From the human T2T-CHM13v2.0 reference genome, Homo sapiens, in the NCBI RefSeq assembly GCF_009914755.1, contig NC_060928.1: a stretch of DNA of 64,000 bases. The stretch is one strand, 5' to 3'. The translations under genes were made by a program, and so were the position numbers. The notes under the pieces were generated by a model. The model ran no database searches and had not been told where the DNA came from. It was given only the letters and a program-made list of their open reading frames with translations. Below, piece after piece: positions 1 through 64,000 of this stretch. How positions within the stretch are numbered: position 1 is the first letter of the stretch; each line of letters starts with the position of its first letter.

Positions 1-280
1 CCGTTTCCTCCAAGGAGACTAAGCTACTCAGCACACCGGTGCTTGTGTTGGTTTTCTATATGCCTGACTCCTTGACATTCATCTGTGTCTGGACTTGCAG
101 ATGTCATGGGGGGTTTCACAGCTGGAAGGTGTCTTACAGATCTCCCGGTTCAATGCCTTCTTTAACAAATGAAGTAACACCAGAGTGCAAAGACCAAGAA
201 ATTTGGAATAACTTGTTTAAGGGACCACTTACTTTGTCGGTAAGTAAGTGTCTGGTAAACACATGTAGACAAGTGTTTAA

Positions 281-409
281 TCCATTTATGCTGAAGGTTG
301 CAAATATTTTTTGTGAAAAATCAGAACCTGATGATGACATTTGGCAGTAGGATATAAATAACTCCCACAAGCTTAGCGTTCCAATAATAGAACACTAGGC
401 ATAAATGGG
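281..409 (-). mobile_element. MER85 piggyBac-derived MITE
   Basis: TTAA at 277-280 and 410-413, terminal inverted repeats CCATTTATGC/GCATAAATGG, internal palindrome GTTCCAATAATAGAAC at 378-393. Confidence 0.9.
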
Positions 410-550
410 TTAATAGAGATTTGAGACTTTTTACATCCATCCTAAAAGACAGAGTTAAGAATAAAACTATTCTCTCATTTTCCCATAGGCCCAGGCACTC
501 TACTGAACCATAATCTAAAAAGAAATATTTATTGCATACTCAGTATCTAT

Positions 551-727
<177 letters not shown>

Positions 728-786
728 TAAAAAGGGTTTGACCTAGTCAAGAAGCCCAGGAAAGGTCTGTTAAGAAGGTGATATAT

Positions 787-1446
<660 letters not shown>

Positions 1447-1867
1447 GCAACTAAGTAGCTAGCTACTTGGAGGGGGGAAAAGAAGAGAGTGCCAAGCAGA
1501 GGGAAGAGCATGTGCAAATGCGTGAAGGTGGGTAAGAGCAAAAAGAAAACCAGTATAGCTGACTCACTGGCAGAGGGGGACAGCATTTTGTATCAGAATC
1601 AGTGTGGGGTTCAACATCACACCCACTAAATTCTGAGGCCTAGGAAAGCAGAGGTCATGTTCTTCTTGATCTCTCATGGTCTTAGCATGCCACTTCACAC
1701 ATCATAGATGCTTAACAAAAATTCTGGGAACTGGAAGGATGAACACAATTGCCTGGAAGGTAATAGCTATCACCCTTCTTGGCAACCTTTCTCTAGAATT
1801 TCACTGCTTTTTTGCTATTTCCTATTTTCTTATGTACTAGTCCACCCTTTAAAATGATATAAAATCA

Positions 1868-2005
<138 letters not shown>

Positions 2006-2399
2006 TTACCTTCAAAACAATTCCTCATGAAGAAAGAAGTCATTGTATATTCCAAGTCCCAAAGCATCTATACTACAGGGTACAATCGCAGTTTCTTTTG
2101 AACAATAGAGTTTTATTTCGGAAAAACACAGCTCAGACCCTCCTTGACAAGCACTAATTTTTTGATGTCTGGAGGTCTCTTGCTGTAACCAGCTAAAAAA
2201 AAGAGGCAAAGAAATGTAACACAAATGTAATATATATGACTTCACAACTTCAAATACTAAAGATGGTCCAATAAAATTGTAAACAACCTTTTTAAAGTCA
2301 CTTTTAAAAGCAATGTAGTCAGTGGTTATATTAGTGAGTAATCTGGAATTGTTTTTCCACTTACAGTATTATATATGGATTTGAAGTGCTCTAGCTCCT

Positions 2400-3075
2400 A
2401 CCAATACTGGGACGAACATCATATGCCTCTCACATGATGTCCAAGAACATAATATCACTACTGTGATAGTTCCCTGGCAAATATGAGTAACTTTAATCCC
2501 AAGAAAACATCAAACAACCCTAAACTGAAGACCATTCTACAAAGTAAATGGCCTGTTCAAAAATGTCTGTGTCACAAAAGAAAAGGCATACTTAGAAACT
2601 GTTCCAGATTAACAGGAATGAAAGAGACATGATAATAAACGACAATGTGTGATCCTGGCCTGGACCTGAGACTGGAAAAAGAGAAGATAGTTATAAAAGG
2701 CATTTCTGGAAAGATCAACATTTGAATGGACACTGTGGATTAAATGGTAGTGTCGGGTCAATGTTATCCTAATTTTGATCATTATATAATGATTATGTAA
2801 AGTTAGGAAGGACAATAAAATATTTAGGGGTAAAAAGGCATGATGATGTCTACAACTTATCCCCAACTTACCTTTTGAGAAAAGAACAAAATGCATATTA
2901 TTTTATGCATGTATATATTAAATGATATGAACAGACAGATAAACTGATAAAATATGATAAAGCAAATGGTGCAAAATCGTGACCCTTGAAGAATGTGGCC
3001 AAAGGGTGTGAACAGGGATCCATGCATTCATCTTGCAAGTTTTCCACATGTTTGATACATATTAAAAATAAAAAG
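2400..3075 (+). mobile_element. Ancient L1 (L1MC/L1ME-type) 3' end
   Basis: Degenerate L1M 3'UTR-like motifs (ACTGTTCCAGATTAA..GAGACATG, GTGTGATCCTGG); subfamily uncertain. Confidence 0.6.
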
Positions 3076-3239
3076 TGCACCCCAAAAGGATCTATCTCAA
3101 ACAACTCAGTTGCAACTAAGCTCTAAAAAACTGTTCAATCAAAAATGATTATAGTGATATCCAGACACAGATGTCGCAGGTGAAATGTCTGAAAAACAAT
3201 GGAATGAAATGTAAAAGTGAGAAAAATGTATCTATACTA

Positions 3240-3560
<321 letters not shown>

Positions 3561-4052
3561 GTGAGGTGTGTATCTAACTAAATCAGTTAGACATCATTAA
3601 TAGACATGGTCATTTTACCTATATCTCAGAACTTCATGTAATCCAAGTTGTTCCAAATTCTTTTTAAAAAATCTTTTCTTTGGGAAAATCGAATTTTCTT
3701 CTATTTCAGCATACATGGCTAATAGACTAGGCACATATTTAAAAATTTTTTTAATTCTTAAAGGTCTACATGAATATATTCTGTTTCCTTTTTTCTTTGT
3801 AAAGTTGAATTAATTCTGATATGTTTCATTCAATGGCAGAGAACTCTCATGAAGCGGTTCCCTTTTACTCCTTTGCTCCTGCTGTGGTCATTCCAATATG
3901 GTGATCAAATGACTCAAGAAGGCTGATAGAGGCCAGGGGCTAACTGTTCTCCAAGTCAGGCCACCATGCACTGGATAGGTCACCCACGCTTAGCCCTGCC
4001 CGGCAATCCCCAGCATGCAGCCCTTGACCATGGCAAGCTCATGCCTGCTCAC

Positions 4053-4270
4053 CTGCCTCAGTTCAGGGTTGCTATTCAGCTGGCTTAGAGACAATCTGAT
4101 GCTGTTGCAGGTTTCACTTGATGGATGCACCAAGCACAGAGGGTCATTGAGAGATGACCGCAGGCTAGTTTTCACGCTGGTCAGACTGCTGCTAAGCTGT
4201 GTACTTTGTTGGTGCAAGCTCTTCAAGGTGCTGTTCATGTTCTCCAACGCCTCTTTGGTCTCCTTGATCG
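4053..4270 (-). CDS. PROM1: PROM1 coding exon 8 (218 nt; [12 protein letters not shown]...SNPELRQ)
   Basis: tttccatag|CGATCA ... AGGCAG|GTGAGC. Confidence 0.98.
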
Positions 4271-4944
4271 CTATGGAAACACAGCCCGCTTCAGAACACA
4301 CATGCCAAGTCCCTCCTCATCTACAAAAGTGTGTCTAAAGGGACTTGGGATGGACTGGTAAATGACTTTAGATGGCAGTGAGAGGGACACACTGCAAGGG
4401 GCAGTCTGAGAGGGGAATACAGGAGCATCGCTAGGCTGCTCTAACAGCTGCTCCAACTAGCTCCACTCTTCCACTTGGGGTCTCTTTCCAACAAGAAGCA
4501 GGGGGCAAGCACCAACCCAGGAGCATGATGGGGACACCTCAACGCAGCATTAACTGGCCAGCAGTGGCCAGCAAAGTTGTCACCACCCAGCCTCGAAGAG
4601 CTCAGTCCAAACAAGTCAATCCCAGCAGTGTAAATGCACATCAAAATGGATTACGCCCAGATATATTTTAGCTCTATTTATTCTAAGAGTTGGAATCAAA
4701 ACTAGCACAGTAGTTAAGAGCACGGTTTTAGATTCAGGCAGGTCTAGGCATGGATCTCAGCTTTGCTATTTGCTGTGTGACTAAAAATAGGCTCCTGAAC
4801 CACTCTGAGCCAATTTCCTCATCTTCAAGTACTGAAACACCACCACATTCATCATGCAACATGGGGGTTAGATCGGCCAGATGAAAATGCCTCAAAGGCA
4901 GTGGTCTGTTTAATTTTGCAAACCCTACCCCCTAGGACACATTC

Positions 4945-5265
4945 TCATACAGAGAGTACCCAACTAACAACAGTTCAATTTATGATTTCTCAACTTTATG
5001 TTAGTGGAAAGCCATATGCATTCAGTTAAAATCGTACTTCAAATTTTGAATTTTGAATTTTGAACTTTCCCAGGCTAGTGATATGTGGTAGGGTACTCTC
5101 TTGCAGTGGCAGCGAGCCACAGCTCTCAGTCAGCCATGCAATCAAGAGGGCAAACAACGCATATTCTACAGTGTATTAAAAGCATTTTCCACTTAAACAA
5201 TGTTTTCAGTTCACCATGGGTTTATTGGGATGTAACCCCCATCGTGTATTTGGAGGGGCATCTAG
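4945..5265 (-). mobile_element. MER47-like TcMar-Tigger element
   Basis: Reverse complement reads AGATGCCCCT..ACGATGGGGTTACATCCCAATAAACCCAT, like the MER47 terminus. Confidence 0.7.
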
Positions 5266-5601
5266 TACCAGGAAACCCAGAAAAATTGTTTGCTATCCTG
5301 ATCTATCTGGATGATGGAGCTACCTATACATGACTAGGGAGGTAGGGAATTACAACTTTTTTTCTACAGTGGCTTAAAGCCACAGCAGTAAAAGATGTGA
5401 AATTTAAATTAGAGGGCATTGCTCTTCTTCTAAGCAAATAAATCTTCTTGGTCAGGTCTTCGCTCTGTGGTTCACAGAACAGATGGTGGAGGATCAAGCT
5501 GCAATTGGGTGTTTCAAGGAAAAGAATGAATGCCCTTAAAAACTGGCTTCCCCACCCTTTCCTGGCAGCCACATAACAGAAAATACTTGAGTGTTAAAAA
5601 T

Positions 5602-5633
<32 letters not shown>

Positions 5634-5636
5634 ACA
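5602..5636. repeat. (CA)n microsatellite
   Basis: Direct inspection; similar tracts near 10440-10467, 11447-11480, 13038-13063 and 36003-36020. Confidence 0.95.
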
Positions 5637-6230
5637 TTTTAAAAATGTTTCCATGTTGAGTCTAGCCAAAAGTAGCCCGAGGTTGCATCCCAGTTCTGCT
5701 TCTACCCTGCTACAGCACATCTGGCAAACTCTCACTTCTCAGGACCTTGGTCTCATCTATAAATTAGGGAGTGTGTTGGGTCACCTCCTGGTTACTAGAA
5801 GAGTCTGATTCCAGGTTGTGCCCTAATAGCTTGTGGGGCTGAGCTCTTAGGAGATGGTCTCCCCCATGCTCACTAGGTCTGGTTAGATACTGCAACCTAG
5901 CTTTGAGGATGTACCCAGAGACCTGGGGAGGCTTCCAGAATTGAACTGTATCCTCCTTGGTCTCAAATTTCTATCACTTTACCTGAATAGAAAACCTTAA
6001 ACTCTGCTTCAAACAGTATTTTCTCTTGAATTTCAGTCTAATCATAGCTTAACAATATTTAAGGTTGTAATAATATTTAGGACTATCGAAGAGCACCCTG
6101 GGTATCAGTTTTTCATCTCTCCCACCTATCATCCAGTATTGTCGGTGAAGCATGAAGTCTGGTATCTGGATCATAGCAGAAGCTCAATAAATATTAACCA
6201 CAGCAAAACAAAAAAGAACTCAGCTGCAAC

Positions 6231-6295
6231 CAGAAATACACAGAAATACACCAGAAATACACAGAAATACTCAGAAATACACAGAAGAACACAAA
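6231..6295 (+). repeat. About 6 copies of a 10-11-bp unit CAGAAATACA
   Basis: Direct inspection. Confidence 0.85.
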
Positions 6296-6547
6296 AGAGC
6301 AGGCTAAAACACACTTCATGTTTTAATGTTCTGTGGTTTACTCCTCACGGCCCTTTTCACTTTGACTTCAGGATAAGTTATCTTAAGGCAAGAACCACCA
6401 CCACCACCAACAACAACAACAGAGAATGACAGGTGATAAAATAAATGCATGGCCCAGGAAATGTGTATTAAGCACTGTTCATAGCCATTCTAGCCCATGG
6501 ATAATATTCTGTCATGTCACACGGAGGACTCAGAAGTAATAAATACA

Positions 6548-7307
6548 TGTTTTCCAAAAGCTTCAAAGTATTTTATGTCTATAAACTATTAACTGGGTTG
6601 TAACTCTGGAAGTCAGTCCAGGCCCACCAGGATCATATATGTTATGTATCTGAAATAAGTGGAAAAGATATCTAAGGTTCTCAATTTTACTTAATTACCA
6701 TTTTGCCAGCCCATAGTATATTTCCTTTATAGGTCCTGATCTGCAGTCCAAATATGATTTGCACACCAAAATAATTGCATGTTTCTGCTCTCTCCAAAAC
6801 CCACTAAACACACAGGGCTGCAAATCATTTTTAGCCAAAAAAAAAAAAAAAAAATGCTGGAGTAGTTTATTAAGCATGTTTTAAGAAGTTCTGGCAACAC
6901 CAGAGGCTAAATTTTAACTTATTCCAACTGAATTAAAAAAACAAAAAAAAGAACTTTAATAATAACACACGAGGCACTGAAGAGAAAAAGAGAATCTTTG
7001 AGTTATCTTTTACCTAAAAAGTACTAAAATTCAGTTACTAAAAATTGCAAGAACATTGGGCAAAAAGTAAAGGTATGCATCAACCACAGTCCATCATTCA
7101 TATACTTTTGCCCAGCCTTCACTGTTACTTAATTTGGGGCTGGAAGAGACCTTGGATCTCTTCAATATTGCGAACATAATATATGTGATCTCTTCAACAT
7201 TGCAGTCACATAATATATGTGAGCTTGGTGGGCCTGGAATGACTCCCAGAGTTACAACCCAGTAAATATGTTATAGACATAAAATACTTTGAAGCTTTTG
7301 GAAAACA
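6548..7307. repeat. 100-bp inverted repeat (arms 6548-6647 and 7208-7307)
   Basis: Manual alignment 91/100 identity, outer 37 bp perfect. Confidence 0.95.
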
Positions 7308-7585
7308 AAAAGATCTTGTTCAATATTGCAAACGCACTGACGCACGAGGGATCCAGGCTGCAGTGTTGCCTGGCATCATCTGGGGCCATGTGAGCACTGG
7401 AATCCCAGATTTCCAATTCTCCCTCCAGAGGTGCATGTGTTGCCTCCTTGTGGATGTCACCACAACACCCGCCATCTTAACACTCTTCAAGGTACTAAGT
7501 CCCATCTAGGGTGGTCCAGGTAACACGGGCTCTTGCTAGAACGGGGTCTGAATCCCAACTCCACCACTTCCCCCAGCTACCCAAT

Positions 7586-7790
7586 TGCTATGGACTGAAG
7601 TATGTCTCCCCCAGATTCGTATGTTGAAGCCCTAACCACTGATGTGAAGTTTAGGGAGGTAACTAACGTTAAATAAGGTCATAAGGGTGGGTCCCTAATC
7701 CAACAGAACTGATGTTCTTACAAGAAGAGGAAGGGACATCAGAGATGAGTGTCCCAGACAGGAAATGAGACTGGAATGATGGACAGGGGC
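7586..7790 (+). mobile_element. MLT1 (MaLR) LTR fragment
   Basis: TGCTATGGACTGAA..TATGTTGAAGCCCTAACC..GGTCATAAGGGTGGGTCCCTAATCCAA. Confidence 0.8.
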
Positions 7791-7799
7791 CAGGTGTGC

Positions 7800-7930
7800 A
7801 AGGAAGAAAGGAGTAGGGGAGAGAGGGAAGGAGAAAGGAAGGAAGGAGGGAAGGAGGGAAGAAGGGAAGGAGGGAAAGAAAGAAAGGGAGGGAGGGAGGG
7901 AGGAAGGAAAGAAAGAAGGAATGGAGAAGC
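7800..7930 (+). repeat. GA-rich polypurine low-complexity tract
   Basis: (GGAA/GGGA)n run; another GA-rich tract at about 17330-17425. Confidence 0.9.
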
Positions 7931-8643
7931 CACGTGGAAAAAGCCAGGACAGGAAGGCAGGAGGCAATGGTCTCTGAGGTCATATCCCTTCTCTGGGCCT
8001 CCGTTTCCTTGCCTGGAAAGAAAATGGTTGGTAATGAAGAGAACAGATGTCTAGAGAAATCTAAGCCATCAACAACAGAGGATGTTGTTCGTGATGTTAT
8101 TGTCGATGTCGAGAATGTTGTTGTTGGCTGGACCCTTTGCAGGGTCAAGGAGAAAGGGAAGGAAAGGCCTTTCAATTAGTTAGGACTCATCTTAACAACT
8201 CCTGGCCTGTTCTGCACGTCCTCCAGTTTCTGCACATTTGTCTCAGTTGTTGAACTATAAGGCATGCCAAAAGGAACTGGAATAATTTTCCAATTTCCAC
8301 GCAATTCTCTTCTTTATGGACTATGTTCTCAGGGATGCTAGCTCATGAAAGTAAAATTCATATTGGCAAAATGAGTGTTTTACATAGATGTAATTGTCCT
8401 CTCTATCAAGTACCTAGCAAGGACATTTTTCTCAACATTAGGAAGGGCCTAGGAGGTCTTTTTTCATTACAGTGGAGCATGCAGTTTATTAAAATCAGTA
8501 TATCTGTCACTTATACCATTGACCATGGAGGCTTAAGATATATATGTATATTTCTTGCTTCTAAGTTTCTCTTTCAGGAAGGAAAAAGGAATCAATTTCC
8601 CTCTGATTGACCTAAATGTCTATAGGTTCCTCGTCTTCTGTAT

Positions 8644-8850
8644 CAGGGTCAACAAATTTTTCTATAAAAGGCCAGATAGACGGTAAATATTTTAGGTTTT
8701 GTGGGTTACACTATGTCTCTTCCAACGACTCAACTCTGCCATCATAGCACGAAAACGGCCACAGATGATATCTAAACAAATGCGTATGGCTGTGTTCCGA
8801 TAAAACTGTGTTTAAAAAACAGGTGGTGGGCCCCTAACAAATTCCGCCCC
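8644..8850 (+). mobile_element. MER58A-like hAT element
   Basis: CAGGGTCAACAAA..GGCCAGATAG..TAAATATTTTAGG..GGCTGTGTTCCGATAAAACT. Confidence 0.8.
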
Positions 8851-9065
8851 TATCATCTGAAATGGCAACAGCTTTGGCACAAGCTTTAATAAAGAGCACC
8901 ACCAAGCTATTGCAACACAGTGTCTTGACCTGAACTGTCTGCATGGCCACGGACGGTGGCTCTCCCCAAGCCAGCTCTCAGGGAACAAGAAAAGAGTGAG
9001 CGAGCCTGCCAAGCCCAGGGACTCCTGGATGGAACTTTCTTTGGTCATTTTTGCCCACTGCTTAC

Positions 9066-9155
9066 CTGTTGCCATGGACTTAATCTCATCAAGAACAGGG
9101 ATGATGTTGGGTCTCAGTCGGTCAAGAATTCCGCCTCCTAGCACTGAATTGATAC
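9066..9155 (-). CDS. PROM1: PROM1 coding exon 7 (90 nt; [29 protein letters not shown])
   Basis: tgtag|GTATCA ... CAACAG|GTAAGC. Confidence 0.98.
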
Positions 9156-9454
9156 CTACATGCAAATAAGCACAAAGATGGTGAGGGTGGCCTCTGCTCA
9201 TCTCTCCACCCCTCCCTCATTCTCTCCACACTGCCTCAAGCCCCTCCTGCTGCAAAACCCATTTGCATCCTGGACCCTGTCTAGGGGTTAAACTCGTGTA
9301 TGGAGATTTCTCTTCAGGGTCTCCGCACCAACTGTTCCCCAGTGAAAAATTAATCACTACAGACTCACCAGGAGCATGGTGTTATCATCTTGACCTGTGT
9401 GTAACTCTCTGTGTATCTAACCTCTTCGGCTAGACCAGAGTTCGCACCTGGACT

Positions 9455-9630
9455 GCACTCTGGTGGGGGCTGTTGTGAGCATTACGGGATGCTTAGAGAC
9501 ATCCCTGGCTTTGACACGCTAGATGTTGGTAGCACTGTCCCCACCCCACCTTCACCTCATTGTGACAACCCAAAATGTCTCCAGATGTCACCAAATGTGC
9601 CAAACATCAACCCCCAGTTGAGAAGCACTA
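9455..9630 (-). mobile_element. MER20 hAT element
   Basis: Reverse complement AGTGCTTCTCAACTGGGGG..TCTGGAGACATTTTGGGTTGTCACAA. Confidence 0.8.
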
Positions 9631-10029
9631 AGCTAAACCGTGGCATGCAGGGTTGAGCCCTCTCCATCCAGCCATTTCTGAAGCCACCGGTTTCTCTGAG
9701 GAGCTGGCTGCGTCTGTGCAGGGCACCTGGCAGGAAAACAATCTTTCCCTCACGAAGGAAATGGAGAATGAGAGCTTGTGACTGCAAGAATGCTAAAGCT
9801 TTCCAGTAAGTGTAAAATGAAAAAACAAAAGGTCCTGCTGCCTGTGAAACAGATGCCTTCGATGAGGGCTAGATTCTAATCGCTGAGTAACAAATGACAC
9901 ATTGGCAATAAGGCTAGGGAATCATCTTTCTGTCTTCCCCCAACTTTCACGTACGTCATTTCTTAGTCCATGTTTTATGGGAGATGAGTCAAAACAAAGA
10001 AAAAAAATGTGAAGCAACTTTAAATTTTA

Positions 10030-10131
<102 letters not shown>

Positions 10132-10931
10132 CTAAGGTCCAAAGGCAATAAGAGGGCAAAAAGAGATTTAATATACAAAAGTTTTCCTGAATCAGGACAT
10201 TTTCAGGTAACCAGCAAGTTCCTAGAAACCTTTCTGCTTTCTGACAAGTTGGAACCCATGAGCATCACACATTTAGGCTGCTTCCTGCCCAGACACTTTT
10301 TAAAACGATGTTCTGAATAGGTAATTCATCAACATACTTCTGGAATACAGAAGAAAGGGTACTTCCTCTCCCATCCCCAACCTTCAACCATCCCATTGCC
10401 CTTCTCTAAAGACAATTTGTGTGTCCGTGAGTATGTGTACGTGTGTGTGTGTATGTGTGTGTGTGTGATAGAGACTGCTTGTGTGTCCTTCCCAAGGAAT
10501 TCGATATATCTATGCAGACATTAGCAAATGGATGTTTATAAAGCTGGATGGTTTCATTACAAGAGTAACTTTGTGCAAGTGATGGAAAGTTAACTATGCT
10601 GCCAAAAAGAAAGGATAATAAGGCCCAAAAACTTTTATTTTTTTAAAAAATCATAAGAACCTTAAAAGTGTTAAGTCCTTCTATAATATGTACTGTAATG
10701 TTAAGTTATATCTCAATAAAATAAAAACACCAATTCTGAAATTCGGCTTTTGTACTCTTGAAAATCACTTTCCAGGGCTTTATTTATTCATCCAGGACAT
10801 TAACAGATAACACCAGTCTACGCTGATTCACTGTGTTTCTAGAAGGTTTGATTGAGATTCCAAATATACACAGGAACTCCAAAAAACCAAAAATATAAAG
10901 CATCGCGGTACATAGAGATGATGGTTTTTAC

Positions 10932-11052
10932 CTCTGGAGTTTCATTCAAGAGAGTTCGCAAGTCCTTGAAATTGCTATCTGCCAGTTTCCGACTCCTTTT
11001 GATCCGGGTTCTTACCTGGTGATTTGCCACAAAACCATAGAAGATGCCAATG
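10932..11052 (-). CDS. PROM1: PROM1 coding exon 5 (121 nt; [12 protein letters not shown]...LLNETPE)
   Basis: ttcctgcag|CATTGG ... CCAGAG|GTAAAA. Confidence 0.98.
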
Positions 11053-12089
11053 CTGCAGGAAAAGGCAGAGAGAAGAAAGAGCATTTACTGTGTGGTCCAT
11101 GGTTCTTTGTCCAGGTCCAGGCAGCAGAGCAGGAGTCAGGGAGGAGCCCGCAGAAGGACTGGCCTTTCCTCTCCCGCTGCCCTCTCCTCCCACATCCTTC
11201 CCACCGCCATCCCACAGTCAAACCACCACCCACGTAGGGGCTACAAAACAGGACTCAGTCCTCTCAGAGGAGGCAAATTTCCATTCTGTTCAAAATGACT
11301 CTCGTCAATGGAACAATGTTCACAACAAATTGTGGAGGAAATAGGTGCAAAAAGGTTATAAGGCAGCATGCATGATCCAGTCCCATTCCTGTCCTCATGT
11401 GAATGTGTGTACACACCCTCCTGTGTGAACATATGCATGTGTGTGAACACACACACACGCACACACACACACACACACACTTCTGCTCCCTGACCCCCCA
11501 AAGAAGGCTATAGAAAAAAACATCAAAATGGTTAAGAGTACTTGGGCTTCTAAGGCTTTTGGTTTCTCTAATTGTCTGTTAGTGCCTGTATTGTCCAGGT
11601 TGGAAAGTAACATGAGTTACTTTAGCATTAAAATGGTATGTGAGAAGCCACATACAACAGAGCACCTATGTGTTATTTCATCTACAGAAAGTGCAAAAAC
11701 AAGTGAAACGGTGGTGCTGGAAGTCAGTGGTTATGCCCAGAGCAGGGGTAGAATGGCAGAGTACTCTGTTCGTGGGTGGATTCACTTCATGGACACTTAC
11801 GCATATGTACTTGTGAAAAGGACACTTTCCTCCATGTGAAATATACTTCAAAAAAAGCTGCAAAAACGCCATATGAAAGGCATCTTACAGGAAAGCCTTC
11901 TCTATGTGAAAAAACCAAAACGTCTTTTTTCAAGCCATCTAAAATGTCTAATGTAATAATTTTTAAGGGCTCTTACTGTTGACTAGTTACTAATAATCCT
12001 TTGACTTAAAATAATTTGACCAATTGGCCTGTTTTTGTGGCAAAAAACGTTCCATTAGAAGGTGCTAATTGCCAAGGTTCTGTTGAATT

Positions 12090-12108
12090 TGGCCACTAGA
12101 TGGCAGTA
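12090..12108 (+). promoter_or_regulatory. CTCF core motif
   Basis: TGGCCACTAGATGGCAGTA closely matches consensus CCACYAGRKGGCRS; binding not shown by sequence alone. Confidence 0.7.
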
Positions 12109-13037
12109 AGGAACTACATAAACATAGCCGAACTATTTTTACCTGCAGAAGCAAGTAAAAAACTTGTTAGTTTGTAATCATCCAGTGGAAGATGTAGATA
12201 TGGTTTTAGAACTAAAGTTTTGCAAATAATAGGCAAACTTTAAAAACATATCAGATGCAGAAAATCAATACATTGCCTCTTCAGCAAAAGCAATGTCTTG
12301 AGGCTTTATCGTGCATATAATTACGGGTAGGATGACTAAACATCCCATTTTTTGTACCTAAAATCCCATGTCCCATTTCTCCATCCTGGGTAAATGGGGA
12401 CAGTTATTCACCCCACTTATAGTATAAATACATTCCAAGGAGCATTGGTTCATTACTGGTTTCAAAACATACTTTTCCTTTGCAGTATAACATAGGTCTA
12501 TTAGGTTTCCCAAAATGCTCCAAAAAAGTTTATGTAATATAACGTTGAGGGATATTTCCTATGGTCAACAAGTTGCAGTGTACTGAATACTAGACTAGGG
12601 GCACAAGATTTGGGTTCTGGGTCCTGTCCTGCCACCACCGTACTGTACAAGCCAAAGAAAATCACTTTCTTTCTGTGGACTCCAGTTGGTACCTCCAAAC
12701 TGAAAAGATCAGTTTAGATCTTTAGGTGTAATTAGATAAATTAGATCCAGTCTAACTTAGATTAGATAAGTGCTTCTCAAGCTGTAAAGGAGAGTAGTAC
12801 TGGATGTACACGTTCTCTAAGATTTTTAAGTTTGGGTTAATTCTGATGGTAATCTTATAAAATAAATATTAACAATATTCTGTCCCATTTGGAATGACCG
12901 CCTTATAATTTGTCCTAAATTTGCATTGGTATTTTGGGAGTCAATGCACTACAGCAATAAGAGTTATGAAATCAGGCACTCATGCCAAAGAGGTCAAATG
13001 ACTCAAAATAATGATTTTGGAGTTTTGTGAAGAAGAA

Positions 13038-13068
<31 letters not shown>

Positions 13069-13773
13069 TTGAGTCAGCAATGCACCTGGAGCTTGCTGCC
13101 ATGCCAAATTCAAAACATGCTAGACCATGACAAGTCAGGCTCACCACCTGAACATACCTGATGTTCACAATGGGGACTCTTGCTCTCTCTTCCCAGCATG
13201 CCCAGATTATTTTATTCACTCGTCAGATTCCAGATACAAGAAGTCAAAGTGAACTTGGGAGAAAAGCACCAGTCCAAGTCCACTTTCACTTGACCCTCAC
13301 TGACCCCTCCACCCATCCCCAAGAGGGAGAAGAACCTCCTTGCCTTGAACTCCCAGAGGCTCCCTTTAATTCTGATGGGATATGTCTCACTTCAGACTCT
13401 AATGTGTCTTTATTCTTATCTATGTTTAATTTTCCTAAAAAGAGGTGGAAACTACTTCTTTGTTAACTTTGTATAATGCAGTCTTGTCTACACCGGGTGC
13501 TCCAGGAAGGTGAGTTTAGGGGTCAAGCTTTGGTTTCATTTGGGCTATTTAGAAGACTGGCCGTATGTCTAAGTGTGAGTCAGAAACTGTCTTTGTGCCT
13601 TTATTGAATAAATGTCCTTACTCACAAGATCATCAGTCAGTGAAATGAATTGCAATACATTTCACTACAACACTCGATTTCAATGCTACATATTTTAGAC
13701 CTACATTTCTACTAATCGATAATAGATCTAATTAAAATTAAAGCATTGATAATTTTTTAAAAAAACTGTACTA

Positions 13774-13910
13774 AGCTGGGTGTGGTGGCACACGCCTGTA
13801 ATCCTAGCTACTTGGGACACCGACATGGGATAATCACTTGAGCCCAGGAGTTCCAAGTCCAGCATGGGCAATATAGCAAGACCCCATTATTAAAGAGAAA
13901 AAGAAAAAAA
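13774..13910 (+). mobile_element. Alu monomer (FLAM-like)
   Basis: Single arm with A-rich tail. Confidence 0.8.
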
Positions 13911-16504
13911 ATCTCTACTAAGTATAATTATAGAGTAGAAGTTAGTGATTTTCAAAGCTGATTTTCAAACTAATGCACAAAGTAAATTTTGTATTTAAAT
14001 TCTAATGCCTGTGTAAGCAGGCAGAAAGCATTAAAGAAAAATTGGGTAGCAGGGGGTCATGGGAGCTGGGAGATCAAAAATGGGCTGGAGGAGCAGCTAA
14101 ATCTGCAGGTCTCAAAAGCACCACCATGATGGCAGATAAATATTACCGTATCTTCCCATTATCCACAAAAATCTGGGAATCTGGATTCTTATGTGAAATA
14201 TCCCAATTTTTAAATATTAGCAACTAACAAAAAAAATTTAAATACTATGCAGACCAACTGATGGTCTCCATGTGCAATCTCAAATTTAAACCTTCTATTC
14301 AAACACAAATAAAGAACAAAGAAATTATGCTTTGAGGTATTGATTTAGACACTCCCTGTTGTTCAGTGTATTTTTTAGCAAAAAAAAGGTATGTGAATAA
14401 ATATTTTTATTTGAACAACCTCCAGTCAATTATTAGAATACAATGATACCAAGAGACATTTACCTAACACAAAAAGGAAATCATATTTCAGTGAATATCA
14501 GTTCTCTGGCATTTGACATAAATGCCTTTAAACAATCTAAAACATATGCTTTTAAGCAGTACAACAAAATCTCTTAGAATTTTTAGCAGAAGATAGGAAT
14601 TTTTATTTTTATGGCCTTACATCTTCCATATTTTATTATGGAAAAAACAATTTTCTCACATATACACTTACAAGCTTTTTACAGAGTAAGGCTAAACCTT
14701 ACTTTTAAACCTTTACTTTAAAACTTGTAACTGTATTGCTCTTACCAATTTCTACTGATTTAATAAAATTAGCCAAAGAAAGCCAAACAAATGCTTTCAG
14801 TCTATAACAGCTCTCTTATTAAAAAACAGAAAAATTACATTTAAACTGTAAGTAACCAGACCTCATTCACATGAAGAAAGTTTCATGATTTTCAGGACTG
14901 CTACATCTAGCTCAATCTTTTTTCCACAACCTTGTAGCCTCCCATTCAGGAATTGGCAATCACGTCCTAGTATAAAATGAACTTTGAAAATAGCCAGCTT
15001 CCTGAAAATGACTGGAATTCAATTCACCATGGGAATTATTAGCAAGACTGGCTTATCATACTCAGAAACTTAGAAACATACAAAGGAAGTCAAGTCATGG
15101 TTTTTTTTTTTTCCTTCCATAACCTTTATGAGAAATGCAGCGGTGACAAGCAAAAAGAAAGAAAGGAGAAGAAAGTTGGCTTTTTCTGGAGTAAGACACA
15201 TCTGCTTAACAGTCTACAGTGAGGGGTGGAAATTCGATCTTGTGCTGATGGTCAAACAGACTGCATAAACATATGTCAGTGTCTACGGAATTCTCACATT
15301 CCACAGCTGCCTCTGGGAACCCTCAGAGAAAGAACATGCCCACGTAGATTGCACATCTGCTAGGGCATCTTTCTCCTTAACACCTATGTCTTCCCTTCAC
15401 CCCCTAAAGAAAAGATTTACATTTTTTAAAATAAAAAAGGATGCTCAAAACTAACTTGAAAACCAACTGCATTTAATTGTAATATTTTGAGCCACAAAAT
15501 GAAATTGAGTCCAATAAAAGGCAGGTGGACTGCTCTGGGTTTCTGAAAGAATTTTTTAAAAATCATATGCAAAGATTATTTCTCAATAGTGTCCCATCTC
15601 CGCTGAAGTCAATGTCAGCTAGAGGCCCTGCATTAAACAAGAGAGAGTCCACTCTCCTATCTTTCCCTCCACTTCCTTTCTTTCCCTTTCTGCCTTCCAA
15701 TTTTGTTGACATTCTTGTCCTTCTTATTTTTATCTAATCTTCTGATTTTGTTGACATTCTTTCTTCTCCTGTCTAACTACTCATAATAGAGAAATCTTAA
15801 CTTTCCCCAGGTCTTTAATCCTCCTGCCTAGCTTGGATTACTTGCAAACAATATGTAGGTATTATGCAACTCATGATGTTTAAGGTATTTGCAAACCAGT
15901 GGGGGTTTCAAAAGGAAGCCATTAAAATAGCTACCGTAAATCAAAAAGTTCAAGGCAAAGAAGCTTAAATTCTCATCAGAATTTAAAGTGAGAAAAAAAA
16001 ATTCACACACTACTCTTATTTAAGCCTATTTATAATTTATACATAAATTCAATGTGCTATATGAAATCAAATTAGTTTTAGTTTTGTCACAATCTCAGTT
16101 GATCAATTTTGGTTTAATTATATTGAAATCTAAAATTACAATTTTCACATTAATGTTTTACTTGGGTGGGGAAAAAAATTGTTTTAACTGAATGTGTAGG
16201 AGGGTATAGAATCACAGCATGCATTTTTAAAAAGAATTTTCTAAATTAAAATATACTTAGAAAAAACATATATTGATTTGATAGGTCTGAGTTCTCAAGA
16301 ATTAACAAAATGGTAGCTTTCATTTTATATATAAATGGAAGCCAAGTTTATTTTTTACTTTGTAGCTTTATTGTTGATATATTTTGGCATTTTCAACATA
16401 ATGTAAATAACTCAATCAGCTGAGAGTGAACTATAACATGCATAACACATAACTATATGTAATGCAAATAAAAGTTCAATTTTGAAAAAGAAACCCATTG
16501 TAGT

Positions 16505-16840
<336 letters not shown>

Positions 16841-19004
16841 TTATTCAGGTAAATAAATAACTACATTCAATAAAGAATTTTCCTGAAATTATACTATATG
16901 TATTGACATCAAGTGAAAATTATTAACTTGTTAAATAAGTAATCATTCTAACTAGAAGCCCTAAGGGCAATATTTTCAGATGATGCTTTCACATCCGAGT
17001 CTCATCTTTGAGGTCCAGGGTGTATGGAGCGGGTAAACATGGCTGTGCAAGTGTCTAGACAAATGCGGCGTGTAAGTTTCAGGCTTACAGGAAACACACC
17101 AGGGATCCCTGGTGGGTTTGACAGGTTTCAGGGCTGTAACCGAGATTCTTCTGGTAGCTGAAAAAGAGGTAACTACCCCTATAGCTAGGAGTCTGTGCAT
17201 TCCTTAGAGTATATCAAATACAAAGCAGAGAGAGACAGGGACATTTGGAATGACCACTACTGACCTGATCCCAAACTGCCTCTCAAAATCAAATGTGAAA
17301 AAAATAGCAAGGATCAAATGATTTTTGGAGACACAGAGAAAGAGACAGACAGTGACAGAAAAATACAGAGAGGCAAGGAGAGACAGAAAAGGGAAGAAAA
17401 GAGAGAGAGAGAGGGAGAGAGAGATTGACAGGCAGAGATGCCCACACCCCAATGTCATGGAGACAAAACAAGTAACTCTCAGGCTAACCAACAATGCATG
17501 AAGTCAGCTAACACATTCACTTGGATCTTGTTTACACACATATATAGTTAAGGTCGATTATTCCACTATTATGAGCAAAAGTATGTCTTTGCTTAAATAG
17601 TCACTGCCCTGGAGTAAGTGGTAATGCATTGGCCTTTGTCTGTTGTGAAGATTTTTTTTGTCACTGTTCAAGTTTCAGTTAAGTTAATTCAATAGGTAAT
17701 ACCCGAGCCTGGTACATAATCAAAAGAGACAAAAAGCCCAGCTACAGCAAGAAATGAGTTTCCTTCCTTCCCCTCCACAACCCTCAATTTCCTTTCCAGA
17801 GGCAACCACTGTTGCCAGTTTCTTGTCAACCCTTTCACATCCCATCTGCTCTATAAAAATATGACCCAGTGCTTGTGTCTCCTTCCTGATCTTTTTTTTT
17901 TTTAACATAGTTACCATGTTCTACACATGGTCTGCAACCTGCTTTTTCACTTCATCTGTCATGGTGACTGGTATCAACAAATCCAGAGCTGCCCAGTCCT
18001 CTTCAATGGGTACACTGCATTCCAATGAGTGGTCACCCTAAGCCATACACATCTTATCAGACCCCTGCTGGTGGCCACACTTAAAGGCTTTCCTTCTTGG
18101 GTTTGCAGCTAGAACTCCAACTCACAGGACTTACTGTTTTCTGTTAAAATTCCTGAATATCACTTCCTTAGTAAAACTTGAAAAAAATCTTACGGCTACT
18201 GAGCACGTGTGGTGTTTGGAGAAACAACAAAGAGAATGCTGTTGGCCAACCCTTGCTGTGCCTTCATGTCATAGGCACATTGATTTCTGCTGCTGCATGA
18301 AACAGTGGCGGAATGAATGAGGAAATGTGGAACAATAACCAAGCAACATAACAAGGGAACACTGCTGTGGCGCACTCATCTTCAGATGAGCAATCTAATT
18401 TGGACTCGAAAAAACGTCATCTTAAAAGCAATGTATTTCTGATCTGCCAGTCAACTGGAAAACTTTTGAAAGCAGCAGACACTGCAGCAGAAATACCCTA
18501 AATCGTGAAGTGTGTTCCAGACTTAAGGGAGGGTAGCGGATTAACAGCACATAAAAGAAAAATGAGTTTATTATTAGAAAGTCAATTGCATTCTACAATA
18601 TTTTCAAATTTCCAAATTCAGGGACTGCATCAGTCCATCAAGATTCCTTTGGACTCAACTAGCAAATCAACTTGCAGATCCATCTCTCTTTTCTGCATGC
18701 TGCCTGTCTGCAAATAGCTAATTAAGAGGAGTCTGCTGTGCTGGGAGGTAAATCCTTTCTGCAGTCCAAGATTTCTCAGGATACCTTCAAGAGGAAAAAA
18801 ATACCAAAGGGCTGGCTCATCAGCTCAGCTGGGGCAGCTTCATTACAACGCTAATGTCTGATGATAATGAGATCCTTTCGAATCACTCTAGACAAGCGCT
18901 TGTGCTCTCTCTTTTCTGTTTGGTGGGTTTTTTTTTCATTGTTGCTATTTTGTTTAGTTTTAAACTCATGGTTTAACCATAAAAATGTGAGACACTCTTC
19001 ATCA

Positions 19005-19594
<590 letters not shown>

Positions 19595-21479
19595 ATGTTT
19601 CATTTTTTTAACCTATCTGCCATCATTAGTTGAATCTGAATGTGTACATATATATATATATATATGTATGTATTTTTTTCCATTTTGAAACTCCTTTTTG
19701 AAACAGAGGAAGCAGAGAATTGAGTAATTAAATACATGGCCAAGTGGTTACTGGAAGATGTCTTTCAACCCCTAGGAAGATGTCTAAATGCTAGTTTGAG
19801 CTGCAAATGGTTTAATTTTAACCCCAAAGGTATTTTGTTTGTTTTTAAATGGATCAATAAATCTTGGCAGGAGTACTTGCATAACAATCTACATATAAGG
19901 CGCTTTGCACACTGCACAAATAGAAGTTAAAGATTCAAAGCACTTTGGATTGGCTGGCAAACAATTACTCAAGAATCTGGAATGTATCTTAATTTAGAAA
20001 AAAGGCTCAGACTCTAAGTCAGGCACGTTAAACACAGGCCAGTCACAAGGTTCCTCCTCTGATACACTGGAAATAATAATACGTACCTTGTCAAGTCATT
20101 GTGAAAATTAGAGATAATGCATGATTAGAAATAATGTGACAAAGGACCAAGCACTGAGTAGACACTTACTAAAGGTGCCTCTCATGCCATGCCCAGGAGC
20201 CAGATCCACAGTGAAGGACCGACCTTGGCAGTCCGTGTCTCAGACGGTTCCTGAGTTCCTAGGAACAGCACAATTTCTAGATACAATCATGTGACCTAAA
20301 CATATTTTCATAATCACTGCTGACTTTATTCCGGGATAAACGAAAATTAATGCAACTAGATGATGAAACTTGATGTCATTCCAATTCATGCATGTAGCTG
20401 CTTATATTTCTAAAGAATGGCAGAAAATTGCAAGTTGGCAGTTTGCAACTAAATGGACAATCTAGACAGCTGCGAATTCTGAAGCCAAGCTGAGCAAAGG
20501 AAAATAAAACACGAGTCTTGTTCCTGGGAGCAAATGTGATGTCTTGGAGGAGAGACCTGCTTTACATCCCAGCAGGGGGCTTCCAGGTCCCTAAAGTGGA
20601 TGGTGTCACATTAGCATTAACTTCATAAACATATTGTGAGGGACAAATAACTAAATGACTGAATGTGAAAACAACTAGCCAAGTGCCCAGCACACAGTAG
20701 ATATTCAATAAATGGTAGTTAACTCTATGAGCAAATGCTCAAGACTAGTAAATCTGGTGCATCTGGCACTTGAATATTATCTACTTCCATATTAAGATTA
20801 AATTGCTTAAAAAAAAGAGTGGCTGAATCTTGCTGGGTTCATCAAGTATGTGCTCACGCTTAAGCTAACCCCCATCCCATGTCCACGAAGAGGCATTATT
20901 AGGGGACTTAACCCTTCCTCGAGGACCAATACCACTTGTCAGTTAAGAAACCAGCCCAGACATTCCAAACTCTTACTTACGTATTTTTCCATCATTTCTC
21001 AGCAAATATTCTAAATTGTTTACTATTTTAAAGAAATGTAAATTCTATCTGAATTCCAGGAGACACTGAACCAAAACCCAGGAGAGAAGATATATTGAAA
21101 TGTTTTAAATGCACTAATTTTAGCTTTAAATACAAATTGTACATTTGATAACACAGCCTTTCTAATGTTACTGACTAAATATCAGGCAGTATCAGGAACA
21201 AGATAGGGCATTTCAAGAGTTCACTTCTAGGCCGACTAGACGAAGGCCTGTCACTACTTAAACTGTTTTTTGATACACCAAGATCTTCCAGTGCTTTGTT
21301 GATTGTGTTGAAGATCAACATGTAAATATTACAGAGATATCTTTCTTCAAAGAGAAGGTTAAAAGTGATGGTAAAAACAGAAATGAAACGGATCATTTAA
21401 AAATCTTCACAGTGAGGATGACAGTGAAGAACAGAAAGGCTTTCCAAGAGCAACTTGAAATAGCAGACAAGGATTTTAC

Positions 21480-21506
21480 CTTTAGACCTAAGATTACAGT
21501 TTCTGG
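21480..21506 (-). CDS. PROM1: PROM1 27-nt alternatively spliced microexon (PETVILGLK)
   Basis: ttctacag|CCAGAAACTGTAATCTTAGGTCTAAAG|GTAAAA; the 9-aa segment distinguishing known CD133 isoforms. Confidence 0.97.
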
Positions 21507-24124
21507 CTGTAGAAGTCAACGCAGGTGAGGAATTTTGGCAGAGGCAGCATGCATCAAGAAAACAGACAGAAAAAGTTATGAGTGATCAACCATAACCAAG
21601 AACATTCATATCCCACAAGGAGGAAATTGGGTGATAGAAGGATAAACATGAGAAAGGAATATAAAACTTGAGTGTGAATTCAAGAAACAGTGTTTTAAGT
21701 TGCTCTGAGTTCTGAAATTTACATTTGCATTTACATTTGGATTTCCCAAAAGGTTCTTAATCCGTATGCTAATCGGTTACGCAAAGGAGAATTAGAGGGG
21801 AAGTTACAAATGCTTAACACACTAACCATGTGATCTTCATAAAATAGAGAATCAGATCTGAGAACTCCAGAACCAACGGCAGCATCTTCCCAAGTGCCCT
21901 TTTCTAAAATAAAAATCTGATGGTGTTATTCCCATGCTTAAAGCGATCAACGGATTCCCACCATTTTTATTCCAAACATCTCAATGTTTGATTTTAAATG
22001 TCCTTTCGTGGCAAAATAAAATTAGGTGGCTCTATGTCATTTTCTAGATCACTTTTTTGAAATATTCTGGTCCAGGAAATCTAAAAGTGTAGAAACTATT
22101 GCCTCAGCTGGCAGATCTTCACAGCTCTGAGGGAACACCATTTGTGATGGGAATCACTTTTAAATGAGGCATCCAAAATACTGGGACTGGGGGGCAGTTC
22201 AGATATACCTGCCTCTGGGGTCACACAGGGCATTTTAAATGATCCCGGTCTCCCTTTCTTGGGGAAGGGGCACGCAGGCTTGTTACCAACCAGGGCACAA
22301 GCTCCCAAGCTCACCAGACACAAAGAAGCACCTCACAGTGTGTGTTAAAGAAAAACATTGACTCCTGGGCTCCTCTGCTACAGCACATGAGTCAGAAGAT
22401 ATGGGTAAGACCAGGAATCTGTGTTCCCTGAGCCTCCCAAATAAACGACTTGCCCTGGAGTCATTGGTGTAGGGTCTGCTTCAGGGGGAACCAACCCAAC
22501 ACACTCAGCCTTTATCAGACTAAATCTAGTCAGAAAGCCCTCCTCTAGATGTGGCCTGGATCCTTTGGTGCCTTTGTTTAATTAACCTCTTTCTTTGGAT
22601 AATGGTAGAAAGCATGGTCCAGTTCCACATCTAGAGTAGGAATCAGCTCATTCATGTGGGCTCAGTTCTGCATCTTCTCTCCACTGCACCCCCACCCAGA
22701 GTTTTTATTCATTTGCAAAGGCAAGGAAAGAGAGCAGGAGCCAGGGGTATAAACCAAGGTTATGGGAGTGCCAAATCTAATACCAAGTCAAGCACAAAGA
22801 CCCTGCCAGGGACGGTGGCAGCCCAGCTCCAGCTCAGACTCACAGGTTCCTCAAGGCCACCTAAGGGTCTCAGGACCTCGTTCTCCAAGTCCCGGATCCC
22901 ACTGAAGCACTGCCCCTACTCCCATTCCTTGGTTGGCATTCGGGCTGGCTAAGCATGTTATGCTAATTTTGAATATAAATATAAAAGCAACTGTCATTTT
23001 CTTCCCCCCAGAGATACAGGCCGACGTGACAATCACATTGGGAGATATAAATGAAGCCTGTGGCACTGAGGAATGAAAATGCTTTCCACGGTGCTGGGGA
23101 AGGCTGTGAGCCCTGGGAACAGCTCAGTTCATCTTCCACACAGTCTTCCCTTGCTGAATGTAAACAGCCTCTAGATAAGGCTTTCCTCTTCTGCATTTAC
23201 TTTTCTCTTGAGTATAATTTTCTTGCAAGTTAAGAATATGATGAGGCCATTTGTAACTACCGTATCTGAGGTAACGATTCACTGGGCAAAAGGAAACTGC
23301 CTTCTCCCATGCCGGAAACACTAGCATTCAGATTTGTTGTGCAGGCCAGTAAAAAACGTCCACCTATACATCTGCTTACTGGTAGCCCGATAACCGCCTT
23401 CAAACCAGGAAAGGAAGGAACAAAGTGCTTTACTTACCGAGAAGGACTGAGAACCTGGCCAACACATTTAACTAATTTTTATTACCTTACATTCAGTGCT
23501 ACACACTTTTGTCTGTTTGCTTCATGGGCAACCTACAGTCATAACACACCAAAATCGAAAGACCATTCTCCTGTTTAGGTAGGCAGTCGCAGAGGAGTGC
23601 ATTGGCAGCAACTTGGGTAATAAGCAGAAAAATGCAAGGAGCCTTGATACTTTCTGAAAATACTATGGATTCACTCAAGAGAGGCGTTCAAGGCCCTCCC
23701 AGGATCAGGCCCCAACTTACCTTTTTTTCTCTCCCTCTGGCCAGGGGCCTGCTTCTTTCATACCTTGACCTCTTTGCTCACATGTTCTGAAGCCTGGAAT
23801 GTGAGAAGAGCGCCCACCCATCCCACCGGCTCTGCCCTTGTATGATCCTTGTTACATTAACTAGATAAGGTCCCTGCTATCTGTCTTCTAGCCTCTTGAG
23901 ACCAAAGGCTATCATCCTTATCTCCACCTTCCTTCATTTCTAGCCATGTCCTCACACAGCAGGAGCTTCATAAACCTTATACAAATGCAAAGCTACTTTT
24001 TAACAAACGATGTTTTATAACAGAGTACACAGTCACCATCTCTAGGAATTTTCAAACAATTCTACTTAATGAGGGAGTTCTCATCCCTCAGCTAAAAGAA
24101 AAGTAGCGTAATATTTCTTTTTGA

Positions 24125-24445
<321 letters not shown>

Positions 24446-24690
24446 TTAGTTTTTAATTTTTAAGTAACATACAACTTGAAAGGTTTTCTTCAAATGCCGC
24501 TTTTGAACTTTCTGCTATGGTTCAAATGGGATTTGTAAGGTGGTTCAATATTCCATGAAAGTTCTTAGTCAAAAAAGATTACTAAAATTGCAGATTGAAT
24601 AACTGGTTATTTAAAGATTTACTTTCAAGTCAGCCAAAATTTTTCTCATACTTCGTATTTTTAATAATAAATACACCAATGAAAAATTAC

Positions 24691-24746
24691 CTTGTCATAA
24701 TCAATTTTGGATTCATATGCCTTCTGTAAGAATTTTCTCAAAGTAT
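24691..24746 (-). CDS. PROM1: PROM1 coding exon 2 (56 nt; DTLRKFLQKAYESKIDYDK)
   Basis: tttttttccag|ATACTT ... GACAAG|GTAATT; phase joins coding exon 1. Confidence 0.98.
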
Positions 24747-25196
24747 CTGGAAAAAAAGCCACAAAATAGCAATATTATTTTTTCAGTAAAATTATAAAAT
24801 GCATATTTAGAAAAAGATCTTTATATGCTTAAAAATTATTATACCTATATTTCTATTATTCTTATAATTTTATTCTTATTTCTTAATGTAGGTAAATAAT
24901 TAATGACCTCTAGCCAGAAGCCAAGAATAGAAGACAAATACTTCTGATTTACTATTTTGTCAGTGACAGAATTAGAGAGTTGTCATTTTTAAGTTAGTAA
25001 TTTATCATAATACACCTTAATATTTACCAGCAAACCGCATACAGCTTATTAATAATCATTTATAAAAATTTTGCTGAAATTGCTAATTCTTAATTGTCTG
25101 GAAACACAAATGAAATTTATTGTTCAATAATTCCACATTTGCCTGATATTAATATTTTACAAAGGAATGGATGAAAGGAATCTTAAAATTAACTCA

Positions 25197-25601
<405 letters not shown>

Positions 25602-27241
25602 TCACATAAGCCTGGGACCAAAAAAGACTAAGAGCCACCTCTTAACCCTGAGCAGCCATCTAAGAATGATATGAGACAACTGAGACATGGACAGAGAGGG
25701 TGACATAGTGATTCGTGAGGAGGCCAGACCAAGGCTCAGGTCTTCCTTCTCCTGTGCGGGTGCCTTCCCGCCACCTGTACACTCTCTCTCACCCCAGGAA
25801 GGAGCTTCTGCAGTGCTATCACTATATCCATCACGCCTGAAATGTACTAATGGGGGGGCAAACGAAACACTACATCAACTCCTTTTTTGATGCAAAAAAG
25901 TTCAGATTAACATATAGGAAAACAAAGCAAGCCACTTTCCCACAAGGCTTTCTGCAAAACAACTTTTCTCCTCTACAACTCAGAGATATGGGCTGATGTT
26001 TAAAGATTATGCTGCAGGAACAGAAGATTTTCAAACTGATATGTACCCAGGGAACCCCAATAGTTTCTTCACAGTACCTCGGGGGCTGCCCAAGGACCAG
26101 AGGGACACTGAGGCTGTCTAATCCCCTTCCGACAACACAGGCTACTTCCCCCTTCAACCAGTCAGCATTACTTTGGTCTGTTTTACAGATCAGGCTTTAA
26201 CATTTCATTGTTTAAAATTTCACTGAATGAAAGAGTCTACTGTTGATTTAAAAACTGAGAAATCATCTGTTTATTAAAATATACTTAGCTGCACAGCATA
26301 ATATGTTGCAATTTGGGATCTTGATCTAGCAACGAGTTAGAAGGGAATCCAAGCTCCGCCACTTAACTGTGTGTCTAATCTTAGGTGAATAACTGCTACG
26401 AACATGCTCATGTGCAAAATAAGACGTCCCTACTCTCAAAGGACCACTTAGGGTGAAGTGAGAAAACATTTATAAATAAAACAGCACCGGGCCTGGCACA
26501 CAGTGGGCACATGGTATATACCTGCTATCATTATATGAAGGAATTTAGAGCATGCAGATCACAGAACAGTATCCATGGTAAGTGCAGTGTGGAAGACTGT
26601 TATTTTGGCCATTCAATATCCATTCACTTTTTTTTTTCCCTTACAAAACAAAAGCAAACAAACAAAAACAAAATGAAAAACTTTGGATTTCTTCTGGGGA
26701 ACTGCTTCTTCCATCCTCTCAGGCCACGTGGACTGGGGAAGCCGTGAGCCCAGCACCTCAAAGGTAGATCCTCACGGGTCTGAACCAGCGGGTCTCCAAG
26801 CATGGGCTGTGGGAATCCCCAAGACATGTTCAGGGTGTCCATGAGGTCAAAACACAAGATGTTAATTGCTTTTTTTGTTGTGTTGACATTTGCACTAGGG
26901 TGCAAAGGCGGTGGTAGATAAGAATGCAAGTGATTTGGCACAAATCAAGATGGCAGCTGATACTCATTATATTCTTTGCCATCAGGCACTCATGTTCAAT
27001 AGTCAGTTACACTTAAGAAGGCTCTTGATAAAGCATTAAAAATTATTTTTATTAAATTTCAACCTATGAGTACAGCTCTTTTTATTATCCTGTGTAAAAA
27101 AAAATGGTAACTACACATAAAGCTCTTTCATATACATCAAAGTATAATGTGCAAAAAGCATTTGTGCAAGTGTTTTAAGTTGTGAGCTCAACTAGCCACA
27201 GTTTTCATGGAACACCATCTTTACTTGGAAGAAAAGTTGAT

Positions 27242-27515
27242 GGCCAGGCACAGTGGCTCACACCTGTCATCCTAGCACTGTGGGAGGCCAAGGACAGAGG
27301 ATTGCTGAGCCCAGGAGTTTGAGACCAGCCTGGGCAACTGGGTAACATAGTGAGACCCCACATTAGTCAAGTGTGGGGGCATGCACCTGTAGTGGGAGGC
27401 TGAAGTAGGAGGATCATTTGAGCCCAGGAGTTCAACTAAGCCACAGTTATGCCACTGCACTCCAGCTCGGGTGACAGATCGAGACCCTGCCTCAAATAAA
27501 TAAATAAATAAATAA
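27242..27515 (+). mobile_element. AluJ with (AAAT)n(TA)n tail
   Basis: GAGCCCAGGAGTT in both arms. Confidence 0.9.
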
Positions 27516-27599
27516 ATATATATATATATATATATATGAAAGGCTGAGAGACAAATTGTGACTATTCAGACTTAGATATACCCAATCTCAGCCCTTAAT

Positions 27600-27843
27600 C
27601 GTGATTCACTGAAGGCTCAAATTCCTGGACTCAAGTTATCCTCCCCTCTCCCCTCAGCCTCCTGCATAGCTAGGACTACAAGTGCACGCCACCATGCACA
27701 GATAACTTTTTAATTTGCTTTTTTGTAGAGATGGTGTCTCACAATGTTGCCCAGGCTAGTCTTAAACCCCCGGCTTCAAACGATCCTCTCACCTTGGCCT
27801 CCCAAAGCACTGGGGTTACAGGCGTGAGCCACCGTGCCTGGCC
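27600..27843 (-). mobile_element. AluJ (3'-truncated)
   Basis: Head GTGAGCCACCGTGCCTGGCC ends at 27843. Confidence 0.88.
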
Positions 27844-28170
27844 AGCATTTTCTCTGAAATGAAAGAAGTGGAGCTTGCAAGTTTAAGAAGCCACTGACAG
27901 GATTTGTTGCCAATGATAAAACTAGAGCTTTCAAGCAAAAATCAGAATTTTGCAAAGTGCGTATCCACCACCATGAGCTTGACAGCATTCCAGTACTTAT
28001 GCCTTTCTAACGTGATCAGTAAGGATATTAAAGAATTTTTGATACTATAAAATGAAATATGTCCACATTTGGGAGATGTGCAAAACTCAGTGAACGAATA
28101 TTTTCCAAAAGATTCATGCATCATGTCACAAAAGCCTGCGTGGAAAAAGATCCATTCAAAGTGGAAGACA

Positions 28171-28347
28171 AGGAGGTGGGAGGAGGGTAAATGATTAAAA
28201 ATTACTTAATGGGTACGGTGTACATTATTCAGGTGATGGATACTCTAGAAGCCCTGACTTCACGACTATGTGCTGTATCCACATCACAAAATTACACTTG
28301 TACCCCATAAATTTATACAAATTTAAATTTTTTTAATAAATAAATAC
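28171..28347 (+). mobile_element. L1MA 3' end fragment
   Basis: TAATGGGTAC..GGTGATGG..AGCCCTGACTTCAC..TGTACCCCATAAAT; flanking repeat AGTGGAAGACA. Confidence 0.85.
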
Positions 28348-28937
28348 AGTGGAAGACAGACCAGTGGCTGTTAATAGATCAAACTATAAAAAATTAATTC
28401 ACATGGTTCCAGATTCCACATTGCAAATAACCTTTAAAAACTAGCACTTGCACAGTTTTAGTGTGGTATTAAAGAAAAATATCCACAATTATCTGAAAAG
28501 ACTACTAAAGTACTGCTCTCTTTTACAACTACCTATCTCAGTGAGAGCAGACGTTCACCCTATACATCAACGGAGCTAACACCCAGTACCTCAACGGGAG
28601 CAACCCAGATACAGATATGAAAATCCAGCTGACTTGCACTAAGCCAGATGTTCAAGAGATTTGCAAAAATGCAAAAACCAATGCCACTCTTCTCATGATT
28701 TTTGCTTTTGGAAACTATAGTTATTTTTAACAAAATTAAGTTATTTATGGAAAGGGTTTATTATCGTTCTTTTTAAATGAATTGACAAATATATGTTAAG
28801 GTGTTCTCCATTTTATCTTCAAATATGATAAATATTGATAAACAAAATCTCTCTGGGGCCCTGAATAATTTTTAAGAGTTAAAGCGGATCTGAGACCCAC
28901 AGTGTGTGAGTGAGACCTTCTGGTCTGAGCCAAGTAA

Positions 28938-29312
<375 letters not shown>

Positions 29313-32300
29313 TGAGAATTGAAGCCCCACATGAGAACCAGCCCTGGCAGCATCACGGGAGCCCCACTTTGAATGGATATTTTTCTGGACTGCACATGCT
29401 GAGAAGGTGGCAGGGATGTGTACTGTAGCCCGAAATACAGAAAACAAGGGGAGCCTGCTCTTGAGAGCACACGGGTTGCCCCATGACGCTGTCTGGGATG
29501 TGGTTCTGCGCCTCTCCATCCATTGCTCTGTCCATAGCTCTGACTGCCAGCCTCTCCAGGGTGTGTGGCCTGGGAGTGAGCAGCCCTGTGAACTTCAGTA
29601 TGGACCTTCTGTGGCCAGCAGCCAAGTCTGCAGAAATGAGTTCTGGAACTCAGGGCCTCTCTGTCTGTCTCCCTCTCACACACCCCCCAGGTCAGGGGAC
29701 AGCGCTGGCAGGATGTCTTAGCTTCGTGGGATTCTCTTGCACTTTCTCACTACACTTCAACAGGACATGCAGCAGGAGCTTCTCCAACAGGCTGCGTGCG
29801 TATGTGTGCGATTTATGAGTTTTGTGATGTCTGAGCCACGGAAGTAAGCTAAAATAAGAAATGTGCCTTGTGCAGGACCCATATATTATAACAGATCCGT
29901 CTTCTTTATGTGAGTCAAAACTCATCTTTGACTAAGATATTTCTGTTCCCAAACTGGCTTCTCTGAATACATATGTAGATTCTGGCCTAAGCTGGGCCTA
30001 GTGAAATTCTATCCCTATAATGTTCTCTTGTAAAATGAATAGAGAACTTAAAATCCCCTGTTGTTTGCAGTAGATTTATCAGATTTGTGCCAAGCTTAAG
30101 TGCTCTTGGAAAGATTTTGCTGATAGTGTCTGTAAGTCAGCTTGCTTGGGCACTTGTGTTTACTTAGAAATGTGATTAATTAAGAGCATAAATAGTGTTA
30201 AGTGCCTCTCTGCGGAGAGACCACAGGGTCCCTCTTTTGCCTTTGGTGGCCCCATCTTAAACACACATAGTTCAGGGGGTCTTGCACGTGGCTCTGTGCT
30301 AAGGATTTAATATGTTAACCCATACATTAAAACAACACTGTTCAAGTGAAAGAGATTATTCATATTTTCCAAAAAGACACAGAATAAAATAATATTCAAT
30401 TTAGAGACTTGCAGAAACTAGGTTTGTACATGCATCATTTTTGTAAATTAAATACTAATTAAAATGCAACTATAATTGTTTCTTTCCAGGCATATAAGAC
30501 TTTCTGCAGGCACTTCCAAATAAATTTCACAACTTGCCCCTATCTAGACAAAATTCCTGAGGGGACAGGGGGAAGTAGGCAAACCAAGTAGAACTGACAA
30601 GCCCAGAAAAAACACAAATCTACATGGTTCAAAAAGTGGTAAGTCTCTGGCTGTGCTGGCATTACACAGGCTATGGAAGATCGAGAGGCATCTTGCCCCA
30701 AGAAAAGTGTCCAGCACAGTGCCTGGTATATAATATACGGAGCACTACAGATGCTAAGAGACATGTTAGCCTCTCCCACCTCTACTCTGGGATCCCACGG
30801 CCTTCAACACTCCACTCTTCCCTGCCGGCCCTCAGCAAGTGGCACAGAATGAAAGTGTCCCGTGCCATCTGTGTGTTGCCTCTTCCTCCTTGACCCACAG
30901 CCCGACTCTATTCCCCAGCTCTTTTGCAGCTAAGAGGGACCAGGGGACTTGAGTTCTGGCCAGCGGAACACAGATGGACATACACGCACACCACTTCCAG
31001 GCCTGGCCTCTGAAACCTCCCAAAAGACCCTGCATGTTTGCCCTCTTTATTCTTCTCTCAGCCAAATACAGAGGATCCAGTGGAGAATTCCGAAGCCCAA
31101 GTGGCTGGCAGAACCATTAGGTAGAGCGAGCCGCAGTCCCCAGACCACACCACCCAACTCACGGCAGCCTCTATGTTGGACTGAGCAGTGAACCACAAAC
31201 ATTTTGTACTGAGATTTGGGCTTGTTTCTCTTAGCAAAGGGTGTTGCTTACCCTAATACAACACACCTTACCGAATTAAGACCCCCAACATTTTCTAGCT
31301 ACGTGCCTCCTCTACCAGTAGCCTATCCTGTCAGCTTTGACTAAACAAAGAATGAGAAAAAACAAAACAAAACTTTTTTTTCAGCAGAAAGTAAACATAC
31401 ACATGACACATGCAGAGACTCACTGAAGCTTATAGACCAGCACCCACATACACTGAGATTTTTAAGACATCTTCACTGAAATATATGAATTCCTGTATTC
31501 ATAAAAGAGAATGCATGAAAAGGTACTTGCACTCATAAAAATCATGACCAAATACAGTGGAGCATTGCTCAGATGAATCACTCTTCCCGCCTGCTTCTCA
31601 TTCATGGTCTACAAAGCTTGGAGAGTCATCCCAGGCCTGAGACACATCCAATAAGCCTACCAACTGAATTGTCCTGATCTACAAAACACATGTTCATAAC
31701 CAGTTTAAACCACCAATTCAAACAAGTCTCTACTGCCAAAATACTTAAGGAAAATGTTCTCAGGTAACAGTGTTATCCTGGGAATAGTGCATCAGATAGG
31801 GGTCAAGGCTAAGTTGGCTTAAGATCTCAGTAGAATCTCCAAGAGTTATGAGTACAAATGGCTGGTAAAATGAGCTGGGAGCACCAGCTTCTGGGTCCAG
31901 CCTGCCCTTTCTGGAGGAGAATGCAGATTTAACTCAAGAGGCAGAGCCAGTTGGTGAAAATATAAACATTTACATGGTTTATATGTGGCCACCAGCACTT
32001 TCTCCAGGGTTCCCATATGGAAGGGATCTTAAATTACAAACAGAGGTAACTCTCCCTCTGAGTCTTGTCTTCCCTCATTGGGCTAGGCCCGCTGGGTTTT
32101 GTTTTTATGCTTTAGAACTTCCTGATTCCACTTTCCAAAATGAAAATTTGTCTTCTTTAGATAGGAAAATACCTCATGACTTTAAACAAATTCAGAAATG
32201 TCTAGTTATTTGCATAGCTTAACTCAATTTACCTTTCATCAAGGAAAACAATGTTTAAGGAGCCAATTCATTGCCTGAAAATGTTTAAATCTACATTGAA

Positions 32301-32681
32301 TCAGCGTAGGAGATATAATCACTTCTGTTAGGTTGATCGGAAAAGAAAAAGAAGGAAAACTACCCTTAGATATTTTATTTTAACTTATTTAAGACATACA
32401 AATACACATGCATTTGCCTCTCATCTGGTGCAAAGCCAGTCACTTCAGCTCCAAATCACAAGCTCGAGGGAGACAAGAATGACCCCATCGACTCACGGAA
32501 TCACACTGTCTACACAGAGTGGGTACTTCAGAGACAGCACTCAGTCATCACAGACTCTGTCTCAAGACACAGGTGACTTTGCTCATTTGATTCTTCGGTG
32601 ACTAGAATAGGCAGAGGGCTAGGCCCTCATCCAACCACGCACTCCTTCCCACCCTCATTCCCAAACACTGGGAATAACTGC

Positions 32682-33420
<739 letters not shown>

Positions 33421-34585
33421 ACTCCACCCCAGCCAGCTATTGCTCCTGCTGGATGGTTATACCTCATGGGTGCTGGAGCAGAACATCTCTGAGCAGCTGT
33501 GTTTCAGAGCAGGTAGAGGAACTATCATTAATGACAACTGCTGACAACCTGAGCCCCCTACCAAGCAAAGGGCAGCAATCGGGGCCCAGTGAGCACAAGG
33601 GCAAGAGGCCACACATAGTCTCTGAGGACAAGGATCTTGAATGCGGATCCTTAACCATCCCCCTTAAAAAGTTGATTTATATTTGGTGTGCACTCAATTC
33701 AAAGGCCTGAGTTCAAATAAATGCCTTTTGAAAAGACTTCCATGGAAAATACTAGAGCCAAAGAAGTTTGTCACTTGAAGGGTTAAGTGTGGCTTCTCTG
33801 AAAAATATACTTATCACCTCCACCTTCCAGCACTCCCATTTGGTTAAATGTGTTCATTATTTATAATGAAGTGAACACAATCTGTCCACTCCTGGGCTCA
33901 CATTTTCCCATGGCTGGTATGGGTGAAACTGAGACCAAATAAGTGATTCTGGGGGGACCCAAACAGTACGATGGCCTCGGGTCCTGGAGTTCACCAAATT
34001 TCCTGACTGAGCCTATTTCCTTATGCTGTGGCTGAGTTGCACCTGTCTGAGTTTAGTACCTGAGTGATATGCATTGAAAAACCATTTTCTGCTACAACAG
34101 GGCTGTACTTTTCAGTTTCTCAGAGCACTTTCGTTAAACCCTTCAAATCCTCACATCCACATGACTAAACTGTTCAGTTTGGTTTTTGATAAAAGGATTG
34201 AAGCTTCAGACTTTTAGAAGCCAAGCCATATTTATCAGACGTGTCGAATGTATCCCCGGTGCCTCCACAAATATAACAAAGTACCCTGGAGAGGGAGGTC
34301 TCCCTTTTTTTTTATTTAAAATGCAAGTTGAACACCTTTAGGGTACTTTTTTCCTATATCAGTTCCTCTCCTTTAGCTGACTGGAGTGGCTTCTCCCTGC
34401 AGGACTGACACACGTTGGCTTTTACTAGAATTAATGGTGGCACGAACTCACTCTGCAAGTAAGGAGCTCAGAAAACATGCTGCCCGGGAAGCTATTCCTG
34501 TGAAAACATCTGGACCAGTCTGGCCTGTGTAGCTTCCTGGCAGCCATGTGCTCACAGCCACGTGTGGACTGTGATTTTACTTTAC

Positions 34586-34814
34586 CTGGATGTAGCATGT
34601 GGTACAGCCCAGCCCGTAACTGGGAAGATTATCATTTCCAGTTCCTTTAGAGGAAGCGAGTACTCAGGTTGCACAGGGTGAAGGGACGCTCCAGGGATCT
34701 CCTGGAGCCTGATATCCTGACCATTGCAGTGCAGCCACCCTGATGATGGGGCGGCTGGGCTGGGGCTCCCCGACAGTGCGATGGGCCATGGGCCGGGTTC
34801 CTGTGCTGCCGCCC
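34586..34814 (-). other. PROM1: Candidate 229-nt cassette (poison) exon of PROM1
   Basis: Branch-like CCTTAAC, pyrimidine tract and ctccag| acceptor; CCAG|GTAAAG donor; open in the frame of coding exon 1. Confidence 0.5.
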
Positions 34815-35710
34815 CTGGAGAATCCAGAGAGTGGGGGTTAAGGACCACTGCCAAAATATTTGTGGATTCCGACGGCATTTCTTTCCCTAAGACATTCCTG
34901 GAAAGCATAATTCCATTTACAGCCTTTGTCCCTGCTGTTCCTGGGGGAAAGATTACTGGGAGGACCTTTGAAAGGAATGTTATTTGAATCTGTGTGGAGG
35001 TCCATGTGAGATCACAAACGCTGCTGTGAGAATGTGAATCAGCCAAACCCTGTTCTGTTCTACATGGAAAAAGGCTCAGCTGTCAACAATGGCTTCCCCA
35101 GGACAGGCAGTATGATTAGAAGCAGTTGTGAAGGGGAAATGATTTTCCTTATATATAGTTTGAGCTCACGTAAATTTGTTTTAATTAAATGTTTAAAATA
35201 AAATAATTTTATTAATCTGGTACTCTATCTCCCTCTTCCCCCACCCACAAATAAGAAATACGCACTTCTTGACAAAACAAAGTTAAAAATGCTGGTTCCT
35301 GTAAATCAGATCTCACCATATTCTTATGTAGGATATGTGACCTAGAACAATTTTTACAGTATTTCAGCATGTAGTGTTTGTCATAAGAAACTTACCAACT
35401 ACCAGTCATAATTGTACTGAATAAGAGGACTCTGATCTCCTTAAATTTATATATATATATAAGATATGTATATATAGTTTATTATTATATTCAATAGGAC
35501 ATGAACAAGATGATGAATTTTTTCTTGTAAATTGATGTGGATGGTCTGCCACTGCAGGCTTCAGCTTCAGCATTGTCTCATTCCTTCTTAAAATGAGTTA
35601 CCCATTTGCGAACTGTGATTTCTTTGAGGCATTGTCCCCACACAATATGTGTAAAGCATCCATTATTTCACTATTCTTCCACCCAAGCTTCACCATAAAT
35701 TTGATGTTTG

Positions 35711-36385
<675 letters not shown>

Positions 36386-36594
36386 TAATCCAGGCTATTT
36401 TAAAACTGATGTCTTATCCTTCTTAGTGAACCAAACTAGTACCTATTCAGATATCTTAGAAGAAGTTAATATAAGTTTATTCTGATGCAAAAAAATTTTG
36501 AAATCCATGCATAGTTTTTTCCATATACACATTTTCCATGAACGTTTTGAAATCCCTTCATATATTTAATGGCATGGTCAGACTATATTCCCAA

Positions 36595-37000
36595 AAATGC
36601 TTAATAGGCACAAATACATTTCAGAGTCTGTACTGCATTCTAAGGATACAAGGATGACAAGATGCAATCCATGCTGTTAATAGGCTCACTGCCTACTGGG
36701 AAGACAGATAGTAAACAAAATAAAGTAGGTGTGCTGTGTGGGGAGATGCAGGCATATAAGGCTCAGCATCAGCTGGCTAGGTTGGGAGAGTTATGAGGAG
36801 TAAAGACTTACTAGAGCAGATAATATGTGAGCTGCGTCTTAAAAGAAGAGTAGAAATATCCAACTACTAAGTGAAGGGAAAAAACTCCAGGGACAGGGAA
36901 CAGCATGTTCAAAGTTATTCAGACATGAGACAACATGACAGGCTGAAGGAAATGCAAGTAACTGGCACTGCTTAAATAAAAATGCCAGGATGGGAGATGA
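36595..37000 (-). mobile_element. L2 fragment
   Basis: CAGGGACAGGGAACAGCATGTTCAAAG and related L2 3' motifs. Confidence 0.6.
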
Positions 37001-38207
37001 GGAAAGACAGGCAATTACCATAGCAGTTAGGAGCAGAGAACTCCAGCCCTGCTATTTAATGGCTGTGTGGCCTTGGGCAGGTGGCTTAGCCACTCTGTGC
37101 CTTCGTTTCCTCTTCTATAAATGTTATGCCATTATTATCACTAACAACCTTTTGAGTGCTGGGAAACATTAACAAATGATCAGCTGTGAACTCTCTAACC
37201 ACTCTAAATATCCATCGTCCTGTGAGGTGAAGAAGGCACCTATTGTGTGCCAAGCCCTCTCTGAGCACGGAATGAGTTGATTTTACGCTACAAGATGCTG
37301 AGTGTGGGGTTTTGGCCACAGGTTGAGTGCAACACGTAAGGCCTCATCAGGATGTGCTTTGTGAGTTCAGACTGTAAAGTGTCTTCCCCTTTGTGCCCAA
37401 CAGCAGAGCCACTAAGGCTGCCTGGTCAGGTGGTCAAGACCCAGACTGTCTTTGGACACGGAATGGTTTTTCTCCCAGCCGAGCAAACTGGAACCAGGTT
37501 TCTGACCCTGGTTTAATGAGCCCGGCATTTTAACAGAGTCTTCCAATTATTCATCGCAGCTGAGAGCAGAGTCAGAAACTCCAAATGAGACTGGGATTTG
37601 TAAGAACTCGGTAGCCCTCCAAGAAACTTCCTAGAATCCAATACAAACATGACATCTTCTAATTTGCTTTGAATCTCTCCTACATAAAGTTCTATATAAT
37701 GTCCGAAAACAAAACCCCAAATGAAAAGGGAGGGAATGAAATGCCCAAAGGCTACCTTCTTTCAATCTAAACACAAAACAAACCAGCTTCTCTGTTGGAT
37801 CTATATCTACGCCTGTTTATGAGCTATGGGATTGGAAACCCACAGCCAGTGTGGAGATGAAAAGGAATGCTTTGTGAGAGCTGAGCCTGAACGCTCGTGA
37901 ACCTCCACTGAGAATGCCAGGCTAAATCAAGCCTCCTTGGCAACTGAAGAAGTACCCAGCCTTTCCGACTGCTTCTACATCTCCACGTCTCCAGCCTTAC
38001 TCACTGCACTCCCACAGAATCCACAGCCCTGAGCTCTGTTCTGGCCACTCACAAAATCACCATCAGGTCCTTGGGAGATACTGAAATAAGCAGATTTCCC
38101 CATTTCTACAACATGGTATCAGAATGCTCCCGACACAGCAGAATGCCCCCTAATAAATGGAAAAGAAGTGACAGAACACCACCACTTTACAGCACTATAG
38201 TAAATGC

Positions 38208-38510
38208 TTTATTTTTTATTTCTTGAGACAGAGTCTTACTTGGTCACTCAGGCTGGAGTGCAGTGGTGTGATCTCGGCTCACTGCAGCCTTAACCTCCCT
38301 GGGCTCAGGTGATCCTCCCACCTCAGTCTTCTGAGTAGCTGGGACTACAGGTGCACAACACCAACATGCCTGGCTAATGTTTGTATTTTTTCTAGAAACG
38401 AGGCTTTGCCGTGTTGCCTAGGTTGGTGTCAAACTCTTGGGCTCAAGTGATCCGCCTACTTCAGCTTCCCAAAGTGCTGGGATTACAGGTGTGAGCCACA
38501 GGGCCTGGCG
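38208..38510 (-). mobile_element. AluJ
   Basis: Full dimer; degenerate TSD GTAAATGCTTTATT/GTAAGTGATTTATT. Confidence 0.92.
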
Positions 38511-39542
38511 GTAAGTGATTTATTAAGGCAAGAATAACCTATGAATGCTAAAAGCCCTAGGCAAATGATTGTTGGGGAACAGGATAGTATATGGAAAAAT
38601 CTGGAAGACACTACCTTACCCACATTGTTAATTTCACCAGTAATGAGACAAATTGACATCATGAGCCTCCTACTGTGATAACAGTGAAAGGGCATGTCAT
38701 TTATGTAGTGCCACAGACGAAATATTTAATTTGAATAAAAGCTATAAAAAAATTAATGTAAATATTTGAGAAATGTAAATATCAACTGTTTGGGAGACAA
38801 AAGTGTCATAACAATGCGAAATGTCCTGCATGTCATATTTGCATGTGGTTATGTAAGAAAATGACCTGAGGTGCATGCTGAAGTATTTCACTGTGTGGCA
38901 AAATATTAACAACTGTTGAATCCAGGTAGAGAATAAGCAGGTGTTCATCTGTACTACTTTTGCAATGTTTTTCAGGTTTGAGGTTATTCAAAATAAAAGT
39001 CTGAAATGAAAAAAGTTGTTGGACCTCTTTCTGTTTTTCTCTACAATCACTTTCCCTTTTCCAAACTCCACTTGCCAGTTAACCAGCTAACTAATTTTCC
39101 TCGTTTATCAAGCTCAAAACTTTTTGACTCAGTTTTGGAGAAAAACCACAATGTTTAAGAGTTTCTTTCTCCCTTGTTGTGATTCCGATTCAAGGGAAGG
39201 AAAGAAACAGTAAAAAAGATAACTGAGAAAATATGGGCACTAAACTTAATGATGATACTTAAGAGTAAAATAATTAGAATTCTTATTAACTTTGGTAATT
39301 TGGTAATGACACTATGGATAGTCAATATTCTCTAGAAATGCACGCTGTGGTGGGAGGGAAAATGACGTTATGTTTGGGTTTGCTTTAAATGCTTCAGCAA
39401 AGAAAAATGGAAAGAAAAGATAAATAAAGCAAATATGATAAAACCAAATAATTTTTTATCTGGGCCACTGGCATATGGGGATTCACTGTATTCTTTCTGG
39501 TTTTGAGTAGGTGTGGAATTTTTCATTATAGACAATTTATAA

Positions 39543-39907
<365 letters not shown>

Positions 39908-40107
39908 CTACTTTTAATGAAGTCACTCACTAATTATTCTTTTGGCCTCTCATCTCTCTTCTACTCCATTCCATTCTATACAGCGCTATCAAGTTAATCA
40001 GTCTATCTAACCCCTTTTACGCGGCCTCCATCAATTGTCTTTAAAGCTACCCACAATGTAACCCTACCCTTCCAATTCAAATCAAAGTGAAATCAGGCTT
40101 TGGAGTC

Positions 40108-40240
40108 AGAGTGACCAAACACATATCTTGATTTGTCCAGACAGCCCTGGTTTACATCTGCTGTTCTAGCATAATCATTACCAGCGCTCTCTTTTATTCT
40201 CAAAAGGTGCCGGTTTAAATGACAAATATATGGTCACCAT
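40108..40240. mobile_element. hAT-Blackjack-like MITE inserted in a MIR
   Basis: Terminal inverted repeats GTGACCA / TGGTCAC with MIR-like sequence on both sides. Confidence 0.5.
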
Positions 40241-43200
40241 AAATCAAGTGATCCTGAGTTCAAATTCCAGGTCAGAAACTTAATGCTGTGTAACTTTAGC
40301 AAATTATTTAAATTCCCTGGGCCTCAATTTTCTCATCTGTAAAATGAAGGTAATAATACTCATCATTAAAAAATAATGTGTGAAAATCTTAGCAAGATGC
40401 CCAATACATATTGAGCAATTAATAGAGTTGCTATAATTATGTCTCCCTTCAAATGAGACCCCTTCAATCCAGCCAGATCCCCGACCTCCCAAAGCATGCC
40501 TTTGTTCATGCCCCCTCTGAGGTCTGCTGATGCTATTTCCCCACCTATCAAAACCCTCCCTATAATGGTCAGTACTCGAGTTCCGGGGGGGAAAAAAATC
40601 ATCCCTATCCTCAAAGTTAAATGTGAGGTCCTCAGCTGATTTCCCTCATCACTAAATCCCTGCAACTCATAACTCACTTGTGACATTTAATGATCCACTG
40701 GCTTACATGTTCCCTGGACTATTTATTCTACGTAAATACATTTGTCTACTCTGCTAGAGAGACTGTTCATTCCTTAAAGCAGAAGATGTTCTCTCTGCCA
40801 CACAAATCCTGTAACTCCTAACCCAGTGCTGTCCACCTGTAGCAATTGCTTAGTAAAACTTGCATGCCCCAAATGAGACATCTAAATGAGATCTAAGAAC
40901 CTAGCATTCTCCTAGGCAAGACTATTTTCCTTGGAGAAACAAAATGTGGATTCATAATCACAGTACCATTCTTGATAAATTAGGCTGGTCATGGTGGCTT
41001 ACGTCTACAGTTCCAGCTACTCAGGAGGCTGAGGCAGGAGGATCACTTGTGTGCTGAGATAACCTCCCAGGCAAAAATTCCCCTTGTCCTCTTTCTGGCT
41101 TCGTTATCCTACCAGCTCTCATTTGGCTGCAGGGTCTTAAATGAGCAGGCTTCTCCTATCTGGGCCTTTGTGTTCTCATCTACAAAATGGAAGTAGGGAA
41201 TTGAATAATTATTTCTGATCGGAAGATCTCCCCAAACTCACAAATTCCCTAGAACCAAATAGCCTAATACCAATTCACGGTAAACAGCCTAGGGAAAGGG
41301 TTTTCGTCTGAAGAGAGGCTGTCACGGAATCAATAATAAAAAGACTAAGACTCTGCTACATAGCTAGGCAGAGGCATTTCACAGACAAACCCCTTAGAAA
41401 GGAAACAGATGTGAAAACGGTCAACCTTGACGGTAATGAGAAATATATATTTTTAAAAATGCAATGTCATAGCCTTTACAATTCCATTTTCTAAATACCC
41501 AACACATTACTAGTGGTGGCATAAACATCACAGACCTTCTGGTGGATTGATAATTCTTTCAAAAACTTGGAAATTAATCGTATCTTTTGGCTAAGAATGT
41601 TCTGGGAAAAGAATCCTAAACACAAACAAAAACATTTCCTGCATATCTAACCCTAGTAGAAATCTGGAAGTCAAAACAGGGAGGGGTGAGTGAGTCTGCA
41701 AGTGACTCTGTCCATATTCTCCATGAAGAGTAAGGTCTCTAGCTGGCAGAGGAGAGTTCAGGGTAGAGATTTGAGAAGAGAAGAGGACGTGTGCAAGCAG
41801 GGGGTTAGGAAAGAGGATTGACTGAGAAACAGGTCAGAGCTGTCAGGAGTACGAGCATCCTCGTGGGGGCTGTGGATATTCATTTAAGAGAGTCCAGCTG
41901 GCACAGTCGCAATTGTTTCTAGGAGCAGTCGGCCGCTTGGGTGTAGGCCTGAGGAAGTGGAGTAACCAGAAAACGCTGCAACCAGATTTAGGATTCCACC
42001 AAACAACAACCATGGTGGCAGAGGAGGGCAAGAGGATCTTTATAACGCAGGACTGTGGGTGCTCACAAAGGGAAGAGGAGGGGGCCCTGAGAGGGTACAC
42101 AAGAGTGTATCCGCTCTTGCACGCAACAATTATGGGGTACTTGCTGCGTTGTGGGCACCACTCCAGATTCTGGGGCTATTGTATGGAGGAGTGAACAAAA
42201 TCAATAGTGTTCCCCTCTTCAAGATGTTTAGAGTCTATCAAGTGAGATAAACAAATATTTATTGTAATACCAGAATAAATGCTATAAAGAAAAATGAAGC
42301 AAGGTGAGGGGTGTTGGGGTGGAAGACGATCTGTCCCTCTGAGATGACATTTGAGCAAAGGCTGGAAAGAAACAAGCCATGAAAAAAAAAAAATCGAAAG
42401 AAGAAAAAAAAGAAACGAGCCATGCAGAAGAGTCGTCCAGGCAAAGGGAATAGGCAGAGAAGCAAAGGGTCTGAGGCTTAGGAGCGTTTGGCATGTTCCA
42501 GGGAGTCGGCTGGCCTAGCTATTACAGGGGTTTGGGGCTACTACTGCAAGCTGCTGCCCATTCTCTCTGCCCATTAGGAGGCCCTGGCCATGGTCCAGGG
42601 GACTGGCAGCCTCAGCTGGGAGAGGGCAGTCCTGGTGGTCAGAAGGGGACAGATTTGAAATACACTCTCACACGAGAGCATGCGATTTCCATGCGAGCAA
42701 ATTAGTCTTCAGGAAGACTGGCCTGCTCCTGTTTTTGCAATACAACGCTTAGGAAGCTGTCATTTCTGAAGTCAGGGAGCTATTTACTTGAATTTCAGAA
42801 GGAGATACTCATTTCTTCTCAGTTTTATTTCTATGCACAAGTTATATTTGGAATGGCTCTTTAAAGAAACACAATTCCTTGCCAGGCAGGCATCCGGGTA
42901 GTCAGTCATTTGTACACAGATCTGGCACATAAAACTCAGCATGTCACAATCAATCACCCTTCTGGAAGCCTGCTGTCCAAATCTCATTAGGCTGAGCTTC
43001 TGGGTCAGCCAGTTTCCAAGAGGATATAAAAACGTATACAACCTCCTCTTTCCCAGGATGCAGTCAGGTTCGAAGAGAGCCTTCATCTCAATTAGTAAAC
43101 ATGTCCTAATTTCATCAGTGACAGCATCAGATTGAAACATTTCAAATCATAATTCGGGAACTTAGAGACTCCTACATGAAGTAATCAACGCTAAGGAAAA

Positions 43201-44103
43201 ACCAAATGTGAACAGTCACATCACCACCTTCTGGCTCCCAGGGTGAGCTAAGAAGCTTCTTCTCCACAGGCTTCTTCAACAGAATCTTTGTCTCTCCAGC
43301 CATTTTCTGTAAACTAATCACCACTCTCCTTGCAAGGCTAAAGAAACTTCTTTCATCCAGGCTGATGGGGAAAACAGATCTTCTCTATTTCCCTTCTCTA
43401 GTTTTAAATTATCGACTCTTCTTATTTTAATCCCACTCAAGAAAGATTAGGATTTTTATTTCTATTTATATCTACCTAGGTTTACAGAGATACATATAGA
43501 ATTACGATAACATAAATAAGAAGAAAGAAAAAGAAAGAAAAGCAAGCCCGGGGACCTAAGAGGAAACAGGAGCTCCATAGAGTCAGATGCTCTCTGACTG
43601 ATGGTTCCATCCCCCACAGCATTCATTCCTTACCTGTTTGCTGAACAAGGAACATACGAAGCAAAAGGTACAGCAGAGTCCTATACCTGTGGCGAAGGGT
43701 GATTCACTGTTTCAAAACTTCCCAGTAGCAGCCACCTGAAACTGTCCAGGCCAATTGTTCAGGAAAAAAAGACTAGAAAGAAGGTTTTTTTCCAAGGGCT
43801 CTCACAAAGAGGAAACTGGGACATAATCAACAAATGCCTCAACAACTGTAATGGAAGGAACAGGTTTCACTGTGCAGTTCCAGAAAACAGTGAGGAGAGA
43901 GTGAAGGGGCCTTATGAATCGCTCTAGGCATCCGGCTCACAGCTCAGGACAAAGCCCAGTGGACTTCAGAACACAACCACTGAAGGCTTTAACATTTTTT
44001 ACTGAACTAACTATAACAACTCATACTTTTTAAAAAATCACTGCTTTTCAAAAAGATAAAATTCATTCAATATTATTAGCCAAATGAGTAAAGAGGGGAA
44101 TCA

Positions 44104-44417
<314 letters not shown>

Positions 44418-45151
44418 TTAGAGGAGGAAGCCAAAACTGTCCTCAGGAGTAATTTTACAGACTTAAATGCATTTATTAGGAAATAAGCATAAAAATAAAA
44501 TAATTTACCTCAAAAGGCTAAAAAAAAGTAAATAAGCTTCCAAAAATAGAAGAATTACTAAAAATAAACTAAACAAAACAAAGATAATTTTTCAGTTAAA
44601 AGGCACATTAGGAGGCATAAAGCCCAGCTCTTAACTCTGGAGCCTAGTCATGTTGCAGCAGGGAAGACACACCTGGAAAACAAGCAGTACAGTGTCCAAA
44701 AAGGTACCTTGGGAATGGGCTAAACTCCACTGAGTAATACCTGGACAGAACCTTTATATCAAATGTTCAGAATCACTCCACTTGTTTTTCCTTTCTAGAC
44801 ATCTAGGAAGTACTGGAACTTACAAAGCATTTTCATGGAATGCATTGTTCAACCCTCCTAAATGTATTATGTAATAGCCTAGTCTAAGAGGATAATGAAA
44901 AAAACAAGATTCTGAAATCAGTCAGATATGAGTTCAAATTCCTGCTCTGCCCACTCACAAGCTATGTGACCCTTGGCTAAGTGAGTTACCCTCTCCGAGC
45001 CTCCATTTCCATGTACATAAAATAGAAATGTCCACCCCACAAGACAGTAGACAAAATTCAGTGAGCTGTTTCTGCATTTTTCTGATGTATAGGTAAACTG
45101 GTTCAACATTTATGGAGTGCCATTAGGTGATATCTATCAAAAGTGCAAACT

Positions 45152-45415
45152 GGCCAGGCTCAGAAGCTCACATCTATAATCCCAGCACTTTGGGAGGCCA
45201 AGGCAGGAGGATGGCTTGAGCCCAGGAGTTCGAGACCAGCCTGGGCAACATGGGGAGATCCTGTCTCTCTAAAAAATAAAAAAAATTAGTCGGGTGGGGT
45301 GGTGCATGCCTGTGTTCCAGCTACTGGAGAGGCTAAGGTGGGAGGATCGCCTAAGCCCAGGAGGTGGAGGCTGCAGTGAGCTACGATTGTGTCACTGCAG
45401 TCCAGCCTCAGTGAA
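45152..45415 (+). mobile_element. AluJ
   Basis: Dimer lacking a clear tail. Confidence 0.9.
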
Positions 45416-46040
45416 AAGTCACTTAGTGCAAATTCATGAAATTATAAACTGACCTGGCAATTCTATTTCTAGGAGTTTACCCCATATATATACTTGCATA
45501 TTTGTGAAATAACTAAAATAATTTATAACAATGTATATAACAGCAAAATGGTTGAAATTAATTGATAAATAATAAACTACCTCACAGCAATTAAAAAAAA
45601 TGGTAGTAAGACTGTTAGGGGTAGATCTAAAAAAATAAGGATGAGAGGGCTCTCTAGGTGCTAATATAAAATAATAATCAAGCTGTATGTTTAAAAAGAA
45701 AGCAAGGTGCCAAGTAATATATACAGTATTTTTTCACTGATGGAGACAAGACCATATACACATGTTGGCTTCTACATGCATAAAATAGGTCTGAAGAGAC
45801 ACAGACACACACAAACGCTGATAACAATGGTTGCCTATAAAGGGAGGCGGGGGGCTGAGAATCAGGAATGGGACTGAAGCTTCACACTGCATATTCCTTT
45901 GTACTTCTGAATTTTCAGTCATATAAATAGGTTATCCCTGCATTTTTTTTCCAAATTAAAGAGAAACGCATGACTAGAATTATCTACCAGATATATTAAG
46001 TTTTAAAAGCAAGGAGCAGAAGAGCATGTCAAATAATTCC

Positions 46041-46278
46041 TTTTTTTTTTTTTCCTTTGGGACAGGGTCTTACTCTGTTGCCCAGGCCAGAGTGCAGTGG
46101 TGCAATCTCGGCTCACCGCAACCTCCACCTACCTCCCAGGCTCAAGCAATCCTCCCACTTCAGCCTCCCAAGTAGCTGGGACTACAGGCACGTGCTACCA
46201 CGCCCGGCTAATTTTTGCATTTTTTTGTAGAGATGGGGTTTCGCCATGTTGCCCAGCTGGTCTCAAACTCCTGGGCTC
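46041..46278 (-). mobile_element. AluJ, 5'-truncated
   Basis: TSD TCAAATAATTCC on both sides. Confidence 0.92.
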
Positions 46279-47384
46279 TCAAATAATTCCTTTTGAAAAA
46301 AAAATATGTGTGTGTGTGTGCATGTGTGTCTAAAACATTTTGTGGATGTTTATTTCCCAGAGCCTAAAACAGAGCCTGACACTCAATAAACATCTACCAA
46401 ACGAATGAATGAATGGTGGCATACAAAACTTGGTGATCATTAATTACCTCTGGAGAGTGAAGTAGGGTTATTTTACTTTTCCTTTTTCATCCTTTAAGTG
46501 ATATTTGCGTTTTTCCCAACATATATATACATTGTTTTAAAATTTAGAATAAACTTAGTTTGAAATTATTTTAGCAAATATTGAACACGAAAGCAACATA
46601 TATAATTGAGCCCATTCGATGATTCGGATTTAATTTAACACTATGTCTTCTCATTTCGGGTATACCCAGGAGCCCTTGTCACCTTTGGTCTGCATCACAC
46701 AAAGTGTTCCTCATGTCACAGTTGTCCCTTGCCCCTGAGCTCTTTGCAGATATTTAATTACTGTTAAGTAGTTACTGTTAAGCTGGGGACTCCTGTTGGC
46801 TTAAGTATTATAAACTTGAATTTTCCCATGGAAGTAACAAGCAGTTATCTTGGAAATAAATTGTTAAGTCCCTGAAATAGAAATAGCCATCACAAAATCC
46901 AGGCACTTTGAATTCTACAGGAAAAATGGAGCCCCCCCACTGGAACTCATCCAGAGATTTAAATGAATCATTAGGATTTTAAGAAAGGAGAGATGCATTA
47001 TCAGCTGACTACAGAGAAACAACAACAACGGAATGTCAACCCTGAGAGTAAGGGCTTCTTCTAGAATACTATGTGATCTAGCTGTAGAACAGTAGGAAGA
47101 ATCATGTGTACTATTTAAGCTATTTCACTTTTTCCTTTTCAGCACATGGAGTTGAATCTTCATGATTAAATAGATAATGTGATTCAAATGTATGTATACA
47201 CAATAGAATATGTAGCATAGAGATCCCAGGAGCTAAAGCCCACTTTCTCGGCTGACCAGATGACATGGACATCAGTTCCGTCCCTCAGAACACATGGCTG
47301 TGCTCTGTCCCTCCCCATGAGGTGACCACTCTGTCGGATGCTCTCGGCCCTCTGCGAATACAGCTCATTTATCCACTTATGGGG

Positions 47385-48102
<718 letters not shown>

Positions 48103-48559
48103 TTGGGTTTGCTCCCAGGCCCCTTTCTGTATAGTAAGCACAATTGTTAATGAATAATAAATAAATACTACACCAACTAAAGACCCATGAACATAAAGAG
48201 AAGGAGCATTAAAAACCTAAGTCAAATGTCCTATAAAGACTTATTAAAGGCCAGTCATTTGAATGAAATTACATGTGAGTAAATTTTAAAAGTCTGGTGA
48301 GACAAACAACAAACTAAAAATCTAGAACTCTGAACTCTTAAGTGTTTTAGTTTTTGCTATACTTCAAAGAAACCAAAACAAAGAAACCACAAATTATAAA
48401 GGATGCATTTTGAGTATGATTTATATCAGAAACACTAAGTTTGAAACTTCTAACAATTAACGCCTAACAAAAACAAATTTTAAGCCTTGGCTCTACATCA
48501 AAAGATTGGTGAATGTTTTAAGTTCTTTACTTAAAAAACTTTCTTAATTTAGGCAACAC

Positions 48560-50360
<1,801 letters not shown>

Positions 50361-50373
50361 AAACAGAAAATTA

Positions 50374-50645
<272 letters not shown>

Positions 50646-51514
50646 ATTCTGATTGAGTTAAGTGTGGGATGGGTCCCAAGAATCTGCATTTATAAAAAGC
50701 TCCCTGGTGATGCTGATGCTGTTGGCACCAAAGGCCACACTTTGCATAGGACTGAGCTAAGCCACTAGTGTCCAAATACACACAAGAATTTCCAGAAACA
50801 AACTCAGTGGCCAATCCATGCTCCCCATGGCCTCCTTCATGTTGCTTTGGCAGGGTTAGAGGTTTTCTTCTGAGTGATGCTCAATCTCCACTGTCTGCAG
50901 CACCCTGACGGCATGACATTCCAGAGCCTGCATGCCATATGCCTCCAAGCTACTCCTCAGACCATGTCCTCACAACCTTCCAGACATGCAGGGAACCAGC
51001 CTCACTGCTCCCCAGGCCATGTCCTATGAGCCTGTCTCAACTTGCATCATTCAGGCCTCAGTTCCCTCCACCTGGAATGTTCTCTGTGTCTTGAACTCTT
51101 CCACACACTCATAGCTTAGTTTGAATGCTACTTCCTCCAGGAAGCCTTCTCTGATTGCCCCCACCATGACCAATCCCTCCTCTACACAGCTGTGAACACT
51201 ATTCATACCTCATAGTAAGCACGGACTAGCCTGCCCTGTGCTACAGCTGATTGTGGAGGTGGAGGTCTCCTCAGCTGAATGTCAGCTTTTTGAGAGCAAG
51301 GGGACCCAGTCAACACCATCTGCCAAACAGCGTCAGGCTTGGTGCCCAGTAGATGCTTGCTACACATCTGCAAAAGTGAAATAAGCACTTGGAATCAGAC
51401 AGTCAGGTTTCAATCTGATTCTGTCTTTCTCAAGAAATATGACCTTGGGTGCATTGCTTAATATCTCTGAGCAGCACAAAGTTACTTGAAAAACTAAATA
51501 AGAATATAGCAGGA

Positions 51515-51945
51515 GTAGCAGGCTGAATGGTGTTCCCCAAAATGACAGATCCAAGTCCTAACCCCAAGACCTGTGAACATGACTTTACCTGGAAAAAAGT
51601 TCTTTGCAGACATAATTAAGTATCTTGAGATGAGATCATCCTGGACTTGGGGTAGGCCCTAAATCCAGTGCCAGGTGTCCTTAGAAAGGAAGAGACTCAG
51701 AGATGGTCCTGTGAAGACAGGCAGAGATGAGAGTGATCCTGGCCAGGCCAAGGAACATCTGGAGCCATCAGAAGCTAGAAGAGGCAAGGAAGATTGTCCT
51801 CCAGAGCCTTCAGATGGAGCGTGGCCCTGCCCACACCTAGATTTTAGACTTCCTGCCTACAGAACCACAGAAGAATACACTTCTGCCATTTTAAGCTACC
51901 TGGTTTGTGATAATGTGTTATGGTTGCCCTAGGAAACCAATAAAG
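51515..51945 (+). mobile_element. MLT1 LTR
   Basis: GGCCCTAAATCCA..GAAGCTAGAAGAGGCAAGGAA..CCTAGGAAACCAATA. Confidence 0.85.
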
Positions 51946-53954
51946 CGAAGGTCAAATAAATACTTCTTTCTTTGTCCATGTCATCACCAAGACCTGAGAT
52001 TAATTTCAAAGCTTTTAATAAATATGGATTTTATACATTCATATTTTGACAAACACTTAGTATCTACCAAGCGCTATTCTAAATGCTTTATAAATATAAT
52101 TTACCTAAACAAATATTAAGATGACCTGAAAAGCAGGTACTATTATTATCATTTCCACTTTAGAGAGGGAAAACTAACGAATAGAGATTATTAAGTAACT
52201 TGTGCAGTGCAGAGCTAGTGGACGTCAGAGTTGGGATTCAAATCTAGGCAGTGACTCCAGGGCCACTGAGTTTGGGGCTCCTTTCTGAATCTTGATCCCA
52301 GGCACAGGCCACCTGTGTCATCTCTCCTGGAAAAGTCATCCTGCTCTAGGCTCTGACCTGGCACCACCCTGCAGACCACACTTTCCCGCCACTTCTCTAG
52401 GGGTAAATCTCAAGACTTCATTTCTGCTCAAGCCCAGTGGACAAATGCTATTTAATACCATGGTGGCTTCATGCAGCAGCTGCTGGGCGGCCTCTCTGTA
52501 TTTACATTCACACTTAATCTCCCCTTTCCTGCATGTATTGAAGGCCTCCTGAAAGGATGTCATCGCTGAAGATCAGCAGAGCAGGAAGCTTTGCTTCTGG
52601 TGTCTTTTGCCAGATATTTCCCAGCTGTGCATAGCCCGCCTCGATTATTTATGTAGGGCAAGATAGGACCCTATTTCAGAGGGACTTTGTAGGCTAGATA
52701 ATAGGCTAAAAGTCTACAGGATGAGTTTTTCAGTTTGGTTACAGAAGACTGTCCTATGAAAGTGAAGACACACAAGGAAGATTAGAAGTATCTATTATAA
52801 TCTGCAGACACGTCACCTGCCACTCAAACCCACCCACTCACAGGTCACTGGGGACGTCAAATGAAATCTATACAACAGATCTCCTCCTCCATGGAGGGAA
52901 TAGGGTGCAGCACGGAGGGAAGAGCCTACGTTTGGAGGGCACAGGGTCCCAGGTCTAACCTTGGCTGGGCCTCTTAGCCATCAGGGTGTGTGACCCTAGA
53001 CACTCCTTAGCCTCTGAGTCTCACTTTCCTCATCAGCGAAAGAAAAGTGGCAATTATGACTTGCCTCTGAAGCCTGCCTGGATTCAAACCCTGCCTCTGC
53101 CACTGACCAGCTCTAGCACCTGGGGCAAGTTATTTGATCTCTGAGCCTCGACTTCCTCTTCTGTAAAATGAGATAACAGCAGTTAGCTCCTGGTGCTGTT
53201 GACTCGCCTAAATCCCTGAAAGCGGGCACACAGTGAGTGGTGCTTGCCATTCTGACTGTTAGGATGGCAGCTGTAAGTTGCCCAGCAGAGTGACTGACAT
53301 GGAGGAGGAAGGATCAATAGATATCAGTTCTTTCCTCTGTGTGTGACCTAATTTGTGGCTAGGCCCATTGCCAGCATGAGTCACATGTTCTAAAGGCGAC
53401 AATGCTGGCTTTGTCTGAATTAAGTAAGGACACGCAGATGTTGGAGCCTGATCCTACGTGGACATGGGCATAGACACGTCGATTTGGCTATTCACTCAGC
53501 CGCCCCTTTCCTGGGTACCGCTTCTCTCTGCCTCTGAGGCCATGGTGACAGTGAGGGCCCACAGCAGCCAGGCTCACACAGACGACCCCGGCCACGTGAC
53601 TCAATGGCTCCACGGTTTATGATTGGTTCGGGTGAGCCAGAAGCCCTCCCTGGGAATTGAGAATTGGGATAGAAAAAGAAAGAACTCCCAGCCACTCTCC
53701 AAGAAGCTGGCCTGAAACCTATGATGCTGACAAGCTGGTTCTCCACCATGAGGACTGCAGGGGTGCAGGAAGCCAGAGGGAGAGGGTAGGGGAGGAGGCA
53801 GAGTAGATGTACAGAGAAGCCAAGATAGGAGGCAGAGAGAATCCAGGTGAGGGCTGGTCCCTGGTGGCTCATATGTCACTGAGTGCCCTGAGAGAACCCG
53901 GAGTCCTGATGAGAAACTCCCTGTTTTTGGTTACCTTGGCTATCTTAAATAAAA

Positions 53955-54450
53955 ATGATAGGAGGCCACTGTTTAGGACTAGGCTCCTGTACTAGGCCCC
54001 AACAGAGCAGAATAAAAATCAAAATGGAGTCACCCATGCTAAAGTTCCACGTTACCAAATGGAAACTGAGTTGTTATCTGGCTTTCCAAGAAATCAGGAG
54101 AGACAGATAGCAGCCTATTTCCCAAACAGGCCAGTTGCTATTGGCATGATAATGAAGCTCCCTCCATTTCAATCCTTAACCTGAAGTCACTTGATGTAAC
54201 CAGTTATTTCTCTATTGCTCTGTCTCCATGTCCCTGTCTTACAAGGAAAGTAACTTTGAAGTGACCAATTCAACTTTGTGTTCTTTGTTTCTGCTTTCTT
54301 CAGCCCTTTTTCTGAATATTAAGCTAGGCTCTGCTGGACTCACTGCGACATTTATTCAATTTTGTGGAATAAAGTGTCGCTCAATTCTAGAATTGCAAAT
54401 ATAGCCAATTGAGATCTTTCAACTAAATTTGTTATAATTTTGTCCTTACA
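53955..54450 (+). mobile_element. MER67/MER31-like ERV1 LTR
   Basis: CTAGGCCCCAACAGA..AAAATGGAGTCACCCATGCTAAAGTTCCACG; TG...CA ends. Confidence 0.7.
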
Positions 54451-54682
54451 GCTAATAGGATTCTGTTACCTGTAATGGAGGGAGCTCTTATACTCACTAT
54501 AACATCCTGATGGCCTCTCAAATTCCATGGAAACAAGGCTTAACTCCCCACCTTCCTCACTTCTACCAACTCACCCAACTCCACTCCCACACACACCAAA
54601 TCCCACGAGCAAATCAGAATCACCTAAAATATTTTTACAAATAGGCCAACCATCCTAAAATCTAAATTTAAAAACATACCAA

Positions 54683-55032
<350 letters not shown>

Positions 55033-55449
55033 CTAACAACAGAGGAGACGTATTTCCTTGTTTGTTCCATTAGAATAGCTCAGATCTGGTCAGAACTTAT
55101 GCCAAGTTCATCACGGCCACATAAAATTGGAAGTGGCACTACTCATCATCCACATCAGACAATCTTTTACAATGCATACTTTTAACGTGCAAAAATTACT
55201 ATTTTCCATACTAACCCATGGTCATTTTAAAAGCATCATAGTAAAATAAAAGAAAAATACACACAAGGCAGCTGTGTTTTATAGGAGATAAAACTAGTCC
55301 TAGAGATGGGAGTTTCTCAATATGCCACAAGCTAGTGTGTGCCTTGAACATGTAACCTCTTTCTGACTTAGTTTTCCAATCTGTTGAGGAGAATGTAAGA
55401 AATAATATCACCACCTACCACCATCATCTACCTTCCAAAGTTATTGGAA

Positions 55450-56309
55450 GTATTCAGGGAAAAACTTTAGACAAATTAGATTTAATAGCGTTCAACTGAG
55501 CAAAGAATGATTCATGAATCAGGCAGCCCTTGGAATCAGAATACATTCAGAACGACTCTGGGTCATATAACATTTATGGACAGATAAAGGAAAGTGATAT
55601 GCAGAAAACACAACTGAGGTACAGGAACAGCTAGATGGGATACAGCTGGGTGTTTGCTTTATTTGAACAGGATTTGAACTAGTGGCCACCTGCGATTGGC
55701 TGAAACTCAGCTAATGCGATTGGGTAAGACTCAGCTACTTGTTATAAGAGTAGGTCGCAAGTCTGTTCACAAATGTGTTTAGGTCACAGTTTACTATGTA
55801 TGGAGAAACATTTAGGCCAAACTTAAAATATGTAAGGAGGCAGCTTTAGGCTACATTTAATTTTTTAACAATTTCCCCCCTTTAGATCAACCTCTCAAGA
55901 TTGAGAGGTTGGTAAATTTGGCAATTTTGAGAGGCTGACCAAAACTTTAGGCATTGAAGTCACTCTGTCTCCATCGTTAACGGACTTATTTCATCTCAAA
56001 TCCCACTGGAAAACAGCAGAACAGTTTTGTAGGTGGAAACAAGGACACAGAAATAGAAAAAAAGAACCTGACTGATTATTTCAGGTTACTTGTTTTTTAG
56101 TGGAGTTTAGAGCAGAGGGGACTTCGTTATTATGATGCAATCTCCTGTTTTCAAGAGTTTAAAAAAAATTTGGTCTGTTTTGGGATCTCTCTGCTTCCTT
56201 AAAGTTTCAGTTTGATTACATCGCAGTTAGCATGATTGAGTCCATTTTGATTTGGACTGGTCTGTTGGGGCCAGTCTAGAACAAAGACCTCCCATAATTT
56301 TGTTTAACA
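55450..56309 (-). mobile_element. MER57-like ERV1 3' LTR (about 55450-55870) with polypurine tract and adjoining internal remnant
   Basis: Minus strand AAAGGGGGGAAAT|TGTTAAA..AGCCTAAAGCTGCCTCCTTACATATTTTAAGTT. Confidence 0.75.
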
Positions 56310-57152
56310 AAAGAATCAAATGAGCAAACACTTAGCAAAGTAAGTCTTACAGCAGATACTGAGAACTGCAGAAAAGAACAAAGAAACCAAGAAAACAAGA
56401 GCCTGTCAGATGGAGATATTTTTGCAGAGAAGCAAAGACCAATCAGTAAACTAGCATCACATCCAAACCTTGGCTTCTAGACCCTGTTCCGCTACTGTCA
56501 GGCTTGCCAAGGGAACACGGCCCACTTAACCTCAAAAGTGAAGGGACTGTTTCTTACGAGGCAATGCCATGTAGAATGTTCCTAAGGGAACAGTAGCAAG
56601 GACAGTTCAATGATCCCTCCTGGAGACACCTTCTGATTCCTAAGTCTCCTCCCTACATCAATCGTGGCATCAAATTGATTGTAACTGTAATCCACTTTAT
56701 GTCTAAGAGAAAAAAGGGTCTGAAAGTTAGACAACTTAGCCAAGATCATTCAGCAGTTAACAGGCAAGAGCTAGGATTTAAACCAAGTTCCTGGGACATG
56801 GAATGGACACTGCATCCATTTCCCCTATTCCCTTTTGTTTCATTTTGAATTCATTATTACCTCCCTCCAGACCACTACAAAAGCCTCCACCTCCCTGTGC
56901 TCTAACCTATCAGCTGTTGATGGGTTCTCTTCCCCAAACTGAATTCCACGTACACCCTGGCTGACAGCATCCAGCAAGGTGTACCGCAGAACGCAGGGAC
57001 TTTCAATAAATGCTTGTCCAACAAATGAAACCTCTGCTGGAAGGCTTCCTCACCTTCCTTCTCTCTCTAAAACTCCCTGGAGATCAAGGTCCTCCAGCTC
57101 TGGTTCTCCCTAACTTTGGTCAATTTATTCCATGAATACCTATTTCACCCTC

Positions 57153-57553
57153 TGTCACGTCCTGAATATCTGTGTCCCCTGACATTTCTGTGTTGAAGTG
57201 TTAACCCCTGACATGATGGTGTTTGGAGGTGGGGATTCTGGGAAAGGTAATTAGGTTTAAATTAGGTCATAAGGGTGAGACCTTCATGATGGAATTAGTG
57301 CCTGATGGGATTAGAGAAAGAGAAGATCTCTTTTCACCCTCTCTCCAGGAGCCTGCACCCAGGAAAGAGCATGTGAGCACACAGCGAGAAGGTGGCTGTT
57401 CACAAGCCAGAAAGTGAGCCTTCCCTAGACAGCAAATCTGCCAGCACCTTTATCTTAGACATCCCAGCCTCCAGCACTCTGAGAAATAAATGCCTGTTGT
57501 TTAAGTTACCTAGTCTATGGTATTATTTCAAGAAACTGAATGGAGTAGGACAC
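57153..57553 (+). mobile_element. MLT1A/MST-type MaLR LTR
   Basis: TGTTGAAGTGTTAACCCC..TCTGCCAGCACCTT..CCAGCCTCCAG..GAGAAATAAAT. Confidence 0.8.
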
Positions 57554-58164
57554 TCATATTGGAACCACAGTCTCCTACATGCCCTAGACATGCCCTACTC
57601 TCTACCTGGAACACCCTGTCCCTAACTTCCTCTGATCACCCTGCCACCAATATCCTTTCAGGTTTGAATGAATGAACAAGAGACTCTTCTCAAAGGTAAG
57701 GCACAGCTCTCTTCTTAATGAGCCTAAGCCCCCTGTGTAGAGTAATCCTTTTGCAGCTTCAGGCCAAGGCAAGCATTTATGAAATACCCACAGCAGGTTC
57801 TAGAATACATTCTGCCATGTCAACACAGGGGTGGTTACCTGTGTTCCTTGTCTAATTTAAACTAATCTCTTCTGCCCAGGAAGTAAGGCTTTGTCTCAAG
57901 TCCCAGCTGAATAAGACCTTTCCATTTTATGTTTATTAAGCTGGAACTTGAGAAAAAGCCTTACTTCCTGGGGATACAAGAAGGGTTTCTCTTAGAGTTT
58001 CAAATGCAAAATTTGGCAAACCAATTGATTGGACACAGAATATAAAAGTGAAAAACTTTCCAGTCAGATGGTAAGAAAAGAGGAAGCACAGGCTCCAGGG
58101 CTGTCCCTATCTCTTCTATTCCTTGACCTGTACTGGAACTTTGCATTCAAAGCACCACTACTCT

Positions 58165-58914
58165 TGAAATCACCTTTGCAAAAATTATAACTGAGAAAAT
58201 TATTACAGTGAAAGAGATCTGACCTAACCAACTCCATCTTGCTTCTAACCTCCAACCTATCCTTATTCATTCCTGGCCATAGGCCCAACTAACTTTGGGA
58301 GGAACTTAGTTTATAGTTTAACTTTGAAACAAAGACAGTAACAGACCTTTCCCAAGACAAACCGCTTCTTGATGGGTGACTACCCTGCTCTTGCAGGACT
58401 AAAAAATTAGCCACAAGATTAGAAATTATGGTTTAGGAGTTATACAGCTAGAGGTCACAAAGTTCTAAACCTCCCAGTTGCTCCTAGGGACAACATCACT
58501 GTTGTAAAGCCTAAAATCAGTGCTTGAGATACTTTGCAGATACTTTGCAGAGTACTTTGCAGACCCTGTGTTTTGAGGCATCAGCTGATGCCACCCAGAT
58601 AGATAAACTGGCTCATCTGGTCTTGTGACCCCCACCCAGGAACTGACAGTGCAAGAGGACAGCTTCTATTCCCTATGATTTCATCTTCTACCCGACCAAT
58701 CAGCACTCCCCACTTTCTAATCCCCTACCCACCAAATTATACTTAAAAACCCCAATCCCTGAATTTTGGGGGAGACTGCTTTGAGTAATAAAACTCCAGC
58801 CTCCCATTCAGCTGGCTCTGCTTGAATTAAACTCTTTCTCCACTGCAATTCCTCTAAATTGATATATCGGCTGTATCTGGCCAGCAGGCACGAAGAGCCC
58901 ACTGGCCAGTTGCA
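58165..58914 (+). mobile_element. LTR8-family ERV1 solo LTR
   Basis: TGAAATCACCTTTGCAAAAATTATAACTGAG start, ends GTTGCA; internal triplication of GATACTTTGCA. Confidence 0.85.
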
Positions 58915-59844
58915 CGCTTTCAAATGAAAGGATATATCTATGGGAGAATAGCTTCTATGAAGATATTACTCCACAGACGACCTGTCCTGAAGTCTTGTGT
59001 TTGGTTAATGTACTAAGGTATTAAACTAATAAACAATATATAGGAATCAATCATGCACATGCTCTCACTCTTTCTGTTTTGTTTTTTGCATCTTCAATTA
59101 TGAGGGCATCTATTTATGACTTGGTACTTGTGAAATGCATTGGCCCCAAATGGAAAAATCATGATTATCTTATATGTGTCCTCTACATTGCAAAGCACCC
59201 AGTGGGCACTTTAAGACCACTAGGAAATGTAGTAACTAGGTGAAAGAATACAAATAGGATGATGGAAGAAAACCAACACCCCAAGATTCATCTGTTAAAC
59301 TCAATATTATATTACTTAAGCAACCTAATAATTTTTCCTCCCAAAGAGGTAATGCTGGTCTGCCCTGGTCTACTGTTGAAAGTGAGAATTTCCTTCTCCA
59401 AGGTAATAAGTATTGATGAAGGTCAAGAGACAAACTAGGCTAATACCCTCAGATTACATTAGGATTACAATTCTTCAGTTCCCTCCTTCGGTCTAACAAT
59501 GTTGTTGCAGTTCAAAACCTTGTAATGCATTGGAAGTTGTGTAAGCTAAAAGACATCTTCGAACTTGATCACCAGAATGAAGACCTTAAAATACATTGCT
59601 TTTCCTTATTAAAAAAAAAAGTATGAGGAAACCTTCCAATCAAATCTAAAGGGACCAAAATAGAGCAACATATGGAAAGAGATTATGGGATTAACTAATT
59701 ACATGATATGCCTTAGAATGAGACACGGGAAGCTTTCCAGTCTTTTTGAGGAAATGATTGTAAATTCATATTCGACAACTGAATTCTATGCCTTTTATAT
59801 TAAAACAAAACCAAGAAGCAAAGACTAAAAACATTAGTAGGAAA

Positions 59845-60115
59845 CTAGTTTAAAAGGATGAATAAGACCTAGTATCTGATAGCACAACAGGATGACTATA
59901 GTCAATAATAATGTAATTGTACATTTTGAAATAACTAAAAGAGTAATTGGATTGTTTGTAACACAAAGAATAAATGTTTGAGGAGATAGATACACCATTT
60001 TATATGATGTGATTATTACACATTGCATGTCTGTATCAAAATATCTCTTGTACCCCGTGAATATATACACCTACTAGGTACCGACAAAAATTAAAGAGTT
60101 TTTTTAAATAAAAAT
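59845..60115 (+). mobile_element. L1MA 3' end
   Basis: GAATAAGACCTAGTAT..GCACAACAGGATGACTATAGTCAATAATAA; flanking TTAGTAGG repeat. Confidence 0.85.
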
Positions 60116-61406
60116 GTTAGTAGGTTATTTTATTCAGTAACACATATTAAGTCTCCAAATAAGCCAAGAGATGTCTATTCAGAAGAGTGAATTTGCATCC
60201 AATGTTAAGAAATAAACTCTAATTTTCTACTTCTGTCTTTGGAATTTCCAAAGTTAGTATTTTAACAGCAACATAAACAGTAAGTAGCATTCGTTCAGGA
60301 TTCTCTTCAATGCCAATAACCATTCAAAGAGATTTGTTTTGGTGAACTGAAATTTAAATTAGCAAAAATTGACAACTATACTTCAAGCTGTTTTAATTGC
60401 CCTAAGACAAATAAGTGTTAAAAAACCAATACAAATGTATTTTAATGAAAATATATAAACTCCCCATAATATAAACATGTGATGATATTCACTAAATACA
60501 TCCTGTCTCTCTTCCTCCCTCTCTCTCACACACAGGCATGTACACACACCAGTAGGACTCTTACAAACAGTAGCTGAACAGCTAAGGAAAATGATAAGAA
60601 AGATTACAGCGAATTCTATAATCAATGATTGTAATCAAATCTTTGTAACTAAAAGAACAGGCTTAGGATGGACTTACTGTTAAGCCAATCAAAAATTTAG
60701 GTGCCAAACCCTAGTAGCAGATATTTCCCACAGGCTATTTTTACTTTCATAATCCCTTTTCTATGAACACATACCCTGAATTCAGAAGAGTATGGAAAAC
60801 AACAAACATTAAGAAGGCGAAAATGACAAACAGCACTGTGTGTGATGAATAACAGCACTATGGCATGACAGTTCTGGAAAGTGCCAATACTCTTCCTCAC
60901 ACCCAAGCTCTTAGAAATGAAGAAAACAGCTGATCAAGTAATCATGTTTGTCCTTACCCTAAGCAATGTCAAAATTTGCATATTGTGGTGGGCAGAGGAG
61001 AGTTAAATTTTTAAGCGATGAGGTGGCAATCAGTTGCTAGTTATTCGTTTCTCCTTTGATGACACACAATTTGCATTTTTACCCTAACTTTACTCTAACT
61101 TTTACCTTTGGTAAGTGCCTTAGAATAATTCATTGCTCTAACCCAAACAAAGCAAAACCAAGCAAAACAAAAGGTAAAGAAGTGGAAAACCAACATAGCA
61201 ACATCGTTTGCTTCCATTTCTTATAATAACATTCCTCGCAACCTATGTAACCTGGTACAAGTCTTCTTAACTTCTGTCTAAATGCTTTCTGCTTCTGTGC
61301 AAAGCAATCGCTAAAATACTGAATATATTATATATTGATTGCATTGACATTAAAAAACAATATTGTGGGTGCGTTTGGAGATAAATCCTATCTTTCCCTG
61401 CCATCA

Positions 61407-61846
<440 letters not shown>

Positions 61847-62129
61847 CTGGCAGGGAGAGAAACAGCAGCAGAGTCATCAATGCGTGTAAACTGCCTGCAC
61901 CTGGAGCTGCCCAGAGAGGACGCTGCAAAGCTTTAGAGCAAGGCCTCCAGCCTAATCCGGATGGGTGGGTGGAAACCAAGCACACAACCTGCTCCAGAGC
62001 CACAGGGCAGGCGCTGGCATCAAAGCCATGACTCACAGAAGGTCCCTTCTCAGGAGGGCCAGACTCAGAACACAGACCCTTTATGGGTTCGGGAAATACT
62101 AGATATTGTAGAGAAAGCTTGAGATCTTG

Positions 62130-62345
62130 GAAACTAACATTTATTGAGCACTTACTGTCTTCCAGGCACTGTTCTCCATGCTTCATAGATAGAAACAAGG
62201 TCCTCCTTGTTTAAGGCATTATTCCATTTTGCAGATGAGGAAACTGACACAGAGAGGATTCTGGTGACTTGCCCAAGGTCACAGGTGATTAACCATGTGG
62301 CCAAGAGTCAAACCCACTAGTTTGCCTTCAAAGTCCAAGATCTAA
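62130..62345 (-). mobile_element. MIR (target of the HML-2 insertion)
   Basis: CATTTATTGAGCACTTAC..CCATTTTGCAGATGAGGAAACTGA..GACTTGCCCAAGGTCACA. Confidence 0.8.
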
Positions 62346-62383
62346 CTATGACATCAAGACACTGTCCCTTCAGTGCCCTCCCT
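62288..62383 (+). repeat. Left copy of 96-bp direct repeat flanking the HML-2 LTR
   Basis: ATTAACCATGTGGCC...CAGTGCCCTCCCT; 95/96 identical to 63361-63456. Confidence 0.98.
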
Positions 62384-62385
62384 AA

Positions 62386-63360
62386 TGTGGGGAAAAGAAA
62401 GAGAGATCAGATTGTTACTGTGTCTGTGTAGAAAGAAGTAGACATAGGAGACTCCATTTTGTTCTGTACTAAGAGAAATTCTTCACCTTGAGATGCTGTT
62501 AATCTATAACCTTACCCCCAACCCCGTGCTCTCTGAAACATGTGCTGTGTCCACTCACGGTTAAATGGATTAAGGGCTGTGCAAGATGTGCTTTGTTAAA
62601 CAGATGCTTGAAGGCAGCATGCTCGTTAAGAGTCATCACCACTCCCTAATCTCAACTACCCAGGGACACAAACATTGCGGAAGGCCGGAAGGCCGCAGGG
62701 ACCTCTGCCTAGGAAAGCCAGGTATTGTCCAAGGTTTCTCCCCATGTGATAGTCTGAAATATGGCCTCGTGGGAAGGGAAAGACCTGACTGTCCCCCAGC
62801 CCGACACCCGTAAAGGGTCTGTGCTGAGGAGCATTAGTATAAGAGGAAGGCATGCCTCTTGCAGTTGAGACAAGAGGAAGGCATCTGTCTCCTGCCCGTC
62901 CCTGGGCAATGGAATGTCTCGGTATAAAACCCGATTGTATGTTCCATCTACTGAGATAGGGGAAAACCGCCTTAGGGCTGGAGGTGGGACATGCGGGCAA
63001 CAATGCTGCTCTGTAAGGCATTGAGATGTTTATGGGTATGCATATCTAAAGCACAGCACTTAATTCTTTACCTTGTCTATGATGCAGAAACCTTTGTTCA
63101 CGTGTTTATCTGCTGACCTTCTCTCCACTATTATCCTGTGACCCTGCCACATCCCCCTCTCTGAGAAACACCCAAGAATGATCAATAAATACTAAGGGAA
63201 CTCAGAGGCCAGGATGGATCCTCCGTACGCTGAACGCTGGTCCCCTGGGCCCCCTTATTTCTTTCTCTATACTTTGTCTCTGTGTCTTTTTCTTTTCCAA
63301 GTCTCTCGTTCCACCTAACGAGAAACACCCACAGGTGTGGAGGGGCAACCCACCCCTTCA
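62386..63360 (+). mobile_element. HERV-K(HML-2) solo LTR, LTR5_Hs-like, 975 bp
   Basis: Begins TGTGGGGAAAAGAAAGAGAGATCAGATTGTTACTG, ends GGGGCAACCCACCCCTTCA; TATAAAA 62923-62929, AATAAA 63184-63189; no PBS or internal sequence follows. Confidence 0.97.
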
Positions 63361-63456
63361 ATTAACCATGCGGCCAAGAGTCAAACCCACTAGTTTGCCT
63401 TCAAAGTCCAAGATCTAACTATGACATCAAGACACTGTCCCTTCAGTGCCCTCCCT
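63361..63456 (+). repeat. Right copy of 96-bp direct repeat flanking the HML-2 LTR
   Basis: Starts directly after the terminal CA; single difference C63371 vs T62298. Confidence 0.98.
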
Positions 63457-64000
63457 CTCAGGCTCTAGTACGAGCCACTGGGGCCTCAGCAATCCAGGAC
63501 ATGCTTATATGCTTATTTCTTCTCCAAGTGTGTGTTGTTCTCTTTGCCGCTGGAGATATATCTTACTCTGCCTTATATTCTACTTATTTACTCACTAATC
63601 TCATTTCAAACATCCCCCTCTCCACCTCACCCCGAATCCAAAGTAGAAGGGCATGGCCTCAAGTCTAGGGACCACACCGTTTGAGGCTGGACACATGTGC
63701 GACTCTGGAACCTGTCTTTCTAATAAGCTTACCAAGTAATCCTGATGGAAATCTTCACCCTAAGTCACCACCTCGACAACTAGGCGTCTCAGAGATGAAA
63801 GCCAGGGCAGAGGGAGACTCTTACCTACCCCTTGGGAGATGGAGAAAGACACAAGAATCCTAAAAGCAGCTGTGGCTCCAGCATCTGGGAAGGGAATGGG
63901 ACAGAAAGTGCCTCCAAGATGGACTCTGTCCTACTCTTCTTTCAATCCCCAGACCTTAACACTGGGCATGGCACGTAGTCGGTGTTTAGTAAGTGCCTGC

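What the first reader, a model, noticed from the sequence alone, without database searches (positions are those of the whole stretch)
62288..63456. HERV-K(HML-2) solo LTR with a 96-bp target-site duplication
Seen: the LTR (62386-63360) sits between two 96-bp direct repeats (62288-62383, 63361-63456) that differ at one base, a CpG>TpG change. Known: betaretroviral integrase makes 5-6-bp duplications; long duplications have been reported for only a few HML-2 loci. Inference: a non-concerted integration in which integrase joined one end and host repair or strand-displacement synthesis resolved the other. Whether this locus is already catalogued cannot be determined here.
Basis: partly seen in the sequence, partly recalled or inferred. 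Interest (0 to 1): 0.8.

Follow-up and report, generated by a model that had tools for sequence, protein, structure and literature searches.

The report
Known HERV-K LTR with 96-bp duplication
A retroviral solo LTR just upstream of the PROM1 coding start is flanked by a 96-base duplication of host DNA instead of the usual 5-6 bases; the locus is real but already published, and its one small added point is a two-base viral-end remnant that hints how the odd insertion happened.

Summary
A 975-bp HML-2 LTR (62386-63360, + strand) lies between two 96-nt direct repeats (62288-62383, 63361-63456). They are 95/96 identical and differ at one CpG/TpG site. The 96-mer occurs nowhere else in the assembly.

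The locus is already in print. Kahyo et al. 2017 (PMC5488345), Table 2 and Table S4, list hg19 chr4:16078281-16079255, 4p15.32, a solo LTR with a 96-bp duplication. They give the same 96-mer, note two extra nucleotides, and credit Mamedov et al. 2004.

In my control set, 32 of 34 related solo LTRs carry a 5-6-bp duplication with at most one mismatch. None has a two-copy long repeat.

One detail I did not find in the papers I could read: the two extra bases, AA (62384-62385), match the dinucleotide before U3 in 19 of 20 proviral or SVA polypurine-tract contexts. The U5 end is flush at CA.

This fits one-ended integrase joining plus host joining of an unprocessed U3 end, as shown experimentally for ASLV and HIV (PMC5041404). 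Ape empty sites could not be examined.

Verdict: real, already known, modest interest.

The parts
62288..62383 (+). Left copy of the 96-nt host duplication. It carries TpG at 62298-62299.
   Evidence: It is one of only two copies in the genome. The same 96-mer is listed in Kahyo 2017 Table S4.
62384..62385 (+). Two-base spacer AA between the left repeat and U3. It is read here as the retained terminal dinucleotide of the U3 end of linear viral DNA.
   Evidence: Seen in the sequence. The bases are absent after the right copy, which is followed by CTCAGG. They match ...GGGGGAAA|TGTGGGG in 19 of 20 polypurine-tract contexts. Kahyo 2017 Table 2, footnote d, notes two nucleotides here. The viral origin is an inference.
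62386..63360 (+). HERV-K(HML-2) solo LTR, 975 bp, TG...CA termini, antisense to PROM1.
   Evidence: BLAST against 38 unique near-full-length LTR loci gave 90.6-96.1% identity. The tree (39 rows, this LTR included) gave an end branch of 0.018. There is no other HML-2 piece in the 64-kb window.
62679..62694 (+). Private 8-bp tandem duplication (GGAAGGCC twice) inside the LTR. It accounts for most of the extra length.
   Evidence: the 16-mer is present here and in 0 of 61 other fetched loci.
63184..63189 (+). AATAAA polyadenylation-signal motif of the LTR.
   Evidence: motif position only; function not tested.
63361..63456 (+). Right copy of the 96-nt host duplication. It carries CpG at 63371-63372 and abuts the LTR's terminal CA with no extra base.
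62131..62287 (+). Old interspersed-repeat sequence directly upstream of the left copy. I recall it as MIR-like; no repeat library was available to confirm that.
   Evidence: 27 short matches at 79-97% identity on many chromosomes cover query 2-61 and 85-158. None extends into the 96-mer.
62156..62388 (-). Alternative PROM1 5' exon (hub annotation). It starts 3 nt inside the LTR and contains the AA and the left repeat copy. A GTAAGT donor follows at 62155-62150 on the minus strand.
   Evidence: The exon coordinates come from the hub's gene table. The donor was read. Longer variants, 62156-64027 and 62156-64031, run antisense through the whole LTR and both repeat copies.

Best explanation
This is a true but aberrant retroviral integration, not a later rearrangement.

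Proposed sequence of events:
1. The U5 end of a linear HML-2 DNA was 3'-processed. Integrase joined it to the top strand between 62287 and 62288 (pre-insertion numbering), giving the flush ...CCCCTTCA|ATTAACC junction.
2. The U3 end was not joined by integrase. It kept its terminal AA/TT dinucleotide.
3. Host enzymes attached the U3 end 96 bp further along the target, by end-joining after strand-displacement or gap synthesis.
4. Fill-in of the 96-nt stagger then duplicated the host segment.
5. LTR-LTR recombination later reduced the provirus to a solo LTR. That step leaves both outer junctions unchanged.

Shown here: the anatomy of both junctions, the absence of a 5-6-bp duplication, the two-copy status of the 96-mer, and the identity of AA with the proviral pre-U3 dinucleotide.

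Inferred: the order of events, host-mediated joining, and the former presence of a full provirus.
For: 1. No normal duplication. The left flank ends CCCTAA and the right flank starts ATTAAC. Among 34 unique related solo LTRs, 27 have an exact 5-6-bp duplication (19 of 6 bp, 8 of 5 bp). Five more have one mismatch, and L025 has two CpG-type changes.

2. Both LTR ends coincide with the repeat-unit boundaries, with offsets of 2 and 0 nt.

3. AA equals the last two bases before U3 in 19 of 20 polypurine-tract contexts: 16 of 17 SVA SINE-R copies and 3 of 3 proviral 3' LTRs. The 5' LTR/primer-binding-site junction reads CA|TC|TGG in 3 of 3. The linear DNA is therefore expected to read AA-TG...CA-TC. 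The locus keeps AA but not TC.

4. The two copies are 95/96 identical, and the single difference is at a CpG. The upstream host repeat matches its paralogues at only 79-97% over short stretches. The duplication is therefore young.

5. There is experimental precedent. When only one viral end is inserted by integrase, host enzymes insert the other. The commonest outcome is a host duplication far longer than 5 bp (PMC5041404; passages read).

6. A pre-existing tandem repeat looks different. L052 sits in a 41-bp minisatellite of about 3 + 15 copies that are 87-89% alike, and it still has a normal 5-bp duplication.
Against: - AA would match by chance about 1 time in 16 if the two bases were random filler. 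One of the 34 control LTRs also has AA before TG, purely as host sequence (L050).
- The Hughes-lab model usually, though not always, finds short homology at the aberrant junction. I see none here: the host sequence after the 96-mer is CTCAGG, which would pair neither with a ...CATT-3' end nor with a ...CA-3' end.
- Kahyo's footnote marks this as the only one of the eight long-duplication loci with extra bases. The others may need a different mechanism, which weakens generalisation.
- The empty site in other apes was not seen here. Kahyo lists the human pre-integration allele as 'n.d.'.
Confidence: 0.68

Rival explanations
1. Integrase joined both ends, but at target positions 96 bp apart. This could be two half-site events, or an intasome bridging distant points of bent or nucleosomal DNA. 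The AA would then be the viral 5' overhang that escaped flap trimming during repair of the long gap.
For: The polarity of the duplication matches a widened 5' stagger (reasoned). By Kahyo's footnote, the seven other long-duplication HML-2 loci have no extra bases, which suggests integrase can produce long staggers. The AA still comes from the viral end in this reading.
Against: Integrase strand transfer joins CA-3'OH directly to host DNA. Fixing AA/TT in the duplex would then need ligation of an unpaired 2-nt flap followed by segregation or repair in its favour. The 96-mer has no hairpin or cruciform that could bring the two sites together. Its DNA fold z-score is -0.83, and there are no inverted-repeat arms within it.
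Confidence: 0.13
2. Pseudo-duplication (Kahyo 2017, Fig. S5). Two proviruses integrated independently at different points of two duplicated host segments. Recombination between their LTRs then left one LTR between homologous flanks.
For: Kahyo et al. raise this model for all loci in their Table 2. Among the 34 controls, L040 has no recognisable duplication. It is therefore a candidate for an LTR-LTR exchange between loci, though this was not tested.
Against: The model needs two same-orientation HML-2 insertions within equivalent positions 96 bp apart. It also needs the homology between the segments to end exactly at both LTR edges. Only two copies of the 96-mer exist genome-wide, and there is no other HML-2 fragment in the 64-kb window. 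Under this model the left flank would end in half of a normal duplication. The host would then have to read ...CCCTAA there, but the other copy reads ...CCCT|CTCAGG.
Confidence: 0.07
3. A 96-bp tandem duplication already existed in the host, and the LTR happened to insert at the junction of the two units.
For: LTRs do land in tandem repeats. L052 sits in a 41-bp minisatellite.
Against: Such an insertion should still carry its own 5-6-bp duplication, as L052 does. This locus has none. Hitting the unit boundary within 2 bp has a chance of roughly 5 in 192. Combined with the absence of a normal duplication, which 33 of 34 controls show in some form, the coincidence is of the order of 1 in 1000 (my estimate).
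Confidence: 0.05
4. Integrase-independent capture of linear viral DNA at a chromosome break by end-joining.
For: The retained AA at U3 is what an untrimmed end would give.
Against: The U5 end stops exactly at the conserved CA and lacks the expected TC. That is the signature of integrase processing and joining. End-joining capture does not by itself create a 96-bp duplication.
Confidence: 0.05

Closest known systems
The same locus as published: 4p15.32 solo LTR, hg19 chr4:16078281-16079255 (Kahyo et al. 2017, BMC Genomics 18:487, Table 2 and Table S4, which credit Mamedov, Lebedev and Sverdlov 2004, J Gen Virol 85:1485).
   Same: The LTR length is the same (975 bp) and the duplication is 96 bp. 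The 96-mer is identical, with the variable base at position 11. Kahyo counts '3 mismatches/gaps', which equals 1 substitution plus the 2-nt spacer noted in footnote d.
   Different: Nothing structural differs. The window is the T2T-CHM13 copy. In the sections and supplements I read, Kahyo et al. do not interpret the two extra bases. Mamedov 2004 could not be read, so I cannot say whether it does.
Other HML-2 loci with long flanking duplications (Kahyo 2017 Table 2): 7p21.2 (250 bp), 6p25.2 (111 bp), 16q23.1 (61 bp), 4q32.1 (206 bp), 21q21.1 (450 bp), and two short ones (18 and 13 bp).
   Same: In each, an LTR5_Hs element is directly abutted by direct repeats far longer than 5-6 bp. At 7p21.2 and 6p25.2, sequenced empty alleles carry one copy of the repeat.
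   Different: Only 4p15.32 carries two extra bases at a junction (Table 2, footnote d). Its human empty allele is 'n.d.'. I could not inspect the other loci in this assembly.
Experimentally induced aberrant integrations of ASLV and HIV-1 (Hughes laboratory: Oh et al. 2006 and 2008; Varadarajan et al. 2013; PMC5041404, 2016).
   Same: One junction is normal and one is aberrant. The host duplication is much longer than the canonical length. The viral end at the aberrant junction is not always truncated.
   Different: Those events arose in cultured cells, with mutated viral ends, integrase inhibitors or mutant integrases. This is a germline, fixed or near-fixed event of a betaretrovirus. No short homology is visible at its aberrant junction.
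Canonical HML-2 integration with a 5-6-bp target-site duplication.
   Same: The LTR has the same termini (TG...CA) and belongs to the same family.
   Different: Among the 34 controls, 27 have an exact 5-6-bp duplication and 5 more have one mismatch. This locus has none, and has 96 bp instead.

Membership tests
HERV-K(HML-2) LTR5 solo LTR | Full-length similarity to other HML-2 LTRs, with TG...CA termini. | tested here: met
   Identity is 90.6-96.1% over positions 1-975 to the full-length copies in G000. The termini are TGTGGGG...CCCCTTCA.
HERV-K(HML-2) LTR5 solo LTR | No proviral internal sequence adjacent (solo state). | tested here: met
   Host repeat copies abut both ends. There is no polypurine tract upstream and no primer-binding site downstream (compare). 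The LTR has no other match in the 64-kb window.
HERV-K(HML-2) LTR5 solo LTR | Subfamily LTR5_Hs by RepeatMasker or Dfam. | not testable with these tools
   No repeat library was available. Kahyo 2017 lists the locus under LTR5_Hs.
Canonical retroviral integration product | A 5-6-bp direct duplication immediately flanking the LTR. | tested here: not met
   CCCTAA versus ATTAAC gives 5 mismatches of 6.
HML-2 long target-site-duplication loci (Mamedov 2004; Kahyo 2017) | A direct repeat longer than 10 bp abutting both LTR ends. | tested here: met
   96 nt, 95/96 identical, with offsets of 2 and 0 nt from the LTR ends.
HML-2 long target-site-duplication loci (Mamedov 2004; Kahyo 2017) | The repeat is single-copy at the LTR-free (pre-integration) allele or orthologue. 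| not testable with these tools
   No primate genomes or human pangenome were available. Kahyo lists 'n.d.' for humans. Mamedov 2004 was not readable.
One-ended integrase / host-mediated aberrant integration | One normal junction (processed CA joined to host). | tested here: met
   The U5 junction reads ...CCCCTTCA|ATTAACC. The TC seen between U5 and the primer-binding site in 3 of 3 5' LTRs is absent.
One-ended integrase / host-mediated aberrant integration | The other junction is aberrant (extra or missing viral bases). | tested here: met
   AA is retained before TG, matching 19 of 20 proviral contexts. A chance match has probability of about 1/16.
One-ended integrase / host-mediated aberrant integration | A large duplication or deletion of flanking host DNA. 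| tested here: met
   96-bp duplication.
One-ended integrase / host-mediated aberrant integration | Short homology between the aberrant viral end and the appended host sequence (usual, not obligatory). | tested here: not met
   The host sequence beyond the 96-mer is CTCAGG. It does not pair with the ...ACATT-3' or ...ACA-3' viral end. The source paper says 'usually, although not always'.

The most novel reading that the evidence does not exclude
The AA at 62384-62385 is a molecular fossil of the unprocessed U3 terminus of the infecting HML-2 DNA. It would identify which end integrase joined (U5) and which the host joined (U3). That would make 4p15.32 a natural germline example of the one-ended integration pathway so far shown only in cell culture for ASLV and HIV. 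It would also suggest that a junction-by-junction survey of endogenous retroviruses could measure how often integrase fails at one end in nature.
Probability: 0.5. Interest if true: 0.4.

Novelty: already known. Interest (0 to 1): 0.25.

Why it matters
Long target duplications show that retroviral integration is not always the concerted two-end reaction of textbooks. Each one records a host-genome rearrangement made at the moment of infection.

This locus lies antisense about 540 bp upstream of the exon that holds the PROM1 (CD133) start codon. It lies inside alternative 5' exons and inside RefSeq-annotated enhancer intervals. Both the LTR and the duplicated 96 bp therefore belong to a regulatory region of a widely used stem-cell marker gene.

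As a discovery it adds little, because the locus and its 96-bp duplication are published. The only increment is the reading of the two spacer bases as a retained viral end.

Tried and rejected
- Mamedov 2004 (first report, with primate comparisons) is not held under its DOI or its PubMed id. Papers citing it gave only reference-list entries.
- Three literature searches linking PROM1/CD133 to the LTR gave nothing useful. 'PROM1' + 'LTR5_Hs' found 1 paper, which was irrelevant when read. 'PROM1' + 'HERV-K' + 'solo LTR' found 0. 'CD133' + 'alternative promoters' + 'exon 1A' + 'exon 1B' found 0.
- A search for print mention of an unprocessed HERV-K end with long duplications found 0 papers ('HERV-K', 'target site duplication', 'unprocessed', 'integrase', 'one-ended', at least 4 of 5 terms). 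This does not cover Mamedov 2004 or other subscription papers.
- I tried to fetch 200 kb around the expected position of the 7p21.2 locus to compare junctions.
- Cruciform or hairpin juxtaposition of the two target sites is rejected. The DNA fold z-score is -0.83 and there are no inverted repeats within the 96-mer.
- Dating the insertion from the LTR's end branch (0.018) is rejected as unreliable. For the one provirus with both LTRs sampled (L011/L063), the branch the two LTRs share, which predates integration, is 0.017. Their private branches are only 0.001 and 0.006. Most of an end branch therefore reflects source-lineage variation.
- The 96-mer could not be shown to be part of the upstream interspersed repeat. 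None of the 27 paralogous hits extends into it. That it is the tail of a MIR rests on my recall only.

Full report
**Observation.**
The window holds a 975-bp LTR at 62386-63360 (TGTGGGG...CCCCTTCA). It lies between two 96-nt direct repeats at 62288-62383 and 63361-63456. The copies differ at one position, T at 62298 and C at 63371. The right copy has a CpG there and the left a TpG.

Two bases, AA (62384-62385), separate the left copy from the LTR. The right copy abuts the LTR's terminal CA directly. A search of the whole 3.1-Gb assembly with the 96-mer found these two copies and nothing else (2 candidates, 2 scored).

**Already in print.**
Kahyo et al. 2017 (PMC5488345) list this locus in Table 2. 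I read the Results and Discussion sections and three supplements. The entry is chr4:16078281-16079255 (hg19), 4p15.32, a solo LTR with 96-bp duplicated flanks and 3 mismatches/gaps. The pre-integration allele is 'n.d.'. A footnote says two nucleotides lie between the duplicated sequence and the LTR. The entry is credited to Mamedov et al. 2004.

Their Table S4 prints the same 96-mer with N at position 11. The interval is 975 bp, as here. So hg19 and T2T-CHM13 agree on the structure and on the single difference, which argues against an assembly artefact. Mamedov 2004 is not held. I recall that it compared such loci with primate empty sites. Of that, I can cite only Kahyo's statement that it did so for 7p21.2.

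**Is the LTR ordinary?**
Two searches of the assembly, with the first and last 120 nt of the LTR, scored 40 of 1655 and 40 of 1121 first-look candidates. Each returned 30 loci.

- After removing duplicates, 38 loci hold a near-full-length LTR, including this one.
- Three of them are proviral 3' LTRs.
- The other 34 are solo LTRs and served as controls.
- Identity to the window LTR is 90.6-96.1%.

A maximum-likelihood tree of 39 LTRs is star-like. The window LTR's end branch is 0.018, against a median of 0.023.

The LTR carries a private 8-bp tandem duplication at 62679-62694, found in 0 of 61 other loci, and an AATAAA at 63184. No other HML-2 fragment lies in the 64-kb window.

**Controls for the duplication (34 solo LTRs).**

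| Flanking duplication | Loci |
|---|---|
| Exact 6 bp | 19 |
| Exact 5 bp | 8 |
| 5-6 bp with one mismatch | 5 |
| Two CpG-type changes (L025: GCACGG / GCGCAG) | 1 |
| None recognisable (L040) | 1 |

L036 was read by eye, because the script misplaced its start.

These loci are the best-scoring relatives, not a random sample. None has a long two-copy flank repeat. The script flagged one locus, L052. It lies in a 41-bp minisatellite with about 3 copies upstream and 15 downstream, 87-89% alike, and it still has a normal 5-bp duplication. That is what insertion into a pre-existing tandem repeat looks like, and the PROM1 locus does not look like it.

**The two extra bases.**
The 5' search also returned 17 partial copies in which the LTR start is preceded by the polypurine tract. 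They match LTR positions 1-~300 and 700-810. I recognise this pattern as SVA SINE-R by recall. In these 17 copies plus the three proviral 3' LTRs, the context reads ...GGGGGAAA|TGTGGGG. The last two bases before U3 are AA in 19 of 20; L014 has GA.

I fetched three proviral 5' LTRs. Each reads ...CCCCTTCA|TC|TGGTGCCCAACGTGG at the primer-binding site. By general retrovirology, linear viral DNA carries two extra base pairs beyond the conserved TG/CA at each end, and integrase removes them from the 3' strands. That principle is established knowledge and was not tested here. The incoming DNA should therefore have read AA-TG...CA-TC.

The locus has host-AA-TG on the left and CA-host on the right. 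The U5 end thus looks processed and integrase-joined, and the U3 end looks unprocessed. The AA is not host sequence, because the right repeat copy is followed by CTCAGG. A chance match of two filler bases has probability of about 1/16, so this is suggestive and not proof.

**Mechanism.**
The polarity of the duplication is that of a widened 5' stagger. The top strand was opened at the left edge of the 96-mer, where the U5 CA is joined. The bottom strand was opened at its right edge, where U3 is joined.

The Hughes laboratory showed for ASLV and HIV-1 that when integrase can insert only one end, host enzymes insert the other. The normal end keeps a normal junction. [quoted passage not shown] The locus fits this pattern except in one respect. 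I see no short homology at the aberrant junction, which that model finds 'usually, although not always'. Blunt end-joining of the AA/TT end would account for that.

**Rivals.**
- Kahyo's pseudo-duplication model is two integrations in duplicated segments followed by LTR-LTR recombination. It needs two same-orientation insertions at equivalent positions 96 bp apart. It also needs homology that ends exactly at both LTR edges. It does not explain the AA either, because the host would then have to read ...CCCTAA where the other copy reads ...CCCTCT.
- A pre-existing tandem duplication hit exactly at its junction would still be expected to carry a 5-6-bp duplication.
- Two-ended integrase joining with a 96-bp stagger remains possible. 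It needs an unpaired AA flap to be ligated and fixed.
- No hairpin could bring the two target sites together. The fold z-score is -0.83 and the 96-mer has no internal inverted repeats.
- Integrase-independent capture does not explain the exact CA end or the duplication.

**Age.**
One difference in 96 bp, at a hypermutable CpG, is compatible with anything from very recent to more than 10 million years. This is my Poisson estimate using a recalled neutral rate of about 1.2e-9 per site per year.

The LTR end branch cannot date the insertion. For the one provirus with both LTRs sampled (L011/L063), the branch the two LTRs share is 0.017. Their private branches are 0.001 and 0.006. Whether the insertion is human-specific is therefore open here.

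**Context.**
The LTR is antisense to PROM1. It lies about 540 bp upstream of the exon at 61415-61846, which contains the start of the coding sequence. According to the hub table it lies inside the alternative 5' exons 62156-64027 and 62156-64031, and within two RefSeq 'enhancer' intervals. A shorter alternative exon, 62156-62388, starts 3 nt inside the LTR and ends at a GTAAGT donor.

The sequence upstream of the left repeat copy matches many short paralogues at 79-97%. It is therefore an old interspersed repeat, MIR-like by recall.

**Not done.**
- Ape orthologues and human population data were unavailable.
- The other long-duplication loci could not be fetched.
- Mamedov 2004 and any other subscription paper may already discuss the two bases.

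**Verdict.**
The retained-AA reading is a small mechanistic addition that can be tested.

Noticed in passing
L052 (G000:C7:2501334-2504451, minus strand): A related solo LTR sits inside a 41-bp minisatellite, with about 3 units upstream and about 15 downstream that are 87-89% alike. It has a normal 5-bp duplication, CTTTC. A naive flank-repeat scan scores it as a 46-bp 'duplication'.
   Followed up: yes
window 62156-62388 and 62150-62155, minus strand: An annotated alternative PROM1 5' exon begins 3 nt inside the antisense LTR and contains the AA and the left 96-mer. It ends at a consensus GTAAGT donor inside the old interspersed repeat. Longer variants read antisense through the whole LTR. 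Whether the LTR drives or only hosts this start was not examined.
   Followed up: partly
L007, L010, L013-L023, L026, L027, L031, L032: Seventeen hits match only LTR positions 1-~336 and 700-810 and are preceded by the polypurine tract. I recognise this as the SINE-R part of SVA elements (recalled). They preserve the proviral polypurine-tract/U3 junction and so served as extra witnesses for the AA.
   Followed up: partly
L040 (G000:C24:6831527-6834646): This near-full-length LTR has no recognisable flanking duplication (TTTAGGG versus GAAGCAT) and the lowest identity but one (91.5%). It is a candidate for an LTR-LTR exchange between loci, or for decayed flanks.
   Followed up: no
L025 (G000:C2:201620944-201624064): The flanking hexamers GCACGG and GCGCAG differ at two positions, both explicable as CpG decay from GCGCGG. 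This shows how CpG-rich duplications can be missed by exact-match scans.
   Followed up: no
all 38 near-full-length LTR loci; L063-L065: Every sampled relative ends in TTCA, with three variants at or near the end (L005/L056, L006, L030). The three 5' LTRs are followed by TC and a primer-binding site reading TGGTGCCC. The retrieved set is thus one sequence type of the family, chosen by similarity to the query.
   Followed up: no
window 62071-62088 and 62806-62823: An 18-nt inverted repeat, 94% complementary, links host sequence upstream of the LTR to a site inside the LTR. It is probably a chance match.
   Followed up: no

What the first reader, a model, noticed from the sequence alone, without database searches (positions are those of the whole stretch)
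62381..62392. Extra AA at the U3 end of the LTR suggests one-ended integration
Seen: the left junction is repeat-CCT|AA|TGTGGGG, while the right repeat continues CCT|CTCAGG, so the AA is not host-derived. The U5 end is a clean CA|repeat. Known: linear retroviral DNA carries a short terminal extension beyond the conserved TG/CA that is lost in normal integration, and the HML-2 polypurine tract ends in A residues just before TG. Inference: the U3 end was never processed by integrase, leaving a fossil of half-site integration that would explain the long duplication.
Basis: partly seen in the sequence, partly recalled or inferred. Interest (0 to 1): 0.7.

Follow-up and report, generated by a model that had tools for sequence, protein, structure and literature searches.

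The report
Lopsided retrovirus insertion scar in PROM1
An old retrovirus remnant in the human PROM1 gene sits between two 96-base copies of host DNA with two extra letters at one end, likely because the viral enzyme joined only one end and the cell patched in the other; the site and the two letters are already in print, and whether those letters are viral or host is unsettled.

Summary
Observation real but already in print: a 975-bp HML-2 solo LTR (62386-63360) between 96-bp repeats, with AA at 62384-62385 in neither copy; Kahyo 2017 Table 2 lists the locus and footnotes the two nucleotides. One-ended integration is the likely cause of the long duplication (~0.8): all 4 published long-duplication HML-2 insertions testable in CHM13 have one canonical and one abnormal end (+AA; U5 minus 11 nt; 3' LTR cut at ~nt 257; cut inside the provirus with a fold-back insert), as in experimental aberrant HIV/XMRV proviruses. 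AA matches the 2 nt before TG in polypurine-tract copies, none of 24 other host-flanked AA-TG LTR starts has AA clearly outside a 5-6 bp duplication, and the 7p21.2 250-bp repeat also ends in AA. But 'not host-derived' is not shown: the target site's first five bases end in AA, so AA may be the remnant of an ordinary 5-bp duplication, and a junction-spanning 9-mer recurs inside the LTR (~3% by chance). 'Never processed' cannot be told from a retained 5' overhang. No outgroup genome was available. New member of a known kind; modest interest.

The parts
62288..62383 (+). left copy of the 96-bp host duplication
   Evidence: same 96-mer as Kahyo 2017 Table S4
62384..62385 (+). extra AA between the left copy and the LTR; origin viral terminus, 5-bp target-site remnant or LTR-internal template
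62386..63360 (+). HML-2 solo LTR, 975 bp, TG...CA, listed as LTR5_Hs HML2.LTR233; antisense to PROM1
   Evidence: Subramanian 2011 supplement row
63361..63456 (+). right copy of the 96-bp duplication; its first 5 nt end in AA and would be the ordinary 5-bp duplication
62378..62386 (+). junction-spanning 9-mer (6 host nt + AA + T) that recurs inside the LTR
62642..62650 (+). LTR-internal copy of that 9-mer (LTR nt 257-265), candidate template
   Evidence: null 2.7-3.7%

Best explanation
The 96-bp duplication and the extra AA are likely the scar of an uncoupled (one-ended) HML-2 integration, in which integrase likely joined the U5 end and host repair likely joined the U3 end 96 bp away, keeping the virus's terminal AA. 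Shown: clean CA-host junction at U5, AA between host and TG at U3, a 96-bp duplication, AA as the 2 nt that precede TG in polypurine-tract-bearing copies. Inferred: the linear viral DNA began AA-TG; after the U5 strand transfer the host strand at the nick was copied on for 96 nt and joined, without microhomology, to the free U3 end, either blunt and unprocessed or processed with its 5' AA overhang kept; the two LTRs later recombined to a solo LTR, which keeps the 5' LTR's left junction and the 3' LTR's right junction. Odds: one-ended event about 0.8; AA from the viral terminus about 0.55; if so, unprocessed versus kept overhang about even.
For: PPT-bearing copies read GGGGGAAA|TG (27 of the 30 loci; two full 3' LTRs) and 5' LTRs read CA|TC|TGG (2 of 30), so each end has a 2-nt spacer and the insert has the right length and letters. 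Of 26 non-PPT AA|TG starts, 16 have AA inside a perfect 5-6 bp duplication, 7 with one mismatch, 1 old copy with two, 1 is an internal rearrangement, and only this locus has a long duplication. 4 of 4 testable long-duplication loci have one canonical and one abnormal end: 16q23.1 U5 lacks 11 nt, 21q21.1 3' LTR stops at ~nt 257, 6p25.2 stops inside the provirus with a 7-nt fold-back insert. 7p21.2 (full 968-bp LTR, + strand) has a 250-bp repeat ending in AA, so AA would precede TG there too. Experimental precedent: one end by integrase, other by host, with duplications of hundreds of bp (Varadarajan 2016); XMRV 273-bp duplication with a 5-bp U3 deletion (Kim 2010).
Against: The first five bases of the site end in AA and the base before them matches too, giving a host source. 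A 9-mer across the junction recurs in the LTR (about 3% by chance). In the HIV supplement (my count) none of 24 proviruses with duplications of 36 bp or more has a 2-bp terminal insert (14 one end deleted, 7 both ends normal, 1 one-base insert, 2 both abnormal); 2-bp inserts occur twice with short duplications, letters not given. No mirror case (kept TC at U5) among 13 non-PBS CA|TC ends: 10 perfect short duplications, 1 with one mismatch, 1 unclear, 1 unresolved. Enrichment without the discovery locus is not significant (P=0.24). The true HML-2 linear DNA end was not found in print; the RNase H cut 2 nt before TG is inferred by analogy (recalled). The 7p21.2 inserted allele was not seen (empty in CHM13).
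Confidence: 0.55

Rival explanations
1. The AA is host: the last two bases of an ordinary 5-bp target-site duplication. The U3 end was placed at the normal 5-bp stagger (joined by integrase, or primed there), and a template switch between the two short copies added the other 91 bp, returning through a 1-nt (T) match.
For: Right flank starts with a 5-mer whose last three bases equal the last three bases before TG. 5-bp duplications are common for HML-2 (154 of 451 by my reading of Kahyo Fig. S4 text; 5 of 16 perfect cases). Explains length and letters of the insert with no viral remnant.
Against: A 5- or 6-mer ends in AA by chance in 17% of window positions, so the match is not rare. No experimental example was seen in the papers read. 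It does not explain the AA at 7p21.2, whose site does not start with such a 5-mer.
Confidence: 0.22
2. One-ended integration, but the AA was copied from the LTR interior (nt 257-265) during host end-joining, or the free U3 end primed there first and then on the host through 6 shared bases.
For: 9-nt junction-spanning match inside the LTR, reached by 2.7-3.7% of null positions. Templated inserts from viral DNA are described at aberrant ends; 6p25.2 shows one in HML-2.
Against: Found post hoc; another ~3%-level coincidence (8 host nt left of the site equal a U5 8-mer) turned up in the same look. The template lies ~255 nt from the end.
Confidence: 0.1
3. The AA is an untemplated end-joining addition or a later 2-bp insertion, matching the viral terminus by chance.
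For: AA is 8-11% of local dinucleotides; 1-5 bp inserts occur at aberrant HIV ends.
Against: Needs both length and letters to coincide; later indels exactly at the junction were not seen in 22 of 27 control solo LTRs with clear duplications.
Confidence: 0.09
4. Pseudo-duplication: the 96-mer was doubled before or independently of integration, or arose by recombination between two insertions in duplicated DNA (Kahyo 2017 model).
For: Proposed in print; one published 'long TSD' (4q32.1) is indeed an internal tandem repeat.
Against: The repeat starts exactly at the CA end and is 95/96 identical; single-copy empty alleles exist for 7p21.2 and 6p25.2; no separate short duplication flanks the LTR.
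Confidence: 0.04

Closest known systems
HML-2 LTRs with unusually long target-site duplications (Mamedov 2004, not read; Kahyo 2017, PMC5488345)
   Same: This is the 4p15.32 96-bp locus of their list; the two extra nucleotides are footnoted.
   Different: Kahyo gives no identity or origin for the two nucleotides and discusses pseudo-TSD recombination models, not one-ended integration; Mamedov's mechanism could not be read.
Aberrant (one end integrase, one end host) proviruses of ASLV end mutants and of HIV-1 under strand-transfer inhibitors or weak integrase (Varadarajan 2016, PMC5041404)
   Same: One normal junction, one abnormal, long host duplication; abnormal end often truncated or carrying templated DNA, as at 16q23.1, 21q21.1 and 6p25.2.
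   Different: Natural germline events; here the abnormal end is 2 nt longer rather than truncated, a form absent from 24 long-duplication HIV cases in the supplement.
XMRV clones C-3 and C-8 (Kim 2010, PMC2857682)
   Same: C-3: 273-bp duplication with abnormal U3 end, read as uncoordinated integration. C-8: an A at the left junction ascribed possibly to the unpaired 5' AA.
   Different: C-3 is deleted at U3; C-8 has a normal 4-bp duplication.

Membership tests
HML-2 (LTR5_Hs) solo LTR | ~968-bp LTR with TG...CA ends and no internal provirus | tested here: met
   975 bp, TG at 62386, CA at 63360; listed as LTR5_Hs solo LTR at the matching hg19 place
Canonical concerted integration | 5-6 bp duplication abutting both ends, no extra bases | tested here: not met
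   96-bp duplication and 2 extra nt; 22 of 27 control solo LTRs meet it
One-ended (aberrant) retroviral integration | one junction with intact CA directly on host DNA | tested here: met
   U5 CA abuts the right copy
One-ended (aberrant) retroviral integration | other junction abnormal, with long duplication or deletion of host DNA | tested here: met
   +2 nt at U3, 96-bp duplication
One-ended (aberrant) retroviral integration | single-copy pre-integration site | not testable with these tools
   no primate outgroup or second human haplotype held (no relatives); Kahyo lists it as not determined
One-ended (aberrant) retroviral integration | short homology between viral end and appended DNA (usual, not constant) | tested here: inconclusive
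   none with the host continuation; a 9-mer with the LTR interior at ~3% chance
Unprocessed viral DNA end | extra bases equal the terminal extension of the linear DNA | tested here: inconclusive
   equal the 2 nt before TG in PPT copies but also bases 4-5 of the target site; true end not found in print
Unprocessed viral DNA end | 3' dinucleotide never removed by integrase | not testable with these tools
   double-stranded genomic sequence cannot show which strand carried the 2 nt

The most novel reading that the evidence does not exclude
Every long-duplication HML-2 insertion in the human genome is a germline fossil of one-ended integration, and the two with full-length LTRs (4p15.32 and 7p21.2) both used an unprocessed AA-tipped U3 end, which would fix the natural end of HML-2 linear DNA from genomic scars alone and show that host end-joining, including fold-back synthesis, rescued retroviral integrations in the hominid germline.
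Probability: 0.3. Interest if true: 0.55.

Novelty: new member of a known kind. Interest (0 to 1): 0.35.

Why it matters
Long duplications around HML-2 LTRs have been a described but unexplained oddity since 2004. Reading them as natural cases of the one-ended integration known from cell-culture work ties the two literatures together, says that viral truncations at 16q23.1, 21q21.1 and 6p25.2 likely date from insertion rather than later decay, and warns that TSD-based callers miss or misplace such insertions. It is a mechanistic footnote, not a new system; the single AA carries less weight than the pattern across loci.

Tried and rejected
Outgroup check: not possible, no relatives held. Mirror test at U5 (kept TC): 37 CA|TC ends, 24 followed by TG of the primer-binding site, 13 examined, no clear case. 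One-mismatch duplications ending in A at the left junction (L036/41/47, L039, L059) were considered as partial AA retention and set aside: selected for AA, and about as many are expected from later substitution (rough estimate, no call). 4q32.1 was dropped from the long-duplication set because it has an ordinary 6-bp duplication; 3q21.2 (18 bp) and 13q12.12 (13 bp) of Kahyo's list were not examined; 7p21.2 is empty in CHM13. The Fisher test of abnormal ends against controls is not relied on: the control pattern demands an intact U3 start and includes paralogous copies. A primer search for 21q21.1 found nothing; a second motif found it. Papers not held: Mamedov 2004, Varadarajan 2013 (45), Oh 2006 a and b (47, 48). 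Searches for a printed link between HML-2 long duplications and one-ended integration, for HML-2 DNA ends (40, 46) and for this LTR as a PROM1 element found none.

Full report
1. Observation. The window holds an HML-2 LTR from TG at 62386 to CA at 63360 (975 bp), between two 96-bp copies of host DNA at 62288-62383 and 63361-63456 that differ at one base. AA at 62384-62385 separates the left copy from TG; the right copy follows CA directly and continues CTCAGG. The description is exact. [quoted passage not shown] Mamedov 2004 is not held, so its mechanism is unseen. Subramanian 2011 (PMC3228705; table passages and supplement rows) calls it LTR5_Hs, + strand, age estimate 9.3 My.

2. What AA could be. 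In copies that keep the polypurine tract the sequence before TG is GGGGGAAA (27 of the first 30 of 366 AA-TG matches; two full 3' LTRs), and 5' LTRs read CA-TC-TGG. That the linear DNA starts AA-TG is inferred by analogy with other retroviruses (recalled); two searches found no mapping of HML-2 ends. A solo LTR keeps the host junction of the 5' LTR on its left, so AA there cannot be polypurine tract and, if viral, is the terminal extension.

3. Census in CHM13. Exact-pattern counts of LTR starts: 316 with a non-A before TG, 41 with one A, 37 with AA not preceded by GA, 329 with GAAA, taken as PPT-bearing after 27 were seen and otherwise not examined. Of the 37, 11 are PPT variants and were dropped; of 26 left, 16 have AA inside a perfect 5-6 bp duplication, 7 with one mismatch (5 independent), 1 old copy has two mismatches, 1 is the 4q32.1 internal repeat, and 1 is this locus. 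Background AA-TG is 25 of 382 (6.5%). Controls: of 30 of the 316 fetched, 2 are 5' LTRs, 1 lacks a U5 end, 27 are solo LTRs, 22 of these with a 5-6 bp duplication (five are copies of one insertion) and 5 without a clear one. At U5, 37 ends read CA-TC; 24 continue into the primer-binding site; of 13 others 10 have TC inside a perfect short duplication, 1 with one mismatch, 1 unclear, 1 unresolved. So an extra terminal dinucleotide is not a feature of ordinary insertions; this locus is the only clear case seen. The patterns are exact, so diverged copies are missed.

4. Other long-duplication loci. Of Kahyo's eight, I examined six. 16q23.1 (61 bp): U3 clean, U5 lacks its last 11 nt at the repeat. 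21q21.1 (450 bp): U3 clean, 3' LTR cut at about nt 257 at the repeat. 6p25.2 (111 bp): U3 clean, other end inside the provirus, followed by a 7-nt fold-back insert. With this locus, 4 of 4 have one canonical and one abnormal end. 7p21.2 (250 bp) is empty in CHM13; its LTR is full length on the + strand and the repeated segment ends in AA in the empty allele, so the inserted allele should read AA-TG, with AA shared by host and viral end. 4q32.1 is not a long duplication and was dropped; the 13- and 18-bp cases were not examined. AA-TG thus marks 2 of 5 loci, the two with an intact U5 end (P=0.037 against 6.5%; P=0.24 without the discovery locus).

5. Known mechanism. Varadarajan 2016 (PMC5041404; parts 1-3, Discussion, supplement read) describes proviruses with one end inserted by integrase and the other by host enzymes, the aberrant end often truncated or extended with copied host or viral DNA, with duplications of hundreds of bases. 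In its supplement (my count) 24 proviruses have duplications of 36 bp or more: 14 one end deleted, 7 both ends normal, 1 a one-base insert, 2 both ends abnormal, none a 2-bp insert. Kim 2010 (PMC2857682; passages and part 2 read) reports an XMRV provirus with a 273-bp duplication and 5-bp U3 deletion, and suggests that the unpaired 5' AA can leave an A in an otherwise normal junction. The HML-2 set matches this pattern well.

6. Against the strong reading. First, the duplicated site begins with a 5-mer ending in AA, and its last three bases equal the three before TG: an ordinary 5-bp duplication here would itself put AA before TG, so a template switch between the short copies that adds 91 bp gives the same sequence with host AA. 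Such an ending occurs at 17% of positions if 5 or 6 bp are allowed. Second, six host bases plus AA-T recur at LTR nt 257-265, a match reached by about 3% of null positions, so the AA could be templated from inside the LTR. Third, integrase removes the dinucleotide only from the 3' strand; the 5' AA can be ligated or filled in, so 'never processed' cannot be read from the genome, though the rarity of 2-nt retention under strand-transfer block favours an unprocessed end if the AA is viral. An outgroup was not available.

7. Verdict. One-ended integration about 0.8; AA from the viral terminus 0.55, 5-bp remnant 0.22, LTR-internal template 0.10, chance 0.09, pseudo-duplication 0.04 (judgement, not computed). 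The locus and two bases are known, the mechanism is known from experiments; the link between them for HML-2, the one-abnormal-end pattern and the 6p25.2 fold-back were not found in searches of an open-access library that lacks Mamedov 2004 and the ASLV papers; figure images and five Kahyo supplements were not read. Also seen: PMC8781664 and PMC3185549 (passages only, nothing further). New member of a known kind; interest 0.35.

Noticed in passing
L105 (G000:C6:2923575-2924545, 6p25.2): The 7 unassigned bases between the truncated provirus and the 111-bp repeat are an inverted copy of viral sequence just upstream (9-bp stem, 8-nt loop), i.e. fold-back synthesis at a broken end; Kahyo 2017 read them as an ORF remnant.
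   Followed up: yes
L038, L132, L133 (G000:C4:164009164-164011664, 4q32.1): Both outer ends of this HML-2 element are U3 termini, head to head, flanked by an ordinary 6-bp duplication; the published '206-bp TSD' is an internal 284-bp tandem repeat (80 nt of U3 plus 204 nt of internal sequence).
   Followed up: partly
L102 (21q21.1): The truncated 3' LTR stops at about LTR nt 257 on an internal CA, directly before the same internal 9-mer that matches the window's left junction; may be chance or use of a cryptic end.
   Followed up: no
window 62155-62420, minus strand: The LTR start read antisense gives a pyrimidine tract followed by TTAG|G (acceptor-like, would open at 62381) and there is a GTAAGT donor at 62155; RefSeq lists an alternative PROM1 exon 62156-62388 and enhancers over the LTR. 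Possible LTR-dependent 5' exon; untested.
   Followed up: no
window 62280-62287: The 8 host bases just left of the left repeat copy equal an 8-mer near the U5 end of the LTR; post hoc, unexplained, probably chance.
   Followed up: partly
window ~62679-62696: The LTR carries a 9-nt tandem duplication, which accounts for most of its 975-bp length.
   Followed up: no
L073, L086/L093, L089/L092, L120/L121: Four independent full-length LTRs with no clear 5-6 bp duplication and, where tested (first three), no long one; candidates for deletion-type aberrant integration or later rearrangement.
   Followed up: partly
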